Positions 1-64,000 of a stretch of DNA of 64,000 nt are shown here, one piece after another (the first letter of the stretch is position 1; each line of letters starts with the position of its first letter). Under the pieces are notes generated by a model. It was not told the DNA's origin and ran no database searches. It worked only from the letters and a program-made list of their open reading frames with translations. Made by a program: the position numbers and the translations under genes. The stretch is from an uncultured Actinomycetes bacterium (lineage in GTDB: Bacteria; Actinomycetota; UBA4738; HRBIN12): contig OY969934.1 in assembly GCA_963704725.1 (NCBI GenBank), positions 2,208,001-2,272,000 of the forward strand, written 5' to 3'.

Positions 1-378
1 GATCTCTCGATGCGAGAGCGCGCTGCCGCCCGACGTCGTGTCGCTCACGGTCCCGATCCCTCCTCACCGCGGACCCGTCGAGACTCTCACGACCGGGTCG
101 AGCGTGACATGCTACGGTCGTCTCGACGCGTTCCGAGTGGCTTCCCGGCGGGTCGATCTTCTCGACCCGGCCCGGCGACACGGTGAACGTAGCCGCCGAA
201 CAGAGACCTCCCTGGTGGGCGATCGGGAGCGGCGAAGGCGATGGCGCGAGGAGGCGACCCTCCGAAGCCGCATCGTGGAATCGGCTCGGGAACGATGATC
301 CCCCACGTCCGGATCCGTCTCCATGGCTATCGCAGCATCGTGGCGGGCCCGTCCGGCGCGGCGGAGGAGGGAGGCAGC

Positions 379-771
379 ATGAGTTCCTGGCCGAATGGGA
401 TCGATGCCATCACGTTGTTCGTCGGGGATCTGGTTGCGGCGAAGGACTTCTACCAGAGGGTGTTCGGCCTGCCGGTGTTCTTCGAAGACGACGACTCGGC
501 GGTCTTCAACTTCGGGAACACCGTCGTGAACCTGCTGAAAGAGGCGGCGGCGACCGAGCTGATCGAAACCCGCAGTCGTGGCACCTCACGACGCGGGATC
601 CCGGCTCCAGTTCACGATCGAGGTGGACGACGTGGACGTGATGTGCGAGCGCCTGGCCTCGCACGGCGTGCGGTTGCTGAATGGCCCGATGGATCGCCCT
701 TGGGGGTTTGCACCGCCAGCTTCATGGACCCGGGCGGTCACATCTGGGAGATCGCGCACCGACTGACCTGA
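379..771 (+). pseudogene. VOC/glyoxalase family protein with two compensating frameshifts (pseudogene or sequencing errors)
   Basis: ATG 379 follows GGAGG. N-terminus IDAITLFVGDL...F.DDDSAVF and C-terminus TASFMDPGGHIWEIA are in one frame, while the middle (FTIEVDDVD...GPMDRPWG) is in the frame of ORF 578..766. Confidence 0.75.
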
Positions 772-814
772 TTCCACCCGACGAGCCATTCCGGCTCTGA
801 CCTGCGGTTTCTCT

Positions 815-889
815 TGGTGGGCGCTAGAGGATTTGAACCTCTGGCCTCTTCCGCGTCAAGGAAGCGCTCTACCCCTGAGCTAAGCGCCC
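815..889 (-). tRNA. tRNA-Val(GAC)
   Basis: Reverse complement GGGCGCTTAGCTCAGGGGTAGAGCG...CTTCC-TTGACGC-GGAAG...GGTTCAAATCC...GCGCCCACCA; cloverleaf with encoded CCA. Confidence 0.97.
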
Positions 890-915
890 GCAGCCCGGCA
901 TGGTACCGGGTCTCG

Positions 916-986
916 AGGCGGGGACCGGAATTGAACCGGTGTACAGGGTTTTGCAGACCCTTGCCTAACCACTCGGCCACCCCGCC
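916..986 (-). tRNA. tRNA-Cys(GCA)
   Basis: Reverse complement GGCGGGGTGGCCGAGTGGTTAGGC-AAGGGT-CTGCAAA-ACCCT...GGTTCAATTCC...CCCCGCCT; CCA not encoded. Confidence 0.97.
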
Positions 987-1057
987 GGTGAGCCCGTTGT
1001 CGGGCCGGCGGACAGTCTACTTGCAGATGCGACACGGGCCGGTCCTCGAAGGCCCGG

Positions 1058-1807
1058 TCAGTGGGCCCCGACGAGCGTCCTCCACGCGTCCAGCCGGTCG
1101 CCGGCCACGGTCACGAGCCGGCGCTTCTTGAGGTTCTCGCGCATGATCCACCGGACGTCCGGGTCCTCCGAGCGCATCCAGGGATCGAGCCGGGCGCTCC
1201 CCTCCTCCGGCAGCGACGCCACCGCGACGCTCCAGCAGTAGCCGAGGGCCTGCCGAAGGACGCGGACGTCGTCGGCTCGCCGATCGGGCGCCTTGGTCAC
1301 GGATCGCGTGATCCGGTCGAGGAGGTCGAGCACCCGACGGACGGCGCGCGGGTCCCCGAGCAGGTCGGGCTCGCACACGCCGGCGACCACGGCCCGCCGC
1401 TCGAGCGGGCTCCCGGAGCTCCATCGCCGCATCTCGACGAGCATGGCCGGCAGGTCCGCCCTCCCCCACCGCTGCAGCCCCATCGCCACGGCCTCGCGGA
1501 CGCGCCACCGGGGGTCCTCGGCGAATGCTCGGATCTCGAGGACGAGGTCCGTCCGGCCGTCCGCCACGAGCCGTCCGAACCCCACCACGCCGCACACGGC
1601 CAGGAACCCGTCCGGGGTGTTCTCGGGGGCCCGGTCCGGCCCCCACGCGACGAGCCGACGGAACAGCCGCTCGTCGCCCTCGTCCGCGACGGCCTGCACC
1701 AGCTCGAGGTTGCCTCGCGGACCCGGCAGGTTGGAGTGCTTTCGGATGAACGCCTCGGGGTCCTTCGACTTGCGGAACGCGAGCCGGAGCCCTTCGACCT
1801 TGTTCAT
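1058..1807 (-). CDS. HEAT/ARM-repeat protein (DNA alkylation repair enzyme-like fold possible)
   Basis: Helical repeats DPRWRVREAVA and DPDVRWIMRENL; SNLPGPRGNLEL N-terminal motif; coding-like composition. Confidence 0.65.
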   Translation of the reverse strand: MNKVEGLRLAFRKSKDPEAFIRKHSNLPGPRGNLELVQAVADEGDERLFRRLVAWGPDRAPENTPDGFLAVCGVVGFGRLVADGRTDLVLEIRAFAEDPRWRVREAVAMGLQRWGRADLPAMLVEMRRWSSGSPLERRAVVAGVCEPDLLGDPRAVRRVLDLLDRITRSVTKAPDRRADDVRVLRQALGYCWSVAVASLPEEGSARLDPWMRSEDPDVRWIMRENLKKRRLVTVAGDRLDAWRTLVGAH

Positions 1808-1849
1808 GCGGGCTTGATCGTAGACGCAGCCGCGCCGGACGGCCGCCGC

Positions 1850-2938
1850 TCAGGACGGCAGGATCACCTCTCCCGTGGCCCGGTCGATCGCCACCTCGAC
1901 GGGGGGAAGGGGGCTCGGCGCGGGCCCACCGACCACCCGGGCGCCGTCCGTGGGATCGAACTCGGCGCCGTGGCACGGGCAGTACAGGAGCTCGGCCGAG
2001 CGGTCGTAGCCGACCAGGCAGCCGGCATGGGTGCAGGTGCGGCTGTAGGCCACGACCTGGTTCTGGCCGATCCGGATGAGCGCCGCGGGGCCGACGCCGG
2101 GCGCATCGAATCCGACGGCGTCGCCCACGGAGAGCTGGTCGAGGGAGGCGATGGGTGTCCCGCTCCCGGACGCACTCGTGCCCGTCGAACCCGTGGAACC
2201 GGTGGTCCCCCTCGCGCCGGTCGTCCCCGTGGCGCCGCCCCCGCCCTCGGTCGTCCCGGTCGTGCCGAGGGCGCGACGGGTGGCCGGGGAGGCGGGTCCG
2301 GCGATGGCGGTCGCGAGCGCCGCGGCCGCGAGCGTCCCCCCGGCCAGGGCGCCGCCACGCAGGAGCTGGCGGCGCGTGATCTGGCCGGGCGGGGCAGGAC
2401 GGTTCTTCCGGCCGACCGCGACCGCCGCTCGCCGGCGCCGCTCGATCTCGAGGAGCCCGACGAGGTAGGCGAGCCAGCCCACTGCGTACATCGAGTCCGA
2501 GCCCAGGAAGTACGGGTGGACGTGCCACGTCGCCGAGAGCGTGAGCGAGAGGTTCACCAGGAACCCGCCGGCGGCGGCGAGCGTCGGCGCCACGCCGGCC
2601 AGCGTGCCCAGTCCGATGGCCGCCTCGGTCAGCGCGATCCCCACCCCCACCAGGACCGGGGCGTGGTCCAGCATCCGAAGGATCGGCGCGATCGGGCTGC
2701 CCTGCTCGAACGATCGCAGCTGGTGGCCGATGTAGTCGAGCGACCCGGCGTGCAGGAAGTTCGGGTCGGCGAGCTTCTGCAAGCCGGCGTAGAGGAACGT
2801 GACGCCGAGGAAGGCGCGGAGGACCCGCATCGACCAGGGCTGGGCGCGCCAGCTCTCCCGGATCCGCCCCGTCGGGGCGGACCGGTGTCCTGGAGGCGAC
2901 GGCATGGACGACGCGCCGCGCCGGGTCGTGGCTCCCAT
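1850..2938 (-). CDS. DoxD/TQO small-subunit-like membrane domain fused to a Rieske [2Fe-2S] domain
   Basis: LRAFLGVTFLYAGLQKL (DoxX/DoxD-like), four hydrophobic segments, TRRQLL motif, G/T linker, Rieske motifs CTHAGC and CPCHG. Start may be 2905. Confidence 0.85.
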   Translation of the reverse strand: MGATTRRGASSMPSPPGHRSAPTGRIRESWRAQPWSMRVLRAFLGVTFLYAGLQKLADPNFLHAGSLDYIGHQLRSFEQGSPIAPILRMLDHAPVLVGVGIALTEAAIGLGTLAGVAPTLAAAGGFLVNLSLTLSATWHVHPYFLGSDSMYAVGWLAYLVGLLEIERRRRAAVAVGRKNRPAPPGQITRRQLLRGGALAGGTLAAAALATAIAGPASPATRRALGTTGTTEGGGGATGTTGARGTTGSTGSTGTSASGSGTPIASLDQLSVGDAVGFDAPGVGPAALIRIGQNQVVAYSRTCTHAGCLVGYDRSAELLYCPCHGAEFDPTDGARVVGGPAPSPLPPVEVAIDRATGEVILPS

Positions 2939-3020
2939 CGCCGGGACTATCCCTGCGCCGTCTTCGAGACCGGTTGGAGAAACCTGGGAAGACGGTGAGA
3001 GTCCGGGAGTCGGTCGACGG

Positions 3021-3779
3021 CTAGCCCAGGCCTCGGACCGCCCAGGCCCGAGCGGACACCGAGAAGGGGGGCGCCGGAAGCCTCTCGCGACAGCGCTCGC
3101 GCAGCCGGGCCACCGCCTGCGGTTCGAGACTCGCCACGTGATCCCCGGCGGGCCCCACGCCGAGGGTGAACGGCTCCCACCAGTCCTCGAAGGTCGGATG
3201 CTCGACGGTCACCACCAGCGTGTCCCCCTCGATCTCCCGCAGTTCGGCGGCCTCGAAGAGCTCCTCGAGATGCCCACGGCGGACCCCCGCGAGGTGCGAC
3301 TCGTCCTCGACCCCCGGGTCGAGCTCGCGCGCCGCCTCCCAGAACGGCCCGAGCGCGCCCCGATCGCCCGCCAGGTCCCACACGCATGCCGACACGACAC
3401 CGCCCTCGCGGGTGACGCGTGCCATCTCCCGAAGCCCGGCGACCGGATCCGCCATGAAGTGCACGACGAGCTGCGCCATGACGACATCGAAGGCCCCGTC
3501 CTCGAACGGGAGCCGCTCCGCCGCGGCGCGTCGCACGGCCACCTCCGGGTGGCGCTCCAGCACGGCCGACACGAACGACGCGGAGGGGTCGACGGCCGTG
3601 ACCGCGGCCGGTCCGAGGCGCCTAACCAGCTCGCTCGTCAGCGCCCCGGGGCCGGAGCCGACGTCGAGGACGCCCTGGCCGGAGGCGACCCCCGCGAAGT
3701 CGGCGAACGAAGCGGCGAGCGGGACCGAGTACCGGCCCATGAACCGGTCGTACTCGTCGGCGTCAACGGCGAAGGTCAC
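3021..3779 (-). CDS. Class I SAM-dependent methyltransferase
   Basis: VLDVGSGPG motif I; AERLPFEDGAFDVV motif. Confidence 0.9.
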   Translation of the reverse strand: MTFAVDADEYDRFMGRYSVPLAASFADFAGVASGQGVLDVGSGPGALTSELVRRLGPAAVTAVDPSASFVSAVLERHPEVAVRRAAAERLPFEDGAFDVVMAQLVVHFMADPVAGLREMARVTREGGVVSACVWDLAGDRGALGPFWEAARELDPGVEDESHLAGVRRGHLEELFEAAELREIEGDTLVVTVEHPTFEDWWEPFTLGVGPAGDHVASLEPQAVARLRERCRERLPAPPFSVSARAWAVRGLG

Positions 3780-3788
3780 GGGCGGAAT

Positions 3789-4583
3789 CTACGCGCTCCG
3801 CGGATCCCGGTTGTACAGCTTCAGCGCCCACCGGTACCCCACGAACCCGATGAGCGCGCACCAGGCGACGGCGAGCGGGGCGCTGCCGCCGATCGGGGTT
3901 CCCATGAGCAGCCCTCGCAGCGTCTCCATGACGGGCGTGAACGGCTGGTATTCGGCGAACCACCGGAGCCCGACGGGCATGGAGTCGGTGGGGACGAAGC
4001 CGCTGCCGAGGAACGGCAGGAGCATCAACGGCATCGGGAGGTTGCTCGCGCTCTCCACGCTCTTGCCAAACAGACCGAGCGCGACCGAGAGCCACGTGAT
4101 CGCCAAGGTGGCCATCAGGAGCACGCCCGCCGCCGCGACCCACTCGATGATGCCGGCGTCGGGCCGGAAGCCGATCGCGAGGGCGACGACGACGACGACG
4201 ACCAGCCCGAGCATCGTCTGGATCGTGCTGGAGAAGACATGGCCGGCCAGCACCGAGGCCCGAGCGATCCCCATCGTCCGGAATCGGGCGATGATGCCCT
4301 CGGTCATGTCCATCGACACCGCGATCGCCGTCCCTTGCGCCACGCCCGCTACCCCCATCAGGACGATCCCGGGGGTCACGTAGTCGACGTACGCGCCGCC
4401 GTCGCCGGACCCGGCGCCGAGCCCCGCGCCGAGCGTCCGGCCGAACACGTAGACGAACATCAGCAGCAGGATGACGGGGAGCCCGACGACCAGCAGCGTC
4501 ACGGACGGGTAGCGCATCGCGTGACGGAGATTGCGCCGAAGCATCGTGGCAGAGTCCCGGATCGCGTAGGCGTGTGTGCTCAT
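3789..4583 (-). CDS. ABC-2 type (DrrB-like) exporter permease
   Basis: C-terminal part of ORF 3789..5732 from MSTHAY; six hydrophobic segments; FLGSGFVPTDSMP...AEYQPFT; TGATG coupling to the ATPase gene. Confidence 0.9.
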   Translation of the reverse strand: MSTHAYAIRDSATMLRRNLRHAMRYPSVTLLVVGLPVILLLMFVYVFGRTLGAGLGAGSGDGGAYVDYVTPGIVLMGVAGVAQGTAIAVSMDMTEGIIARFRTMGIARASVLAGHVFSSTIQTMLGLVVVVVVALAIGFRPDAGIIEWVAAAGVLLMATLAITWLSVALGLFGKSVESASNLPMPLMLLPFLGSGFVPTDSMPVGLRWFAEYQPFTPVMETLRGLLMGTPIGGSAPLAVAWCALIGFVGYRWALKLYNRDPRSA

Positions 4584-5542
4584 CACCGTGCGTCCCCTTC
4601 CATCTCGGCGTGGCCGGTGAGCGCGAGGAAGACGTCGTCGAGATCCGGCGTGTGGAGCGTGAGCCGTTCGACCTCCACCGACGCCTCGGCCACCCGGTCG
4701 AGCAGGGCGCGCAGCGAGCCCACTCCGCCGTCGCTGGGGATCTGCAGCGCGAGCGCGTCGTCGTCGCGGAGCGACCCGGGGAGGACGCGCGCTGCCGCGT
4801 CGAGCGCGCGCAGATCCCGGAACTGCAGACGGACGTGGCCACCCGGAACCATTCGCTTCAGCTCGTCGGGCGTGCCCTCCGCGATCAGCCGCCCGTGGTC
4901 GAGTACGGCGACGCGGTCGGCGAGGTGGTCCGCCTCCTCCAGGTAGTGCGTCGTGAGGAAGATCGTGACCCCGCTCGCCACGAGGTCGCGGATCGTCCCC
5001 CAGACGGTACGCCGGCTGCGAGGGTCCAGGCCCGTCGTGGGCTCGTCGAGGAACATGATCCGAGGGTCCCCCACCAGCGTCATGGCGATGTCGAGCCGCC
5101 GCCGCATGCCGCCCGAGTACGTGACCACGGGCTTCCCGGCCGCCTCGACCAGCTCGAATCGCTCGAGGAGCTCGGCGGCGAGCCGTCTGCCCTCGGTCCG
5201 ATCGAGGTGGCACAGATCGACCATGAGCAGCAGGTTCTCCTCGCCGGTGAGCAGCCCATCCACCGCGACGGACTGCCCAGTGACGCCGATCACCTTGCGC
5301 ACGGCATCGGCCTCGCCCGCAAGATCGTGGCCCGCGACGCGAACCCGACCGGCGTCGGCGCGGATCATCGTGGACAGGATCTGGACGGTCGTCGTCTTGC
5401 CCGCGCCGTTGGGTCCGAGCAACGCGAAGATCGAGCCTGCGTCGACACTCAGGTCGATGCCGTCCAGCGCCACGGTGTCGCCGAACGACTTGCGCAGGCC
5501 GGACGCCTCGAGCGCCCGCGGGACTGTGGTGGTCGTGGTCAT
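4583..5542 (-). CDS. ABC exporter ATP-binding protein (DrrA-like)
   Basis: Walker A GPNGAGKT, signature YSGGMRRR, Walker B FLDEPTTGLD. Confidence 0.95.
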   Translation of the reverse strand: MTTTTTVPRALEASGLRKSFGDTVALDGIDLSVDAGSIFALLGPNGAGKTTTVQILSTMIRADAGRVRVAGHDLAGEADAVRKVIGVTGQSVAVDGLLTGEENLLLMVDLCHLDRTEGRRLAAELLERFELVEAAGKPVVTYSGGMRRRLDIAMTLVGDPRIMFLDEPTTGLDPRSRRTVWGTIRDLVASGVTIFLTTHYLEEADHLADRVAVLDHGRLIAEGTPDELKRMVPGGHVRLQFRDLRALDAAARVLPGSLRDDDALALQIPSDGGVGSLRALLDRVAEASVEVERLTLHTPDLDDVFLALTGHAEMEGDAR

Positions 5543-6423
5543 CCCTCGTCCTTTCCCTTTCCGGCGTGGCTCGCGAAGGAGCGGTGGATCGTGATGTCGC
5601 CCAGGGAGGTGCGCGCGTGGACCTCGACCGCCTCCTGGGTGGGTTCGGGACGCTCGGAGTCCTCGAGATCGCTCTGGACGTTGCCGAACTTCGTGTCGAG
5701 ATCCAGCCAGGCCGCGGCGCCGTCTCGGACACCGACCTCGATCGCGCCGAGCGCGCTCTGCGCGACGACCGCGCCTCGTGCGACCTCGCCGAGGCGGACT
5801 CGGCCGTTGGCGGTCTTCGCGGCGACCGATGCGTGCGCTAGGTCGACGGAGATCGTGCCGTTGGCCGCGTTCACGCGCACGTCCCCCGTGACCTCGCCGA
5901 TCCAGGTGTCGCCGTTGGAGTTCTTGACGACCGCGGGACCCTCGATGCGGCCGATCGCCACGGCTCCGGAACCTGCGGTGACCTCGCCCTTGCCGACGAT
6001 CTCATCCACCGTGACGTCGCCGAATCCTGTCTTGAGTTCCACCGGACCCGCGCGGTCGAGCTGGATGTCGCCGCCGCCGGACCGGTATCGGCATTCACCG
6101 ATGCGACCGCTGCAGCGCAAGGCCGCCAGGCCCGACTCACCCGACACCCGCGATCCCGTGGGCAGGTCGATCCGCACGTCGATCGACTCGCCGCCCCCCC
6201 ACGGGGTCCACTGCCGCCACCCCTTCGGCGCCTTGACCAGCAACCTCCCGCTCACGTACTCGACGCGGGTCTGCTCGGCGGCCGACACGTCGCCCTTCTT
6301 GGCGGGATCGCTCGGGCGCACCTCCACGACCGTGTCGACGCGGTCGCTCGCCGCGATCTGGATGTCGCCGACGCCGAGCTCCAAGGTGATGGAGATGGGG
6401 TCGGGGGTGTCGAAGGTCGGCAT
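5539..6423 (-). CDS. DUF4097 beta-strand repeat protein
   Basis: Start MPTFDTPDPI after GGAGG; repeated Gly-rich beta motifs (KTGFGDV, KNSNGDT, ARTSLGDI). Confidence 0.85.
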   Translation of the reverse strand: MPTFDTPDPISITLELGVGDIQIAASDRVDTVVEVRPSDPAKKGDVSAAEQTRVEYVSGRLLVKAPKGWRQWTPWGGGESIDVRIDLPTGSRVSGESGLAALRCSGRIGECRYRSGGGDIQLDRAGPVELKTGFGDVTVDEIVGKGEVTAGSGAVAIGRIEGPAVVKNSNGDTWIGEVTGDVRVNAANGTISVDLAHASVAAKTANGRVRLGEVARGAVVAQSALGAIEVGVRDGAAAWLDLDTKFGNVQSDLEDSERPEPTQEAVEVHARTSLGDITIHRSFASHAGKGKDEG

Positions 6424-6496
6424 GACACTTCCTCCTGGGGATCGGCGGGTCGTCTCACCGTCCGGCGTCGAGCGAGGCATCGGCTGGTTCCCGGAT

Positions 6497-7039
6497 TCAG
6501 CGCGCCCAGCCCGTGTATCGCTGAGCGCCGTACGAGGACCGCCGTTCGCGTCGACGGGCCGGATCGTTTCGTTCCAGTGCGGCGGCGACCGCTCGGACGA
6601 GCCAGGCGTTGACCGAGAGCCCGTCGTCGTCGGCCGCACGCTCGGCCCTGGCCTTCAGGTGATCGGGCAGTCGAAGGTTGATGCGCGCCATCGTGCCCGA
6701 GTCGCCCTCGGTGGGACCGAGCGGCGGGATGCCCGTCGCCGGCCGGCCACTCGCCGAGCCGTCGCCCACGGTCTGATCCTCCGCGGACGGATCGGCCGGC
6801 GGGGGCGTCACCACGAACTCGGGGTCACGCCCCCGCAAACGCACCTCGACCGAGCCCGGCGCGAGCTCCACGGTGATCTCGTCTGCCGCCGCCGCCAGCG
6901 CGTCCTGCAGCGTGAGGCGGATCGCCGCGTCCAGAGGTGCGACGAGGCGCCGAGCCAGCTCCCGAGCGTTCTCGTCCCCCGCCCCGGCGGCCACCTCGAG
7001 CTGCTGCTGGATGCTCTCGACGTACCGTTGGAGATTCAT
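6497..7039 (-). CDS. Ribbon-helix-helix (HicB-like C-terminus) DNA-binding protein, probable operon regulator
   Basis: C-terminal ARINLRLPDHLKARAERAA...LSVNAWLVRA RHH pattern; first gene of the DUF4097-ABC operon. Confidence 0.8.
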   Translation of the reverse strand: MNLQRYVESIQQQLEVAAGAGDENARELARRLVAPLDAAIRLTLQDALAAAADEITVELAPGSVEVRLRGRDPEFVVTPPPADPSAEDQTVGDGSASGRPATGIPPLGPTEGDSGTMARINLRLPDHLKARAERAADDDGLSVNAWLVRAVAAALERNDPARRRERRSSYGAQRYTGWAR

Positions 7040-7102
7040 GGCGCCATGATGACATCATTGCTGGCGCCATGTCAACCTCATATGGCGCCATCATGGTGCC
7101 AA
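7038..7102 (-). promoter_or_regulatory. Promoter with an array of five palindromic operator-like units (ATGGCGCCAT consensus)
   Basis: Units at 7038, 7049 (ATGACATCAT), 7061, 7082 and 7093; TTGACA on the minus strand at 7070-7075; the array reaches the start codon. Confidence 0.7.
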
Positions 7103-7210
7103 TCCGGCGGGAGAGGCGCACCGCCGGGCCGGGTCGTGCCGACCAGCTCAACCCTCGATCCGACATGAGAGGGATGCGGGCCGGCGAGCCGGATCGGGGA
7201 TGATGAGCGC

Positions 7211-7843
7211 ATGCCGCGCCCACTGACCGAGCGATCGCTCCTGCGCGCCACCCGGGCGTTGGCGGCGGGCGACCCCGCCCTGGCGGGATCCGTGGAACGG
7301 TTCGGCCCGCCGCCGCTCTGGTCGCGCGAGCCGTCGTTCGCCACGCTGGTGCACCTGATCCTCGAGCAGCAGGTGTCGCTGGCCTCGGCGCTCGCGGCGT
7401 TCGACCGGCTGCGCACCGCAACCGGGGAGGTGACGCCGGCGGGGCTCCTGTCCCTGGACGACCCGACCCTTCGCGAGATCGGGTTCAGCCGGCAGAAGGC
7501 CGGCTACGCGCGCGACCTCGCACTGGCTCTCACCGACGGCTTCGACCTTGGGGGGCTGGGGCGGCTCCCGGACGACGACGTGCGGAGCTCGCTGATGCGG
7601 CTGCGCGGCGTGGGTCGATGGACGGCCGACGTCTACCTGACGATGTGCCTCCTGCGCCCCGACGTGTGGCCTCACGGTGACCAGGCCCTGGCGACCGGAG
7701 CGATGGAGCTCCTCGCGTTGCCGGCGCGTCCGACGTTCGAGGAGCTGGAGTGCCTTGCCGAGCGCTGGCGTCCCTACCGTGCCGTCGCCGCCCGGATCCT
7801 GTGGCACCACTATCTGGGCGTCCGCGGCCGGCTCGACCGGTGA
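7211..7843 (+). CDS. DNA-3-methyladenine glycosylase II family (HhH-GPD, AlkA-like)
   Basis: [11 protein letters not shown], HhH motif [26 protein letters not shown]. Confidence 0.9.
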
Positions 7844-7865
7844 CGGCGCGGGAGGCGCTCGTCGG

Positions 7866-10253
<2,388 letters not shown>

Positions 10254-10304
10254 CGTCTCCCCGACCGACGACCCCCCGTGTGGGCCCCGGGGCGAGCTCG
10301 GTCC

Positions 10305-10793
10305 TCAGCTCACCGCCTTCTTCACCAACGCGCCGATCCTCTTCTGATCGGCGGCGGTCAGCCTCGTCAACGCGAAGGAGGTCGGCCACATGGCGCCTTC
10401 GTCCAGGTTCGCCGACTCCTCGAAGCCGAAGGTCGCGTACCTCGACTTGAACTTGTCGGCGCTCTTGAAGAAGCAGACGACCTTGCCGTCCCGGTTGGCA
10501 TAGGCGGGCATCCCGTACCAGGTCTTGGGCAACAAGGAGGGCGCGCTGGCCTTGACGATCGCGTGGATCCGCTCGGCCAGGACGCGATCCGCCTCCGGCA
10601 TCTCGGCGATCTTCGCGAGGAGGTCGCGCTCGCCTTCCGCCGCGTCCGCGCCCCGGCGCGCCTCCGCCTTCAGCTCCCGGGCGCGCTCCTTCGCCGCGGC
10701 CCGTTCCTCGTCCGTGAACCCTTGGTACGCCGTGCCCGTGGTGCCCTTGGCGGACCTCTGCGTGACCTTCCTTGCCGGTTTCCTCTCAGCCAT
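10305..10793 (-). CDS. DUF1801 (YdhG-like) domain protein
   Basis: Start MAERK after GGAGG; [10 protein letters not shown]...VVCFF...RYATFGF...MWPTSFAL. Confidence 0.85.
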
Positions 10794-10904
10794 CTGCAAG
10801 CACCTCCGTGCGTCGGTCGAGTCCAAACCACTTGACCTCCGGCGCGACCGCCGGACGGCTCGGTGCGGCAACCCTGATCGCGCTCGCCTCGCCGAGCCGT
10901 CGGA

Positions 10905-11135
10905 GCGGTCCGGCTGGGTGATCTGGACCAGATTGCCACAGGTGTCGTTCACCATGGCGATCGTCGAGCCGGTCACCTCCGTCGGCGGCATCGTGAACTC
11001 GGCCCCTGCGGCCTTCATCCGCTCGTGGTCGGGTTGGATGTCCTCCGTGTAGAACATGGCGGCGGGCTGCCCCTGCTGGAACATCGCCCGCTGGAAGGCC
11101 CTGGCTGCGCCCGGATCCCGCGGGTCTGGTTCCAT
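10905..11135 (-). pseudogene. 5'-truncated VOC/glyoxalase remnant (C-terminal half only)
   Basis: [47 protein letters not shown]; no N-terminal half; no stop codon, reads through in frame into the DUF1801 gene. Confidence 0.7.
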
Positions 11136-11162
11136 GACCCCGCGCGATGGAGAAACGTGACA
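11136..11162 (-). promoter_or_regulatory. ECF41 (SigJ-type) target promoter motif
   Basis: Minus strand TGTCACG-N16-GGTC, resembling the TGTCACA-N16-CGTC ECF41 consensus; overlaps the start of the divergent ECF gene. Confidence 0.6.
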
Positions 11163-12070
11163 TGGATCAGCAGGAATCGCTCACCCGGCAGTTCGAGGCG
11201 CACCGCCCGCGTCTGCGGGCCGTGGCGTATCGCATGCTGGGCTCCCTGAGCGAAGCCGACGATGCCGTCCAGGACGCCTGGCTGCGGCTCAGCCGTACCG
11301 ACGCCGCCGAGGTGGACAACCTCGGTGGCTGGCTGACGACCGTGGTCGCGCGGGTGGCGCTCAGCATGCTCCGCTCTCGCACGACGCGGCGCGAACAGCC
11401 GCTGGATGTGCGCGTCCCCGATCCGATCGTCGATGCCGCCGACGGCACGGACCCCGAGCACGAAACGCTGCTCGCCGACTCGGTCGGGTTGGCGCTGCTG
11501 GTCGTGCTCGAGACGCTGACCCCGCCCGAACGGCTCGCCTACGTGCTTCACGACATGTTCGCGGTGCCCTTCGAGGAGATCGCGGTCATCATGGAGCGCT
11601 CCCCGGAGTCGGCGCGCCAACTCGCCAGTCGTGCCCGCCGCCGCGTCCGCGGACACGCCCCGGTGCCGGACGCGGATCTCCCCGCTCAATGGGAGGTCGT
11701 CGACGCCTTCCTCGCGGCCGCACGCCATGGGGACTTCGAGGCGCTGGTCGCCGTCCTGGACCCGGACGTGGTGCTCAGAGCCGACGGCGGCCGCGCGGAC
11801 GTGTCGCGCCTCATCCGTGGTGCGGAGGCGGTCGCGCGCCAGGCCCTGATGTGGACGCGGGTCGCTGGGACCACGCGGCGGGCGCTGATCAACGGCGCCG
11901 CCGGCATGGTCTCGATCCGCGATGGCCGACCGTTCTCCGTGCACGCGGTGACGATCACGAGCCGGAAGATCGTCGAGTGGGACATCCTCGCGGACCCCGA
12001 ACGGCTCGCCCTGCTCGACCTCGCCACTGCAGCGACCGACGGCGACGCATCACAAGACCTCGATGGGTAG
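11162..12070 (+). CDS. ECF RNA polymerase sigma factor with SnoaL-like C-terminal extension (ECF41/SigJ family)
   Basis: [60 protein letters not shown]. Alternative start 11147. Confidence 0.92.
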
Positions 12071-12115
12071 TCGGCCGATGCCGCTGCTCGACGTCGATCG
12101 GGTCCGATTCGCTCC

Positions 12116-12131
12116 GTTACAGTTCCGTGAC
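12116..12131 (+). promoter_or_regulatory. GTNAC-N6-GTNAC direct repeat (OmpR-family MtrA/GlnR-type box)
   Basis: GTTAC-AGTTCC-GTGAC, about 30 nt upstream of a TACGCT -10-like hexamer at 12161. Confidence 0.45.
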
Positions 12132-12245
12132 GATCGGGCCACGTGCCCTCCGGGCTTGGCTACGCTGATGTCGCTGTCGTGTGTCCGCGACCCGTCCGCG
12201 CGCGCCGCGGGCCCGGGCCGATTCGTCGGTCGAGGAGTGATGGGC

Positions 12246-12692
12246 ATGGTTCGCATCGAGCTATCGGCCGAGGGCAGGAGAGCGCTGGAGGAACGGCTGC
12301 AGCGTCTCGACGACCAGGCCTCGGACCTGAAGGTGCAGTGGGCGGAGTCTGCAGACCCGGCGACCCAGGCGGCTCTCGAGGCCGTCGGGCGGGAGAAGGC
12401 GCGCCTCCGCGAGGCCCTCACGGCCGCGCGCACGATCGAGGAAGGGGTCAGCGACGCGACCGTCGTCGAGCAGGGGGATACCGTGACGATCCGGATGGAC
12501 GGGGATCCCGGTCACGAACGGTTCAAGCTCGTGAGCGAGCTCGAGGCGCGCCTGAACGACTCGTGGATCTCCACCGAAGCGCCGATGGGACGAGCCCTGC
12601 TCGGCGGCCGGCTCGGGGACCGGGTCGACGTCCTCACGCCGAGCGGGCCCGTGCGCTACCAGATCCTGTCCATCGACCGAGACCCCCCGTAG
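12246..12692 (+). CDS. GreA/GreB C-terminal domain protein (atypical Gre-factor paralog)
   Basis: ISTEAPMGRALLG..GDRVDVLTPSG..RYQILSI; GAGGAG RBS; no GDLSENAEY acidic tip. Confidence 0.8.
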   Translation: MVRIELSAEGRRALEERLQRLDDQASDLKVQWAESADPATQAALEAVGREKARLREALTAARTIEEGVSDATVVEQGDTVTIRMDGDPGHERFKLVSELEARLNDSWISTEAPMGRALLGGRLGDRVDVLTPSGPVRYQILSIDRDPP

Positions 12693-12764
12693 GGCACCCA
12701 TTGAGCCGCGGTCACGCCGCAGCGGGCGGATCGAACGCGGCACGAGGCCGTCCCGGGCTCCTCC

Positions 12765-13448
12765 ATGGGTGAGCGCATCCTGCTGGTGGAGGACGACCGG
12801 CGCGTACGGCGGGCCACGGTGCTCGCGCTCGAGGAGGCCGGGTACGAGGTGCTCGAGGCCGACGGCGCCGAGACCGCGATCCAGGCCCTGATCGACGGGA
12901 ACCCGAACATCGCGATCCTTGACGTGATGCTGCCCGGTCAGGACGGGTTCGAGCTGTGCCGCCGGATCCGAAGGATCAGCGACCTCCCGATCATCTTCCT
13001 GTCCGCGCGGGGAGGAACGATGGACATCGTGATCGGGCTCGAGTCCGGCGGCGACGACTACGTCACCAAGCCCTTCAAGGTGCCGGAGCTCGTCGCCCGC
13101 ATCCGGGCCGCCCTCCGCCGGTTCGACGCCGAGGGTCATCAGGACCTGATCCGAGTGGGCGACCTGGAGATCGAGCCGTCCGCCGGCGTCGTCCGGCTGC
13201 AGGGTCGCGAGGTCTCGCTCACGAGGACCGAGTTCCGTCTCCTGGAGTGCCTCGCCTCTCGGCCCAACCAGATCTTCACGCGCGAAGTGCTCCTGGAGCG
13301 GGTGTGGGAGTACGACTACCTCGGCGACTCACGCCTGGTCGACGTGCACGTCCGTCGGCTCCGAGGCAAGGTCGAGCGCGATGCCGCCGCTCCCCAGCTC
13401 ATCAAGACCGTGCGGGGGTTCGGCTACAAGCTCGTCGGGCAGCCATGA
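12765..13448 (+). CDS. OmpR-family response regulator (MtrA-like)
   Basis: ILLVEDD, LDVMLPG, DDYVTKPF, VWEYDYLGDSRLVDVHVRRLR..TVRGFGY. Confidence 0.95.
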   Translation: MGERILLVEDDRRVRRATVLALEEAGYEVLEADGAETAIQALIDGNPNIAILDVMLPGQDGFELCRRIRRISDLPIIFLSARGGTMDIVIGLESGGDDYVTKPFKVPELVARIRAALRRFDAEGHQDLIRVGDLEIEPSAGVVRLQGREVSLTRTEFRLLECLASRPNQIFTREVLLERVWEYDYLGDSRLVDVHVRRLRGKVERDAAAPQLIKTVRGFGYKLVGQP

Positions 13449-14851
13449 CCCCGCTCCGGGGACTCCTGCGGCGTCAGAGCCTGCGCTTTCGGATCACGCT
13501 GACGTACACGGGCACGGCCGCGGCGCTCGCCATCGTCCTCAGTGCGGGAACCTTCTTCTCGGTGCAGCGAGCTCTGCTGGACCAGCGCGTCACCTCGACG
13601 ACGCGACAGACGATCTTCGCGCTCCTGTTCGCCCGGAGCTTCGTCGGCAGCGACGCCGAGCGCAACCAGCGGGTCGTCTCCCTACTCCAGTCGCGCGAGT
13701 CGCTCGATGCGATGGTGACCGACGGCGACACGTGGTTCTCCTCGTCGCTGTCCCTGACGCCGGACACCGTCCCGACCGAGCTGCGCGCCCTCGTCTCCCG
13801 GGAGCGACTGGCCTATCAGTTCACCTCGACCGGCGAGGAGAACGTGATCGTCTACGGCGCGCCGTTGCCTCCGCCCGGGGTGGACCTCTACCTGTTCTTC
13901 TCCATGGCCGACCTCTCGCGCGCGCTGTCGCTGCTCGGCCGAGTCCTGATCGTGGCGAGCGCCATCGTCGTCCTCGTCGCCGCCGCCCTTGCCCAGCGCA
14001 TCAGCCGTCGGGTGCTCCAGCCCCTGACGGCGGTCAGCCTCGCGGCTCGGGACCTGGCCGACGGCCTCCTGGAGGCACGGGTGGTCCCGGCGAGCACGGA
14101 CGAGCTGGGAATGCTGGCGAACTCCTTCAACGAGATGGCCGGCGAGCTCCAGCGGATGATCGAGCGCGAGCGCCGGTTCGTCGCCAACGCCTCGCACGAG
14201 CTGCGCACACCGCTGTCGACGTTGGAGGCGACCAGCGGGTTGCTGGCCGCCCACCGCGACGAGTTCTCGGGACCGGCGGGAGAGGCCGTGGACCTCGTCG
14301 TCGAGGACGTCGCCGGGCTCCGGCGACTGGTCGAGGAGCTCCTGGAGGTGTCCGAGCTCGACGCGGGCAGGGCGAGCGTGCGGTGGGAGGAGGTGGACCT
14401 GCGCGCCCTGGCCGACGCCGCCCTCAAGCGCCGTCACCTCGAGGCGCCGATCGACGGGGACCGGCTCGTCACGTTCTCCGACAAGGCACGCGTCGACCGC
14501 ATCGTGGGGAACCTGCTCGACAACGCCTTCACGCACGGCGGCGGCCGCGACGTCCGCGTGTCCGTTGCCGCGGAAGACCCGGGGTGCCGGATCTCGGTGT
14601 CCGACCGGGGTCCCGGGATCTCCGACGAGGACGTTCCGAAGCTGTTCGATCGCTTCTTCAAGTCCGACGACTCCCGCACCCGACGAACGGGCAGCGTCGG
14701 TCTCGGGTTGGCCATCGCCCACCAGAACGCCCGGCTCCTCGGGGGCTCGCTCGAGGTCCGGACGACCGAGGGCGAAGGATCGACCTTCTCGCTGTGGCTC
14801 CCCTGGCGGGAGGCCCCGCCCGATGTCTCCGAGGGCAAGGACGCGTCGTGA
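13445..14851 (+). CDS. HAMP-domain sensor histidine kinase
   Basis: Two TM segments, HAMP (DELGMLANSFNEMA), H-box ASHELRTPL, N-box NLLDNA, DRGPGI, GLGLAIA; ATGA overlap with the regulator. Confidence 0.95.
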   Translation: MTPLRGLLRRQSLRFRITLTYTGTAAALAIVLSAGTFFSVQRALLDQRVTSTTRQTIFALLFARSFVGSDAERNQRVVSLLQSRESLDAMVTDGDTWFSSSLSLTPDTVPTELRALVSRERLAYQFTSTGEENVIVYGAPLPPPGVDLYLFFSMADLSRALSLLGRVLIVASAIVVLVAAALAQRISRRVLQPLTAVSLAARDLADGLLEARVVPASTDELGMLANSFNEMAGELQRMIERERRFVANASHELRTPLSTLEATSGLLAAHRDEFSGPAGEAVDLVVEDVAGLRRLVEELLEVSELDAGRASVRWEEVDLRALADAALKRRHLEAPIDGDRLVTFSDKARVDRIVGNLLDNAFTHGGGRDVRVSVAAEDPGCRISVSDRGPGISDEDVPKLFDRFFKSDDSRTRRTGSVGLGLAIAHQNARLLGGSLEVRTTEGEGSTFSLWLPWREAPPDVSEGKDAS

Positions 14852-15414
14852 AGCCCTCGCGGCTGCTCGCGCTCGCCCTGGTGTCGGCCCTGTGCGCCTC
14901 CTGCGCTCCGGATCCCGGTCCGGTCGAGATCCCCCCCGATCAGCTGCCCGAGTCCCTCGCGCGAGGCGCGGAGCCGTTCCCCGGCAGCGGCACGGCGACG
15001 GCGCGCATGTACCTCGTGCGCGGAGGGAGGCTGGTGCGGGTCCTCCGGGACGTGCCCACGGAGACGTCCGCCGCGGAGACGGTCATGCTGGCCCTCCTCG
15101 AGGGCCCGACCGCGGACGAACGCTCCCAGGGGATCGAGACCGCCGTTCCGGGGGCCACCCAGCTCCTCGGCATCCGCATCCTCCAGGGGGTGGCGCACGT
15201 CGACCTCAGCGACGAATTCGAGGGACCCGCCGAGCCGACGATCGTGCTGCTTCGCATCGCGCAGGTGGTCTGGACGCTCGCCGGCGTCCCCGACGTGGTC
15301 GCCGTCGGCTTCGCGGTCGAGGGAGAGGCGATCGGCGTGCCCACCGAGGACCGGGCCGTGGTCGAGGGTCCCGTCTCGGCGCTGGACTACTCGCTGGTCG
15401 CGCCCACCGACTGA
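14848..15414 (+). CDS. GerMN-domain lipoprotein (LpqB/CseA-like accessory component)
   Basis: Signal peptide with lipobox-like CASC; LLEGPT..E...GIETAVP, AHVDLS, AQVVWTL; GTGA overlap with the kinase. Confidence 0.85.
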   Translation: MKPSRLLALALVSALCASCAPDPGPVEIPPDQLPESLARGAEPFPGSGTATARMYLVRGGRLVRVLRDVPTETSAAETVMLALLEGPTADERSQGIETAVPGATQLLGIRILQGVAHVDLSDEFEGPAEPTIVLLRIAQVVWTLAGVPDVVAVGFAVEGEAIGVPTEDRAVVEGPVSALDYSLVAPTD

Positions 15415-15485
15415 GGCGCGGATCGTCTCGAAACCGTTACGTCCGCGACGGGTGACCGCAACGTCGGGTTGGCAGGGTTGGACCG

Positions 15486-15731
15486 ATGTCCGCCTCGCAT
15501 TCGCTGGTACCGCCCTCGCCGGCGGGGACGGCGCGCCCGGTCGTTCCCTGCCCGCGTTGCGGAAGCCGAACCACGCGGCTGGAGGACCCGAAGGGACGTT
15601 GGTGCGTCTGCACGCGCTGCGGAACGTGGACCGCCGGGCGGATCCCCCAGGGGCAGGCGAGCGCGCCGACGCACGCCGATCGGGACGAGGGATCCTCGAT
15701 CCCGGACACGAACGGGCCGGGTTCGCCGTGA
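15486..15731 (+). CDS. Possible small zinc-ribbon protein
   Basis: 81-aa ORF with CPRCG and CTRCG; no clear RBS. Confidence 0.35.
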   Translation: MSASHSLVPPSPAGTARPVVPCPRCGSRTTRLEDPKGRWCVCTRCGTWTAGRIPQGQASAPTHADRDEGSSIPDTNGPGSP

Positions 15732-15816
15732 GGATCGGCGACACCGAGATGGCGGATGCCCGGCGACGCGGAACGGGAGACCATGACCGGCGAGCTCGGC
15801 CCCCCGGCGCGCCGGC

Positions 15817-16752
15817 ATGGTCTCACCCGACGAGCGGCTCCCGACGCCGCGCCTCGAGGTGACCGTGGACCGCGTCGGGATCGCGCTGAGCGGTGTCGGC
15901 GCGAGCGCGGTGACGTGGGAGACGGCCGTGCTGGCCGGCCTGGCCGACGAGGGCGTCGACCCTCGGACCGCCCACGCGATCGTCGGCACCTCGGCCGGCG
16001 CCGCGGTCGCGGGCCGCATCGCCATGGGAGCCGAGGCACAAGAGGCCGCCGCAGACCTGGCCCACGAGCCTCCGCCCGTCCCCTCGACCAGGGTTCGCCG
16101 GGCTGCACGGTCGACGGTCCGCCGCGCCATCGCGATCTGGAGCGATCCCGAGCTCGACGACCGCGAGCGGCGCCGACGGATCGGATCGCTCACCGTGGAG
16201 GGCGCCCTCCCCGCCGGATCGGGGCCTCAACGGTCACCGGCGGGCCCCACCCTTCCGCCGGAACCCTGGCCCGAGCGACTCCGGATCTCGGCGGTGGACG
16301 CACGCTCGGGGGACCGCGTCGTGTTGGACGCCTCGTGCGGTGCGAGCCTCGAGGAGGTGGTCGAGGAAACCCCCTCTCTGCCCGGGGTGGCGCCGGCGGT
16401 GTCGATCGGTGAGCGCGTCGTGACCGACGCCGCGCTCGTGTCCGGTGCGAACGCGGACCTCCTGGCGAACGCCGCCGTGGATACGGTCCTCGTGCTGACC
16501 ACGGCGAGCCTCGGCGATCCTCTGGACGCCGACGAGGAACGCGCTCTCGACCGCATGTGGAACGCCCATCTGGAAAGGGAGCTCGCAGCCCTGGGGGCCC
16601 GCAAGGTCCCCACCCTGGTGATCCGCCCATCCACGGAAGCTCGCCGGGCGATGGGGAACGACTTCACCCGACTCCGCGATCCGGCCGCCGTCGTGCAGGC
16701 GGGTTACGACCAGGGTCGCCGGGTCGCCTGCTTCCTATCGGCGTCCCAGTGA
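15817..16752 (+). CDS. Patatin-like phospholipase family protein (degenerate motifs)
   Basis: GIALSGVGA (altered glycine loop), nucleophile elbow VGTSAGA, TDAAL in place of DGG. Confidence 0.75.
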   Translation: MVSPDERLPTPRLEVTVDRVGIALSGVGASAVTWETAVLAGLADEGVDPRTAHAIVGTSAGAAVAGRIAMGAEAQEAAADLAHEPPPVPSTRVRRAARSTVRRAIAIWSDPELDDRERRRRIGSLTVEGALPAGSGPQRSPAGPTLPPEPWPERLRISAVDARSGDRVVLDASCGASLEEVVEETPSLPGVAPAVSIGERVVTDAALVSGANADLLANAAVDTVLVLTTASLGDPLDADEERALDRMWNAHLERELAALGARKVPTLVIRPSTEARRAMGNDFTRLRDPAAVVQAGYDQGRRVACFLSASQ

Positions 16753-16783
16753 CGACTTCCGAACGGGATCGAAGGAGGGATCG

Positions 16784-17056
16784 ATGACGAGCGCGGAATC
16801 GATCAGGGATCGCGCGTTGGAGCTCGCTCGAGATGAGCTCGACGCGGCATCGGCGATCCGAGCGCTGAGACGCGCCTGCGCCGGGCACATGGTCCCGGTG
16901 CGGATGGCTCGGGATGAGCTGTCGATCTGGCTCGAAGACGTCCCCGGGCATCGGGTGGCGAGGCGCGCCCTCGAGCTGCTGGATGGGCTGCTCGACGGAT
17001 CGCCCGCCCAGCACATCACCGAGGCGCGAGCCCCGGTACCCCAAGGCGTGGCCTGA
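16784..17056 (+). CDS. Small helical hypothetical protein
   Basis: Strong AAGGAGG RBS, ATG start, amphipathic helical 90-aa sequence. Confidence 0.65.
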   Translation: MTSAESIRDRALELARDELDAASAIRALRRACAGHMVPVRMARDELSIWLEDVPGHRVARRALELLDGLLDGSPAQHITEARAPVPQGVA

Positions 17057-17149
17057 GCAGCTCCGTGCTCGACGTCGGGATCACGACGTTTCCAACCCTC
17101 GCGTGTAGCGGGACCGGCGATCGTGGGATCGATCCGGGGACGCCCGGCC

Positions 17150-18007
17150 TCAGGCCCCGAGCCGGTAGGTTCGCATCGCACAACCTTCGAGGATCGAGTC
17201 GAGCGCTTCACCGACGAACTCCGACAACAGGCCGACCGTGACGTCGAAGACGTCCGAGTACCCGGCGGCGAGCAAGCAGACCGGCCAGTCGGATCCGAAC
17301 ATCAGCCGTTCCGGCCCGAAGACGTCGAGCGCCGTGCGGACGTAGGGCCGGAGGTCCGCCGGCCGCCACCCGCCCCAGCTCGCCTCCGTCACGAGTCCGG
17401 ACACCTTGCACACCACGTTCTCGAGGTCGCCAAGACCCTTGATGAGCGTGGACCAGGGCTCGATCTCCCCCGCGGCGATCGGCGGCTTGGCGAGATGGTC
17501 GACGACCAGCCCGAGCTGAGGGACCCGCCGAGCGAGCGCCTGCGCGGCAGGCAACTCCCTGCTGCGGACCAGGAGGTCGTAGGTCAGCCCGGCATCCGCG
17601 ACCGCCGCGAGGCCCCTGAGGACGTCGGCGCGCAGGAGCCATTCCGGGTCCGGCTCGTCATGTGCCTGATGTCGGATCCCGACGAGATGACGCCCGCCCG
17701 GTCCCGCGCGCAGCGTCGCGATCGTGTCGGCGACGTCGGGAGCGGTGAGGTCGACCCACCCCACCACGCCCGCGACCCACGTCACGGTGTCGGCGATCTC
17801 GAGCAGGCGTCGGGTCTCGTCGAGCTCGTGCCGAGCCTGGACCACGATCGTCGCGTCGATCCCGGCCGCGATGAGCTCGGGCTCGAGGTCGACCGGGCCG
17901 TACGCCCGCCGGAGCGCCTCGTACTCGCCCGTCATCCACGGGTACTCGGCGACCTCCGGGTCCCAGAAGTGCTGATGGGTGTCGATGACGCGGCCGGGCC
18001 GCCGCAT
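17150..18007 (-). CDS. Amidohydrolase family sugar lactonase (L-fucono-1,5-lactonase-like)
   Basis: IDTHQHFW, DHLAKP, CKVSGL, RLMFGSDWPV. Confidence 0.88.
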   Translation of the reverse strand: MRRPGRVIDTHQHFWDPEVAEYPWMTGEYEALRRAYGPVDLEPELIAAGIDATIVVQARHELDETRRLLEIADTVTWVAGVVGWVDLTAPDVADTIATLRAGPGGRHLVGIRHQAHDEPDPEWLLRADVLRGLAAVADAGLTYDLLVRSRELPAAQALARRVPQLGLVVDHLAKPPIAAGEIEPWSTLIKGLGDLENVVCKVSGLVTEASWGGWRPADLRPYVRTALDVFGPERLMFGSDWPVCLLAAGYSDVFDVTVGLLSEFVGEALDSILEGCAMRTYRLGA

Positions 18008-19038
18008 CAGGGCGCGACGGGCGTGCTGCGAACCGGAGCGTCGACGGCGACGTCACCGTCCACGTGCAGGCCCTGTTCCTCGGGCACGAGCCTGCCCCGT
18101 TGCTGCAGGGTCCGGAACAGCTCGACGGTGGCGGCGATCGCTTCCGGGAGTGGCGTCACCGGTGGCGGCCCGATGGTCTCGAGCCCACCGGTGTCGATGT
18201 CGTCGGGGAACGGCAGCGGATCGGGCTTGAACGTGATCCCGTCGGCCGCCCCGCCCACCACTCGGCGCAGAGCGTCGACCACCTCGGAGATCGCCGCGCG
18301 GGACCCGTTCAGGTTGAAGACGTTGGCGCCGCCCGCCGAGACCGCCGATGCCGCGGCGAGCGCCCCGGCAGCGTCGGGGGCGTAGTGGAACAGGGTCGAA
18401 CCGCCGAACCCGATCTCGTAGCGGCACCCCAGCACCGCCGCCACGATCGCCTTCGTCGGCGAGCTCGTGAGTCCCTGATCCCGGCCCGGCCCGAACACGG
18501 TCATGGGCCGGATGCCGATGCTCGAAACGCCGAAGTCCTCCCAGTACGCCCGCGCCGTCCCTTCGTTGGCGAGCTTGTAGGCGCCGTAGTGGCTCGCCGG
18601 TCGGGGCACGGTGTCGCGTGTCACGCTCCCGCCCTCGACCCGGTCGAACACCGCCATCGAGCTCGTGTAGACGACGCCGGGCAGGCTCGCCCTGCGCGCC
18701 GCCTCGAAGAGGTTCACCGTTCCGACGACATTCACGAGGGCACCCATCGGGGGATCGGCCCGGCAGAACGGGAGCTGGAGCGCTCCGAGGTGGATGATCC
18801 TGGTCACGCCCTCGGCGGCGATGATGCGCTCGACGGTCGCGAGGTCGGTGATGTCGCCCTCCACGAGAAGGACCTGCTCGAGCTGATCGGGCGTCGCGAC
18901 CAGCTCGAGCCGCCTCGCGTCGCGGGATCGATCGAGAGCCACGACCCGGATGCCTCTGCCGACCAGCTCGCGGACCGTCCATGCTCCGATGCATCCCAGG
19001 GCGCCGGTGACGAGCACGGTGTCGTCGTTCGTTCCCAT
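18007..19038 (-). CDS. NAD-dependent epimerase/dehydratase (extended SDR)
   Basis: VTGALGCIG, SS motif, YGAYK. Confidence 0.88.
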   Translation of the reverse strand: MGTNDDTVLVTGALGCIGAWTVRELVGRGIRVVALDRSRDARRLELVATPDQLEQVLLVEGDITDLATVERIIAAEGVTRIIHLGALQLPFCRADPPMGALVNVVGTVNLFEAARRASLPGVVYTSSMAVFDRVEGGSVTRDTVPRPASHYGAYKLANEGTARAYWEDFGVSSIGIRPMTVFGPGRDQGLTSSPTKAIVAAVLGCRYEIGFGGSTLFHYAPDAAGALAAASAVSAGGANVFNLNGSRAAISEVVDALRRVVGGAADGITFKPDPLPFPDDIDTGGLETIGPPPVTPLPEAIAATVELFRTLQQRGRLVPEEQGLHVDGDVAVDAPVRSTPVAP

Positions 19039-20360
19039 CAGACCCCCTCAACCTCGGGCGCGGACCATTCCGGCCCCAGAGGGTAAGAGAAGGCCCTGAT
19101 CGACGACGGGTGCATCGTGATGCTGAACCCGGGCGCGGTGGGGGCGACGTAGCGACCGTTGCGCACCTCGGCGGGGTGGACGAAATGCTCGTGGAGGTGG
19201 TCGACGTACTCGACGACCCGTCCCTGCATCGACCCGCTCACCGCCACGAAGTCGAACATCGCGAGATGCTGGACGTACTCGCAGAGCCCCACGCCGCCGG
19301 CGTGCGGGCAGACCGCCACGTCGAACTTCGCCGCCATCAACAGGACCGCGAGCACCTCATTGACGCCACCGAGCCGGCACGGGTCGATCTGCGCGAACCG
19401 GATCGCGTCGCTCTGGAACAGCTGCTTGAACATCACCCGGTTGTGACAGTGCTCGCCCGTGGCGACGCCGATCCCCGCCGGCTCGAGCGCCCGCGCGATG
19501 CGCGCGTGGCCGAGAACGTCGTCAGGGCTGGTCGGCTCCTCGATCCACCACGGGCGGAACCGGGCCAGCTCCCCCATCCACGCGATGGCCTGATCGACGT
19601 CCCACACCTGATTGGCATCGAGCATGACGAACCGGTCGTCTCCGACCTCCTCGCGGACGATTCCGGCCCGGCGCACGTCCTCCTCCAAGTCACGACCGAC
19701 CTTCAGCTTGAAGTGTTGCCAGCCCTCGGCCACCGCGGCGCGACACAGCGCGCGCACCCGCTCCTCCGAATACCCGATCCACCCGATCGAGGTGGTGTAC
19801 GCCGGGTACCCGTGCGACAGGACCGTGGCGATCCGCTCGTCGCGGCCCGGAAGGGCCTCCTTCAGGATCGCCGTCGCCTCGTCCGGCGTGAGCACGTCCG
19901 TGAGGTACCGGAACGGGATGGTCCGGACGAGCTCCTCGGGAGACAGGTCGATCAACAGCCTCCACAGGGGTTTGCCTTCGGACTTCGCGTACAGGTCCCA
20001 CACGGCGTTGACGACGGCGGCGGTGGCGAGATGGATCACCCCCTTCTCCGGCCCGACCCACCGCAGCTGCCCGTCGTTCACCAACGAGGACCAGAAGGCA
20101 CCCAGGTCCGAGGTGAGCGACTCGACGGTGCGGCCCACGACGAGCGGCGCCAGCGTCCGGATGGCCGCGACGCACAGCTCGTTCCCGCGCCCCGTCGTGA
20201 ACGTCATGCCGTGACCGGACAGCCCTCGGGCGTCGGTCTCGAGGATCACGTAGGCGGCCGAGTAGTCGGGGGCCTCGTTCATGGCGTCGGATCCGTCGAG
20301 CCAGCGGGACGTCGGGAAGCGGACGTCCACGGCAACGAGATCGACGATGGTTGTCGTCAT
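19038..20360 (-). CDS. L-fuconate dehydratase-like enolase superfamily enzyme
   Basis: DVRFPTS..LDGSDAMN..PDYSAAY, RWVGPEKGVIHLA, KLKVG, DANQ, IEEPTSPDD, TGEH, CPHAGGVGLCE, YVDHLHEHF. Confidence 0.93.
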   Translation of the reverse strand: MTTTIVDLVAVDVRFPTSRWLDGSDAMNEAPDYSAAYVILETDARGLSGHGMTFTTGRGNELCVAAIRTLAPLVVGRTVESLTSDLGAFWSSLVNDGQLRWVGPEKGVIHLATAAVVNAVWDLYAKSEGKPLWRLLIDLSPEELVRTIPFRYLTDVLTPDEATAILKEALPGRDERIATVLSHGYPAYTTSIGWIGYSEERVRALCRAAVAEGWQHFKLKVGRDLEEDVRRAGIVREEVGDDRFVMLDANQVWDVDQAIAWMGELARFRPWWIEEPTSPDDVLGHARIARALEPAGIGVATGEHCHNRVMFKQLFQSDAIRFAQIDPCRLGGVNEVLAVLLMAAKFDVAVCPHAGGVGLCEYVQHLAMFDFVAVSGSMQGRVVEYVDHLHEHFVHPAEVRNGRYVAPTAPGFSITMHPSSIRAFSYPLGPEWSAPEVEGV

Positions 20361-20473
20361 GGCAGCACTCCGTTCGACGGGAGCGAGTCGCGGTGAGCTC
20401 GAGGGGTCGACCGAGCTCCGTGCCCGGAGGACGGCAAGAGGCACGGAACGCTCGGCGACCCCCCGATCTCGCT

Positions 20474-21478
20474 CTATGCGAACTCGCCGACGTTGTCCGG
20501 CGTCACCATGGCCGTTCCGGTGTCCACGAACGGCTCGACCGTCCCGCCCGTGACCACCTGGTACAGCGTCTCCATCCCGAGCTCGCCGATCTTGGGGGGG
20601 AACTGGGCGACCGAGGCATCCTCCGTGCCCGCCGTGATCGCCGCGACCTCGTCGGGCAGCGCATCGAACCCCACCACCACGATGTCCTCGGGGGCGATCC
20701 CGGCGTTGTCGATCGCCTCCAGCGCTCCGAGGATCGGCGGCCCGCAGGCGCCGTAGATCGCGGTGACGTCCGGATGCGCCGTGAGGACGTCCTCGGCGGC
20801 GGCCACCCCCTTGACCTGGTCGCAGTCCGTCGGGACCTGCTGGACGATCTCGATGTCGGCATCGCCCAGTCCCTGGACCATCCCCTCGACACGGGCGTCG
20901 AGCGCCGGCACCCCGGGCACACCCTCGAGGACCGCCAGCGTCGATCCGGGCTCGAGGTTCTCGGCCAGCCATTGACCGGCGAGCATGCCGCCCGCGAGGT
21001 TGTCGGTCGCGACGACCGAGGACTTCCCGTCCCAGTTCGGCAGGTCGTTGTCGAGCAGGACGATGTCCACCCCGGCGGCGATCGCCGCGTCGAGGGCCGG
21101 CTGCACCGCCTCTCCCGTGGGCGTGATCGCGATGCCGTCGACACCCTGGGTCACCATCGACTCGATCAGCGCGATGACGCCCTCGTCGTCCGTCGCGGAC
21201 TCTCCCATGCCGGTGATAAGCTCGACGTCGGGGTGGGTCTCCGCCCAGGCTTTCGCTGCGTCCTCGATGACGAAGAAGAAGTCGACGGGGAACTTGGTGA
21301 TCAGCCCCAGCTTGTAGCTCCCGCCTGCGGTGCCGGTGGTCGAAGTCTCCGAGCCGGTGGTTTCTCCGGTAGGGCTAGTACCGGCACCGGCGGAGTCCTC
21401 TCCGTCACCGCAGGCGGCTGCAAGCAGCGCCAGGACCGCGGCCGCGGCCACCACCAGCCGAAGTGCTCCTCTTCTCAT
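20474..21478 (-). CDS. Sugar ABC transporter substrate-binding lipoprotein (RbsB-like)
   Basis: Lipobox LAAAC, VATDNLAGG, VVGFDA, SVAQFP. Confidence 0.92.
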   Translation of the reverse strand: MRRGALRLVVAAAAVLALLAAACGDGEDSAGAGTSPTGETTGSETSTTGTAGGSYKLGLITKFPVDFFFVIEDAAKAWAETHPDVELITGMGESATDDEGVIALIESMVTQGVDGIAITPTGEAVQPALDAAIAAGVDIVLLDNDLPNWDGKSSVVATDNLAGGMLAGQWLAENLEPGSTLAVLEGVPGVPALDARVEGMVQGLGDADIEIVQQVPTDCDQVKGVAAAEDVLTAHPDVTAIYGACGPPILGALEAIDNAGIAPEDIVVVGFDALPDEVAAITAGTEDASVAQFPPKIGELGMETLYQVVTGGTVEPFVDTGTAMVTPDNVGEFA

Positions 21479-21554
21479 CCGTCGACCTCCTTCCCCTCGC
21501 GGCGCTCCCGCCGCCCGACATGCACGATCGATGACGTTCCGCAGACTCCTCCCC

Positions 21555-22315
<761 letters not shown>

Positions 22316-22319
<4 letters not shown>

Positions 22320-23395
22320 GGTCGGCTCGCTTGGATGACGCGGAGCCGTTCCTCCAGCCGGCCCCGCAGGACGTCGGACTCGACCGCGACCAGGATGACG
22401 ATCCCGAGCACGATGAGTTGGAAGAACGAGTCGAGATTGGCCAGGTTCATCGCGTTGCGGATCACGCCGATCATCAACGCTCCGACCAGGGCGTGGCCCA
22501 CCTTGCCCCGGCCTCCGAGGAAGCTGGCTCCCCCGATAATGACGGCCGCGATGGCATCGAGCTCGGCCAGATCGCCGAACGTGGGCGCTCCGGCGTTCGT
22601 CCGTCCGGCGGTGAGGACGGCGGCGATGCCCGCGGTCAACCCGCTGAAGACGTACACGGAGATCAGGACCGCCGACGTCGGGATCGCCGTGCGACGGGCC
22701 GCCTCGAGGTTCCCGCCCACGGCGTAGATCCACCGGCCCCACACCACTCGCGTCTGGAGCATCCACACGGCGACGGCGACGGCGGCGACGACGAAGGTCG
22801 ACACGGGGAGCCAACCCAGGACGGAGTTGCCCCCGATCACGCCGATCACCTCCGGCATCCCCTGAATGGGACGGCCGTCCGCCAGCCACAGCGCCAGACC
22901 TCGCACGAGCGTCAGCGTCGCGAGGGTCACGATGAACGGGTGGGGGATCCGGCCCTTGACGAACAGCACCCCGTTCACCAGGCCCACGGCGAGCCCGGCG
23001 CCGAGCATGACGGCCAGCACGAGGATCGTGGAACCGTCGGACCGGAAGACCATGGCGCCGGCCACCGTTCCCAGCGCGAGCGTCGAGCCGACGGAGAGAT
23101 CGATCCCCCCGGTGACGATCACGAGCAGCTGTCCCAAGCAGAGCACCGAGATCACCGCGGTCTGTGCGAGGACGTTCCCGATGTTCCGAGTCGTGAGGAA
23201 CACGGGGGTCACGGCGGCGACCACCAGGGTCAGGATGATCAGGATGAGCACGGGCCCCGCCCGCAGGAGCAGCAGCGCGACCCGCAAGGGGGCGTCGCGC
23301 CGGGCGGGATGGTCCGATCCGTGATCGGCCGGATCCCGCTCACCCGCCGTGGCCGCTCCTCGACCAGGGCGCCCCGGCGGTTCCGCAGACGACAT
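22316..23395 (-). CDS. Sugar ABC transporter permease (RbsC-like)
   Basis: GGIDLSVGS, YAVGGN.EAA, ELDAIAAVIIGG. Confidence 0.93.
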
Positions 23396-23533
23396 GGCCG
23401 ACCCGGCCGGTTCGCGACCCTCCAGGTCGCTCGCTCGCTCCCCCACCGCTCGCCCCCTCGACCCCCGAATAGTCGGGTGTATCCTGCGGCTTGCGCGCCT
23501 CCCGACGCGAGATCGCGTACAGTACGGCATCAA

Positions 23534-23544
23534 ACATCGGATGT
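23534..23544. promoter_or_regulatory. Probable FadR/GntR operator
   Basis: Palindrome ACATC-G-GATGT in the divergent promoter region between the permease and the regulator. Confidence 0.55.
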
Positions 23545-23569
23545 CTAGCCCGACGTTGAGGAGTCCGAC

Positions 23570-24265
23570 GTGTCAGCGCCACTGACCGAGGCCGCGATCC
23601 GCCACATCCGGGAGATGATCGCCAGGGGCGCCCTCACCCCTGGGGCGAAGCTGCCGCCGGAGGCCGAGCTGGCCACCGAGCTGGGGGCCTCGCGCAACAC
23701 GGTTCGCGAAGCCGTGCGAGCCCTCGTCACGGCGGGCGTGGTCGACGTGCGTCGAGGCGACGGCACCTACGTGACCAGCCTGCGACCGGAGCAGCTGCTC
23801 GAGGGCATCGGGGCGGCCGCCGAGCTGATGGCGGACGGCTTCTCGCTCGAGCTGATCCAGGTCCGTCGCATCCTGGAGCCGGCGGCCACCGCCCTTGCCG
23901 CCTTGCTCATCGATGAGGAGGCCGTGGCCCGGCTCGAGACCCTGCTCGATCGCATGCGCTCCGCCGAGAGCGAGGAGGTGCTGGTCCAGGCGGACAGCGA
24001 CTTCCACCTGATGGTCGCCTCCTGCTCGGGCAACACCACACTCGCCTCGATGCTGAGTGGCCTGTCCACCGGGATGACGCGGTCGAGGATCTGGCGGGGC
24101 GTGATCGAGGACAACGCCAGGACCCAGACGATCGACCAGCACGCGCAGATCCTGCACGCCCTTCGCGCCCGCGACCCGATCCTGGGGGAAGCCGCGGCGC
24201 TGATCCACGTCGCGACCACCGAGGCGTGGTTCCGGCGGTTGATCGACAGCGCGCCGGTGCCGTGA
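23570..24265 (+). CDS. GntR/FadR family transcriptional regulator
   Basis: LPPEAELATELGASRNTVREAV..RRGDGTYV wHTH; FCD motif DSDFH. Confidence 0.93.
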   Translation: MSAPLTEAAIRHIREMIARGALTPGAKLPPEAELATELGASRNTVREAVRALVTAGVVDVRRGDGTYVTSLRPEQLLEGIGAAAELMADGFSLELIQVRRILEPAATALAALLIDEEAVARLETLLDRMRSAESEEVLVQADSDFHLMVASCSGNTTLASMLSGLSTGMTRSRIWRGVIEDNARTQTIDQHAQILHALRARDPILGEAAALIHVATTEAWFRRLIDSAPVP

Positions 24266-24314
24266 TGGGGCGGGCGATCGGCGGTCTCGGCGGCAGATCC
24301 GAGCGAGGCGGCCG

Positions 24315-25160
24315 TTGAAGATCGTCCGATACGTCCATCGGGGACGCGAGGGGGTCGGCGTCGTCTCGAACGGCACCATCGTGCCTGCGGGGGCGGAGGT
24401 CTTCGCTCCGATCCCCGGCGGGGATCCCATCCCGCTCAGCGCGGTCAGGCTCCTCTCCCCGGTCGGTCCCGGCGCCAAGATCATCTGCATCGGGCGCAAC
24501 TACGCCGATCACGCCGCGGAGGACGGCGCGGCCGTCCCCGATGCACCCCTGATCTTCGCCAAGCTCCCGAACAGCCTCGTCGGACCGGGCGACCGGATCG
24601 TGGTGCCGCCCATCAGCGAGCAGGTCGACTTCGAGGCCGAGCTCGGCGTGGTCATCGGAACGCGAGCACGAGCGGTGCCGTCGACGCGAGCCCGGGAGCA
24701 CATCCTCGGATACACCTGCGTCAACGACGTCTCGGCGCGCGACCTGCAGCTGGGCGATCAGCAATGGACCCGAGGCAAATCGCTCGACACGTTCTGCCCG
24801 GTCGGTCCCTGGATCGTCACGCCGGACGAGATCCCCGATCCCACCGCGCTGAGCATCCGCTGCCTGCTCAACGGGGACGTGATGCAGGACGCCTCGACCG
24901 CCGACATGGTGTTCGACGTCGATTCGCTGATCAGCTTCATCACGCAGGGGATCACCCTGGAACCCGGCGATCTCATCGCGACCGGAACCCCGGCGGGGGT
25001 TGGCTTCCTCCGGCAACCGCCGCGGTACCTGACCCCCGGCGACATCGTCCGCGTCGAGATCGAGCACATCGGCTACCTGGAGAACCCGGTGGCGCGGTTC
25101 CCCGCGGGCGGCGGTAACGACCGGATTCCCCCCGCGCTCCCCACCGGACTCGGCCGATGA
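24315..25160 (+). CDS. Fumarylacetoacetate hydrolase (FAH) family protein
   Basis: IICIGRNYADH, DFEAELGVVIG, NDVSARD, GKSLDTFCP, TGTPAGVG; TTG start. Confidence 0.93.
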   Translation: MKIVRYVHRGREGVGVVSNGTIVPAGAEVFAPIPGGDPIPLSAVRLLSPVGPGAKIICIGRNYADHAAEDGAAVPDAPLIFAKLPNSLVGPGDRIVVPPISEQVDFEAELGVVIGTRARAVPSTRAREHILGYTCVNDVSARDLQLGDQQWTRGKSLDTFCPVGPWIVTPDEIPDPTALSIRCLLNGDVMQDASTADMVFDVDSLISFITQGITLEPGDLIATGTPAGVGFLRQPPRYLTPGDIVRVEIEHIGYLENPVARFPAGGGNDRIPPALPTGLGR

Positions 25161-26407
25161 AGGTGCGGCTCCCCTACGGACGCCGCGAGATCGAGATGTC
25201 CGTGCCGGAGGACACGAACGTCCTCACTCCGGCGAGCGTGCCTCCGCTCACGGGGCCGGAGTTCGCGCTCAAAGCCGCCCTCCGGTACCCGCGCGGGACC
25301 CGTCCCCTGCGCAGCGTCGCGGCGCCCGGCGCGACCGTGGGGATCAGCATCTGCGACGTGACCCGGGCCTTCCCGGCGAGACAGGTGCTCCCGGTGGTCC
25401 TGGACGAGATCGACGGTGCGCGGGTGACCCTGTTCGTGGCGACGGGAACCCATCGCGTGTCCACCGACGCCGAGCTGGAGGCGATGCTGGGGCCGTCCGT
25501 TCTGCGCCGGGTGAACGTGGTGCAACACGTGGCCGCCGACCGTGACCGCCACGCCAGCGTGGGCCGGATCCCGGGCACACGGACCGACGCCCTCATCGAG
25601 CGGGGCTTCCTGGAACAGGACGTGCGCATCACGCTCGGCTTCATCGAGCCCCACTTCTTCGCCGGCTTCTCGGGCGGACCGAAGATGGTGGCCCCCGGCC
25701 TCGCGGCGATGGAGACGGTGCTCGAGCTGCACTCGGCGGCGCGGATCGGCCATCCGTCGGCCACCTGGGGAGTGCTCGAGGACAACCCCGTTCACGAACC
25801 CATCCGCTGGATCGCGCAGCAGGCGAAGATCGACTTCGCGTTGGACGTCACCCTCGAGGCCGGCGGGCGAATCACGGGCGTGTTCGCGGGCGCTCTTGCA
25901 GAGACCCATCCGGCTGGATGCGGATTCGCCAGGGAGGTCGCGATGGTGCCGGTGGACGAGCCGTTCGACGTCGTGGTCACCACGAATGGCGGCTATCCGC
26001 TCGACCAGAACCTGTACCAAAGCGTGAAGGGCATGAGCGCCGCGGCGCAGATCGTCCGGGAGGGCGGAGCCATCGTCATCGCCTCCGAATGCAGCGACGG
26101 CATGCCGGGCCACGGCCGATACGCCAGTCTGCTCCGGGAAGCGGACGGCCCTCGAGCGTTCCTCGCGAGACTCCCAACGAGGGCGACGGAGCACGACCAG
26201 TGGCAGGTGCAGGTCCAGGCCAAGATCCAGACGCGCGCTCGCGTGTTCGTGAAGGCCGATGGGCTGACCCCGGAGCAGATCAGACGGGCGTGGCTCGAGC
26301 CGATCGACGACGTCGAACAGCTGCTTCGTAACCTCCGCGACCAGGGGGCGAGACGCGTCGCGGTCCTCCCACAGGGCCCGCAGACGATCCCTTACCTCGC
26401 CTCCTGA
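25157..26407 (+). CDS. larA: Nickel-pincer-dependent lactate racemase family protein (LarA-like)
   Basis: CDVTRA, ATGTHR, IEPHFFAGFSGGPKMVAPG, GYPLDQNLYQSVKG, DQWQ. Confidence 0.88.
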   Translation: MKVRLPYGRREIEMSVPEDTNVLTPASVPPLTGPEFALKAALRYPRGTRPLRSVAAPGATVGISICDVTRAFPARQVLPVVLDEIDGARVTLFVATGTHRVSTDAELEAMLGPSVLRRVNVVQHVAADRDRHASVGRIPGTRTDALIERGFLEQDVRITLGFIEPHFFAGFSGGPKMVAPGLAAMETVLELHSAARIGHPSATWGVLEDNPVHEPIRWIAQQAKIDFALDVTLEAGGRITGVFAGALAETHPAGCGFAREVAMVPVDEPFDVVVTTNGGYPLDQNLYQSVKGMSAAAQIVREGGAIVIASECSDGMPGHGRYASLLREADGPRAFLARLPTRATEHDQWQVQVQAKIQTRARVFVKADGLTPEQIRRAWLEPIDDVEQLLRNLRDQGARRVAVLPQGPQTIPYLAS

Positions 26408-26450
26408 GGCCCAGCCGTGGGTGGTGCCGATCGAGCTGACCTCGCTCGGC

Positions 26451-27218
26451 TCATGCGCCCTCATACTCGTCGTGCCGGCGCATCCAGAGCTGCCAATCCT
26501 CGTCACCCTCGCCGCGACCCTTCGGCGCGTGATCGAGGATCGGGTAGTACGTCATGACGAACTCCAGTCCGCGCCACGTCGTCGAGTACGCGTGGTACAC
26601 GGCGCTGCCGTCCCGGACGAACGTGCTGAACCCGGGGCTCTCGGTGAGGTATCCCTCGACGTCGGTCGCGGTCGCGCGAGCGTTCTGCTCGACGATCGGC
26701 GGGAACGCGTCCCCAACGTCCTGGCCGGGCAGCGAGACCTGGGCCACCGCTTCGCGAGACTGTTCCTCGGTCTGCGAGAAGCCGAGGTCGAAGTTGAATT
26801 CGCCGGGCGAGGACGAGACCCAAGGCAGGCGCCAGCCCATCCGGCGCTTGTAGGCCTGGAGCTTCTCGAGCGGCGCCTGTGAGACCAGGAGGAGCGTCGC
26901 GTCGCGAGCGTGGAGGTGGGGAAGCACGCCGTCGATGGCGTCGGCGATCGACGAGTTGACCGGGCAGCCGGCCTCGTAGCTCGGGCCGAACATGAAGTGG
27001 TAGACGAGCAGCTGGGACCGCCCGTCGAACAGGTCCCCGAGCGACCTCTCGCCGTCGTCCGTGTCGAAGCGGTAGTCCTGCTCCACCCGCACCCACGGCA
27101 GCTCCCGGCGCAGCTGCGTGATCTCGTCGCCGAGCCGGGTGTGCTCCTTCTCGCGCTTGAGCAGCTCCTCGCGTGCCGCGAGCCACTCGTCACGTGTTGC
27201 GATCGTGTGATCGACCAT
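26451..27218 (-). CDS. DUF899 thioredoxin-like protein
   Basis: EWLAAREELLKREKE, LFDGRSQLLVYHFMF, LDHAPKGR, WMRRHDEY. Confidence 0.9.
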   Translation of the reverse strand: MVDHTIATRDEWLAAREELLKREKEHTRLGDEITQLRRELPWVRVEQDYRFDTDDGERSLGDLFDGRSQLLVYHFMFGPSYEAGCPVNSSIADAIDGVLPHLHARDATLLLVSQAPLEKLQAYKRRMGWRLPWVSSSPGEFNFDLGFSQTEEQSREAVAQVSLPGQDVGDAFPPIVEQNARATATDVEGYLTESPGFSTFVRDGSAVYHAYSTTWRGLEFVMTYYPILDHAPKGRGEGDEDWQLWMRRHDEYEGA

Positions 27219-27229
27219 CGTTCTCCTCC

Positions 27230-28018
27230 TCAGTCATCCAGACTGCCCATCGCCAAGTTCACGGTCGTTCCCGTCATGCCACTCGCCTCGTCGGACGCCA
27301 TGAAGACCGCCGCGTTGGCCAGCTCCACGAGCGTCGAGAGCCGTCGCGTGTGGGTCCGGCTCGCCAGGGAGTCGTGGAACTGATCCCAGGTCATCCCCGA
27401 TGCCTCGGCGTAGGACTCGAAGGCGTCCCTGATCCGAGCCGTCTCCGGGATGCCCTGCGGTCGCAGACCGACCACGCGGATCCCCTGCGGTGCGAGCTCG
27501 GCGGAGAGACCCCGTGTGAGTGCCTCCACAGCCGCCATCGCCGGACCGCCGCCTCCCACGGAAGGGACGCCCGCCCTGGAGGGAGTTGCGGTGACGGTCA
27601 TGATCACGCCCGATCCGGTCACGAGCATCCGCCGGGCGGCCAGGCGTGCGGTCAGGAAGTACGACCTCGTGTACGTCGCGATGGGCAGGGAGAACTGCTC
27701 GACGTCGATCTCGACGAGGGGCGCACGGATCTTCGGGTTCGGGATGCCGATCGCGTTGAACGAGATGTCGAGGCGGCCCACCCGGTCGACCACGGACTCG
27801 AGATGCTCGTCCACCGCCCGCTCGTCGAGGGCGTCGACCTCCGCCGCCTCAGCGGATCCCCCTGCCGCGGCGATGTCCTTGGCAACCACTTCGACGGGCG
27901 CCAGGGAGCGCCCGGCGAGGAAGAGATGGGCTCCCTCCGACGCCAAGGCGCGTGCGAGGGCGCCGCCGATCGCGCCTCCGGCCCCGTAGACCACCGCCAC
28001 CTTGTCCTTCAGCATCAT
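27230..28018 (-). CDS. Short-chain dehydrogenase/reductase (atypical active site)
   Basis: VAVVYGAGGAIG, AELAPQGIRVV, ASGMTGTTVN; the YxxxK position reads GGPAM. Confidence 0.85.
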   Translation of the reverse strand: MMLKDKVAVVYGAGGAIGGALARALASEGAHLFLAGRSLAPVEVVAKDIAAAGGSAEAAEVDALDERAVDEHLESVVDRVGRLDISFNAIGIPNPKIRAPLVEIDVEQFSLPIATYTRSYFLTARLAARRMLVTGSGVIMTVTATPSRAGVPSVGGGGPAMAAVEALTRGLSAELAPQGIRVVGLRPQGIPETARIRDAFESYAEASGMTWDQFHDSLASRTHTRRLSTLVELANAAVFMASDEASGMTGTTVNLAMGSLDD

Positions 28019-28224
28019 CGCCGACTCCCCTTCCTCCTCTCTCGGTCTCACATCGACGGCACGAGCCGAGGTTCGGGCGTTGTCATGCACGGGTGGACAC
28101 CGCCGAGACGCGAAACTGGGCGATCGGCCGCCGCCCATTCCTCGGCGTACGAGGTGTCTATCTGAGTAACTGGGTCCCACATCCCTGGGAGAGCGGAGTC
28201 GAGCGGTGATGGGAGGATGGAGTC

Positions 28225-29217
28225 GTGAGCACGGAGCTCGTCTCTCGGGCCAAAGCCGGCGACCAGGACGCATTCCGCGCGCTGATCGAGCCCTACCGCG
28301 CGGAGCTGCACGTGCACTGCTACCGGATCCTCGGGTCGGTCCAGGACGCAGAGGACGCGCTGCAGGAGACGTTGCTCTCGGCCTGGCGCGGGCTGGAGGG
28401 ATTCGAGCGGCGAGCTTCCGTCAGGACCTGGCTCTACGCGGTCGCCACCAACCGCGCCCTGAACATGCTCCGGGCCGGGAGGCGTCGACCCCAGCTGCAG
28501 ATGCCGCCTGACGTGTCGCTCCCCGAGCCGACGCGTCGCGCGGATCCCCTTTGGCTCGAGCCGTATCCCGACGTCCTGCTCGAGAACGAGCTCGCAAGCC
28601 CGCCCGGCCCGGAGGCACGCTACGAGACCAAGGAAGCCATCTCCCTGGCGTTCGTCACGGCCCTGCAGCTCCTCCCGGCGCGTCAGCGAGCCGTGCTGAT
28701 CCTGCGAGACGTGCTCGGGTATCGGGCGGCCGAGGTCGCCGTGATGCTCGAGACGACCGCGGATTCGGTGACGAGCGCCCTCAAGCGCGCCCGCGCCACG
28801 CTGGAGGATCCGCCGCGGGCCGAGGCGCCACCGCAGCCCGACTCACCGGCTGAGCGCCAGCTGGTGGAGGAGCTCACGGCCGCCTTCGAAGCGAATGACG
28901 TCGACGGCATCGTCGCTCTGCTCGCCGACGACGTACGGCTGAGTATGCCGCCGCTCCCGCTCGAGTTCATCGGTCGCGAGGAGGCCAGACGCTTCTACGC
29001 GATCGTCGCTGCCCGTCCGGGCCGCCGCCGCCTCGTCCAGACCCGAGCCAACGGGCAGCCCGCGCTCGCGTTCTACTCCCGCGACGCCACCGGGGGCGTG
29101 TTCCGCGCGACCAGTCTGATGGTGGTCACGCTCACGGGCGAACGCATCGCCGCGCTCACCCGCTTCGACCCCAGCGTGCTCCAGCACTTCGGGCTGCCGC
29201 GGATCCTGCCTGAGTGA
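28225..29217 (+). CDS. ECF sigma factor with SnoaL-like C-terminus (SigG/ECF56-like)
   Basis: HCYRILGSVQDAEDALQETLL.AWRG, WLEPYPD, ILRDVLG, TRANGQPA, FGLP. Confidence 0.92.
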   Translation: MSTELVSRAKAGDQDAFRALIEPYRAELHVHCYRILGSVQDAEDALQETLLSAWRGLEGFERRASVRTWLYAVATNRALNMLRAGRRRPQLQMPPDVSLPEPTRRADPLWLEPYPDVLLENELASPPGPEARYETKEAISLAFVTALQLLPARQRAVLILRDVLGYRAAEVAVMLETTADSVTSALKRARATLEDPPRAEAPPQPDSPAERQLVEELTAAFEANDVDGIVALLADDVRLSMPPLPLEFIGREEARRFYAIVAARPGRRRLVQTRANGQPALAFYSRDATGGVFRATSLMVVTLTGERIAALTRFDPSVLQHFGLPRILPE

Positions 29218-29298
29218 TCGAGGCGAGTTCGGATCCGAGCCCGATCGGCCTCGGCGACGCCTCGAGCCCCTTCCCATGATCCGACTCGTACCCGGAGG

Positions 29299-29328
29299 TC
29301 ATGGACAAGCGGTGGCAACTCATGGACA
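29299..29328 (+). repeat. Direct repeat TCATGGACA x2 (21-bp spacing) just 3' of tRNA-Gly
   Basis: TCATGGACA at 29299 and 29320. Confidence 0.5.
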
Positions 29329-29384
29329 GATCGGAGCCGGCGGGCTCACTGGGCGCCGAATCGGCGCTGGTCAACACCCCATTC

Positions 29385-29460
<76 letters not shown>

Positions 29461-29495
29461 GTGTTCTCCGAGTCTAGAGAGCCGGGGCGGCCCCT

Positions 29496-30020
29496 TCAAC
29501 CGGGGAACTCGAGCGCCGGATGGCAGCGGACCTCTCCCGACAGGGACCCTGCCTGCTCGTCCAGCCGAACGAGCAGGAAGTTCTCCTCGGTGACGACGAT
29601 CCCGTCCGGGAGCACCTGCCCGGCGTAGGGGTTCGGGACGCCGATCGTCACGCCCGGCTCGAACCCGAACCGCCGGTAGAAGGCCGGGTCGCCGAACAGG
29701 AGCACGGCGGCCTCCTCGCGCGCGCGAGCCTCCTCGAGGCCGGCACGCATCAGGGCGGAGCCGATCCCCGTCCCCTGCCGGTCCGGCAGGACGCCGATCG
29801 GCCCAAGCGCGAGAACGGGCGCGTCGCCGATCCAAGCGCGGCTGAACTGGAGGTGCCCGAGGACGGTGCCGGCCTCCTCGGCGACGAGCGCGAACGATCC
29901 CTCCTCGTCCCGCACCGCGCGGACGATCCCGGGCTCCTGGTCGGAACCGAACGCAGCTCGCTCGACCTCGAGCGCCGCCTCTCGATCCGCGTTCTGTTCG
30001 AGCCGCATCCGAACGGTCAC
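29496..30020 (-). CDS. GNAT family N-acetyltransferase (YhbS-like)
   Basis: LGPIGVLPDRQGTGIGSALM, FGDPAFYRRFGF; GTGA overlap with dut. Confidence 0.88.
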   Translation of the reverse strand: MTVRMRLEQNADREAALEVERAAFGSDQEPGIVRAVRDEEGSFALVAEEAGTVLGHLQFSRAWIGDAPVLALGPIGVLPDRQGTGIGSALMRAGLEEARAREEAAVLLFGDPAFYRRFGFEPGVTIGVPNPYAGQVLPDGIVVTEENFLLVRLDEQAGSLSGEVRCHPALEFPG

Positions 30021-30457
30021 TGCGTCCCCGTCGAGCCGAAGCCGCCCTCGCCCCGGGTCGAGGGCGGCAGGTCCTCGACCCACGTCGCCTCCAGTTCGGG
30101 TACGGCGACGATCACGAGCTGGGCGATCCGGTCCCCTCTCGAGATGTGCACGGGCGCCGAGCGGTCGAGGTTCACGACCGCGCAGATCAGCTCTCCGCGG
30201 TAGCCCGCGTCGATCAGGCCCGGAGCGTTGGCCAGCGTGAGCCCGTGCCGGCTCGCCAGCCCGCTGCGGGGCAGCACCAGGCCCGCGTGTCCCTCGGGGA
30301 TGGCCACCGCGAGGCCCGTGGGCACCATCGCCCGCTCCCCCGGGCCCACCTCGACGTCCGCCACCGATCGCAGGTCGAATCCCGCGTCGCCGGGGTTGGC
30401 CCGCTCTGGGAGCGACGCGCCGGGATCGAGCCGCCGGAACGGGAGGGAGCCGTTCAC
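30017..30457 (-). CDS. dut: dUTP diphosphatase
   Basis: GDAGFDL, PRSGLA, GLIDAGYRGE, DRIAQL, RGEGGFGSTG. Confidence 0.97.
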   Translation of the reverse strand: MNGSLPFRRLDPGASLPERANPGDAGFDLRSVADVEVGPGERAMVPTGLAVAIPEGHAGLVLPRSGLASRHGLTLANAPGLIDAGYRGELICAVVNLDRSAPVHISRGDRIAQLVIVAVPELEATWVEDLPPSTRGEGGFGSTGTQ

Positions 30458-30825
30458 GCGGGCTCGAGGAGCTCGATGCGGTTGCCGAACGGGTCTCGCG
30501 CGTAGAAGCGTCGGAACCCCTCGAGCTGCACGTCCTCGTCGATCCGGTACCCCGCGCCGTCGAGCCGGTTCCGCAGCTCGTCAAGACCGCTCACCTGGAA
30601 CGCCGGGTGGGCCTTGCGGGCGGGCGTGAAGTCCTCGTGCTCCACGCCGAGGTGCACCTCGAACGCGCCGGTCCGGAACCACAGCCCGCCCCGCGGCGCG
30701 AGGTCGCTCGGCTTCGGCACCTCCGGCAGCCCGAGCAGCCCGCCGTAGAACGCTCGCCCCGCCTCCTCCTCGCCCGGGGGCATGGCGAGCTGCACGTGGT
30801 GCAGGCCGGTGATCTCGTAGGCCAT
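30454..30825 (-). CDS. VOC/glyoxalase family protein
   Basis: LHHVQLAMP, KAHPAF, DPFGNRIEL. Confidence 0.88.
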   Translation of the reverse strand: MAYEITGLHHVQLAMPPGEEEAGRAFYGGLLGLPEVPKPSDLAPRGGLWFRTGAFEVHLGVEHEDFTPARKAHPAFQVSGLDELRNRLDGAGYRIDEDVQLEGFRRFYARDPFGNRIELLEPA

Positions 30826-30898
30826 CGCCGTCTCCGGAGCGTACCGAACGCCGCGGGCCGGGACGAACGCCCCGGCCCGCATCGGCGCACGATCTCGA

Positions 30899-33643
<2,745 letters not shown>

Positions 33644-33735
33644 GGGCGTCCCCCTTTCCACAGATGGGGAAGAGATGTGCAGAACTACAGAGCTGTGATT
33701 CAACACCCCGCGCGTGTCCGCGTCAAGCTCCTCGA

Positions 33736-33783
33736 ACAGGATATCTGGTGGTCTCGGGTTTCGTCGACCACAAGATATGGTGG
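33736..33783 (-). promoter_or_regulatory. Tandem NrdR boxes upstream of nrdJ
   Basis: Minus strand CCACCATATCTTGTGG (33768-33783) and CCACCAGATATCCTGT (33736-33751), 32 bp apart; nrdR is adjacent. Confidence 0.85.
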
Positions 33784-33803
33784 TCGAGCTCCGGATCTCG
33801 GGA

Positions 33804-34280
33804 TCAGCGGGAGCGGTGCTTCGCGGGCTCCTTCTTGGGTAACAGGAGCCCGAGCTCGCGCTGGAAGTCGCCCACCTCCTGGAAGTCCTTGTAGACGCTG
33901 GCGAAGCGGACGTAGCCGACCTGGTCGAGGCGCTGCAGGTTCTGCAGGACCTCGAGCCCGATCTGCTGGGAGGTGATCTCGGGCCCCTTGCGGCGCAGCC
34001 GGGCCTCGATCCGCGCCACGAGCGACTCGACCTGGTCCTCGGTCACGGGCCGGTTGACGAGCGCCTTGCGGATGCCGGCGACCATCTTCCCCCGCTCCCA
34101 GGGCTCCTTCGCGCCGTCCCGCTTCACCACCATCAGCCCGAGGTCCTCGATCCGCTCGTGGGTCGTGTACCGCCGGCCGCACGACAGGCACTCGCGGCGG
34201 CGGCGGATCGATTCCCCGCGCTCGGCGGGCCGAGAGTCGACGACCTTGTCGTCGGCGTGCCCGCACCACGGACACCGCAT
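33804..34280 (-). CDS. nrdR: Transcriptional repressor NrdR
   Basis: MRCPWC..KVVDSR..IRRRREC..C..RYTTHE; ATP cone VVKRDG; YVRFASVY. Confidence 0.97.
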   Translation of the reverse strand: MRCPWCGHADDKVVDSRPAERGESIRRRRECLSCGRRYTTHERIEDLGLMVVKRDGAKEPWERGKMVAGIRKALVNRPVTEDQVESLVARIEARLRRKGPEITSQQIGLEVLQNLQRLDQVGYVRFASVYKDFQEVGDFQRELGLLLPKKEPAKHRSR

Positions 34281-34288
34281 GCGCCTGC

Positions 34289-34304
34289 CCCCAAGATGTG
34301 GTGG
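34289..34304 (-). promoter_or_regulatory. NrdR box just upstream of nrdR
   Basis: Minus strand CCACCACATCTTGGGG, nearly identical to the nrdJ box, 8 nt before the nrdR ATG. Confidence 0.7.
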
Positions 34305-34354
34305 TCGCGTGCACGCTACGAGGCCGCGTGCGGCGGCGTCAACGCGGGCCGAGG

Positions 34355-34675
34355 TCAGGGCCGCGCGAACAGCCGCCGAAGGGACTCCAGGCGCTCGTCC
34401 CACTGGCCGCCCACGTCCGTCATCCACGCCATGGCGTCGGTCATCGGCTTCGGCGTCAGGCGATAGCGGCGGCTCCGGCCCGCGGTCGTGGTCGCCACGA
34501 GGCCGGCCCCCTCGAGGGCGTCGAGATGCTTGGCCACGGCCTGCCTCGTCACCGGAAGGCGGGCGGCGAGCTCGGTCACGGTGCTCGGGCCATCCTCGGA
34601 GAGGCTGCGGATCACCGCCCGACGCGTGGGATCGGACAGGGCCGAGAAGACGGCGTCGACCCGGCGTTCGGTCAC
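34355..34675 (-). CDS. ArsR/SmtB family transcriptional regulator
   Basis: VFSALSDPTRR, LPVTRQAVAKHLDALEGAGLV, WDERLESL; GTGA overlap with the SRPBCC gene. Confidence 0.9.
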   Translation of the reverse strand: MTERRVDAVFSALSDPTRRAVIRSLSEDGPSTVTELAARLPVTRQAVAKHLDALEGAGLVATTTAGRSRRYRLTPKPMTDAMAWMTDVGGQWDERLESLRRLFARP

Positions 34676-35040
34676 GACCCGACCCTCGCCGAGACGAGCG
34701 GTGCCGGCTCCTCGGTGACCACGAGCCGGGTTCCGGCCGGCGCGTCCTCGAGCGCGAACGCCACCCGGGTGGCCTCCCCCACCTCGAGGGTGGGCCCGGC
34801 GCCGGCGAGCCGCCGCCAACGGAACACGAGCTCGTGCTCCGGCTCCACGTGCTCGACGAGTCCCCGGCGGGTGGATCCGTCCGCCTCGCGCACGATCACG
34901 GAGCCGCCGGCCCTCGGCTCGAGCTCCACCACCTCGCCGAGCCAACCAGCGAGCCGATCGAGGCGGGTCAGCGCCTCCCAGACCGCCTCGCGAGATGCGG
35001 GGATCACGACGTCCCGGGTCACGGGCGGCCGCTCGCTCAT
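34672..35040 (-). CDS. SRPBCC/AHSA1-like (START fold) protein
   Basis: VVIPASREAVWEALT..LAGWLG, VEPEHELVFRW, GTRLVVTE. Confidence 0.85.
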   Translation of the reverse strand: MSERPPVTRDVVIPASREAVWEALTRLDRLAGWLGEVVELEPRAGGSVIVREADGSTRRGLVEHVEPEHELVFRWRRLAGAGPTLEVGEATRVAFALEDAPAGTRLVVTEEPAPLVSARVGS

Positions 35041-35052
35041 CGCGCTCCGTAC

Positions 35053-35114
35053 GCAACCGCACGGTTGCCTCTCGTGAACGTCGGACGTAGGCTGTGACGC
35101 AACCTCATGGTTGC
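35053..35114. promoter_or_regulatory. Two palindromic operators GCAACC-N4-GGTTGC in a divergent promoter region
   Basis: GCAACCGCACGGTTGC (35053-35068) and GCAACCTCATGGTTGC (35099-35114). Confidence 0.75.
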
Positions 35115-35139
35115 ATCCTAACCCCGAAGGAGGAGCGCG

Positions 35140-35766
35140 ATGGCCGGCACGCTGGTTCCCACGGTGATCGAGGAGACGATGCGGGGCGAGCGCGCCTTCG
35201 ACATCTACTCGCGGCTGCTCCGGGAACGGATCGTGTTCCTGGGCGAGGAGATCGACGACGCGGTCGCGAACACGATCGTGGCGCAGCTCCTGTTCCTGGA
35301 CTCGGTCGAGCCCGGCAAGGACGTCGCGCTGTACGTGAACAGCCCGGGCGGATCCTCGACGGCCCTGTTCGCGATCTACGACACGATGCAGTTCCTCAAG
35401 TCCGACGTGGCCACGTACTGCCTGGGGCAGGCGGCCTCCGCCGCCGCCGTCATCCTGGCCTCGGGAACGCCGGGCAAGCGGTACGCGCTGCCGAACTCCC
35501 GCATCCTGCTTCACCAGCCGCACGGCGGGGTCCAGGGCCAGTCCGCCGACATCGAGATCCACGCCAAGGAGATCGCCCGGCAGCGCCGGCGCGTCGAGGA
35601 GCTCCTCGCGGAGCACACGGGGAAGTCGGCCGAGCAGATCCACGACGACACGGAGCGGGACTTCATCCTCCGACCCGAGGAGGCGCTCGCCTACGGCGTC
35701 GTCGACGAGGTCGTCGTGCGGCGCACGCTGATCGGGGTTCCCGAGCCGGTGGCGCTGCGCCCCTAA
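35140..35766 (+). CDS. clpP: ATP-dependent Clp protease proteolytic subunit (orphan copy)
   Basis: [28 protein letters not shown] (Ser), LHQP (His), DTERD (Asp); AAGGAGG RBS. Confidence 0.96.
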
Positions 35767-36056
35767 CCCGTCACGGGAATCACGAGGACCAGGCCCGGCA
35801 CGAGCGCGCCGGCTTCGACCCGGTTGGCCTCGGAGATCGCGTCCACCACCGACCGCGGGTCCTCCCCCGGGGCCACGCGACGGGCGATCGACCACAGGGT
35901 GTCGCCCGGATGCACCAGATACGTCGAGTGGGAGACCGGCCGGGGCGTCTCGTCCCGGCCGAGCGCCTCCGCCACGGGCCCGACCCACAGCCCCGCCGCC
36001 AGGGCGGCGACGAGCGTCAGGGTCAGCCGACGGCGGCGAACGCGTGTTCGACTCAC
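35763..36056 (-). CDS. Membrane-anchored LysM protein (YneA/ChiZ-like SOS division inhibitor candidate)
   Basis: Basic N-terminus, TM segment, Lys[25 protein letters not shown]; divergent from lexA. Confidence 0.88.
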
Positions 36057-36139
36057 GTGGGTATCCTACCGAACGCACGTTCGAGGTCAAGGGTCGGACC
36101 GAACATATGTTTGAACGCCTCCCGCCGTCGTGCTACGGT
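36037..36139. promoter_or_regulatory. Three LexA (SOS) boxes and divergent promoters
   Basis: CGAACGCGTGTTCG 36037, CGAACGCACGTTCG 36070, CGAACATATGTTTG 36100; minus TTGACC-N16-TAGGAT; plus TTGAAC-N17-TACGGT. Confidence 0.9.
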
Positions 36140-36165
36140 CCCCGAGCCTAGGAGGGGGCACCGAC

Positions 36166-36870
36166 ATGACTTCGACGGGACGGACTTCCACGGAACGGAC
36201 TTCCAGGGGACCGACCTCCACGGGACGGACCTCGACCGGGTCACCACGGACGCCGAGGATCGAGCCGAACCTCACGCCGAGGCAGCGCAGGATCGTCGAC
36301 TTCATCGGAGAGACCGTGCGCGAGCGGGGATACCCGCCGACGGTTCGGGAGATCGGCGAGGCCGTGGGGCTCACCTCCTCCTCGAGCGTGCATGCGCAGA
36401 TCGCGAACCTGGAGCGCCTCGGGCTCCTGCACAAGGACCCCACCAAGCCGCGAGCGATGACGCTGTCCGAGCCCAAGGTCGAGGGGGCGGTCGTGCCCCT
36501 TCTCGGGCGGATCGCCGCCGGGGCGCCGGTCCTGGCCGTCGAGCACGTCGAGGAGTACGTCACGGTCCCCATGGGATTCGTCGGGGGGGCCGACCACTTC
36601 GCGCTCCGGGTGCGGGGCGACTCGATGATCGGCGCCGGGATCCTGGACGGCGACCTGGTCATCGTCCGTGCCGGGCAGAGCGCCGAGGACGGGGACGTCG
36701 TCGCCGCGCTCCTGCCCGGGCCCGCCGAGGACGAGGCCACGGTCAAGCGCCTCAAACGATCGCGGAACCGGATCCTGCTTGTCCCCGAGAACCCCGCGCT
36801 CGAACCGTTCGAGATGGACCCGGAGGGGCGGATCCTGGGCACGGTGGTGGCCGTCCTGCGGAAGCTCTAG
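36166..36870 (+). CDS. lexA: SOS repressor LexA
   Basis: GYPPTVREIGEAVGL.S.SSVH, cleavage site GRIAAG, Ser in GDSM, Lys in TVKR. Confidence 0.97.
   Translation: MTSTGRTSTERTSRGPTSTGRTSTGSPRTPRIEPNLTPRQRRIVDFIGETVRERGYPPTVREIGEAVGLTSSSSVHAQIANLERLGLLHKDPTKPRAMTLSEPKVEGAVVPLLGRIAAGAPVLAVEHVEEYVTVPMGFVGGADHFALRVRGDSMIGAGILDGDLVIVRAGQSAEDGDVVAALLPGPAEDEATVKRLKRSRNRILLVPENPALEPFEMDPEGRILGTVVAVLRKL
36169..36243 (+). repeat. Five 15-bp tandem repeats in the lexA 5' end
   Basis: Units of the ACTTCCACGGGACGG type, encoding TSTGR-TSTER-TSRGP-TSTGR-TSTGS. Confidence 0.85.
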
Positions 36871-36901
36871 GCTCCGCCAGTCGCCGCCACCGGAGGGCCG
36901 C

Positions 36902-37894
36902 ATGTCCGACGTCCAGCCGTCCGCTCCCGCGCTCGAGCGTCAGATCGCCGCGCAACCCGACGAGCTCGCCCGCCTGCTCGACCAGCCCATCCCGCACTCG
37001 ACCATCGAGGGTCTTCGCCAGGCCCATCGGATCTGGCTCGTCGGGACGGGCACCAGCCAGCACGCCGCCGAGCTCGGCGCGATGATGCTGCACGAGGCGG
37101 GCCGCGGCGCGCACGCGATGAGCTCGATGCACTTCGTGAACTGGGCCCCGCCCATCGACCCGGCGGACGCCGTAATCCTGATCAGCCACAACGCCGGCAC
37201 CGAGACCTCCTACGCCGGCGCGGCATGGACGATCGCGATCCATGCGGGGCTCGGGGTCATCCCCATCACGCGGCGGGGCGGCCAGATGCACGGCGCGATC
37301 CAGACGGTCGACAAGGAGACCTCGCACACCTACTCCGTGAGCTACACGGCGGCGCTCCTGGTCCTGGCACGGCTCGCCCTCGCGCTGGGGGCCGACGGCA
37401 TCGACGCCGAGATGCTGGGACGCGTCCCGGACGCCGTCCGGACGGCGATCGCCGACCCCGGGACCGACGCCTTCGAGCCGCCGGGCCGCCTCCTCGTCCT
37501 GACCGGTGAGGGCCCCTCCTCGGTGACCGCGCGCGAGGGCGCGCTCAAGGTCCGGGAGGCCTCCCGCTTCCCCTGTGAGGGCTACGACGTCGAGTACCTC
37601 CTCCACGGCCATGCCGTACCGCTCTCGCCTGAGGACCGCCTGGTCGCGCTGACGCCGCCGGACACCGACGGCCTCGTGGCCGCCGTGGCGGGTGCCGCCG
37701 AGGCCGCGGGAGTGCCGGTGACCCGGGTCCTCGAGCCGGCGGACCTCCCGCCGCTGCTCGCCCAGATCCCCCTGGTGGTGCGGCTCCAGATCCTGGCGCT
37801 GCGGTTCGCCAAGGCGCGAGGGTTCGACCCCGACGTCGCGATCGAGGGGCCGTGGGCCGACGAGCGGCTGTGGGCGATCGGCTCCCCCCGGTAG
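36902..37894 (+). CDS. SIS-domain sugar isomerase/deaminase (GlmS isomerase-domain-like)
   Basis: QIAAQPDEL, LVGTGTSQHAA, EGALKVRE, LLHGH, QILAL..A.ARGFDPD. Confidence 0.85.
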   Translation: MSDVQPSAPALERQIAAQPDELARLLDQPIPHSTIEGLRQAHRIWLVGTGTSQHAAELGAMMLHEAGRGAHAMSSMHFVNWAPPIDPADAVILISHNAGTETSYAGAAWTIAIHAGLGVIPITRRGGQMHGAIQTVDKETSHTYSVSYTAALLVLARLALALGADGIDAEMLGRVPDAVRTAIADPGTDAFEPPGRLLVLTGEGPSSVTAREGALKVREASRFPCEGYDVEYLLHGHAVPLSPEDRLVALTPPDTDGLVAAVAGAAEAAGVPVTRVLEPADLPPLLAQIPLVVRLQILALRFAKARGFDPDVAIEGPWADERLWAIGSPR

Positions 37895-37905
37895 CCGTCC
37901 CGGCG

Positions 37906-38487
37906 TCAGAGGTAGCCGTGCTTCAACAGCCGATCCGCACCCTGGTCGAACCGCTCGGGCGTCACCACGATGAACCCCAGCGTGTCCGCGACGCGGTCGA
38001 TGAGGTTGAAGCAGAAGGCCACGAAGAGCGCGTCCACCACACCCTCGACGCCCACCCCGGCCGAGAGCACCGGCTGCACGTCGCTCGGCCGGACCTCGCC
38101 CGGGCGAAGCGTCACGGTGTCCAGGAGCGCCAACGTCGCGCGAACGCGTTCGGATACGGGGGCCGTCCTCCAGTCCCGAAGGACGGCGGCGGTCTCCTGC
38201 TTCCCGAAGCTCTTCGACGCGACCGCGCCGTGGGCCCCCGTTCAGAACTCGCAGCGGTTGCGCTCGGAGACGAAGGCGGCGAACAGCTCCCGCTCGCCGA
38301 CCGTCCACTCCGAGGGACCGCGCATGACCTGCTGGATCAGCTGGTTGAAGGGGCTGCCGAAGAACGACGGCCGGTACGAGAGCGTCTTCACGACGTCGAC
38401 CGGGGGAGCCCCCGACAGGAGCCGGATGACGGCGAACTTCGCCTTCGCCCCGGCCCCCCGGCCCCGGGCGATCGCCTCGAGGCGCAT
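37906..38487 (-). CDS. AhpD/carboxymuconolactone decarboxylase-like peroxidase-related protein with in-frame TGA (putative selenocysteine, C79-x-x-U82), 193 aa
   Basis: ORFs 38242..38487 and 37906..38133 are in the same frame, joined by one TGA (38242-38244) in ERELFAAFVSERNRCEF*TGAH; C-terminal half has FNLIDRVADTLG. Confidence 0.8.
38206..38241 (-). promoter_or_regulatory. Putative bacterial SECIS element
   Basis: After UGA: 11 nt, then CGGCGC-GGUC-GCGUCG hairpin; lower stem GGGGC/GCUUC. Confidence 0.6.
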
Positions 38488-38807
38488 CAGGCCTCTTCCT
38501 CGGCCTCGCCGACGGCCCGGAGGCCGGCCTGCAGCCGCTCCAGCGCGGCGCCGTAGGCCGCCGCCACCGTCAGCTCGAACACGTGGTCCTGGTCCGCCCC
38601 GGCCGCACGGAGGCCGGCGACGTCGTCGTCGGTGATCCGGTAGGCGTGCCGGTGGATCGTGTCGACGAACGCCGTGTAGGGCTCCGGCACCCCCTCGTTG
38701 CGAGCGGCCGAGCGCCGGACCTCGGGCTCGAGCACGCCGGGACTCTCCAGGATCGCCTCGCCGAGCGCCTCGAGCAGCGGGCGGTGGAGGTCGGTGGCGT
38801 CGGTCAT
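38487..38807 (-). CDS. Small CMD/AhpD-like partner protein without Cys
   Basis: AYRITDDDVAGLRAAG..QDHVFELTVAAAYGA helical pattern; TGATG coupling to the UGA-containing gene. Confidence 0.75.
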   Translation of the reverse strand: MTDATDLHRPLLEALGEAILESPGVLEPEVRRSAARNEGVPEPYTAFVDTIHRHAYRITDDDVAGLRAAGADQDHVFELTVAAAYGAALERLQAGLRAVGEAEEEA

Positions 38808-38874
38808 CGGGACATCGCGCGGAGTATCTCCGCCCGCGGCAGGCATGGCAACCGCGGGAGGTCTGTCGGCGGAG

Positions 38875-40236
38875 TCAGCGCTCGGCGGGCGCGCCCCGGT
38901 CGGCCGGCGAGGTCTCGTCCTGCGCGAGATCCCTCACCGCCGCGTGCACGCGCGCGCCCACCCGGGCCCGAACGAGGATCCCGGTCTCGCACGCCGTCTC
39001 CGAGAGCACCTCGGCCTCGCGGTGCAGGAGCGCTGTGACGTCCTCCCGCCCGTAGGGCACGAGCAGCGAGACCTCGATGGGGAACCGCGGCAACGCGTCC
39101 TCGACCCGGTCCCTGAGCCCCTCGAGCCCCTCCCCGGTGACGGCCGAGATCTGTGCGGCGTCGCCGTCGAACCGGTTCCTCAGTCGCTCGCGATCGGGCT
39201 GGGAGAGCCGGTCGACCTTGTTCAGGGCCAGCACCTCCGGGATCCGGGAGGCCCCGATCTCGTGCAGCACGGTGCGAACGGCCTCGATCTGCTGCGGGAG
39301 CTCCGGCGAGGACGCGTCGGCGACGTGGAGGATGAGCGTGGCCCGCGCCACCTCCTCCAGCGTCGAGCGGAACGCCTCGACGAGATCGTGCGGGAGCTTG
39401 CTCACGAACCCCACGGTGTCGGAGAGCGTCGCGGCGCGGCCGCCGGGGAGCTCGATCCGCCGGACGGTCGGGTCGAGCGTGGCGAAGAGCTGATCGGCCA
39501 CCACGACGTCCGAGCCGGTGAGCGCGTTCATGAGCGTGGACTTCCCGGCGTTCGTGTACCCGGCGATGGCGATCTGGGGGATCCCCGATCGCTCGCGGCT
39601 CGACCGCTTCACGTCGCGGGTGCGGGAGAGGTCCTTGAGATCCTTGCGCAGCTTGGAGATCCGCCGCTTGATGTGCTGGCGGTCGATCTCGAGCTTGGTC
39701 TCGCCGGGGCCGCGCCGGGTGCCGATGCCGCCGCCCATGCGGCTCATGGCCTCGCCCCACCCTCGCAGGCGCGGCAACAGGTAGTTGAGCTGCGCCAGCT
39801 CGACCTGCGCCTTGCCCTCCCGGCTCCGCGCGTGCAACGCGAAGATGTCCAGGATCAGCGCCGTGCGGTCGATGACCTTGACCTTGAGCTTCTCCTCCAG
39901 GTTGCGGAGCTGGCCCGGCGTGAGCTCGGAGTCCAAGATCACGGCCTCGGCGCCGGCGCGATGGACCTCGCGGTGGATCTCCTCGAGCTTGCCCTTGCCG
40001 ACGAAGGTCGCGGGGTCGGGGTCCTGGCGCGTCTGCAGGACGCGGGCCACGGTCTCGGCCCCCGCCGAGTCGGCCAGCGCCGCCAGCTCGTCGAGGTCCG
40101 ACTCCTCGATCCCCCGACCCACGCCGACGAGCACGGCGCGCTCCTGCACCCGTGGCCGCCACGTGGCGGCGAGCGGCGACTCGAGCGTCGTGGTTTCGTG
40201 AACGCCCCGGGGTCGCTTCCGTCCGTTCTGCGACAT
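38875..40236 (-). CDS. hflX: Ribosome-splitting GTPase HflX
   Basis: LILDIFALHA.SREGKAQVELAQ, GPGETKLE, GYTNAGKS, LFATLDPT, DTVGF, NKVD. Confidence 0.97.
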   Translation of the reverse strand: MSQNGRKRPRGVHETTTLESPLAATWRPRVQERAVLVGVGRGIEESDLDELAALADSAGAETVARVLQTRQDPDPATFVGKGKLEEIHREVHRAGAEAVILDSELTPGQLRNLEEKLKVKVIDRTALILDIFALHARSREGKAQVELAQLNYLLPRLRGWGEAMSRMGGGIGTRRGPGETKLEIDRQHIKRRISKLRKDLKDLSRTRDVKRSSRERSGIPQIAIAGYTNAGKSTLMNALTGSDVVVADQLFATLDPTVRRIELPGGRAATLSDTVGFVSKLPHDLVEAFRSTLEEVARATLILHVADASSPELPQQIEAVRTVLHEIGASRIPEVLALNKVDRLSQPDRERLRNRFDGDAAQISAVTGEGLEGLRDRVEDALPRFPIEVSLLVPYGREDVTALLHREAEVLSETACETGILVRARVGARVHAAVRDLAQDETSPADRGAPAER

Positions 40237-41390
40237 CAGGAGAGCATGGCGCGAAGACGCGTCATCGCCTCGGCCAGGCGGTCGTCCGGCACGGTCAGCG
40301 ACAGGCGGACGTAGCCCTCGCCGAGGCTGCCGTAGCCGTTCCCGGGCGCGACGAACACGCCCGCCTCGTCGAGCAGCCGATCGGCGAACGACACCGAGGT
40401 CTCGCCCTCGGGGACCGGCGCCCACACGTAGCACGAGCCGAGCGGCGGCTTGAGCGACCACCCGAGGTCGTTCAGCGTCCCGACGACGACGTCGCGCCGG
40501 CGCCGGTACGTGGCGCGCAGCTCGTCCAGGTGCTCCGGCGGGCCGTCGAGGGCGGCGATCGCGGCTCGCTGAACCGCCGTGAACTGCCCGCTGTCCAGGT
40601 TGGTCTTCACGACGCCGAGCGCCCGGATGGCCTCGGCAGAGCCGGCCGCCCAGCCGATCCTCCACCCCGTCATGTTGTAGAGCTTCGACGCCGAGCCGAA
40701 CTCGAGCGCGACGTCCTTCGCCCCCGGCACCTGGAGCACCGACGGCGCCACGAACCCGTCGAACGTGATCTCCGAGTACGCCGCGTCGTGCAAGAGGAGC
40801 AGGCCGTGGTCGCGGCAGAACGCCACGGCCTCCTCGAACGTGGTGAGCTCGGCCACGGCCGCCGTCGGATTGGACGGGTAGTTGAGCCACATCGTCCTCG
40901 TGCGTTCGCCGACCGGTGCCGCACCGAAGTCGGGCAGGAAGCCGTCCTCGGCCCGCAGCGGGAGCGAGATCGGGACGCCCCCGGCGAGCCGGGCGGACAC
41001 GCCGTAGACGGGGTAGCCGGGGTCGGCCACGAGCGACTCGTCGCCGGGGTCCACGTAGGCCAGGGCGATGTGGCCGATCCCCTCCTTCGACCCGATGAGC
41101 GCCATGACCTCGGTCTCCGGGTCGAGCTCGACGCCGAACCGCCGCCCGTAGAAGGCGGCCACGGCCGTGCGGTATTCGATCGAGCCCCAGTAGCTGGGGT
41201 ACCGGTGCGTGGACGGGTCCGCCACCGCCTCGCGCATCGCCTCGACCACGTGGCGGGGGGTGGGCAGGTCGGGATCGCCCACGCCGAGCGAGATCACGTC
41301 GACGCCCTGGGCCCGCTTGGCCGAGACCTTCCGGTCGAGCTCGGCGAACAGGTAGGGCGGCAGCGACTCGATCCGCCGGGCCACCCTCAC
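40236..41390 (-). CDS. dapL: LL-diaminopimelate aminotransferase (class I/II PLP enzyme)
   Basis: LPPYLFAEL, ISLGVGDPDLPTP, IGSKEGIGH, NYPSNPT, HDAAYSE, SKLYNMTGWRIG, KTNLDSG; coupled downstream of dapF. Confidence 0.8.
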   Translation of the reverse strand: MRVARRIESLPPYLFAELDRKVSAKRAQGVDVISLGVGDPDLPTPRHVVEAMREAVADPSTHRYPSYWGSIEYRTAVAAFYGRRFGVELDPETEVMALIGSKEGIGHIALAYVDPGDESLVADPGYPVYGVSARLAGGVPISLPLRAEDGFLPDFGAAPVGERTRTMWLNYPSNPTAAVAELTTFEEAVAFCRDHGLLLLHDAAYSEITFDGFVAPSVLQVPGAKDVALEFGSASKLYNMTGWRIGWAAGSAEAIRALGVVKTNLDSGQFTAVQRAAIAALDGPPEHLDELRATYRRRRDVVVGTLNDLGWSLKPPLGSCYVWAPVPEGETSVSFADRLLDEAGVFVAPGNGYGSLGEGYVRLSLTVPDDRLAEAMTRLRAMLS

Positions 41391-42262
41391 GCGCTCACCC
41401 CGCGCGCGGCGAGCCACTTCTCGTCGACCGTGGCCTCGAAGACGCGCTCGGCGGGGCCGGTGAGCAGGACCTCGACGTCGGTCCGCTCGACCTCCAGGGT
41501 CCCTCCGGGGAAGCGCACCTCGGCCCGGGCCGGAACCAACCCGGCCTCGTTCGCCGCGACGAGCGCGGCGCACGCCCCCGTGCCGCACGCCATCGTCTCC
41601 CCCGAGCCTCGCTCCCACACGCGCGCCCGAACCGCGCCGTCCTCGATCGAGACGAACTCCACGTTCGTCTTCTCGGGGAACCGCTCGTCGCGCTCGATCC
41701 GGGGACCGATCGTGCGCACGTCGATCTCGGCCGGATCCCGCTCGACGAACAGGACGAGGTGCGGGTTGCCCATGGACAGGGCGCTCGCCTTGAACGCACG
41801 CCCGTCCACCTCGAACGGCTCGGTGAGGAACGGCGCGTCGGGGGGTCCGAGCATGGGGATCTCGCCCCGGGCGAAGGCGGGTGGGCCCATGCCGACCGTG
41901 ACGGCCCTTACCGACCCGTCCGCGACCCCGAGCGAGAGGTGCTTCGTGCCGGCTCGGGTCCCCACCTCGATCTCGGTGGCCGTCGTGTGGCCGCGGTCGA
42001 ACACGAGCTTGCCGAGGCACCGCACGCCGTTGCCGCACATCTCCGCCAGCGAGCCGTCGGAGTTGCGGTAGTCCATGAAGAAGTCGGCGCCGTCCTGTTG
42101 CCCGCGGGTCACGCGGATCACGCCGTCGCCGCCGACCCCCCGGTGCCGGTCACACAGCGCGGTCACGAGCGCGGGGTCGAGCGGACGCTCGTCGTCGAGG
42201 TCCTCGACCATGACGAAGTCGTTGCCGGTCCCGTGGTACTTCCAGATCCTCAGCTCACCCAC
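41387..42262 (-). CDS. dapF: Diaminopimelate epimerase
   Basis: KYHGTGNDF, EMCGNG, MGNPH, ERGSGETMACGTG. Confidence 0.97.
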   Translation of the reverse strand: MGELRIWKYHGTGNDFVMVEDLDDERPLDPALVTALCDRHRGVGGDGVIRVTRGQQDGADFFMDYRNSDGSLAEMCGNGVRCLGKLVFDRGHTTATEIEVGTRAGTKHLSLGVADGSVRAVTVGMGPPAFARGEIPMLGPPDAPFLTEPFEVDGRAFKASALSMGNPHLVLFVERDPAEIDVRTIGPRIERDERFPEKTNVEFVSIEDGAVRARVWERGSGETMACGTGACAALVAANEAGLVPARAEVRFPGGTLEVERTDVEVLLTGPAERVFEATVDEKWLAARGVSA

Positions 42263-43178
42263 GCAGGTACTCCGCGATCTCCTCGACGTGCGCCACCGCG
42301 CCGGCCTCCGCCGCTTCGAACCACCGGACCCGGGGGTCGCGCCGGAGGAACGACCGCTGGCGGCGCGCCAGCGCCTTCGTTCGCCGCACCGTGCCCGCGA
42401 CCGCCTCCTCCAGCGTCAGCTCGCCGGCCACGTGCCTGGCGAACTCAGCGTACCCGATGGCCTTCGACGAGGTGAGCCATCCGCCGAAGCCGCGCTCGAC
42501 CAGTCCCCGGACCTCCTCGAGCAGCCCCGCGTCGAGCATGTGCAGGACGCGCTCCTCGATCCGCTGGGCCAGCGGACCGGCGGTGACGTGGATCCCGGCC
42601 GCCCGGAGCCGCCCCCGCTCGTACCGCCCCCAGGCCTCGGCGAAGCTCGAGAACGGCCGGCCCGTGAGGTCGGCGACCTCGAGGGCGCGCACCACCCGGC
42701 GGACGTTGGCGGGCTCGATCCTGGCGGCCGCGGCGGGATCGCTCTCGGCGAGGCGCTCGTACATCGAGGCGGCGCCCACCCGCGCCGCCTCGGCCTCGAG
42801 CGCCGCCCGGGTCGCGGGGTCCGTCCCGGGGAAGGTGAGGTCGTCGGCGACGGCCCGCAGGTACAGGACGGTGCCGCCCGACAGGAGCACCTCGCGGCCT
42901 CGAGCCCGGATCCCGGCGATCGCCTCGCGGCAGAGCTCCTGGTATCGCGCCACGCTGAACGGCTCCGAGGGATCGGCCACGTCGATGAGGTGGTGCGGGA
43001 CGCGGGCGCGATCCTGCGGCGACGGCTTGGCCGTGCCGACGTCCATCCCCCGGTACACGAGCATCGAGTCGACCGACACGATCTCGGCGCCCAGCCGCTC
43101 GGCCACCTCGAGCGATGCCTCCGACTTCCCCGACGCCGTCGGCCCGACGAGCGCGAGGAACGGCCCGTCCGCGCTCAC
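42255..43178 (-). CDS. miaA: tRNA dimethylallyltransferase
   Basis: GPTASGKS, DSMLVYRGMDVGTAKP, PHHLID, RRVVRALEV. Confidence 0.96.
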   Translation of the reverse strand: MSADGPFLALVGPTASGKSEASLEVAERLGAEIVSVDSMLVYRGMDVGTAKPSPQDRARVPHHLIDVADPSEPFSVARYQELCREAIAGIRARGREVLLSGGTVLYLRAVADDLTFPGTDPATRAALEAEAARVGAASMYERLAESDPAAAARIEPANVRRVVRALEVADLTGRPFSSFAEAWGRYERGRLRAAGIHVTAGPLAQRIEERVLHMLDAGLLEEVRGLVERGFGGWLTSSKAIGYAEFARHVAGELTLEEAVAGTVRRTKALARRQRSFLRRDPRVRWFEAAEAGAVAHVEEIAEYLRG

Positions 43179-44512
43179 GCGACGGCGGCCGGCTCCCGCA
43201 CGAGCTCGCCGTCGAGGTGGTGGGGGTGCGCCCCCGTGATCCGCGCGTCGAGGAACTCGCCCGGCGCAAGCGCGCCGTCCAGGTGCACGAGGCGATTCGT
43301 CCGCGTCCGGCCCTGGACCCGGCCCTTGCGCCCGGTCCCCTCGACCAGCACCTCGACCCTCGAGCCCACCTGCTCGCGCATGCGCCCCAGCGAGATCCCC
43401 TCCTGGAGGGCGACGAGCCGGTCGAACCGCTCCTGGACGACCGGCTTGGGGACCTGTTCGTCCATCGTCGCGGCGCGCGTGCCCGGCCTCGGGGAGTATT
43501 GGAACGTGTAGGCCTGATCGAACCGAGCCCGCCGGACGACGTCGAGCGTGTCTTCGAAGTCCTCCTCGGTCTCCCCGGGGAAGCCGACGATGACGTCGGT
43601 GCTGACGGCGATGCCGGGGACGGCGGCCCGGATCCACTCGAGCCATTCCAGGTATCGGCCCCCGCGATAGCTGCGCTGCATGGCCTTCAGGATGCGGGCC
43701 GAGCCCGATTGGAGCGGGAAGTGGATGTGCTCGCAGACGTGCTCGCTCTCGGCCATCGCGTCCACCACGTCGGGGGTGAAGTCGTGCGGATGCGGACTGG
43801 TGAAGCGGATGCGTCGGATCCCCTCGACCTCGTTCACGGCCCGGAGCAGGTCGGCGAACAGCGGCCGCCTCGGCGAGTCGGGAACCGTCAGGTCGCGCCC
43901 GTACGTGTTCACGTTCTGCCCGAGGAGCGTGACCTCGACCACTCCCTGGCGCGCGAGCCCCTGGACCTCGGCCAGCACGTCCCCGATCGGCCGAGAGAGC
44001 TGCGGGCCCCGCACGAGCGGCACGATGCAGAACGAGCAGGCGTTGTCGCAGCCCACCGCGATCGAGACCCACGCGTGGTGGGCCGCCTCGCGCAGCGCAG
44101 GCAGCGCGCTGGGGAAGACCTCGGTCTGCTCGCGGACGTCCATCTGGGGGCCCTCGGCGTCGGCGCGATGCAGGAGGTCGAGCAGCCCCGGCAGCGCGTG
44201 CGTGCCGACCACGACGTCCACCCACGGCGCCCGCTCCTGGATCAGCCCACCGTCCTTCTGGGCGAGGCAGCCCGCCACGACGATCCGCATCCGAGGGTTC
44301 CGCTCCTTGAGCGGGCGGAGGTGCCCGAGGTTCCCGTACAGCCGGTTGTCGGCGTTCTCGCGGATCGCGCACGTGTTGAACACCACGACGCTCGCCTCCG
44401 CCGCCTCCTCGGTCGCCACGTACCCGTCCGCCGTGAGCAGGCCGGCGATGCGCTCGGAGTCGTGCTCGTTCATCTGGCACCCGAACGTGCGCAGCAGGTA
44501 TCTCGGCTCCAT
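43175..44512 (-). CDS. miaB: tRNA-2-methylthio-N6-dimethylallyladenosine synthase
   Basis: TFGCQMNEHDSE, NTCAIRENA, radical SAM CDNACSFC, C-terminal TRAM domain. Confidence 0.97.
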   Translation of the reverse strand: MEPRYLLRTFGCQMNEHDSERIAGLLTADGYVATEEAAEASVVVFNTCAIRENADNRLYGNLGHLRPLKERNPRMRIVVAGCLAQKDGGLIQERAPWVDVVVGTHALPGLLDLLHRADAEGPQMDVREQTEVFPSALPALREAAHHAWVSIAVGCDNACSFCIVPLVRGPQLSRPIGDVLAEVQGLARQGVVEVTLLGQNVNTYGRDLTVPDSPRRPLFADLLRAVNEVEGIRRIRFTSPHPHDFTPDVVDAMAESEHVCEHIHFPLQSGSARILKAMQRSYRGGRYLEWLEWIRAAVPGIAVSTDVIVGFPGETEEDFEDTLDVVRRARFDQAYTFQYSPRPGTRAATMDEQVPKPVVQERFDRLVALQEGISLGRMREQVGSRVEVLVEGTGRKGRVQGRTRTNRLVHLDGALAPGEFLDARITGAHPHHLDGELVREPAAVA

Positions 44513-44537
44513 CAGACCTCTGAGGGTACCGGAGCGG

Positions 44538-46070
44538 CTACTTCGCGTACTCCACGGACCGCGTCTCGCGCACGACCGTGATCTTGATCTGGCCGGGGTA
44601 CTGGAGCTCCTCCTCGACCTGCTTGGCGATGTCTCGGGCCATCACCTGGGCGGCGAGATCGTCGATGTCGTGTGGCTTCACCATCACGCGGACCTCGCGA
44701 CCGGCTTGCATGGCGTAGACCTTCTCGACCCCCGGGTAGCTCGTGCAGATCTCCTCGAGACGCTCCAGGCGCTTGACGTAGGTCTCCAGGCTCTCGCGCC
44801 GGGCCCCGGGCCGGCCGCCCGAGATGCCGTCGGCGATCTGCGCGATCACCGCCTCGATCGTCCGCTGTTCGACCTCGCCGTGGTGCGACTCGATGCAGTG
44901 CACGACCTCTGCGGACTCTTTCATCCGCCGGGCGATCTCGGCGCCGATGATGGCGTGCGAGCCCTCGACCTCGTGCGTCACGGCCTTGCCGACGTCGTGC
45001 AGGAGCGCTCCCCGCTTGGGGATCACGGGGTCGACGCCGAGCTCGGCGCTGATGGCGGCCGCGATGTGCGCGGACTCGACGAGGTGCTTGAGGACGTTCT
45101 GCCCGTACGACGTCCGGAACTGGAGTCGGCCGAGCAGGCGGATCATCTCCGGGTGCATGTCCGTGATGCCGGCCTCCATCACGGCTCCCTCGCCCGCGCG
45201 CTTGATCTGCTCCTCGATCTCCTTCTGCGACCGCTCGAACGTTTCCTCGATGCGCGCCGGGTGGATCCGCCCGTCCTGAACCAGCTTCTCCAGGGTGAGC
45301 CGGGCCGTCTCCCGACGAACGGGGTCGAAGCACGAGAGCACGACGGCCTCCGGCGTGTCGTCGATGATCAGGTTCACCCCGGTCACGGACTCGAACGCGC
45401 GGATGTTCCGACCCTCCCGGCCGATGATCCGCCCCTTCATGTCCTCGCTCGGGAGGGAGAAGACCGAGACGGTCGACTCGCTGGTTTGCTCGGACGCCAC
45501 ACGCTGGATCGCGATCGTCACGATCTTGCGCGCCCGCTCCTCGCCCTCCTCGCGCGCCCGCTGCTCGATCTCGCGGACCGTCGACATCGCCTCGCGCTTC
45601 GCGTCCTCGATCACTCGGCTTCGGAGCGCCTCCCGGGCCTCCTGAGCGGTCATCTGCGCGATCTCCTCGAGCCGCTTGCGATGCTGCTCCGCCGCGTGCT
45701 CGAGCTGCTGGCGGACCATCTGGAGCTTCGCGTCGCGATCCTCCAGCTCACCCGATCGCCGCTCCGCCTCGTCGACCTTGTGATCGAGCGCCTGCTCCTT
45801 CTGGGCCAGACGCTCCTCCTGGCGCTTGACCTCCTCCCGCCGGGACCGGAGATCCTCCTCCGACTCCCGGCGCAGGGCTCCGATCTCGTCCCTGGCCTCG
45901 ACGAGGGCCTCGCGCGTGAGCCGCTCGGCCTCTCGCTCGGCTTCGAGGACCACCTTCTGAGCCCGTGCCTCCGCGCTCTGAGCCTGGGACTGCGCGACCG
46001 CCTTTCGGACGAAGAACCCGATCGCGATCCCCAGGGCCAGGGCCACGATGCCCGCCACCACCGCTGTCAT
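44538..46070 (-). CDS. rny: Ribonuclease Y
   Basis: N-terminal TM, coiled coil, KH domain KGRIIGREGRNIR, HD domain LLHDVGK, RPGARRES. Confidence 0.97.
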   Translation of the reverse strand: MTAVVAGIVALALGIAIGFFVRKAVAQSQAQSAEARAQKVVLEAEREAERLTREALVEARDEIGALRRESEEDLRSRREEVKRQEERLAQKEQALDHKVDEAERRSGELEDRDAKLQMVRQQLEHAAEQHRKRLEEIAQMTAQEAREALRSRVIEDAKREAMSTVREIEQRAREEGEERARKIVTIAIQRVASEQTSESTVSVFSLPSEDMKGRIIGREGRNIRAFESVTGVNLIIDDTPEAVVLSCFDPVRRETARLTLEKLVQDGRIHPARIEETFERSQKEIEEQIKRAGEGAVMEAGITDMHPEMIRLLGRLQFRTSYGQNVLKHLVESAHIAAAISAELGVDPVIPKRGALLHDVGKAVTHEVEGSHAIIGAEIARRMKESAEVVHCIESHHGEVEQRTIEAVIAQIADGISGGRPGARRESLETYVKRLERLEEICTSYPGVEKVYAMQAGREVRVMVKPHDIDDLAAQVMARDIAKQVEEELQYPGQIKITVVRETRSVEYAK

Positions 46071-46083
46071 CGCTTCGCCTCCG

Positions 46084-46129
46084 AACACAAGAAAGGCCAA
46101 ACCGAGGCCCGCCGGGCCCCTGTTCGGCC
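46084..46129 (-). terminator. Intrinsic terminator-like hairpin in the rny leader
   Basis: Minus strand GGCCGAAC-A-GGGGCCC-GGC-GGGCCTC-G-GTTTGGCC followed by TTTCTTGTGTT, just before the RBS. Confidence 0.65.
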
Positions 46130-46280
46130 GTGCTGCGTCGGATCGAGGGGGATCTAGGGTGCGCGGCGGCCTGGCGGCCCTCCGCGGCCCCGGATCCGGT
46201 CTGCTCCCTGCGACGACTGGTGGATGGACATGTCAGGCACGGTTTCGAACAGTTGGCGAACCGATGAACCTCAGAGGTCG

Positions 46281-46309
46281 AGCGTACGGCCTCCCCGAGG
46301 ATGAGGCAA
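46281..46309 (-). promoter_or_regulatory. Housekeeping-sigma promoter for rny
   Basis: Minus strand TTGCCT-N17-TACGCT. Confidence 0.6.
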
Positions 46310-46327
46310 GCGCGCTGCGCGGCCGGA

Positions 46328-46807
46328 TCAGCGCTCGCCGTCGAGCCCGAGCGCCTCCCGAGCCGCCCGGCGCGCCACCGACGCGTCGTATCCCCGCCGC
46401 GCCAGGAAGCCCATCAACCGCTGGAAGGCCTGCTCGGGGGCGAGCCCGGCGAGCCGGCGAGCTCGCTCGAGCGCCAGGTCTCGAGCGCGCTCCGCGTCCG
46501 ACCGGCCCCCGGACTCGTCGATGGTGCGCTCGATCGTGGCGCGGTCGACGCCCTTTGCGGCCAGCCGCCCGGCGATGGCCCGGCGACCCGTGCCCCGGTT
46601 GCCCATCTCGTGCTCGACGACCTGCCGGGCGAACGCCTCGTCGTCCACCAGGCCGACCGCCTCGAGCCGACCGAGCTCGTCCTCGACCTCAGGGCTCTCG
46701 AAGCCCGCCCGAAGGAGCCGGAGCTCGAGCTCCCGGCGCGACCGAGCTCGCACGGCCAGGAGCCGCAGCGCCCGTTCGTGGCAGTCGAGGGGATGCTTGA
46801 CGCTCAT
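46328..46807 (-). CDS. recX: Regulatory protein RecX
   Basis: ALRLLAVRARSRREL, GLVDDEAFA, FLARRGY; downstream of recA. Confidence 0.93.
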   Translation of the reverse strand: MSVKHPLDCHERALRLLAVRARSRRELELRLLRAGFESPEVEDELGRLEAVGLVDDEAFARQVVEHEMGNRGTGRRAIAGRLAAKGVDRATIERTIDESGGRSDAERARDLALERARRLAGLAPEQAFQRLMGFLARRGYDASVARRAAREALGLDGER

Positions 46808-46840
46808 CGCGAGAGCGACCGGGTCCGGCCGGCCCTTCCC

Positions 46841-47947
46841 CTAGCCGGCCGGGGCCCCGGTCGTCTCACGTTCCTTCTTTCCCATTCCGGCTGCGTCCGC
46901 AACCGCGTCGGCGACCTCGGGGACGGCGACGACGGGCGTCTGGTCGCCCTCCTCGCCGAACGCGGTCAGGCCCACCCCCTCGCGGACCTTGCGCTCGATC
47001 TCGGCCGCGATGTCGGTGTGCTCGACGAGGAACTGGCGCGCGTTCTCGCGGCCCTGGCCGAGCTGGTCGCCCTCGTACGTGAACCAGGCGCCGCTCTTCT
47101 TCACGATCTCGAGGTCGACCCCCACGTCGAGGAGGCTCCCCTCCTTGGAGATCCCGAAGCCGTACATGATGTCGAACTCGCACTGGCGGAACGGCGGCGC
47201 GACCTTGTTCTTCACGACCTTCACGCGCGTGCGCGAGCCCACGACCTCCGTGCCGTCCTTGAGGTTCTCGACCTTGCGGACGTCGAGGCGGACCGACGAG
47301 TAGAACTTCAGCGCCCGACCCCCGGGCGTGGTCTCGGGGTTGCCGAACATCACGCCGATCTTCTCGCGGAGCTGGTTGATGAAGATCGCCGTGGTGTCGA
47401 AGCGAGAGAGCGTCCCCGAGAGCTTGCGCATCGCCTGCGACATCAGGCGGGCCTGGAGGCCGACGTGCGTGTCCCCCATCTCGCCCTCGATCTCGGCGCG
47501 GGGCACGAGGGCCGCGACGGAGTCGATCACCACGACGTCCATCGCCCCGGAGCGCACGAGCATGTCGCAGATCTCGAGCGCCTGCTCGCCGGAGTCGGGC
47601 TGGGAGACGAGCAGCTCGTCGATGTTGACGCCGAGTCGCTGCGCGTAGGTGGGGTCGAGCGCGTGCTCGGCGTCGACGAACGCGGCGATGCCGCCGTGCC
47701 GCTGGGCCTCGGCGATGATGTGCAGGCAGACGGTGGTCTTGCCCGAGCCCTCGGGCCCGAAGACCTCGACGACGCGCCCGCGAGGGATGCCCCCGACGCC
47801 GAGCGCGATGTCGAGCGACAGGGCTCCGGTCGGGATCACCGAGATGCCGGCGCCCATGGGGTGCTCACCCAGCTTCATCACGGCGCCCTTGCCGAACTGC
47901 TTCTCGATCTGCGCGAGCGTGACGTCGAGCATCTTGTCTCGATCCAT
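46841..47947 (-). CDS. recA: Recombinase A
   Basis: [51 protein letters not shown]; no intein. Confidence 0.99.
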
Positions 47948-48032
47948 CCGCGAATCCCCCTTCTGTTCCTTCGCCCACCGCGCGATGACGCCGGCGAGCG
48001 CCTCCCCTGCCTGTGGTCCGGACGAGGGGCGA

Positions 48033-48054
48033 ACGCTACTCCGAGGGTCCGACA
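48033..48054 (-). promoter_or_regulatory. RecA-NDp (PafBC-type) promoter of recA
   Basis: Minus strand TGTCGG-N10-TAGCGT matches TGTCGG-N10-TA-N3-T. Confidence 0.75.
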
Positions 48055-48121
48055 TGAATTACCCTCCTGTGATTACAGCCCTGTGAATTACAATCCTCAA
48101 AGCTCCCGGCCGCAACCCGGA

Positions 48122-48150
48122 ACCCTACCCGAACACCTGTTCGAGGTCAA
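48122..48150 (-). promoter_or_regulatory. LexA-repressed recA promoter
   Basis: Minus strand TTGACC-N17-TAGGGT with SOS box CGAACAGGTGTTCG in the spacer. Confidence 0.9.
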
Positions 48151-48185
48151 CGATCCGATCCGGTCCGCCGATTCATCTAGCGCAG

Positions 48186-49103
48186 ATGTCGCCTGAGATC
48201 GCCGTCATCCCGGGAACGCCAGCGGGCGCGTTGGTCGCGATCGGGTTCGTCGTGGGCGCAGTGGCCCTGTCGCGCTGGGCGCGGTCGAGGGCCCATCGTC
48301 CGTGGACGTCCACCGACGCGCTGAGATCCGCTGCGGTAGCGGCGGCCTTCATGCTGTTCGTTGCGCTTCTCCCAGTCCGGGCCCATGCGATCGGCGCCTT
48401 GCTCGCGATCGCGATGCTGCTCGGATGGATGGCTCTGCTCACGATCTACGCCGGTTCCCGCGCTCTGATCCTCCATCGATACCGGAGGGGTCAGCACAGC
48501 CTGGCACGAGGTGAGCGGACCGAACGGTACGGAGGGCCCGTGTCCGAGGATGTGCGATCGCGAGCGGAGGCGCTTCGCGCCTTCGGATTCGAGGCAGTCA
48601 CGACCATCACGGACGACGGGAGCGAGATCGCCCTCTGGTTTCGACCTGCGGATTCCGTCGCCGCCGAGGTCGGCCGCTTCACGAGGTTGCCCGATCAGCC
48701 CCGGTTCGTCGAGTTGACATCGTCGCTGGCTTCGCAGAACGCCGCGCTCTGCACGTCGACCTGGTCGGGATCCACCGGATTGTGGGCCGGTGAATTCCGG
48801 CAGGCGTTCCCCGGCGCGCCCTTGGAACACCTTCTCGACAACCACGAGCGTGGCCTCGCGTTCCTCGCCGGCAGAGGTCTCACGAGGGACCCCGTTCGCC
48901 CCGATGAGATCGTGTCCGTTCGTGGCGCGATGCTCCGCCTGATGGCGGCCGCGGCCGCTATGGCTCCTCGCAAGTCGACGGCTCCAGCTGTTCGCAGCTC
49001 GCTCGGATCTTCGCGTTTCGTCGGCCGGCTCGAGGATCAACCGGACATCGCGTCCCGGCTCGATGCCTTCTGGAACCTTGCCGCCGGCGCAAGGGGCGGC
49101 TGA
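48186..49103 (+). CDS. Hypothetical membrane protein
   Basis: 305-aa ORF with about three N-terminal hydrophobic segments; more A/T-ending codons than its neighbours. Confidence 0.6.
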   Translation: MSPEIAVIPGTPAGALVAIGFVVGAVALSRWARSRAHRPWTSTDALRSAAVAAAFMLFVALLPVRAHAIGALLAIAMLLGWMALLTIYAGSRALILHRYRRGQHSLARGERTERYGGPVSEDVRSRAEALRAFGFEAVTTITDDGSEIALWFRPADSVAAEVGRFTRLPDQPRFVELTSSLASQNAALCTSTWSGSTGLWAGEFRQAFPGAPLEHLLDNHERGLAFLAGRGLTRDPVRPDEIVSVRGAMLRLMAAAAAMAPRKSTAPAVRSSLGSSRFVGRLEDQPDIASRLDAFWNLAAGARGG

Positions 49104-49156
49104 GCGTCCGATCCTCGGGAGGGAGGTCCAGCCCGAGAACCCATCCGCCGAGGCGG

Positions 49157-49741
49157 TCAGCCTCCCAACGGGAACGTCGACAGCGGCTCGTAGATCGGGG
49201 CCGGCCGGCGCAGGTGGCTCCGGTACAGGACCAGCCACTCGACCGGGAAGGGCCGGCTCTCCACGCCGAGCTCCTCGATCTGGTCCTCCAGGCGCACGGG
49301 CGGCTCGAACCGGGCCACGGTGAGGTGCGGCGTGAACGCCCGCTTCTCGGGGGCGAAGTCCTTCGCCAGCGCCTCGTCCAGACCGGCCGCGATGCGCGTG
49401 AGCCGTCCCCGCGGGTCCTCGAGCGCCACCCACAGCACGCGGGCCCGGCGGGCCGAGGGGAAGGCGCCGAGCTCGGCGACCCGCGTCTCGAACGGCCGGT
49501 GGGTCGCCGCCACCTCCCCCACCGCCCGCGTCACCGGCTCGAGCAGACGGGGCCAGGTCGTCCCGAGGAACTTCATCGTGACGTGCTGGTTCTGGGTCGG
49601 GACCCATCGGCCCGTCGGGTAGCGCTCCCGCACCGGTCCCACCCCGCGCTCGACGAGCGCCCGAATCTCCTGCGGGAGGTCGATGGCGACGAAGAGCCGG
49701 AGCGGCCGGGCCTCGGGCCGGGAGGCTCGGTCGCGGGCCAT
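49157..49741 (-). CDS. thpR: RNA 2',3'-cyclic phosphodiesterase (2H family)
   Basis: RLFVAI, HVTMKFLG, FTPHLTVAR. Confidence 0.93.
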   Translation of the reverse strand: MARDRASRPEARPLRLFVAIDLPQEIRALVERGVGPVRERYPTGRWVPTQNQHVTMKFLGTTWPRLLEPVTRAVGEVAATHRPFETRVAELGAFPSARRARVLWVALEDPRGRLTRIAAGLDEALAKDFAPEKRAFTPHLTVARFEPPVRLEDQIEELGVESRPFPVEWLVLYRSHLRRPAPIYEPLSTFPLGG

Positions 49742-49757
49742 CAGGCAGATCCCGGCA

Positions 49758-51023
49758 TCAGGTGACGACGCGCTCGGTCTCGGGCAGCGGCAGGCCTCGG
49801 AGCAGCCGCCGGACCAGGTCGAGGGCCGCCTGCTCGGCCCACCGCACGACCATGGACCGGTCCCCGGGCGCGCGGATCCGGCGCTGGTGGCTCACGTCCG
49901 CCGCCTCGAGCCCGATCCACACGACGCCCGGCGGGTTGCCCTCGTGCGGGTCCGGGCCGGCGGCCCCGGTGAGCGCGATCGCGACGTCGGCGCCGAAGAG
50001 CCGTCGCGCGCCGGCCGCCATCTCCGCGGCGCACTCGCGGCTGACGACGCCGGCTCCCTCGATCGTCGCCGCGGTCACGCCGAGCACGTCGCGCTTGGCC
50101 GCCGCGCCGTACACGACCGCCGAGCCGAGCAGGTAGTCGGACGCGCCGGGGATCCGCGCCAGCCGAGCCGACAGCGAGCCGGCCGTGAGCGACTCGGCGC
50201 AGGCGATCGTCAAGCCCGACTCCCGGAGCAGCCGTCCCACCACCTCCTCGAGCTCCTCGTCCGACGTGGACGTCACGGCGTCGCCGATGCGGGCGGCCAC
50301 GGTCTCGACCACCGGCGCCAGCATCGCGGCCGCCTCCTGCACGGTCGCGGCCTTGGCCGTGAGCCGGACCTTCACCTCGCCGCCACCCGCCAGGTACGCC
50401 ACGGTGGGATTCGCGGACCCGTGGAAGAGATCGTCGAGCCACTCGGCGATCCGTGACTCGGCGACGCCGACGCACCGGACTGTCCTCGAGGCGATCGTGG
50501 CCGGACCCGACACGGCCGCCAGCTCGGGGATCACGGTCCCCTCCATCATCTCCCGCATCTCCGCCGGCACCCCCGGCAGCGCATAGATCCGGCGGCCGTC
50601 GAGCTCCATGGCGATGCCAGGTGCCGTCCCGCGCCCCGGCACGATGGCTCGGGCGCCGGCCGGCAGGTCCGCCTGCACCAGGTTGGACAGCGGCATCTCG
50701 CGCCCGGCTCGCGCGAACGTGTCGCGGACCAGCGCCTCGAGCTCGGCGCGCCGCTCGAGCGGCGCGCCGGTCGCCGCGGCGATCGCGTCCCGGGTGACGT
50801 CGTCCTGGGTCGGTCCGAGGCCCCCGGTGAGGATGATCGCGTCCGAGCGCGAGAGCGCGAGCCGGATGGCCTCCGCGATCCGCTCGACGTTGTCCCCCAC
50901 CACCTGATGGTGCAAGACGTCGACGCCCACCGTCGCCAGGTGCTCGCCGATCCACTGGGCGTTGGTGTTGGCGATCTGGCCGAGAAGGAGCTCGGTGCCG
51001 ACCCCGACGACCTCCGCCCTCAC
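49758..51023 (-). CDS. cinA: Competence/damage-inducible protein A
   Basis: VGTELLLGQIANTN, GGLGPTQDD, LPGVPAEM, AESLTAG, TGAAGP. Confidence 0.95.
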   Translation of the reverse strand: MRAEVVGVGTELLLGQIANTNAQWIGEHLATVGVDVLHHQVVGDNVERIAEAIRLALSRSDAIILTGGLGPTQDDVTRDAIAAATGAPLERRAELEALVRDTFARAGREMPLSNLVQADLPAGARAIVPGRGTAPGIAMELDGRRIYALPGVPAEMREMMEGTVIPELAAVSGPATIASRTVRCVGVAESRIAEWLDDLFHGSANPTVAYLAGGGEVKVRLTAKAATVQEAAAMLAPVVETVAARIGDAVTSTSDEELEEVVGRLLRESGLTIACAESLTAGSLSARLARIPGASDYLLGSAVVYGAAAKRDVLGVTAATIEGAGVVSRECAAEMAAGARRLFGADVAIALTGAAGPDPHEGNPPGVVWIGLEAADVSHQRRIRAPGDRSMVVRWAEQAALDLVRRLLRGLPLPETERVVT

Positions 51024-51069
51024 GGGGGCTCCGTCCCGCCCGCCGCGCGAGCACCCGGCGGTCCGACCG

Positions 51070-51789
51070 TCATCCCGGCGGGGGGGATGGGGTCGCGAAG
51101 TCGTACGTGTCGGCCCACGGATGTCCGGGCGCCCCGGGGAAGCCCTTGTCGTCCCCGTTCACGGTGACCTTCGCCGTGCCGCCCTCGGACAGCGCCACGG
51201 TGATCGAGATCTGCGCGCGGAAGGAGCGCCCCTCGCCGGCCCGAAGCGTGAAGGGCTGCGCCTCGCCGCCGTCCGCCGTGATCGTCACGACCACCGGCCG
51301 GCGCGCAAGCACCCCGACCGTGAGGCCCCGCGCGGCGGTGATCGCCGTCGCCGGAGCCTCGGACGGGAGCACCGCCGGCGGCGGCGCCGGTTGGCGCGCC
51401 GACAGGACGCCGAAAGCCGCCGCGAGGACCAGGACCGTCGCGGCCACCATGACGAGGAGCCGGTGGTTGTCGCGCCGGCGCCGGGCGCCCAGGGCCGGCT
51501 CGGGCTGCTGGGGGGTCGACGGCGGGCGGAGCTCCTCGCCCTCGGGGAGCGACGCGACGTACGCGGCGACGACCTTGTCGGGCGACAGGCGCAGGTACGA
51601 GGCGTAGGTCCGCAGGCACCCGCGGACGTGGACGTCCCCGAGCAGGCGGTCGAAATCGTCCCGCTCGAGGGCCTCGAGGAACTCACGGCGGACCCGGGTG
51701 TCCCGCGCCGCCTCGTCGATCGAGAGGCCGCGCGACGTGCGCACCTTCCGGAGCGCCCCCCCGATCCCGGCCAACACCGGTTGCTGCAC
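51070..51789 (-). CDS. RodZ-like HTH membrane protein (DUF4115-like C-terminus)
   Basis: IGGALRKVR..GLSI.EAA..TRVR..FLEALE, VRGCLRTYASYL, TM segment; located between ftsK and cinA. Confidence 0.85.
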   Translation of the reverse strand: MQQPVLAGIGGALRKVRTSRGLSIDEAARDTRVRREFLEALERDDFDRLLGDVHVRGCLRTYASYLRLSPDKVVAAYVASLPEGEELRPPSTPQQPEPALGARRRRDNHRLLVMVAATVLVLAAAFGVLSARQPAPPPAVLPSEAPATAITAARGLTVGVLARRPVVVTITADGGEAQPFTLRAGEGRSFRAQISITVALSEGGTAKVTVNGDDKGFPGAPGHPWADTYDFATPSPPPG

Positions 51790-51977
51790 GCCTGCATCCT
51801 AGCCACGGGCGGGGCTCGCTCCCCGGGCGGGCGGCTCGATCTGGGGGCCGATCGGCCGCTCGGGGCGGATGCCGCCATCGATCTCAAGGACCTAGGTCCG
51901 ACGCCCGATGCCAGGATGGTGGGTTGGGGATATCGTCCTCGGCGTTCGGTCCGCCGCTGGTCGGGAGCAGCTTCGGC

Positions 51978-52358
51978 ATGATCACGCACGCGTCACAGCT
52001 CGGTTCGCGCTCCCCGTTCTCGCTGGTTCGCCTGCCGTCCTCCTTCGAGCTCGAATCCGAGGGACGCGTGCGTTACCTGGTCATGAACGGCAAGCAGGAC
52101 GACGGCGTGTGGGGACCCGTCGGAGCGCTCTGGATCTCGGCCGACGAGGAGCGGGGCGGGTTCCTCGTCCACCCCTGGGCGCTGTGGGAGGGCAGCGAGT
52201 TCGTCCGGAGCTACCGATCCGCGGTCCTGCGCGGCTGGACCGCCGGAGCGATCTACCGCTACTGGCAGGATGAGGTGTGGCGCGGGACGTACTCGGCCGA
52301 GAGCGAGGTCGAGGCGCAGACCCTCCTGCTGCTCAACGAGCTGCTCTGCACCCTGTAG
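51978..52358 (+). CDS. Hypothetical protein
   Basis: 126-aa aromatic-rich ORF with high-GC3 codons; start uncertain. Confidence 0.6.
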   Translation: MITHASQLGSRSPFSLVRLPSSFELESEGRVRYLVMNGKQDDGVWGPVGALWISADEERGGFLVHPWALWEGSEFVRSYRSAVLRGWTAGAIYRYWQDEVWRGTYSAESEVEAQTLLLLNELLCTL

Positions 52359-52392
52359 CGCCCGGCCCCCTTCGACGACCGACCCCGCTCCC

Positions 52393-54591
52393 CTACACGG
52401 TGCGCGCCGAGCGGGACTCCTCCCACTCCTCGGGGGTCACGAGGACGTCGCGCGCCTTCGAGCCCTGCGAGGGCCCGACGATCCCGCGGTCCTCCATCAG
52501 GTCCATGAGCCGGCCGGCCCGCGCGAACCCAACCTTCAGCTTGCGCTGCAGCATGCTCGTCGAGCCGAGCTGAGAGCGGATCACCAGGTCGGCGGCCTGC
52601 TCGAGCAGCTCGTCGTCGCCACCCAGGCCAACCTCGTCGTCGACCGGAGGCCGGCCGAGGCCCTCCACGCTCATCGCGTACTCCGGCTTGCGCTGCGCGC
52701 GGATCCATTCGGAGACCTGGTGGACCTCCTTCTCGGTAACCCACGCCGCCTGCAGGCGCACGGGCTTGGACGCCGACGAGGGCGCGAAGAGCATGTCGCC
52801 GTGGCCGACGAGCTTCTCCGCGCCGTTCATGTCGAGGATCACCCGGCTGTCGGCCTGGCTCGACGTCATGAGCGCGATCCGGCTGGGGATGTTCGCCTTG
52901 ATCAGACCGGTGACCACGTCCACGCTCGGCCGCTGGGTGGCCACGACGAGGTGGATGCCGACCGCACGGGCCATCTGGGCGATCCGGCAGATCGCGTCCT
53001 CCACCTCGCGCGGCGCCACCATCATGAGATCGGCCAGCTCGTCGATCACGACGAGGAGGTAGGGGAAGTCGACGACGCGCTCCTCCTGGCCCGGCGGGAT
53101 GCGCAGCGTCCCCTCGGCGAGCCCGGCCCGGTAGCCGTCGACGTCGCGCACGCCGACCATCGCCAGGAGCTCGTAGCGCTGCTCCATCTCCCGGACGACC
53201 CAGGCGAGCGCCTCGGCGGCGCGCTTGGGATGGACGATGACCGGAACGAGCAGATGGGGAAGGTCGGCGAAGTGCGTGAGCTCGACGCGCTTGGGGTCGA
53301 CGAGCACGAGCTTCACGTCGTCGGGCGACGTGCGCATCAGCACGGACGTGATGAACGAGTTGATGAGGCTCGACTTGCCTGCGCCGGTCGCCCCGGCGAT
53401 CAGCACGTGTGGCATCTGCGTGAGGTTGACGAGCTGTGCCCGCCCGTGGACGTCCTTACCGAGGGCCACCGACAGCGGATGGCGGTCGTCCTTGGCCACC
53501 TTCGACCGAAGGATGTCGCCGAGCATCACGAAGTCGCGGACCCGGTTCGGCACCTCGACGCCGATCGCCGACTTGCCGGGGATCGGGGCGATGATGCGCA
53601 CGTCGGGCGTGGCGAGCGCGTACGCGATGTCGTCCGCCAGCGAGAGCACCTTGTTCACCTTCGTGCCCGCCTCGACCTCGACCTCGAACAGGGTGACGGT
53701 CGGTCCGCGATGGGAGGCGACGACGTGCGCCGGGACGCCGAACGTGTGGAACGTCCGCTCGAGCGCCTCGGTCGTGTGCTCCTCGTCGCGGGCGCTCCCC
53801 GCCGACGGCGGCGAGGTTCGCAGCAGCTCGAGCGGAGGCACCTGGTACCGGCCGCCCGCCGCCTTGGGCCGGACGAGCTCGGGCACCTCGATCGGCGCCG
53901 GTGCCGGCTCGGGCAGGGCCGCCTCGGGCTCCGGCTCGTCGAGCAGGTCGATCACCGCGACGTCCTCCGCCGTCCGGAGGCGGGCCCTGCGCCTGGGGGC
54001 GGGGGGCTCCTCGACCACCACGTCGTCCGGCTCCCGGTCGAACAGGTCGCGGACCTTGCCGATCACCGCGGACAGCGGGGTCCCGCTGAAGATCAGGAGC
54101 CCGAGCACCGAGGCCCCGGACCACACCACGGCGGCGCCGGTCCGCGACACGAGCTTGCCGAGCGGCCAGGCCGCGAGCGCCCCGATCGCTCCCGCCGCGT
54201 CGCTCAGCTTGTCGAAGCCGCCGTTCGGCCTGGGGTCCCCCCGGCCGAGCGAGAGCAACGCGAGGACACCGACCAGGGCGATGACGAACCCGATGAACAT
54301 CCGCACCCGCTGGCCCTCGGCGGCTCCGCGGAGCACCACGGCGCCCCAGTACACGGCCAGCACGGGGAAGGCCACGGCGGCCACCCCGGTCGCCCCGCGC
54401 AGCAGCCAGTCGATCCCCCGGCCCACCGGTCCCGCGGCCTGGAGCCACACGCTGAGGATCGCGAGCACGCCGAAGACGACCAGCCCGATCCCGAGCGCGT
54501 CGCGGGCCCAGGGAGCGAGGTGCTGGCGGACCGGCGTGCGGGCGCGGGTCGCGCGCTTGCGGCGGCCGCGACCCGTGGTCTTCCTCGCCAA
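52393..54591 (-). CDS. ftsK: DNA translocase FtsK
   Basis: N-terminal TM domain, PHVLIAGATGAGKS, IDELADLMM, ATQRPSVDV, gamma domain STSMLQRKLKVGFARAGRLMD. Confidence 0.97.
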   Translation of the reverse strand: MARKTTGRGRRKRATRARTPVRQHLAPWARDALGIGLVVFGVLAILSVWLQAAGPVGRGIDWLLRGATGVAAVAFPVLAVYWGAVVLRGAAEGQRVRMFIGFVIALVGVLALLSLGRGDPRPNGGFDKLSDAAGAIGALAAWPLGKLVSRTGAAVVWSGASVLGLLIFSGTPLSAVIGKVRDLFDREPDDVVVEEPPAPRRRARLRTAEDVAVIDLLDEPEPEAALPEPAPAPIEVPELVRPKAAGGRYQVPPLELLRTSPPSAGSARDEEHTTEALERTFHTFGVPAHVVASHRGPTVTLFEVEVEAGTKVNKVLSLADDIAYALATPDVRIIAPIPGKSAIGVEVPNRVRDFVMLGDILRSKVAKDDRHPLSVALGKDVHGRAQLVNLTQMPHVLIAGATGAGKSSLINSFITSVLMRTSPDDVKLVLVDPKRVELTHFADLPHLLVPVIVHPKRAAEALAWVVREMEQRYELLAMVGVRDVDGYRAGLAEGTLRIPPGQEERVVDFPYLLVVIDELADLMMVAPREVEDAICRIAQMARAVGIHLVVATQRPSVDVVTGLIKANIPSRIALMTSSQADSRVILDMNGAEKLVGHGDMLFAPSSASKPVRLQAAWVTEKEVHQVSEWIRAQRKPEYAMSVEGLGRPPVDDEVGLGGDDELLEQAADLVIRSQLGSTSMLQRKLKVGFARAGRLMDLMEDRGIVGPSQGSKARDVLVTPEEWEESRSARTV

Positions 54592-56301
54592 CTACACCTC
54601 CACGATGACGGGCAGGATGACCGGCTTGCGCTGGGTGACCTCGTAGAAGTACTTGTTCAGCGTTCGCCGGACGTTCTGCTCGAGCACACCCCGGTCGACC
54701 ACCTCGACCTGGGCGGACTCCTCCAGCGAGAGCATGACGCGTTCCCGGGCCTCTTCAAGGATGTCGCCGGAGGTCTCGTCGAAGACGAACCCCCGGTTCA
54801 CGATGTCGGGTCCGGCCATGACCTGCCCGTGGTGCGCGTCGATCGCCACGACGACCACGACGACGCCGTCCTTGGAGAGCTTGCGCCGATCCCGGAGCAC
54901 CACGTCGCCGACGTCGCCGATCCCCAGGCCGTCGACGAACGTCATGCCGGCCGGGACGCGGCCGGCCACCCGGACCGTCTCCCCGACCTCGACGAGGTCC
55001 CCGTCCTCGCAGATCAGGACGTGGTCGGCGGGGATGCCGACCTCCGTCGCGATCTTGGCGTGGTGCGCGAGCTGCCGCCGCTCGCCGTGGATCGGGATGA
55101 ACCACCTCGGCCGGACCAGCGACAGCATGAGCCGGAGCTCCTCCGCTGCGGCGTGACCGCTCGCGTGCACCGGGTAGGCGGGCACGTTGAACACGTCGGC
55201 GCCGGTGCGGTACAGGCCGTCGACGACCCGGTGGATCGCCGGCTCGTTGCCCGGGATGAGGCTGCTCGAGAGCACGACGCTGTCGCCCTCGCCGAGCTTC
55301 ACCCACTTGTGCTCGCGCGCGGCCATGAGGCTGAGCGCCGACAGCGGCTCGCCCTGCGAGCCGGTGCAGATCACGACGACTCGTGAGGGGTCGCGGTGCT
55401 CGACCTCCTCGATGGGGATCACGTCGCTCTCGGGCACGTGCAGGATGCCCAGGGTCCGCGCCGCCTCCACGCTCTGGTGCATCGAGCGGCCGAGGAAGGC
55501 GACCACGCGCTCGTCCGCGCGGGCGGCGTTCACCACCTGCTGGATCCGATGGATGTGGCTGCTGAAGCAGGCCACCACGACGAGCTGCGGCGCCCGGGAG
55601 ATGATGTCCTGCAGCGCCGGGCCGACGCTCCGCTCGCTGGCGGTGTAGCCGGACTCCTCGGCGTTCGTCGAGTCCGACAGGAGCAGGTGCACGCCGCGGC
55701 CGGCCTCCTCGGCCAGGCCGTGAAGGTCCGTGGGACGCCCGTCGAGCGGGGTCTGGTCGATCTTGAAGTCGCCGGTGTGCAGGATCGAGCCGAAGGGTGT
55801 GTCGATCGCCACGGCCATGCCGTCGGGGATCGAGTGGGTGACGCGGTGGAACCGCATCGAGAACGGCCCGACCGTCGCGGCCTCCCCCGGCGTGACCTGG
55901 TTGAACGCGGCGCGATCGCGGACCTCGTGCTCCGCGAGCTTGCCCTCGAGCAGCGCGAGCGTGAACGGCGTGCCGTACACCGGGAGCGGCCGGTCGACCT
56001 CGCGAAGCAGGTAGGCCAGGGCGCCGATGTGGTCCTCGTGGCCGTGGGTGAGCACGACGGCCTCGACGTCGTCGTACCGGTCGCGCAGGTACTCGAAGTC
56101 CGGGAGCACGAGGTCGATGCCCGGCATCTCGGCGTGGGGGAACGACAGCCCGACGTCGAGGATCAGGATGCGACCGCCGAGCTCGACGCAGGCCATGTTG
56201 CGGCCGACCTCGCCCACGCCACCCAGGAACACCAGCCGGGCGGGCGACGAGCCGGCGTCGGCGGTCACCGGGCCCTCGGTCCGGTCAGAGGAGTCCGGCA
56301 T
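54592..56301 (-). CDS. rnj: Ribonuclease J
   Basis: GGVGEVGRNM, THGHEDHIG, HTGDFK, TGSQGEP, HASGH. Confidence 0.97.
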   Translation of the reverse strand: MPDSSDRTEGPVTADAGSSPARLVFLGGVGEVGRNMACVELGGRILILDVGLSFPHAEMPGIDLVLPDFEYLRDRYDDVEAVVLTHGHEDHIGALAYLLREVDRPLPVYGTPFTLALLEGKLAEHEVRDRAAFNQVTPGEAATVGPFSMRFHRVTHSIPDGMAVAIDTPFGSILHTGDFKIDQTPLDGRPTDLHGLAEEAGRGVHLLLSDSTNAEESGYTASERSVGPALQDIISRAPQLVVVACFSSHIHRIQQVVNAARADERVVAFLGRSMHQSVEAARTLGILHVPESDVIPIEEVEHRDPSRVVVICTGSQGEPLSALSLMAAREHKWVKLGEGDSVVLSSSLIPGNEPAIHRVVDGLYRTGADVFNVPAYPVHASGHAAAEELRLMLSLVRPRWFIPIHGERRQLAHHAKIATEVGIPADHVLICEDGDLVEVGETVRVAGRVPAGMTFVDGLGIGDVGDVVLRDRRKLSKDGVVVVVVAIDAHHGQVMAGPDIVNRGFVFDETSGDILEEARERVMLSLEESAQVEVVDRGVLEQNVRRTLNKYFYEVTQRKPVILPVIVEV

Positions 56302-57172
56302 CCACCAGTGCCTTGCGGATGCGATCGCGTTCCTCGGCGGTGGCCGGCACGAGCGGCAGCCGCGGCGGTCCCACCGGATGCCCCACCATGCCGAGCGCCG
56401 TCTTGACGGGGATCGGGTTGCTCGTGATGAACAGCGCGTTGAACAGCGGCGTGAGCTCCTCGTGGATCTTGCGGGCGGCCGGGATGTCGCCGGTGAACAA
56501 CAGGTCGCACATCTGGCGGATCCGATCTCCGACGAGATGCGCCGCCACGGAGACGATCCCCACCGCGCCGAGGCAGAGATAGCCGAAGGTCGCCCAGTCG
56601 TCGCCCGAGTAGACCTCGAACGCGGGCGGTGCCTCGCTGATGAGCCTCGACACCGCCTGGAAGTCGCCCGTCGAGTCCTTCACCCCGATGATGTTCGGGA
56701 TCTCGGACAGGCGCAGCAGGGTGTCGTGCTCGATCCGGGTCGCCGTGCGTCCGGGGATGTTGTAGACGAGGATCGGCAGGTCGACCGCGTTCGCCACGCG
56801 GCCGAAATGCTCGATCAGGCCGCGCTGGGGCGGCTTGTTGTAGTACGGCGTCACCAGGAGCAGGCCGTCGGCGCCGAGCTCCCTCGCCTCGCTCGACAGC
56901 TCCAGGGTCTCGGCCGTGTCGTACGTGCCGGTCCCGCAGATGACCTTTCCCCCCCCTTCCCGAGCTACCTCGATGACCGCGCGGAACAGGTCGAGCTTCT
57001 CCCGGTGGGTGAGGGTGGGCGACTCTCCGGTCGAGCCCGCGACGACGATCGAGTCGGACCCGTGCTCGAGCAGGTGGGCGGCGAGCGCCCGCGCCTGGTC
57101 GAGGTCCAAGGAGTGGTCCTCGTGGAAGGGCGTGACCATCGCGGTGACGACGGCGCCGAACCTACCGGCCAT
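56285..57172 (-). CDS. dapA: 4-hydroxy-tetrahydrodipicolinate synthase
   Basis: TAMVTPF, GSTGESPTL, TPYYNKP, YNIPGRT, GVKDS, NPIPVK. Confidence 0.97.
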   Translation of the reverse strand: MAGRFGAVVTAMVTPFHEDHSLDLDQARALAAHLLEHGSDSIVVAGSTGESPTLTHREKLDLFRAVIEVAREGGGKVICGTGTYDTAETLELSSEARELGADGLLLVTPYYNKPPQRGLIEHFGRVANAVDLPILVYNIPGRTATRIEHDTLLRLSEIPNIIGVKDSTGDFQAVSRLISEAPPAFEVYSGDDWATFGYLCLGAVGIVSVAAHLVGDRIRQMCDLLFTGDIPAARKIHEELTPLFNALFITSNPIPVKTALGMVGHPVGPPRLPLVPATAEERDRIRKALVDAGLL

Positions 57173-57303
57173 GAAGCCTCCTTCCTCGTCCGAAGCTGCC
57201 ACAGCTCGAGACCTCCCCGGAGGCTACCGCCGGAGCGAGCCGAGGGGTTCCGCGGTCGAGCAACGAACGTCTCATCGCCTCACGTCCATCACGATAGCCA
57301 CAT

Positions 57304-57535
57304 GTGTCACACCTTCACCATGAAGGTTACGTGCCAGATGCTTCACCCGTGCCAGGCATACCTGCCGTGCCAGCGCTGCCGAACGTGCCCACCATGTCAG
57401 GCGTGCGCCGAGAGGGACGCCTGGCACACGGGGCCGGCGAGGCGGGCGGCTCGCACGTGCCAGCCGTCGCCCGGGAACCCGCCGAGGCACACGTCAACGG
57501 GGAGCCCCTCGCATCCGTCGAGCCACACGTGCCGC
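57304..57535. repeat. Degenerate 18-bp-phased CGTGCC(AG) repeat array in the dapA-pduO intergenic region
   Basis: GTGCC cores at 57331, 57349, 57367, 57385, 57457 and 57529, GTGCG at 57403, inverted CTGGCAC at 57421; all multiples of 18 from 57331. Confidence 0.7.
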
Positions 57536-57572
57536 CACCGGACCGGCGGACACCTCCGCGTATCCTAGCCCC

Positions 57573-58145
57573 ATGCCGCGCATCTACACCAAGACCGGCG
57601 ACGACGGTACGACCGGCCTCCTGTTCGGCGGCCGCGTCTCCAAGTCCGACCCGGTGCCCGAGGCGCTGGGCGCCGTCGACGAGCTCGTCGCCGCGCTCGG
57701 CCTGGCCCGCGCGCTCGCGGCGGGGACGCCGCGCTCGGACGAGCTCCTCGCCATCCAGCGGTGGCTGTTCGTCGTGGGCGCCGATCTGGGCACGAACCCG
57801 GCAGAGCGGGGCAAGCTCGAGCCGGGCGTCTCGCTCGTGACCGGGGAGATGGCCGAGGCGCTCGAGGCACGGATCGACGAGCTCGTGGCGAGCCACCCCC
57901 TCCCGAGCGTGTTCGTGGTGCCGGGGTCCAATCCCATCTCCGCAGCCCTGGACGTGGCGCGCTCGTCCGCCCGACGAGCCGAGCGACGCGCCGTCGAGCT
58001 CCGCGGAACCGGTGCACCGGTGACCGACGCCGTCCTGGCGTATCTGAACCGCCTCTCCGACCTGCTGTTCGTGCTGGCCCGCATCGAGGCCGGCGAGGCG
58101 GAGCCGTCGAGCCGGGAGGGCGCCGGGGACGGGGCGGGAAGCTAG
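57573..58145 (+). CDS. ATP:cob(I)alamin adenosyltransferase (PduO type)
   Basis: IYTKTGDDGTTGL, GAVDEL, ARRAERR, YLNRLSDLLFVLAR; TATCCT 6 nt before ATG suggests a leaderless mRNA. Confidence 0.94.
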   Translation: MPRIYTKTGDDGTTGLLFGGRVSKSDPVPEALGAVDELVAALGLARALAAGTPRSDELLAIQRWLFVVGADLGTNPAERGKLEPGVSLVTGEMAEALEARIDELVASHPLPSVFVVPGSNPISAALDVARSSARRAERRAVELRGTGAPVTDAVLAYLNRLSDLLFVLARIEAGEAEPSSREGAGDGAGS

Positions 58146-58615
58146 GCCGTGCGCACGAACGCGCCGTAGTTGTCGGCGCCGAACAGCAGGATCACGAGCC
58201 CGATGTTGCGGACCTCGACGTCGGAGAACGAGATGTCGAACGTCGCGGTCTGCTCGTCCGCGATCGGTGCGGGTGACGAGACGACCCCGTCGATCTCGTG
58301 GCCGTCGCGCGCGTCGAGGATGTAGAAGCCGGGATCCCCCAGCTCGTGGCCGGACCCGTTCTCGACCTCCATCGTCCCGGCCGTGCCCTCGATCCGCATC
58401 GTCACGTGCAGGCCGGCGTTCACGTACTGGTACGTCCCGCTCGTCGCGGCGCCGGAAACGACGGGTGTGGGGCCGGTCGCGGCCGTTCCCCCGGTCCCCG
58501 CGGTCCCCCCGGTGGGGGTGGCCGTCCCCCCACCCCCGTCGCCGGTGCATGCTCCCACGGCGATCCCCACGACGAGGAGGAGGGCGAGCGCGAAGGGTCG
58601 GCCGGTAGTCTTCAC
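58142..58615 (-). CDS. Hypothetical lipoprotein
   Basis: Signal peptide with VGAC lipobox, G/T-rich linker, beta-rich domain. Confidence 0.7.
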   Translation of the reverse strand: MKTTGRPFALALLLVVGIAVGACTGDGGGGTATPTGGTAGTGGTAATGPTPVVSGAATSGTYQYVNAGLHVTMRIEGTAGTMEVENGSGHELGDPGFYILDARDGHEIDGVVSSPAPIADEQTATFDISFSDVEVRNIGLVILLFGADNYGAFVRTA

Positions 58616-58657
58616 TGGGCCGCGGCATGCTACACGAGGCACTCGGAAGGGAACCAG

Positions 58658-59119
58658 GTGAGGACGCTCGAGGTCCGTCGCCACGCCGAGCGCGAGCCCG
58701 CGGCCGACCGGCTGTCGGCGGCGGGCCGGGCCCGGGCCGAGGACGTCGGGCGGGGCCTCGACGTCGCGTTCGACGTGGTCTTCGTCTCGCCTGCGCAGCG
58801 GGCGGCCGAGACCGTCGCGTGGATGCTCCGGGGCGTCGGCGCACACCTGCCTCCCCACGCCGTGATCCCGGGGCTCGCCGCCAGGGACAACGACGGCTCA
58901 CCGCTGGCGATGGCGGGCGTCCTCTCGGCCCTGCTCGACGCCGTGCCAAAGGGCGGCCGAGCGCTCGCGATCTCGCACACCCCGCTGATCGAGCGCGCCG
59001 TGCTGGGGCTCACCGCACGCGAGCTCGAGCCTCTCGCCGAGTGCGAGGGGGTCGTCCTCACGAAGACCGACGACGACGCGCCGGTCGAGGTCGACGAGAT
59101 CCGGCTGGAGTCCGCGTAG
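58658..59119 (+). CDS. Histidine phosphatase superfamily protein (SixA-like)
   Basis: RRHAER, VSPAQRAAET, ISHTP. Confidence 0.8.
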   Translation: MRTLEVRRHAEREPAADRLSAAGRARAEDVGRGLDVAFDVVFVSPAQRAAETVAWMLRGVGAHLPPHAVIPGLAARDNDGSPLAMAGVLSALLDAVPKGGRALAISHTPLIERAVLGLTARELEPLAECEGVVLTKTDDDAPVEVDEIRLESA

Positions 59120-59161
59120 GGCGTGGCCGACGGCGGGTTCGCCGGGCCGGCCGCGTGGCCC

Positions 59162-59944
59162 CTACGAGCTCGGCAGCCCCTCGAACAGGTCGTGGATCAC
59201 CGGATCGCCGGCCTCGCGCTCCGGGAACGCCGGCACGAACGCCTCCCGGGCGAGCATCTCCCGCCACAGCTCGAAGGGCACGTCCTCCAGCTCGGCCTGC
59301 GTCCGATGCCGGCGGAGCGCTTCGAGCTTGCGGTCGTACACGCTCGAGCAGTCGACCACGACCCCCACCGACGCGTCCGGGACGCCACGCGGCTGGAACT
59401 CCTGCGTCGGATCGATCGGATCCAGCCCTCGCCGTCGCAGGAGCTCGTTGAACCGGTCGAGGAGGGACTGCGGGATCCCCACGTACAGCAGCCGGGAGAA
59501 CCCCTGCACGCCGGCGGCGCGAGCGGCGTGGAAGGCCGCGGTGGCCGCCGCCCCCACGGCGACGTGGTCGGCGTGGGCCGTGACGCCGTCGGGCCCGAAC
59601 GTGATCACGACGTCCGGCCGCGCCTCTTGCAGGATCGACAGGAACTCGGCGACGAGCTGCTCACGCGGGAGATCGGCGACGGCCCCGTCGGGGTGACGGA
59701 GGAAGTGGATCCGGGGCTCGACCCCGAGCGCGTGCCACGCGGCGCGGTCCTCTCCCTCGCGGACCCGGCCCAGGTTCTCCCGCGAGGCCAGGCTGGGATC
59801 GGCGATCAGGCCGGCCTCGCCGCTGGTGGTCATGATCACGGTGACCTCGACGGGGCCGTCCCCGTGCAGCGCCAGGGAACCTCCGACTCCATAGGTGTCG
59901 TCGTCCGGATGCGCGAACACGCACGCGACGCGCCGGTCGCTCAT
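59162..59944 (-). CDS. PIG-L family deacetylase
   Basis: FAHPDDD, TSGEAG, HPDG, HADH, KLEALRRHRTQ. Confidence 0.9.
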   Translation of the reverse strand: MSDRRVACVFAHPDDDTYGVGGSLALHGDGPVEVTVIMTTSGEAGLIADPSLASRENLGRVREGEDRAAWHALGVEPRIHFLRHPDGAVADLPREQLVAEFLSILQEARPDVVITFGPDGVTAHADHVAVGAAATAAFHAARAAGVQGFSRLLYVGIPQSLLDRFNELLRRRGLDPIDPTQEFQPRGVPDASVGVVVDCSSVYDRKLEALRRHRTQAELEDVPFELWREMLAREAFVPAFPEREAGDPVIHDLFEGLPSS

Positions 59945-59957
59945 CGAGGCGTCCGCC

Positions 59958-60755
59958 TCACGGCAGGTCGAGGAGCGGCTCGAGCCCGACGGTGAGGCCC
60001 GGCCGGCTCATGACCGCGCGCGCGGCCATCAGGACCCCGGGCATGAACGAGCTTCGGTCGGTCGAGTCGTGGCGGATCGTGAGCGTCTGTCCCTGGCCGC
60101 CGAAGATCACCTCCTGGTGCGCCACGAACCCGGGGAGGCGCACCGAGTGCACCCGGATCCCGTCGAGATCGCCGCCCCGCACGCCGTCGACGCTCTCCGG
60201 CAGCGGCCCGCGCCACGCGGCGCGCCGCTCCTCCTGCAGCCGGCGGACCGTGGCCAGGGCCGTGCCCGACGGCGCGTCGGCCTTCTGGTCGTGGTGGAGC
60301 TCGATGACCTCGACGGCCGGCAGGAACCGAACGGCCTCGGAGGCGAACCGCATCATCAGGACGGCGCCGAGCGCGAAGTTGGGCGCGACGACCACGTTGG
60401 ACTCGGCGACGTCGTCCCCGATCGCCGCTTGGATCTCGGCCAGATCCCGGTCCGAGATGCCGGTCGTCCCGACGACCAGGTGGATCGCGTGGTCCACGCA
60501 CCACCGGACGTTGTCCATCACGACGTCCGGATGCGTGAAGTCGATCGCCACCTCCACCTCGGCCTCGAGCAAGCGGTCCAGCTCGTCGGAGATCGGGATG
60601 TCGATGTCCGCGTGACCGATCAGAGGCCCGATCCGTTGGCCCACCCGCGACCGGTCGATGGCGGCGGCGAGCGCGAGGTCCTCGGCCTCCGCGACGGCGC
60701 GGCAGACCATCAGCCCCATCCGTCCGCAGGCGCCGACGACGCCGACGCGGATCAT
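59958..60755 (-). CDS. dapB: 4-hydroxy-tetrahydrodipicolinate reductase
   Basis: GACGRMG, DFTHP, VVGTTG, APNFALG, IELHHDQKADAPSGTA. Confidence 0.97.
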   Translation of the reverse strand: MIRVGVVGACGRMGLMVCRAVAEAEDLALAAAIDRSRVGQRIGPLIGHADIDIPISDELDRLLEAEVEVAIDFTHPDVVMDNVRWCVDHAIHLVVGTTGISDRDLAEIQAAIGDDVAESNVVVAPNFALGAVLMMRFASEAVRFLPAVEVIELHHDQKADAPSGTALATVRRLQEERRAAWRGPLPESVDGVRGGDLDGIRVHSVRLPGFVAHQEVIFGGQGQTLTIRHDSTDRSSFMPGVLMAARAVMSRPGLTVGLEPLLDLP

Positions 60756-62011
60756 GCCAGGGCCTGCCGCCCGAGGGGTGCGAGGACCGTCGTCGTCATG
60801 GGTTGCGAGAGTACCCGCTCGGACGCGCGACGAGCGTCCTCAGGGGTGACGGCCGAGATCCGCGCGAGGAGCTGGCTCACGGTGAGGATCTCCCCCTGGC
60901 TGATCTCGGACTTGCCGAGCCGCGACATGCGGCCCCCCGGGTCCTCGAGCGACAGGACGAGGGATCCCCTCATGTGCCCCTTGGCGCGTTCGAACTCGTC
61001 GGGGGAGAGGCCCTTCTCCGCCACCTCCTCGATCTGGCCGCGCAGGATCGACAGGACCTCCCGCGCCCGGCCGGGCGTGGTCCCGGCGTAGGCGCAGAAC
61101 AGGCCCGCCTCCGCGTACATCGAGTGGTAGCTGTAGACGCTGTAGGCGAGGCCCCGCTTCTCGCGCACCTCCTGGAACAGCCGCGAGGACATCCCGCCGC
61201 CGATGGCGTTGTTGACCACGCCGAAGGCGAACCGGTCGGGGTCGGTCCGGGACAACCCGCTCGTGCCCACGCAGATGTGCGCCTGCTCCGTGTCGCGGCG
61301 CTTCACGAGCACCCGGCCCGACGGGATGGGCGGCGCGCCCGCCGTGCGCAGGCGCCACGCGGAGGGCCCCTCGGAGCGGACCGGACCGGTCTCCATGCTC
61401 GCGGAGAGCTGCTCGACGATCTGGTCGTGGTGGAGGTTGCCGGCCGCCACGACCACCAGGTTTCCGGGCAGGTAGTGCTTGCGGTAGAACCGGCGGACCC
61501 GGTCGCGCGTGGCCGCACGGATGCTCCTCTTCGTCCCCAGGATGGGCCGGCCGAGCGGATGGTCCGGCCACAGGACCTCCATGAACAGGTCGTGGATCAG
61601 ATCGTCCGGCGTGTCCTCGTGGACGTTGATCTCCTCCAGGATCACGCGCTTCTCCGAGGAGAAGTCCGCCTCACGAAGGACGGACCCCTGGAACATGTCG
61701 GCGAGGTGCTCGAGCGCCATCGGCAGGTCCCGGTCGCGGACCCGCGCGTAGAAGCACGTGTACTCCTTGGCGGTGAACGCGTTCACGTCGCCGCCCACGG
61801 CGTCGAACGCCTCGGCGATGTCGCGCGCGCTCCGCTGCTTCGTCCCCTTGAACAGCAGATGCTCCAGGAAGTGGCTCGACCCGCTGATCGGCGGCGGCTC
61901 GTCCCGCGAGCCCGCGAGGACCCAGAACCCGAGCGCCACCGAGCGGACTCCGGGCATCCGCTCGGTGACGACGCGCAGGCCGGACTGGAACTCGGTCCGA
62001 CGGATCGCCAT
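60752..62011 (-). CDS. M16 family zinc peptidase
   Basis: Inverted motif HFLEHLLFKGT, NAFTAKEYT, GGGMSSRLFQEVREKRGLAYSV. Confidence 0.95.
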   Translation of the reverse strand: MAIRRTEFQSGLRVVTERMPGVRSVALGFWVLAGSRDEPPPISGSSHFLEHLLFKGTKQRSARDIAEAFDAVGGDVNAFTAKEYTCFYARVRDRDLPMALEHLADMFQGSVLREADFSSEKRVILEEINVHEDTPDDLIHDLFMEVLWPDHPLGRPILGTKRSIRAATRDRVRRFYRKHYLPGNLVVVAAGNLHHDQIVEQLSASMETGPVRSEGPSAWRLRTAGAPPIPSGRVLVKRRDTEQAHICVGTSGLSRTDPDRFAFGVVNNAIGGGMSSRLFQEVREKRGLAYSVYSYHSMYAEAGLFCAYAGTTPGRAREVLSILRGQIEEVAEKGLSPDEFERAKGHMRGSLVLSLEDPGGRMSRLGKSEISQGEILTVSQLLARISAVTPEDARRASERVLSQPMTTTVLAPLGRQALA

Positions 62012-62022
62012 CGCCCGGGGCC

Positions 62023-64000
62023 TCAGGCCCCCGGCTCGCGCCGCGGCCGGTCGCGGTCGCGCGGCGGCCGCCGGTCGCGGTCGCGCGAAGGCCGGCGGTC
62101 GCGGTCGCCGCGATCCCGCCTCGGCGGCCGGTCCTCCGAGACCTCGGGCTCCATCCCCTCCGGGATGGCCCACTGCTCGCCGATCGGCTTGAGCGAGATC
62201 TTCCCGCGGTCGTCGATGTCCTGGACCTCGACCTCGATCTCGTCGCCGACCTTCACGGCGTCCTCGACGCTGGCGAGCCGCTTTCCCCGCCCGAGCTTGG
62301 AGATGTGGATCAGGCCGTCGCGACCCGGCACGAGATTCACGAACGCACCGAACGTCGTGGTGTTGACGACGGTCCCCATGAAGTGCTCCCCCACCGTGAT
62401 CGGCCGCGGGTTGGCGATCTCGTCGATGATCCGGGCGGCCTCGTCGGCGCCGGCGCCCTCGCGGGCCCCGATGAAGACGGTGCCGTCGTCCTGGATGTCG
62501 ATGTCGGCCCCGGTCATGGCCACGATCTCGTTGATCTTCTTGCCCTTGGGCCCGATCACCTCGCCGATCTTGTCCACGGGGATCTTCAGCGTGAGGATCC
62601 TCGGCGCCTTCGGGTTGACCTCGGTGCGCGGCGTCGGGATCGCCTGGAGCATCACGTCGAGGATCTTCTGGCGGGCCTCCTTGGCCTGCTCCAGCGCGCC
62701 GGCCAGCACGTGGCCCGGAAGGCCGGTGACCTTCATGTCGAGCTGGATCGCCGTGACGAAGTCCTTCGTGCCGGCGACCTTGAAGTCCATGTCGCCGAGC
62801 GCGTCCTCCGCGCCCAGGATGTCCGTGAGCGTCACGAACGTGCCGCCCTCGGCGATCATGCCCATGGCGATCCCGGCCACCGGCGCCTTGATCGGCACGC
62901 CGGCGTCCATCAGCGAGAGCGTCGAGGAGCACACGCTCGCCATCGACGTCGAGCCGTTGGATCCGAGCACGTCGGAGACGAGACGGAGCGCGTAGGGGAA
63001 CTCGTCCTCCGGCGGGATCACCGGCACGAGGGCCCGCTCGGCGAGCGCCCCATGGCCGATCTCACGACGGCGGGGCGATCCGATCCGGCCCACCTCCCCC
63101 GTCGAGAACGGCGGGAAGTTGTAGTGGTGGATGTACCGTTTGGACTCCTCGGGATCGAGCGTGTCGATCATCTGCGTCATCCGCAGCATGCCGAGGGTCG
63201 TCACGTTCAGGACCTGCGTGTCGCCGCGCTGGAACAGGCTCGAGCCGTGGGCGCGGGGCACGAGGCCGATCTCGGCCGAGAGCTGGCGGATGTCCCGCGG
63301 CCCCCGCCCGTCGAGGCGGACGCCGTGCTCGATGACCCGGGCGCGCATGACCTTCTTCTGCAGGGCCTTCCACGCGGGCGAGATCTCCGACTGGCGCTGG
63401 GCGAACGTCTCCTCGCCCCACACGCCGAGCAGGTGCGCCTTGAGCTCGTCCTTGATCTGGTCGAACGCGCTCTCCCGCTCCTGCCGGTCCGGCACGATGG
63501 CGGTCTCCACACGCTCCTTGGCGAAGGACTCGACGATCGACCACGTGTCGTCGCCGTAGAGCGGCACCGGCTCGAACGGCCTGGGCTTGACGTCGGCCAT
63601 GGCGATGAACTCGAGCTGGAAGTCGATCAGCTCGTCGATCGCCCGCTTGGCGGCGTCGAGGCCCTGGGCCACGATCTCCTCCGTGGGAGCGACCGCACCC
63701 TCGGCCGCGCCGAGCAGCTGCCACGTGTTGTCGGGGGCCTCTCCCTCGATCATGAGGATGTCGACCTCGCCGGCGTCGTTGCGCCGGCCGGCGACGACGA
63801 TGTCGAACGTCGCCTCCTCGACCGCCTGGAACGTCGGGTTGATCGTCCAGGAGCCGTTGATCAGGCCCATCCGCACGGCGCCGACCGGGCCCTCGAACGG
63901 GATCCCGGAGAGCATCGTCGCCAGGCTCGCGCCGTTCATGCCGGGGATGTCGTACGGGTTGGCCATGTCGACCGACAGGACGGTGATCACGACCTGGACC
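62023..64000 (-). CDS. pnp: Polyribonucleotide nucleotidyltransferase (5' end outside the window)
   Basis: RRREIGHG, SNGSTSMAS, GDMDFKVAGT, KH domain VIGPKGK, S1 domain DGLIHISKL. Confidence 0.98.
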   Translation of the reverse strand, partial: VQVVITVLSVDMANPYDIPGMNGASLATMLSGIPFEGPVGAVRMGLINGSWTINPTFQAVEEATFDIVVAGRRNDAGEVDILMIEGEAPDNTWQLLGAAEGAVAPTEEIVAQGLDAAKRAIDELIDFQLEFIAMADVKPRPFEPVPLYGDDTWSIVESFAKERVETAIVPDRQERESAFDQIKDELKAHLLGVWGEETFAQRQSEISPAWKALQKKVMRARVIEHGVRLDGRGPRDIRQLSAEIGLVPRAHGSSLFQRGDTQVLNVTTLGMLRMTQMIDTLDPEESKRYIHHYNFPPFSTGEVGRIGSPRRREIGHGALAERALVPVIPPEDEFPYALRLVSDVLGSNGSTSMASVCSSTLSLMDAGVPIKAPVAGIAMGMIAEGGTFVTLTDILGAEDALGDMDFKVAGTKDFVTAIQLDMKVTGLPGHVLAGALEQAKEARQKILDVMLQAIPTPRTEVNPKAPRILTLKIPVDKIGEVIGPKGKKINEIVAMTGADIDIQDDGTVFIGAREGAGADEAARIIDEIANPRPITVGEHFMGTVVNTTTFGAFVNLVPGRDGLIHISKLGRGKRLASVEDAVKVGDEIEVEVQDIDDRGKISLKPIGEQWAIPEGMEPEVSEDRPPRRDRGDRDRRPSRDRDRRPPRDRDRPRREPGA

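What the first reader, a model, noticed from the sequence alone, without database searches (positions are those of the whole stretch)
37906..38807. Hidden candidate selenoprotein: AhpD/CMD-like gene with a CxxU motif, a SECIS-like hairpin and a coupled Cys-free partner
Seen: two short ORFs in the track (38242..38487 and 37906..38133) are one reading frame broken by a single TGA. The TGA sits where the second Cys of the AhpD-type motif belongs (ERELFAAFVSERNRC-E-F-[TGA]-TGAH), and the frame continues without stops to give 193 aa. Eleven nt after the UGA is a hairpin CGGCGC-GGUC-GCGUCG with a lower GGGGC/GCUUC stem. Established: the E. coli fdhF SECIS upper stem starts about 11 nt after UGA and has a GGUC-containing loop, and AhpD-like CxxU selenoproteins are known. 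The bulged U of fdhF is not evident here. Inference: UGA is recoded as Sec. The translationally coupled upstream 106-aa CMD-like protein, which has no Cys, may form a two-subunit selenium-dependent redox enzyme, placed between hflX and the lexA region. Standard gene callers would split or discard it.
Basis: partly seen in the sequence, partly recalled or inferred. Interest (0 to 1): 0.85.

Follow-up and report, generated by a model that had tools for sequence, protein, structure and literature searches.

The report
Hidden selenoprotein gene with conserved partner
An apparently broken antioxidant-type gene is almost certainly a real gene whose internal stop codon is read as selenocysteine; such proteins are already known, but its constant companion gene, a stripped-down copy of itself, appears undescribed.

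Summary
On the minus strand, 38487..37906 is one frame of 193 codons broken only by TGA at codon 82 (38244..38242), inside E67-x11-C79-x-x-U82-x3-H86. A hairpin CGGCGC-GGUC-GCGUCG (38230..38215) starts 11 nt after it.

The reading as selenocysteine is strongly supported.
- The genome holds selA, selB, selD and tRNA-Sec(UCA), plus an fdhA with an in-frame TGA.
- Of 117 homologous loci examined, 107 carry TGA in exactly this column and 10 carry Cys.
- In 98 distinct Sec-form sequences the hairpin pairs in 99.3% of cells. Four of 7 pairs show compensatory double changes, and the loop GU never varies.
- Synonymous variation in the hairpin codons is 1 of 192, against 481 of 1560 elsewhere in the gene.

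The protein has the AhpD-like/CMD fold (PDB 6K40, 2OYO). It belongs to the CxxU AhpD-like selenoproteins known since 2005.

The 106-aa upstream gene is a Cys-less paralog that lacks the active-site helix. It lies beside the selenoprotein gene in 116 of 117 loci and is fused to it in three natural Cys-form proteins. A homologous pair was predicted to bind (0.94 against 0.02 for the best control). I found no description of this two-gene module.

The parts
37906..38487 (-). AhpD-like (CMD-fold) selenoprotein gene, 193 codons plus TGA terminator, with UGA-Sec at codon 82
   Evidence: frame; TIGR01926 67.5 bits, below the 81.8 cut-off; PDB 6k40 E 1.7e-20, 2oyo 5.1e-18; model pLDDT 93.1; Foldseek 6k40 E 1e-8, TM 0.73-0.77
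38242..38244 (-). In-frame TGA read as selenocysteine (U82). It aligns with the second Cys of CxxC in Cys-form homologs and in solved AhpD-like structures
   Evidence: TGA in this column in 107 of 117 loci, TGC/TGT in 10
38215..38230 (-). SECIS upper stem-loop CGGCGC-GGUC-GCGUCG inside the coding sequence (codons H86-S91). The stem starts 11 nt after the UGA and the loop (38224..38221) starts 17 nt after it
   Evidence: 99.3% of cells paired in 98 distinct sequences, 4 of 7 pairs with double changes, G22 and U23 invariant
38287..38289 (-). Codon of E67, first residue of the E-x11-C-x-x-U-x3-H signature
   Evidence: Invariant in alignment A3
38251..38253 (-). Codon of C79, first Cys of the CxxU motif
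   Evidence: at least 90% conserved in A3
38230..38232 (-). Codon of H86 (CAC). Its last base is also the first base of the SECIS stem
   Evidence: Invariant His in A3; CAC in 31 and CAT in 1 of 32 sequences
38487..38807 (-). Partner gene, 106 aa, no Cys: a degenerate CMD/AhpD-like paralog lacking the CxxU helix. Its stop overlaps the selenoprotein start (TGATG)
38823..38851 (-). Promoter-like site (TTGCCA-17-GATACT) just upstream of the partner's ATG. A consensus match only
   Evidence: 1 found; mean 0.0 in 50 shuffles

Best explanation
Positions 38807..37906 (minus strand) hold a two-gene module. The second gene encodes a 193-aa AhpD-like (carboxymuconolactone-decarboxylase fold) thiol/selenol oxidoreductase. 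Its UGA codon 82 is decoded as selenocysteine by SelB and Sec-tRNA(UCA). SelB is recruited by a SECIS hairpin that lies inside the coding sequence, 11 nt after the UGA. This hairpin has a six-pair stem and a GGUC loop whose central G and U never vary. Sec takes the place of the second Cys of the E-x11-C-x-x-C-x3-H redox centre. The enzyme would then cycle between a selenol/thiol and a selenenylsulfide (C79-U82) while reducing a peroxide, a peroxiredoxin or another oxidised substrate. The substrate is inferred from the family, not shown. The first gene encodes a 106-aa paralog of the same fold that has lost the stretch carrying the active-site helix and has no Cys. It most likely pairs with the selenoprotein as a non-catalytic subunit, taking the place that a second identical chain occupies in homo-oligomeric CMD proteins. 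What is shown: the frame, the motif, the Sec machinery, conservation of the TGA, covariation in the SECIS, the fold, and partner adjacency and fusion. What is inferred: actual Se insertion, the heteromer in vivo, and the substrate. My odds are about 0.93 for Sec decoding and about 0.7 for a physical heteromer.
For: Sec machinery in the same 3.45-Mb single-contig genome: selD 376 bits, selA 472 bits, selB 292.7 bits, all over their cut-offs. tRNA-Sec scores 75.1 bits and ARAGORN gives anticodon tca. A second selenoprotein gene is present: fdhA, 621 bits, with 1 in-frame TGA.

TGA conservation: 27 of 27 matches at E<=1e-20 in 294 genomes of the class have exactly one TGA. In 401 genomes of the phylum, 12 of 16 places have one TGA and 4 have none. 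Of the best 80 of 577 relatives in genome contigs, 74 have TGA and 6 have TGC. The column is always C-x-[FY]-U. Residues downstream of U82 are invariant across Sec and Cys forms: H86, G144, F160, R165, G191, Y192.

SECIS: in 32 full-length Sec forms the six hairpin codons show 1 minor codon of 192. The 51 other conserved degenerate columns show 481 of 1560, and only 2 of those 51 columns are invariant. In 98 distinct sequences 99.3% of cells pair. Pairs 15-30, 16-29, 17-28 and 21-24 show double changes (CG>UA 4, GC>UA 4, GU>CG 5, GC>AU 9; 22 cells). None of 500 shuffles reaches that, and slid registers pair only 17-67%. Some compensations change two amino acids together (G87S with S91E). Cys forms relax the element: 9 of 10 lose the stem or the loop GU. 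The spacing fits the published bacterial rule of 16-37 nt from UGA to apical loop and a small loop containing G (passages).

Fold and motif: PDB 6k40 E 1.7e-20, with U aligned to the second Cys of CVYC. The model has pLDDT 93.1, with helix 80-93 starting at the CxxU. Foldseek top hits are 6k40, 2oyo, 3c1l, 2pfx and 2prr at E 1e-8 to 1e-7.

Partner: adjacent in 36 of 37 loci, the remaining one being cut by a contig end, and in 80 of 80 on the same strand just upstream. It is fused to the C-terminus of CEFC Cys forms in L064, L067 and P0096. It is single-copy in the genome and absent beside nine more distant AhpD-like paralogs. hhalign against the selenoprotein family gives 85%, E 6.3e-6, with a gap of about 36 residues over the CxxU region. 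Its model has pLDDT 94.7, and the ten best Foldseek hits are all AhpD-like/peroxidase-related chains with TMq 0.64-0.72. The complex prediction on the homologous pair of locus L061 scored 0.94; the best of 3 controls scored 0.02. That mark was reached by 58 of 80 solved complexes and 2 of 110 mismatched pairs. The runs agreed in at least 97% of contacts and the partner's pLDDT was at least 91.
Against: There is no direct evidence of selenium in the protein and no expression data.

Taken alone the hairpin is not thermodynamically unusual (z +0.72), and no Rfam family matches it.

Three of the seven SECIS pairs never vary, so they say nothing about structure. Related sequences are not independent, so the shuffle counts overstate significance. 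A few sequences break a pair: L099 at 16-29, L152 at 17-28, and L126, L127 and L145 at 15-30. One Cys form (L103) still has a full hairpin with a GGUC loop. So a hairpin here is not exclusive to Sec forms.

The window's protein is below the curated cut-offs of Pfam CMD (21.8 vs 23) and TIGR01926 (67.5 vs 81.8).

Partner: Pfam and NCBIfam find nothing for the window's copy. All Foldseek E-values are above 0.1. The best profile hits in PDB are designed helical repeats; 2oyo comes at E 0.0025. The complex was predicted for a TxxC-type homolog pair (46% and 40% identical to the window's proteins), not for the window's own proteins, and with my own alignments. Homo-oligomers of this fold are solved, so the pass may reflect likeness to those interfaces.
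Confidence: 0.88

Rival explanations
1. A nonsense pseudogene: the TGA is a recent inactivating mutation or a sequencing error in an AhpD-like CxxC gene.
For: A single genome cannot distinguish the two readings. The hairpin alone is no better than shuffles.
Against: The same TGA is found in the same column in 107 of 117 loci from several phyla at 43-77% protein identity. The sequence downstream is conserved. Synonymous sites are suppressed only over the hairpin.
Confidence: 0.01
2. The UGA is read through without selenocysteine, by near-cognate Trp, Cys or Arg insertion. The hairpin acts only as a generic read-through or pausing stimulator.
For: No selenium data exist. One database protein has Arg in this column (P0008). 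Several have Trp, which I read as TGA=W translation artefacts.
Against: The full Sec machinery is present. The site is the redox-active second Cys, which exchanges with Cys in homologs. The hairpin has the spacing and the invariant loop G of bacterial SECIS elements. The proteins with W also have W at the partner's TGA stop, which points to whole-contig translation with TGA=W.
Confidence: 0.04
3. Translation ends at the UGA. The N-terminal 81 aa and a separately initiated C-terminal piece are two small proteins, that is, a split gene.
For: Gene callers produce exactly such pieces (C-terminal fragments P0108-P0122).
Against: The codon after the TGA is ACN or GCN in 95 of 98 distinct Sec-form sequences (ACG 75, ACC 12, ACA 6, GCC/GCG 2) and ATG in only 3, so a start there is rare. 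The 75-aa ORF in the window starts 37 codons after the TGA, inside conserved sequence. The CxxU motif and H86 would be split between the pieces. Cys forms are single chains.
Confidence: 0.02
4. The selenoprotein reading is right, but the upstream gene is not a subunit. It might be a regulator, a chaperone for the apo-protein, or a substrate or adaptor that interacts only transiently.
For: Adjacency and fusion show a functional link, not a stable complex. The partner has no recognised family. The complex prediction was made on homologs and may borrow from solved homo-oligomers.
Against: The partner has the same fold as the enzyme. It is fused in frame in three natural proteins. The predicted interface uses the most conserved helices of both chains (chain 1 148-169, partner 76-95, alignments).
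Confidence: 0.25

Closest known systems
AhpD-like CxxU selenoproteins (COG2128 / TIGR01926 type). First reported from the Sargasso Sea metagenome in 2005, abundant in the GOS data, and listed in a 2026 review table
   Same: CMD/AhpD fold, Sec in the second position of CxxC, Cys-form homologs, and an intragenic SECIS just after the UGA (passages in PMC1088965, PMC2398784, PMC13188914). TIGR01926 is the best NCBIfam match here.
   Different: The window's protein scores below the TIGR01926 cut-off (67.5 vs 81.8). It forms a distinct clade with C-x-[FY]-U-T-G-A-H-G-A-V-A-S and an almost invariant SECIS. It always comes with a truncated paralog gene. The more canonical C-H-Y-U relatives in related genomes (L030-L032) lack that partner. 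The passages I read do not mention a partner.
Deinococcus radiodurans AhpD-like protein DR1765 (PDB 6K40) and the 'peroxidase-related' structural-genomics proteins 2OYO, 3C1L, 2PFX, 2PRR
   Same: These are the best sequence and fold matches, with the same E-x11-C-x-x-C-x3-H centre. A review passage (PMC8945050) reports that the DR1765 mutant is H2O2-sensitive and that the CxxC cysteines matter.
   Different: They are Cys enzymes and, as deposited, single-gene proteins with many chains per entry. No Sec, no SECIS and no degenerate partner are known to me. That 6K40 is DR1765 is my inference from the entry title and the review.
Mycobacterium tuberculosis AhpD (the founding alkylhydroperoxidase D that reduces AhpC)
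   Same: The same catalytic signature (Glu, CxxC, His). The second Cys is the attacking nucleophile, which is the position Sec occupies here. This is recalled from the literature, not from a call.
   Different: Very distant in sequence: the review passage gives 12% identity between DR1765 and M. tuberculosis AhpD. It has a two-repeat architecture (recalled) and uses Cys only.
Escherichia coli fdhF SECIS
   Same: A stem-loop starting about 11 nt after the UGA, with a GGUC apical loop whose G and U contact SelB (recalled, not tested here). In this element G22 and U23 are invariant in 98 of 98 sequences.
   Different: There is no bulged U. Instead there is a G.U wobble at the third pair, which changes to C-G in 5 sequences. 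The outer loop bases covary (G..C to A..U in 9 sequences). The lower stem is not conserved.
NCBIfam NF041238 (AhpD_rel_CFYUT selenoprotein) and the TIGR04030/TIGR04029 (Avi_7169/Avi_7170) pair of neighbouring CMD proteins
   Same: NF041238 is a CxxU selenoprotein with an AhpD-related domain. The Avi pair is a precedent for two different CMD-family genes side by side; the side-by-side arrangement is recalled from the family descriptions.
   Different: Scores are far below the cut-offs: 44.1 vs 175, 29.8 vs 233.15 and 17.8 vs 100.75. NF041238 is a 357-position model matched only over its C-terminal third. Both Avi models are full length (185 and 174 positions), whereas the partner here is a 106-aa remnant without the active-site helix.

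Membership tests
Bacterial selenoprotein gene (UGA-Sec with SECIS) | In-frame UGA aligned with Cys in homologs | tested here: met
   U82 aligns with the second Cys of CxxC. 10 of 117 loci and many database proteins have Cys there.
Bacterial selenoprotein gene (UGA-Sec with SECIS) | UGA conserved among orthologs, with coding conservation downstream | tested here: met
   (107 of 117 loci). (invariant H86, G144, F160, R165, G191, Y192).
Bacterial selenoprotein gene (UGA-Sec with SECIS) | Stem-loop shortly after the UGA (16-37 nt to the apical loop) with a small loop containing a conserved G | tested here: met
   The loop starts 17 nt after the UGA. G22 and U23 are invariant, and the stem is supported by covariation and by suppression of synonymous sites. 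The criteria come from passages. bSECISearch itself was not available.
Bacterial selenoprotein gene (UGA-Sec with SECIS) | selA, selB, selD and tRNA-Sec in the same genome | tested here: met
   All four are over their family cut-offs. The tRNA anticodon is tca.
Bacterial selenoprotein gene (UGA-Sec with SECIS) | Selenium demonstrably incorporated | not testable with these tools
   Needs 75Se labelling or mass spectrometry.
AhpD-like / CMD family (PF02627, TIGR01926, COG2128) | Score over the curated cut-off of the family model | tested here: not met
   Pfam CMD 21.8 vs 23. TIGR01926 67.5 vs 81.8. Many homologs at 40-53% identity do carry a precomputed PF02627 hit.
AhpD-like / CMD family (PF02627, TIGR01926, COG2128) | All-helical CMD fold like the solved members | tested here: met
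   phmmer against PDB: 6k40 1.7e-20, 2oyo 5.1e-18. Model pLDDT 93.1. Foldseek E 1e-8, TM 0.73-0.77.
AhpD-like / CMD family (PF02627, TIGR01926, COG2128) | E-x11-C-x-x-C-x3-H redox signature at a helix N-terminus | tested here: met
   E67, C79, U82 and H86. A helix starts at residue 80 in the model. The signature itself is recalled.
AhpD-like / CMD family (PF02627, TIGR01926, COG2128) | Peroxidase or disulfide-reductase activity | not testable with these tools
   Needs an enzyme assay.
NF041238 AhpD_rel_CFYUT selenoprotein | Full-length match over the cut-off | tested here: not met
   44.1 vs 175 bits. Only profile positions 223-334 of 357 match.
TIGR04030/TIGR04029 (Avi_7169/Avi_7170) CMD pair | Matches over the cut-offs for the enzyme and for the partner | tested here: not met
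   The selenoprotein scores 29.8 vs 233.15 and 17.8 vs 100.75. The partner has no NCBIfam hit.
Partner as a CMD-fold paralog | Detectable homology or fold likeness to the CMD family | tested here: inconclusive
   For: hhalign 85%, E 6.3e-6. 7 of 22 orthologs hit Pfam CMD at E<=1, best 0.0032. The ten best Foldseek hits are all in this family, TMq 0.64-0.72. Against: the window's copy has no Pfam or NCBIfam hit, and no Foldseek hit has E<=0.001.

The most novel reading that the evidence does not exclude
The module is an undescribed kind of two-subunit selenoenzyme, widespread in soil bacteria of at least seven phyla. It would have one catalytic AhpD-like chain with Sec and one obligatory, catalytically dead paralog that has lost the active-site helix and replaces the second chain of the usual homodimer. 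The SECIS that makes it work also dictates the protein sequence H-G-A-V-A-S, so that RNA pairing forces paired amino-acid changes (G87S with S91E). The substrate may not be a peroxide at all: the CMD fold also houses a Cys-dependent debrominase (Bmp8, Foldseek hit).
Probability: 0.5. Interest if true: 0.55.

Novelty: new variant of a known kind. Interest (0 to 1): 0.42.

Why it matters
The gene is invisible to standard annotation. In public protein sets it appears as N- or C-terminal fragments, as frame-jumping chimeras, or with W at the Sec site. The selenoproteome of these soil actinobacteria, and of many Gemmatimonadota, Myxococcota, Ktedonobacteria and others, is therefore under-counted.

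At least 577 related loci exist in one genome per species of GTDB. A dedicated model with its SECIS would repair many annotations at once.

The nearly invariant hairpin gives a clean natural data set on what SelB requires: the loop GU, a covarying loop-closing pair, and tolerance of G.U or C-G at the third pair.

If the conserved dead paralog is confirmed as a subunit, it would be a simple bacterial case of a pseudoenzyme partner of a selenoenzyme. It would also be a handle on the still unknown substrates of the large 'peroxidase-related' CMD clade.

Tried and rejected
Single-sequence thermodynamics: folding 38244..38190 gave z +0.72, so it has no value as evidence here.

Rfam scan of 37800..38900 at E<=10: only two chance-level hits (Cupriavidus-1, mir-3389) and no SECIS family.

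Genome-wide regex for TGA + spacer + stem + GGTC loop and a GC3-based screen for in-frame TGAs: neither discriminates in a 71% G+C genome. The second did not even recover the gene under study. I dropped both and looked for fdhA by family instead.

Synteny with hflX/SIS/lexA is seen only in L024-L026 and L028 besides the window, all from the same genus. Flanking genes in ten ORFs from six other loci are unrelated to each other. I attach no functional meaning to the neighbourhood.

Profile search of the partner against PDB: the top hits are designed helical repeat proteins that share a short 'G.SEDE.FE' pattern, and I regard them as spurious.

The look-up of sequencing runs: no RNA holder is listed. 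There are only three DNA runs with a 0.05 share of words.

Complex prediction: see the For line. I did not send the window's own U-containing protein, because the tool states that it takes proteins by code 11.

Literature: searches 'AhpD-like'+'selenoprotein' (9 papers) and 'AhpD'+'carboxymuconolactone decarboxylase'+'heterodimer' (1 unrelated paper) found no description of the partner or of a heteromeric AhpD-like selenoprotein. This covers only the held library and the passages I read. Supplementary tables of the 2005, 2006 and 2008 selenoproteome papers and of BSepDB were closed, and they may list members of this clade.

I did not use the search of protein representatives, read laying or the listing of cluster members.
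Full report
WHAT IS THERE. On the minus strand, the two short ORFs 38487..38242 and 38133..37906 lie in one frame. Read with TGA=U, the frame 38487..37906 gives 193 residues with one internal TGA at codon 82 (38244..38242), in ...FVSERNRCEF-U-TGAHGAVASK... It ends at another TGA. Eleven bases after the internal TGA comes CGGCGC (38230..38225), GGUC (38224..38221), GCGUCG (38220..38215). A 106-codon ORF without Cys (38807..38487) ends in a TGA that shares its A with the ATG of the second gene (TGATG). A sigma-70-like site (TTGCCA-17-GATACT, 38851..38823) sits just before the first ATG. Together with the N-termini of the orthologs, this favours the start at 38807 over the ATG at 38846. hflX lies upstream. 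A convergent SIS-domain gene and lexA lie downstream.

IS IT MORE THAN CHANCE? Not from this sequence alone. The hairpin region folds no better than shuffles (z +0.72), Rfam has no matching family, and simple pattern scans of the 71% G+C genome are uninformative. The case rests on the machinery and on comparison.

MACHINERY. The window lies in a single-contig genome of 3.45 Mb, 95% complete. The genome holds selD (376 bits), selA (472 bits) next to selB (292.7 bits), and a tRNA-Sec (75.1 bits, anticodon tca). All are above their curated cut-offs. It also has a formate dehydrogenase alpha gene with one in-frame TGA in ...SCNRT-U-HAPSV.... In that gene GGUC stands at +22..25 from the U of UGA and partly lies in the predicted apical loop. 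In the gene under study GGUC stands at +21..24.

COMPARISON OF THE CODING SEQUENCE. Three genome searches and one collection scan were run with the read-through protein.
- In 41 related genomes, six orthologs at 52-77% identity each have one TGA.
- In 294 genomes of the class, 27 of 27 matches at E<=1e-20 have one TGA.
- In 401 genomes sampled from the phylum, 12 of 16 places have one TGA and 4 have none.
- Of 577 relatives found in one genome per GTDB species, the best 80 have TGA 74 times and TGC 6 times.

In every case the TGA or Cys codon falls in the same column, C-x-[FY]-(U/C). Altogether 107 of 117 loci are Sec forms. The two collections may overlap: the 107 give 98 distinct 48-nt stretches. 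The named records are soil and groundwater MAGs and a few isolates. They are labelled Actinomycetota, Thermoleophilia/Gaiellales, Gemmatimonadota, Myxococcota, Ktedonobacteria/Chloroflexia, Acidobacteriota, Opitutales, Sericytochromatia and Desulfobacterales. Cys forms include Mycobacterium persicum, M. attenuatum, Actinocatenispora and Catellatospora. Residues after the TGA are conserved across Sec and Cys forms: H86, G144, F160, R165, G191 and Y192 are invariant in 27 sequences. This excludes a pseudogene or a sequencing error. Two of the genomes used (G011, G029; loci L024, L029, L037) are unpublished. They add 2 of the 107 Sec forms, and nothing rests on them alone.

COMPARISON OF THE HAIRPIN. 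In 32 full-length Sec forms from the G-handle set (L057 was left out because it is cut at its 5' end), codons 86-91 (H G A V A S) show 1 non-majority codon among 192. The 51 other columns with a conserved, degenerate amino acid show 481 among 1560. Only 2 of those 51 columns, both two-fold degenerate, are invariant. In the 98 distinct sequences (alignment A6) the six stem pairs plus the outer loop pair are paired in 99.3% of cells. Four of the seven pairs show changes on both sides:
- C15-G30 to U-A, 4 sequences.
- G16-C29 to U-A, 4 sequences.
- G17.U28 to C-G, 5 sequences.
- G21-C24 to A-U, 9 sequences.

That is 22 cells against 1.6 expected. None of 500 shuffles reaches it, and slid registers pair only 17-67%. 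G22 and U23 in the loop are invariant. Several compensations cost two amino-acid changes at once (GGC..TCG to TCC..GAG, that is G87S with S91E, in L090, L095, L116 and L137). This is hard to explain except by selection on the RNA. Exceptions exist: five sequences have one unpaired cell each. The three innermost pairs never vary and so carry no information. Among the 10 Cys forms, 9 have lost stem pairs or the loop GU. One (L103) keeps a full six-pair stem of different sequence with a GGUC loop, perhaps a recent Sec-to-Cys switch. [quoted passage not shown] I recall the likeness to the E. coli fdhF element (11-nt spacer, GGUC loop, bulged U) but did not test it. There is no bulged U here. A G.U wobble occupies the third pair.

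WHAT THE PROTEIN IS. Pfam CMD matches just below its cut-off (21.8 vs 23). The best NCBIfam model is TIGR01926 'peroxidase-related enzyme' (67.5 vs 81.8). The selenoprotein model NF041238 scores far lower. Against PDB sequences the best matches are 6k40 (E 1.7e-20) and 2oyo (5.1e-18), with U82 on the second Cys of their C-x-Y-C. An AlphaFold model (pLDDT 93.1) is all-helical, with a helix starting at residue 80. It matches 6k40, 2oyo, 3c1l, 2pfx and 2prr at E about 1e-8 and TM 0.71-0.77. E67, C79, U82 and H86 reproduce the E-x11-C-x-x-C-x3-H centre of AhpD (the signature is recalled). In M. tuberculosis AhpD the second Cys is the nucleophile (also recalled), and that is the position taken by Sec. 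[quoted passage not shown] 2020). A peroxide- or peroxiredoxin-reducing selenol/thiol enzyme is the most likely function, but the substrate is inferred only.

THE PARTNER. tblastn with the 106-aa protein finds it next to the AhpD-like gene in 36 of 37 G-handle loci; the exception, L057, is cut by a contig end. It is found in 80 of 80 named loci, always on the same strand just upstream. In L064 and L067 it lies downstream because it is fused in frame to the C-terminus of a CEFC Cys form (308 and 317 aa). P0096 (320 aa) is a third such fusion. The partner is single-copy in the genome. It is not found beside the more distant AhpD-like genes: L030-L032, which are C-H-Y-U selenoprotein candidates, and L033-L037 and L073. 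Pfam and NCBIfam do not recognise the window's copy. The Atlas places it among clusters named 'hypothetical protein' with no common Pfam family. Profile-profile comparison with the selenoprotein family gives 85% probability (E 6.3e-6). It aligns partner residues 15-100 with enzyme residues 47-171 and skips about 36 residues that include the CxxU helix. Its model (pLDDT 94.7, five helices) has as its ten best Foldseek hits only AhpD-like/peroxidase-related chains (TMq 0.64-0.72), though all at E>0.1. A complex prediction for the homologous pair of locus L061 (a TxxC form; the tool takes code-11 proteins only) scored 0.94, against 0.02 for the best of three controls. That mark was reached by 58 of 80 solved complexes and 2 of 110 mismatched pairs. 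The runs agreed in at least 97% of contacts and the partner's pLDDT was at least 91. The interface uses the conserved helices of both chains and touches residues 75-77 next to the active-site motif. Because homo-oligomers of this fold are solved, and my own alignments were used, this supports binding but does not show it. I read the partner as a non-catalytic paralogous subunit (odds about 0.7).

HOW IT COMPARES WITH WHAT IS KNOWN. AhpD-like CxxU selenoproteins were described from the Sargasso Sea in 2005 (27 sequences, COG2128). They ranked among the most abundant families in the GOS data (AhpD-like 1: 299 Sec sequences). A 2026 review lists them under TIGR01926 (passages). A 2006 survey counted two in complete genomes. 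Sec in this fold and at this position is therefore not new. This clade is distinct in three ways: it fails the TIGR01926 cut-off, it has its own motif and a near-invariant SECIS, and it is tied to a degenerate partner. I found no mention of that partner in the passages read or in two literature searches. Supplements were closed and may list clade members. I therefore rate it a new variant of a known kind, of moderate interest.

ANNOTATION CONSEQUENCES. Public protein sets show how the gene is mis-called. There are C-terminal fragments of 107-125 aa starting right after the TGA (P0108-P0122). There are N-terminal halves joined to out-of-frame upstream sequence (P0075, P0080, P0102). There are JGI proteins with W both at the Sec site and at the partner's TGA stop (P0003, P0004, P0025, P0038, P0050), which I take to be translation with TGA=W.

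VERDICT. The Sec interpretation is strongly supported (about 0.93) and the two-subunit idea is plausible (about 0.7). The lower stem and the genomic position carry no weight. Direct proof of selenium insertion, of the complex and of the substrate remains experimental.

Noticed in passing
own genome G000:C1:1791201-1793069 (+), TGA at 1791429 (outside the window): Formate dehydrogenase alpha gene (TIGR01591, 621 bits) with one in-frame TGA in SCNRT-U-HAPSV. GGUC stands at +22..25 after the UGA. This is a second selenoprotein gene of the genome.
   Followed up: partly
own genome G000:C1:400117-403337 (-), 588369-588459 (-), 2466260-2467180 (-): selB and selA are adjacent. tRNA-Sec and selD lie elsewhere. 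selD has no internal stop, so it is not itself a selenoprotein here.
   Followed up: partly
L103 (named Actinomycetota MAG), Cys-form locus: A TGC (Cys) form still has a complete six-pair hairpin with a GGUC loop at the SECIS position, but with a different stem sequence (CGAGGC/GCTTCG). It may be a fossil SECIS after a recent Sec-to-Cys switch. The Mycobacterium Cys forms share its C-Q-F-C-A-T-T-H-E-A-V-A-S motif.
   Followed up: no
L064:1153-2076 (-), L067:1501-2451 (+), protein P0096: Natural single-chain fusions of a CEFC Cys-form AhpD-like domain with the partner domain at the C-terminus, 308-320 aa.
   Followed up: partly
proteins P0003, P0004, P0025, P0038, P0050 (JGI); P0008: These database proteins have W at the Sec column, and in the long ones also at the partner's stop codon, as if whole contigs were translated with TGA=W. 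P0008 has R at the Sec column, which is unexplained.
   Followed up: no
proteins P0075, P0080, P0102 (ENA): Chimeric calls: about 85 residues of the partner, then about 20 out-of-frame residues, then the N-terminal 81 residues of the selenoprotein up to the TGA. This looks like a frame-jumping gene caller rather than biology.
   Followed up: no
L030, L031, L032 (genomes G003, G027, G007): More distant AhpD-like genes (about 31-34% identity) with an in-frame TGA in C-H-Y-U at the same column and no partner gene beside them. They are probably the more canonical AhpD-like selenoproteins.
   Followed up: no
own genome G000:C1:1490163-1490630 (+): A second TIGR01926-like gene (65.8 bits) without an internal stop and without the partner beside it.
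   Followed up: partly
L049 and L053: In L049 the partner (73 aa, then a divergent tail) and the N-terminus of the selenoprotein look frame-shifted. In L053 the frame runs on to 263 aa. These are probably assembly indels.
   Followed up: no
window 815-986 (-) and 29385-29460 (-): tRNA-Val(gac) and tRNA-Cys(gca) lie side by side, and there is a tRNA-Gly(gcc). None is a tRNA-Sec.
   Followed up: no
window 38875-40890 (-): The hflX ORF is open for 671 codons, but the HflX domains start at about residue 264. The real start is probably far downstream of the first GTG, as expected in high-G+C DNA.
   Followed up: no
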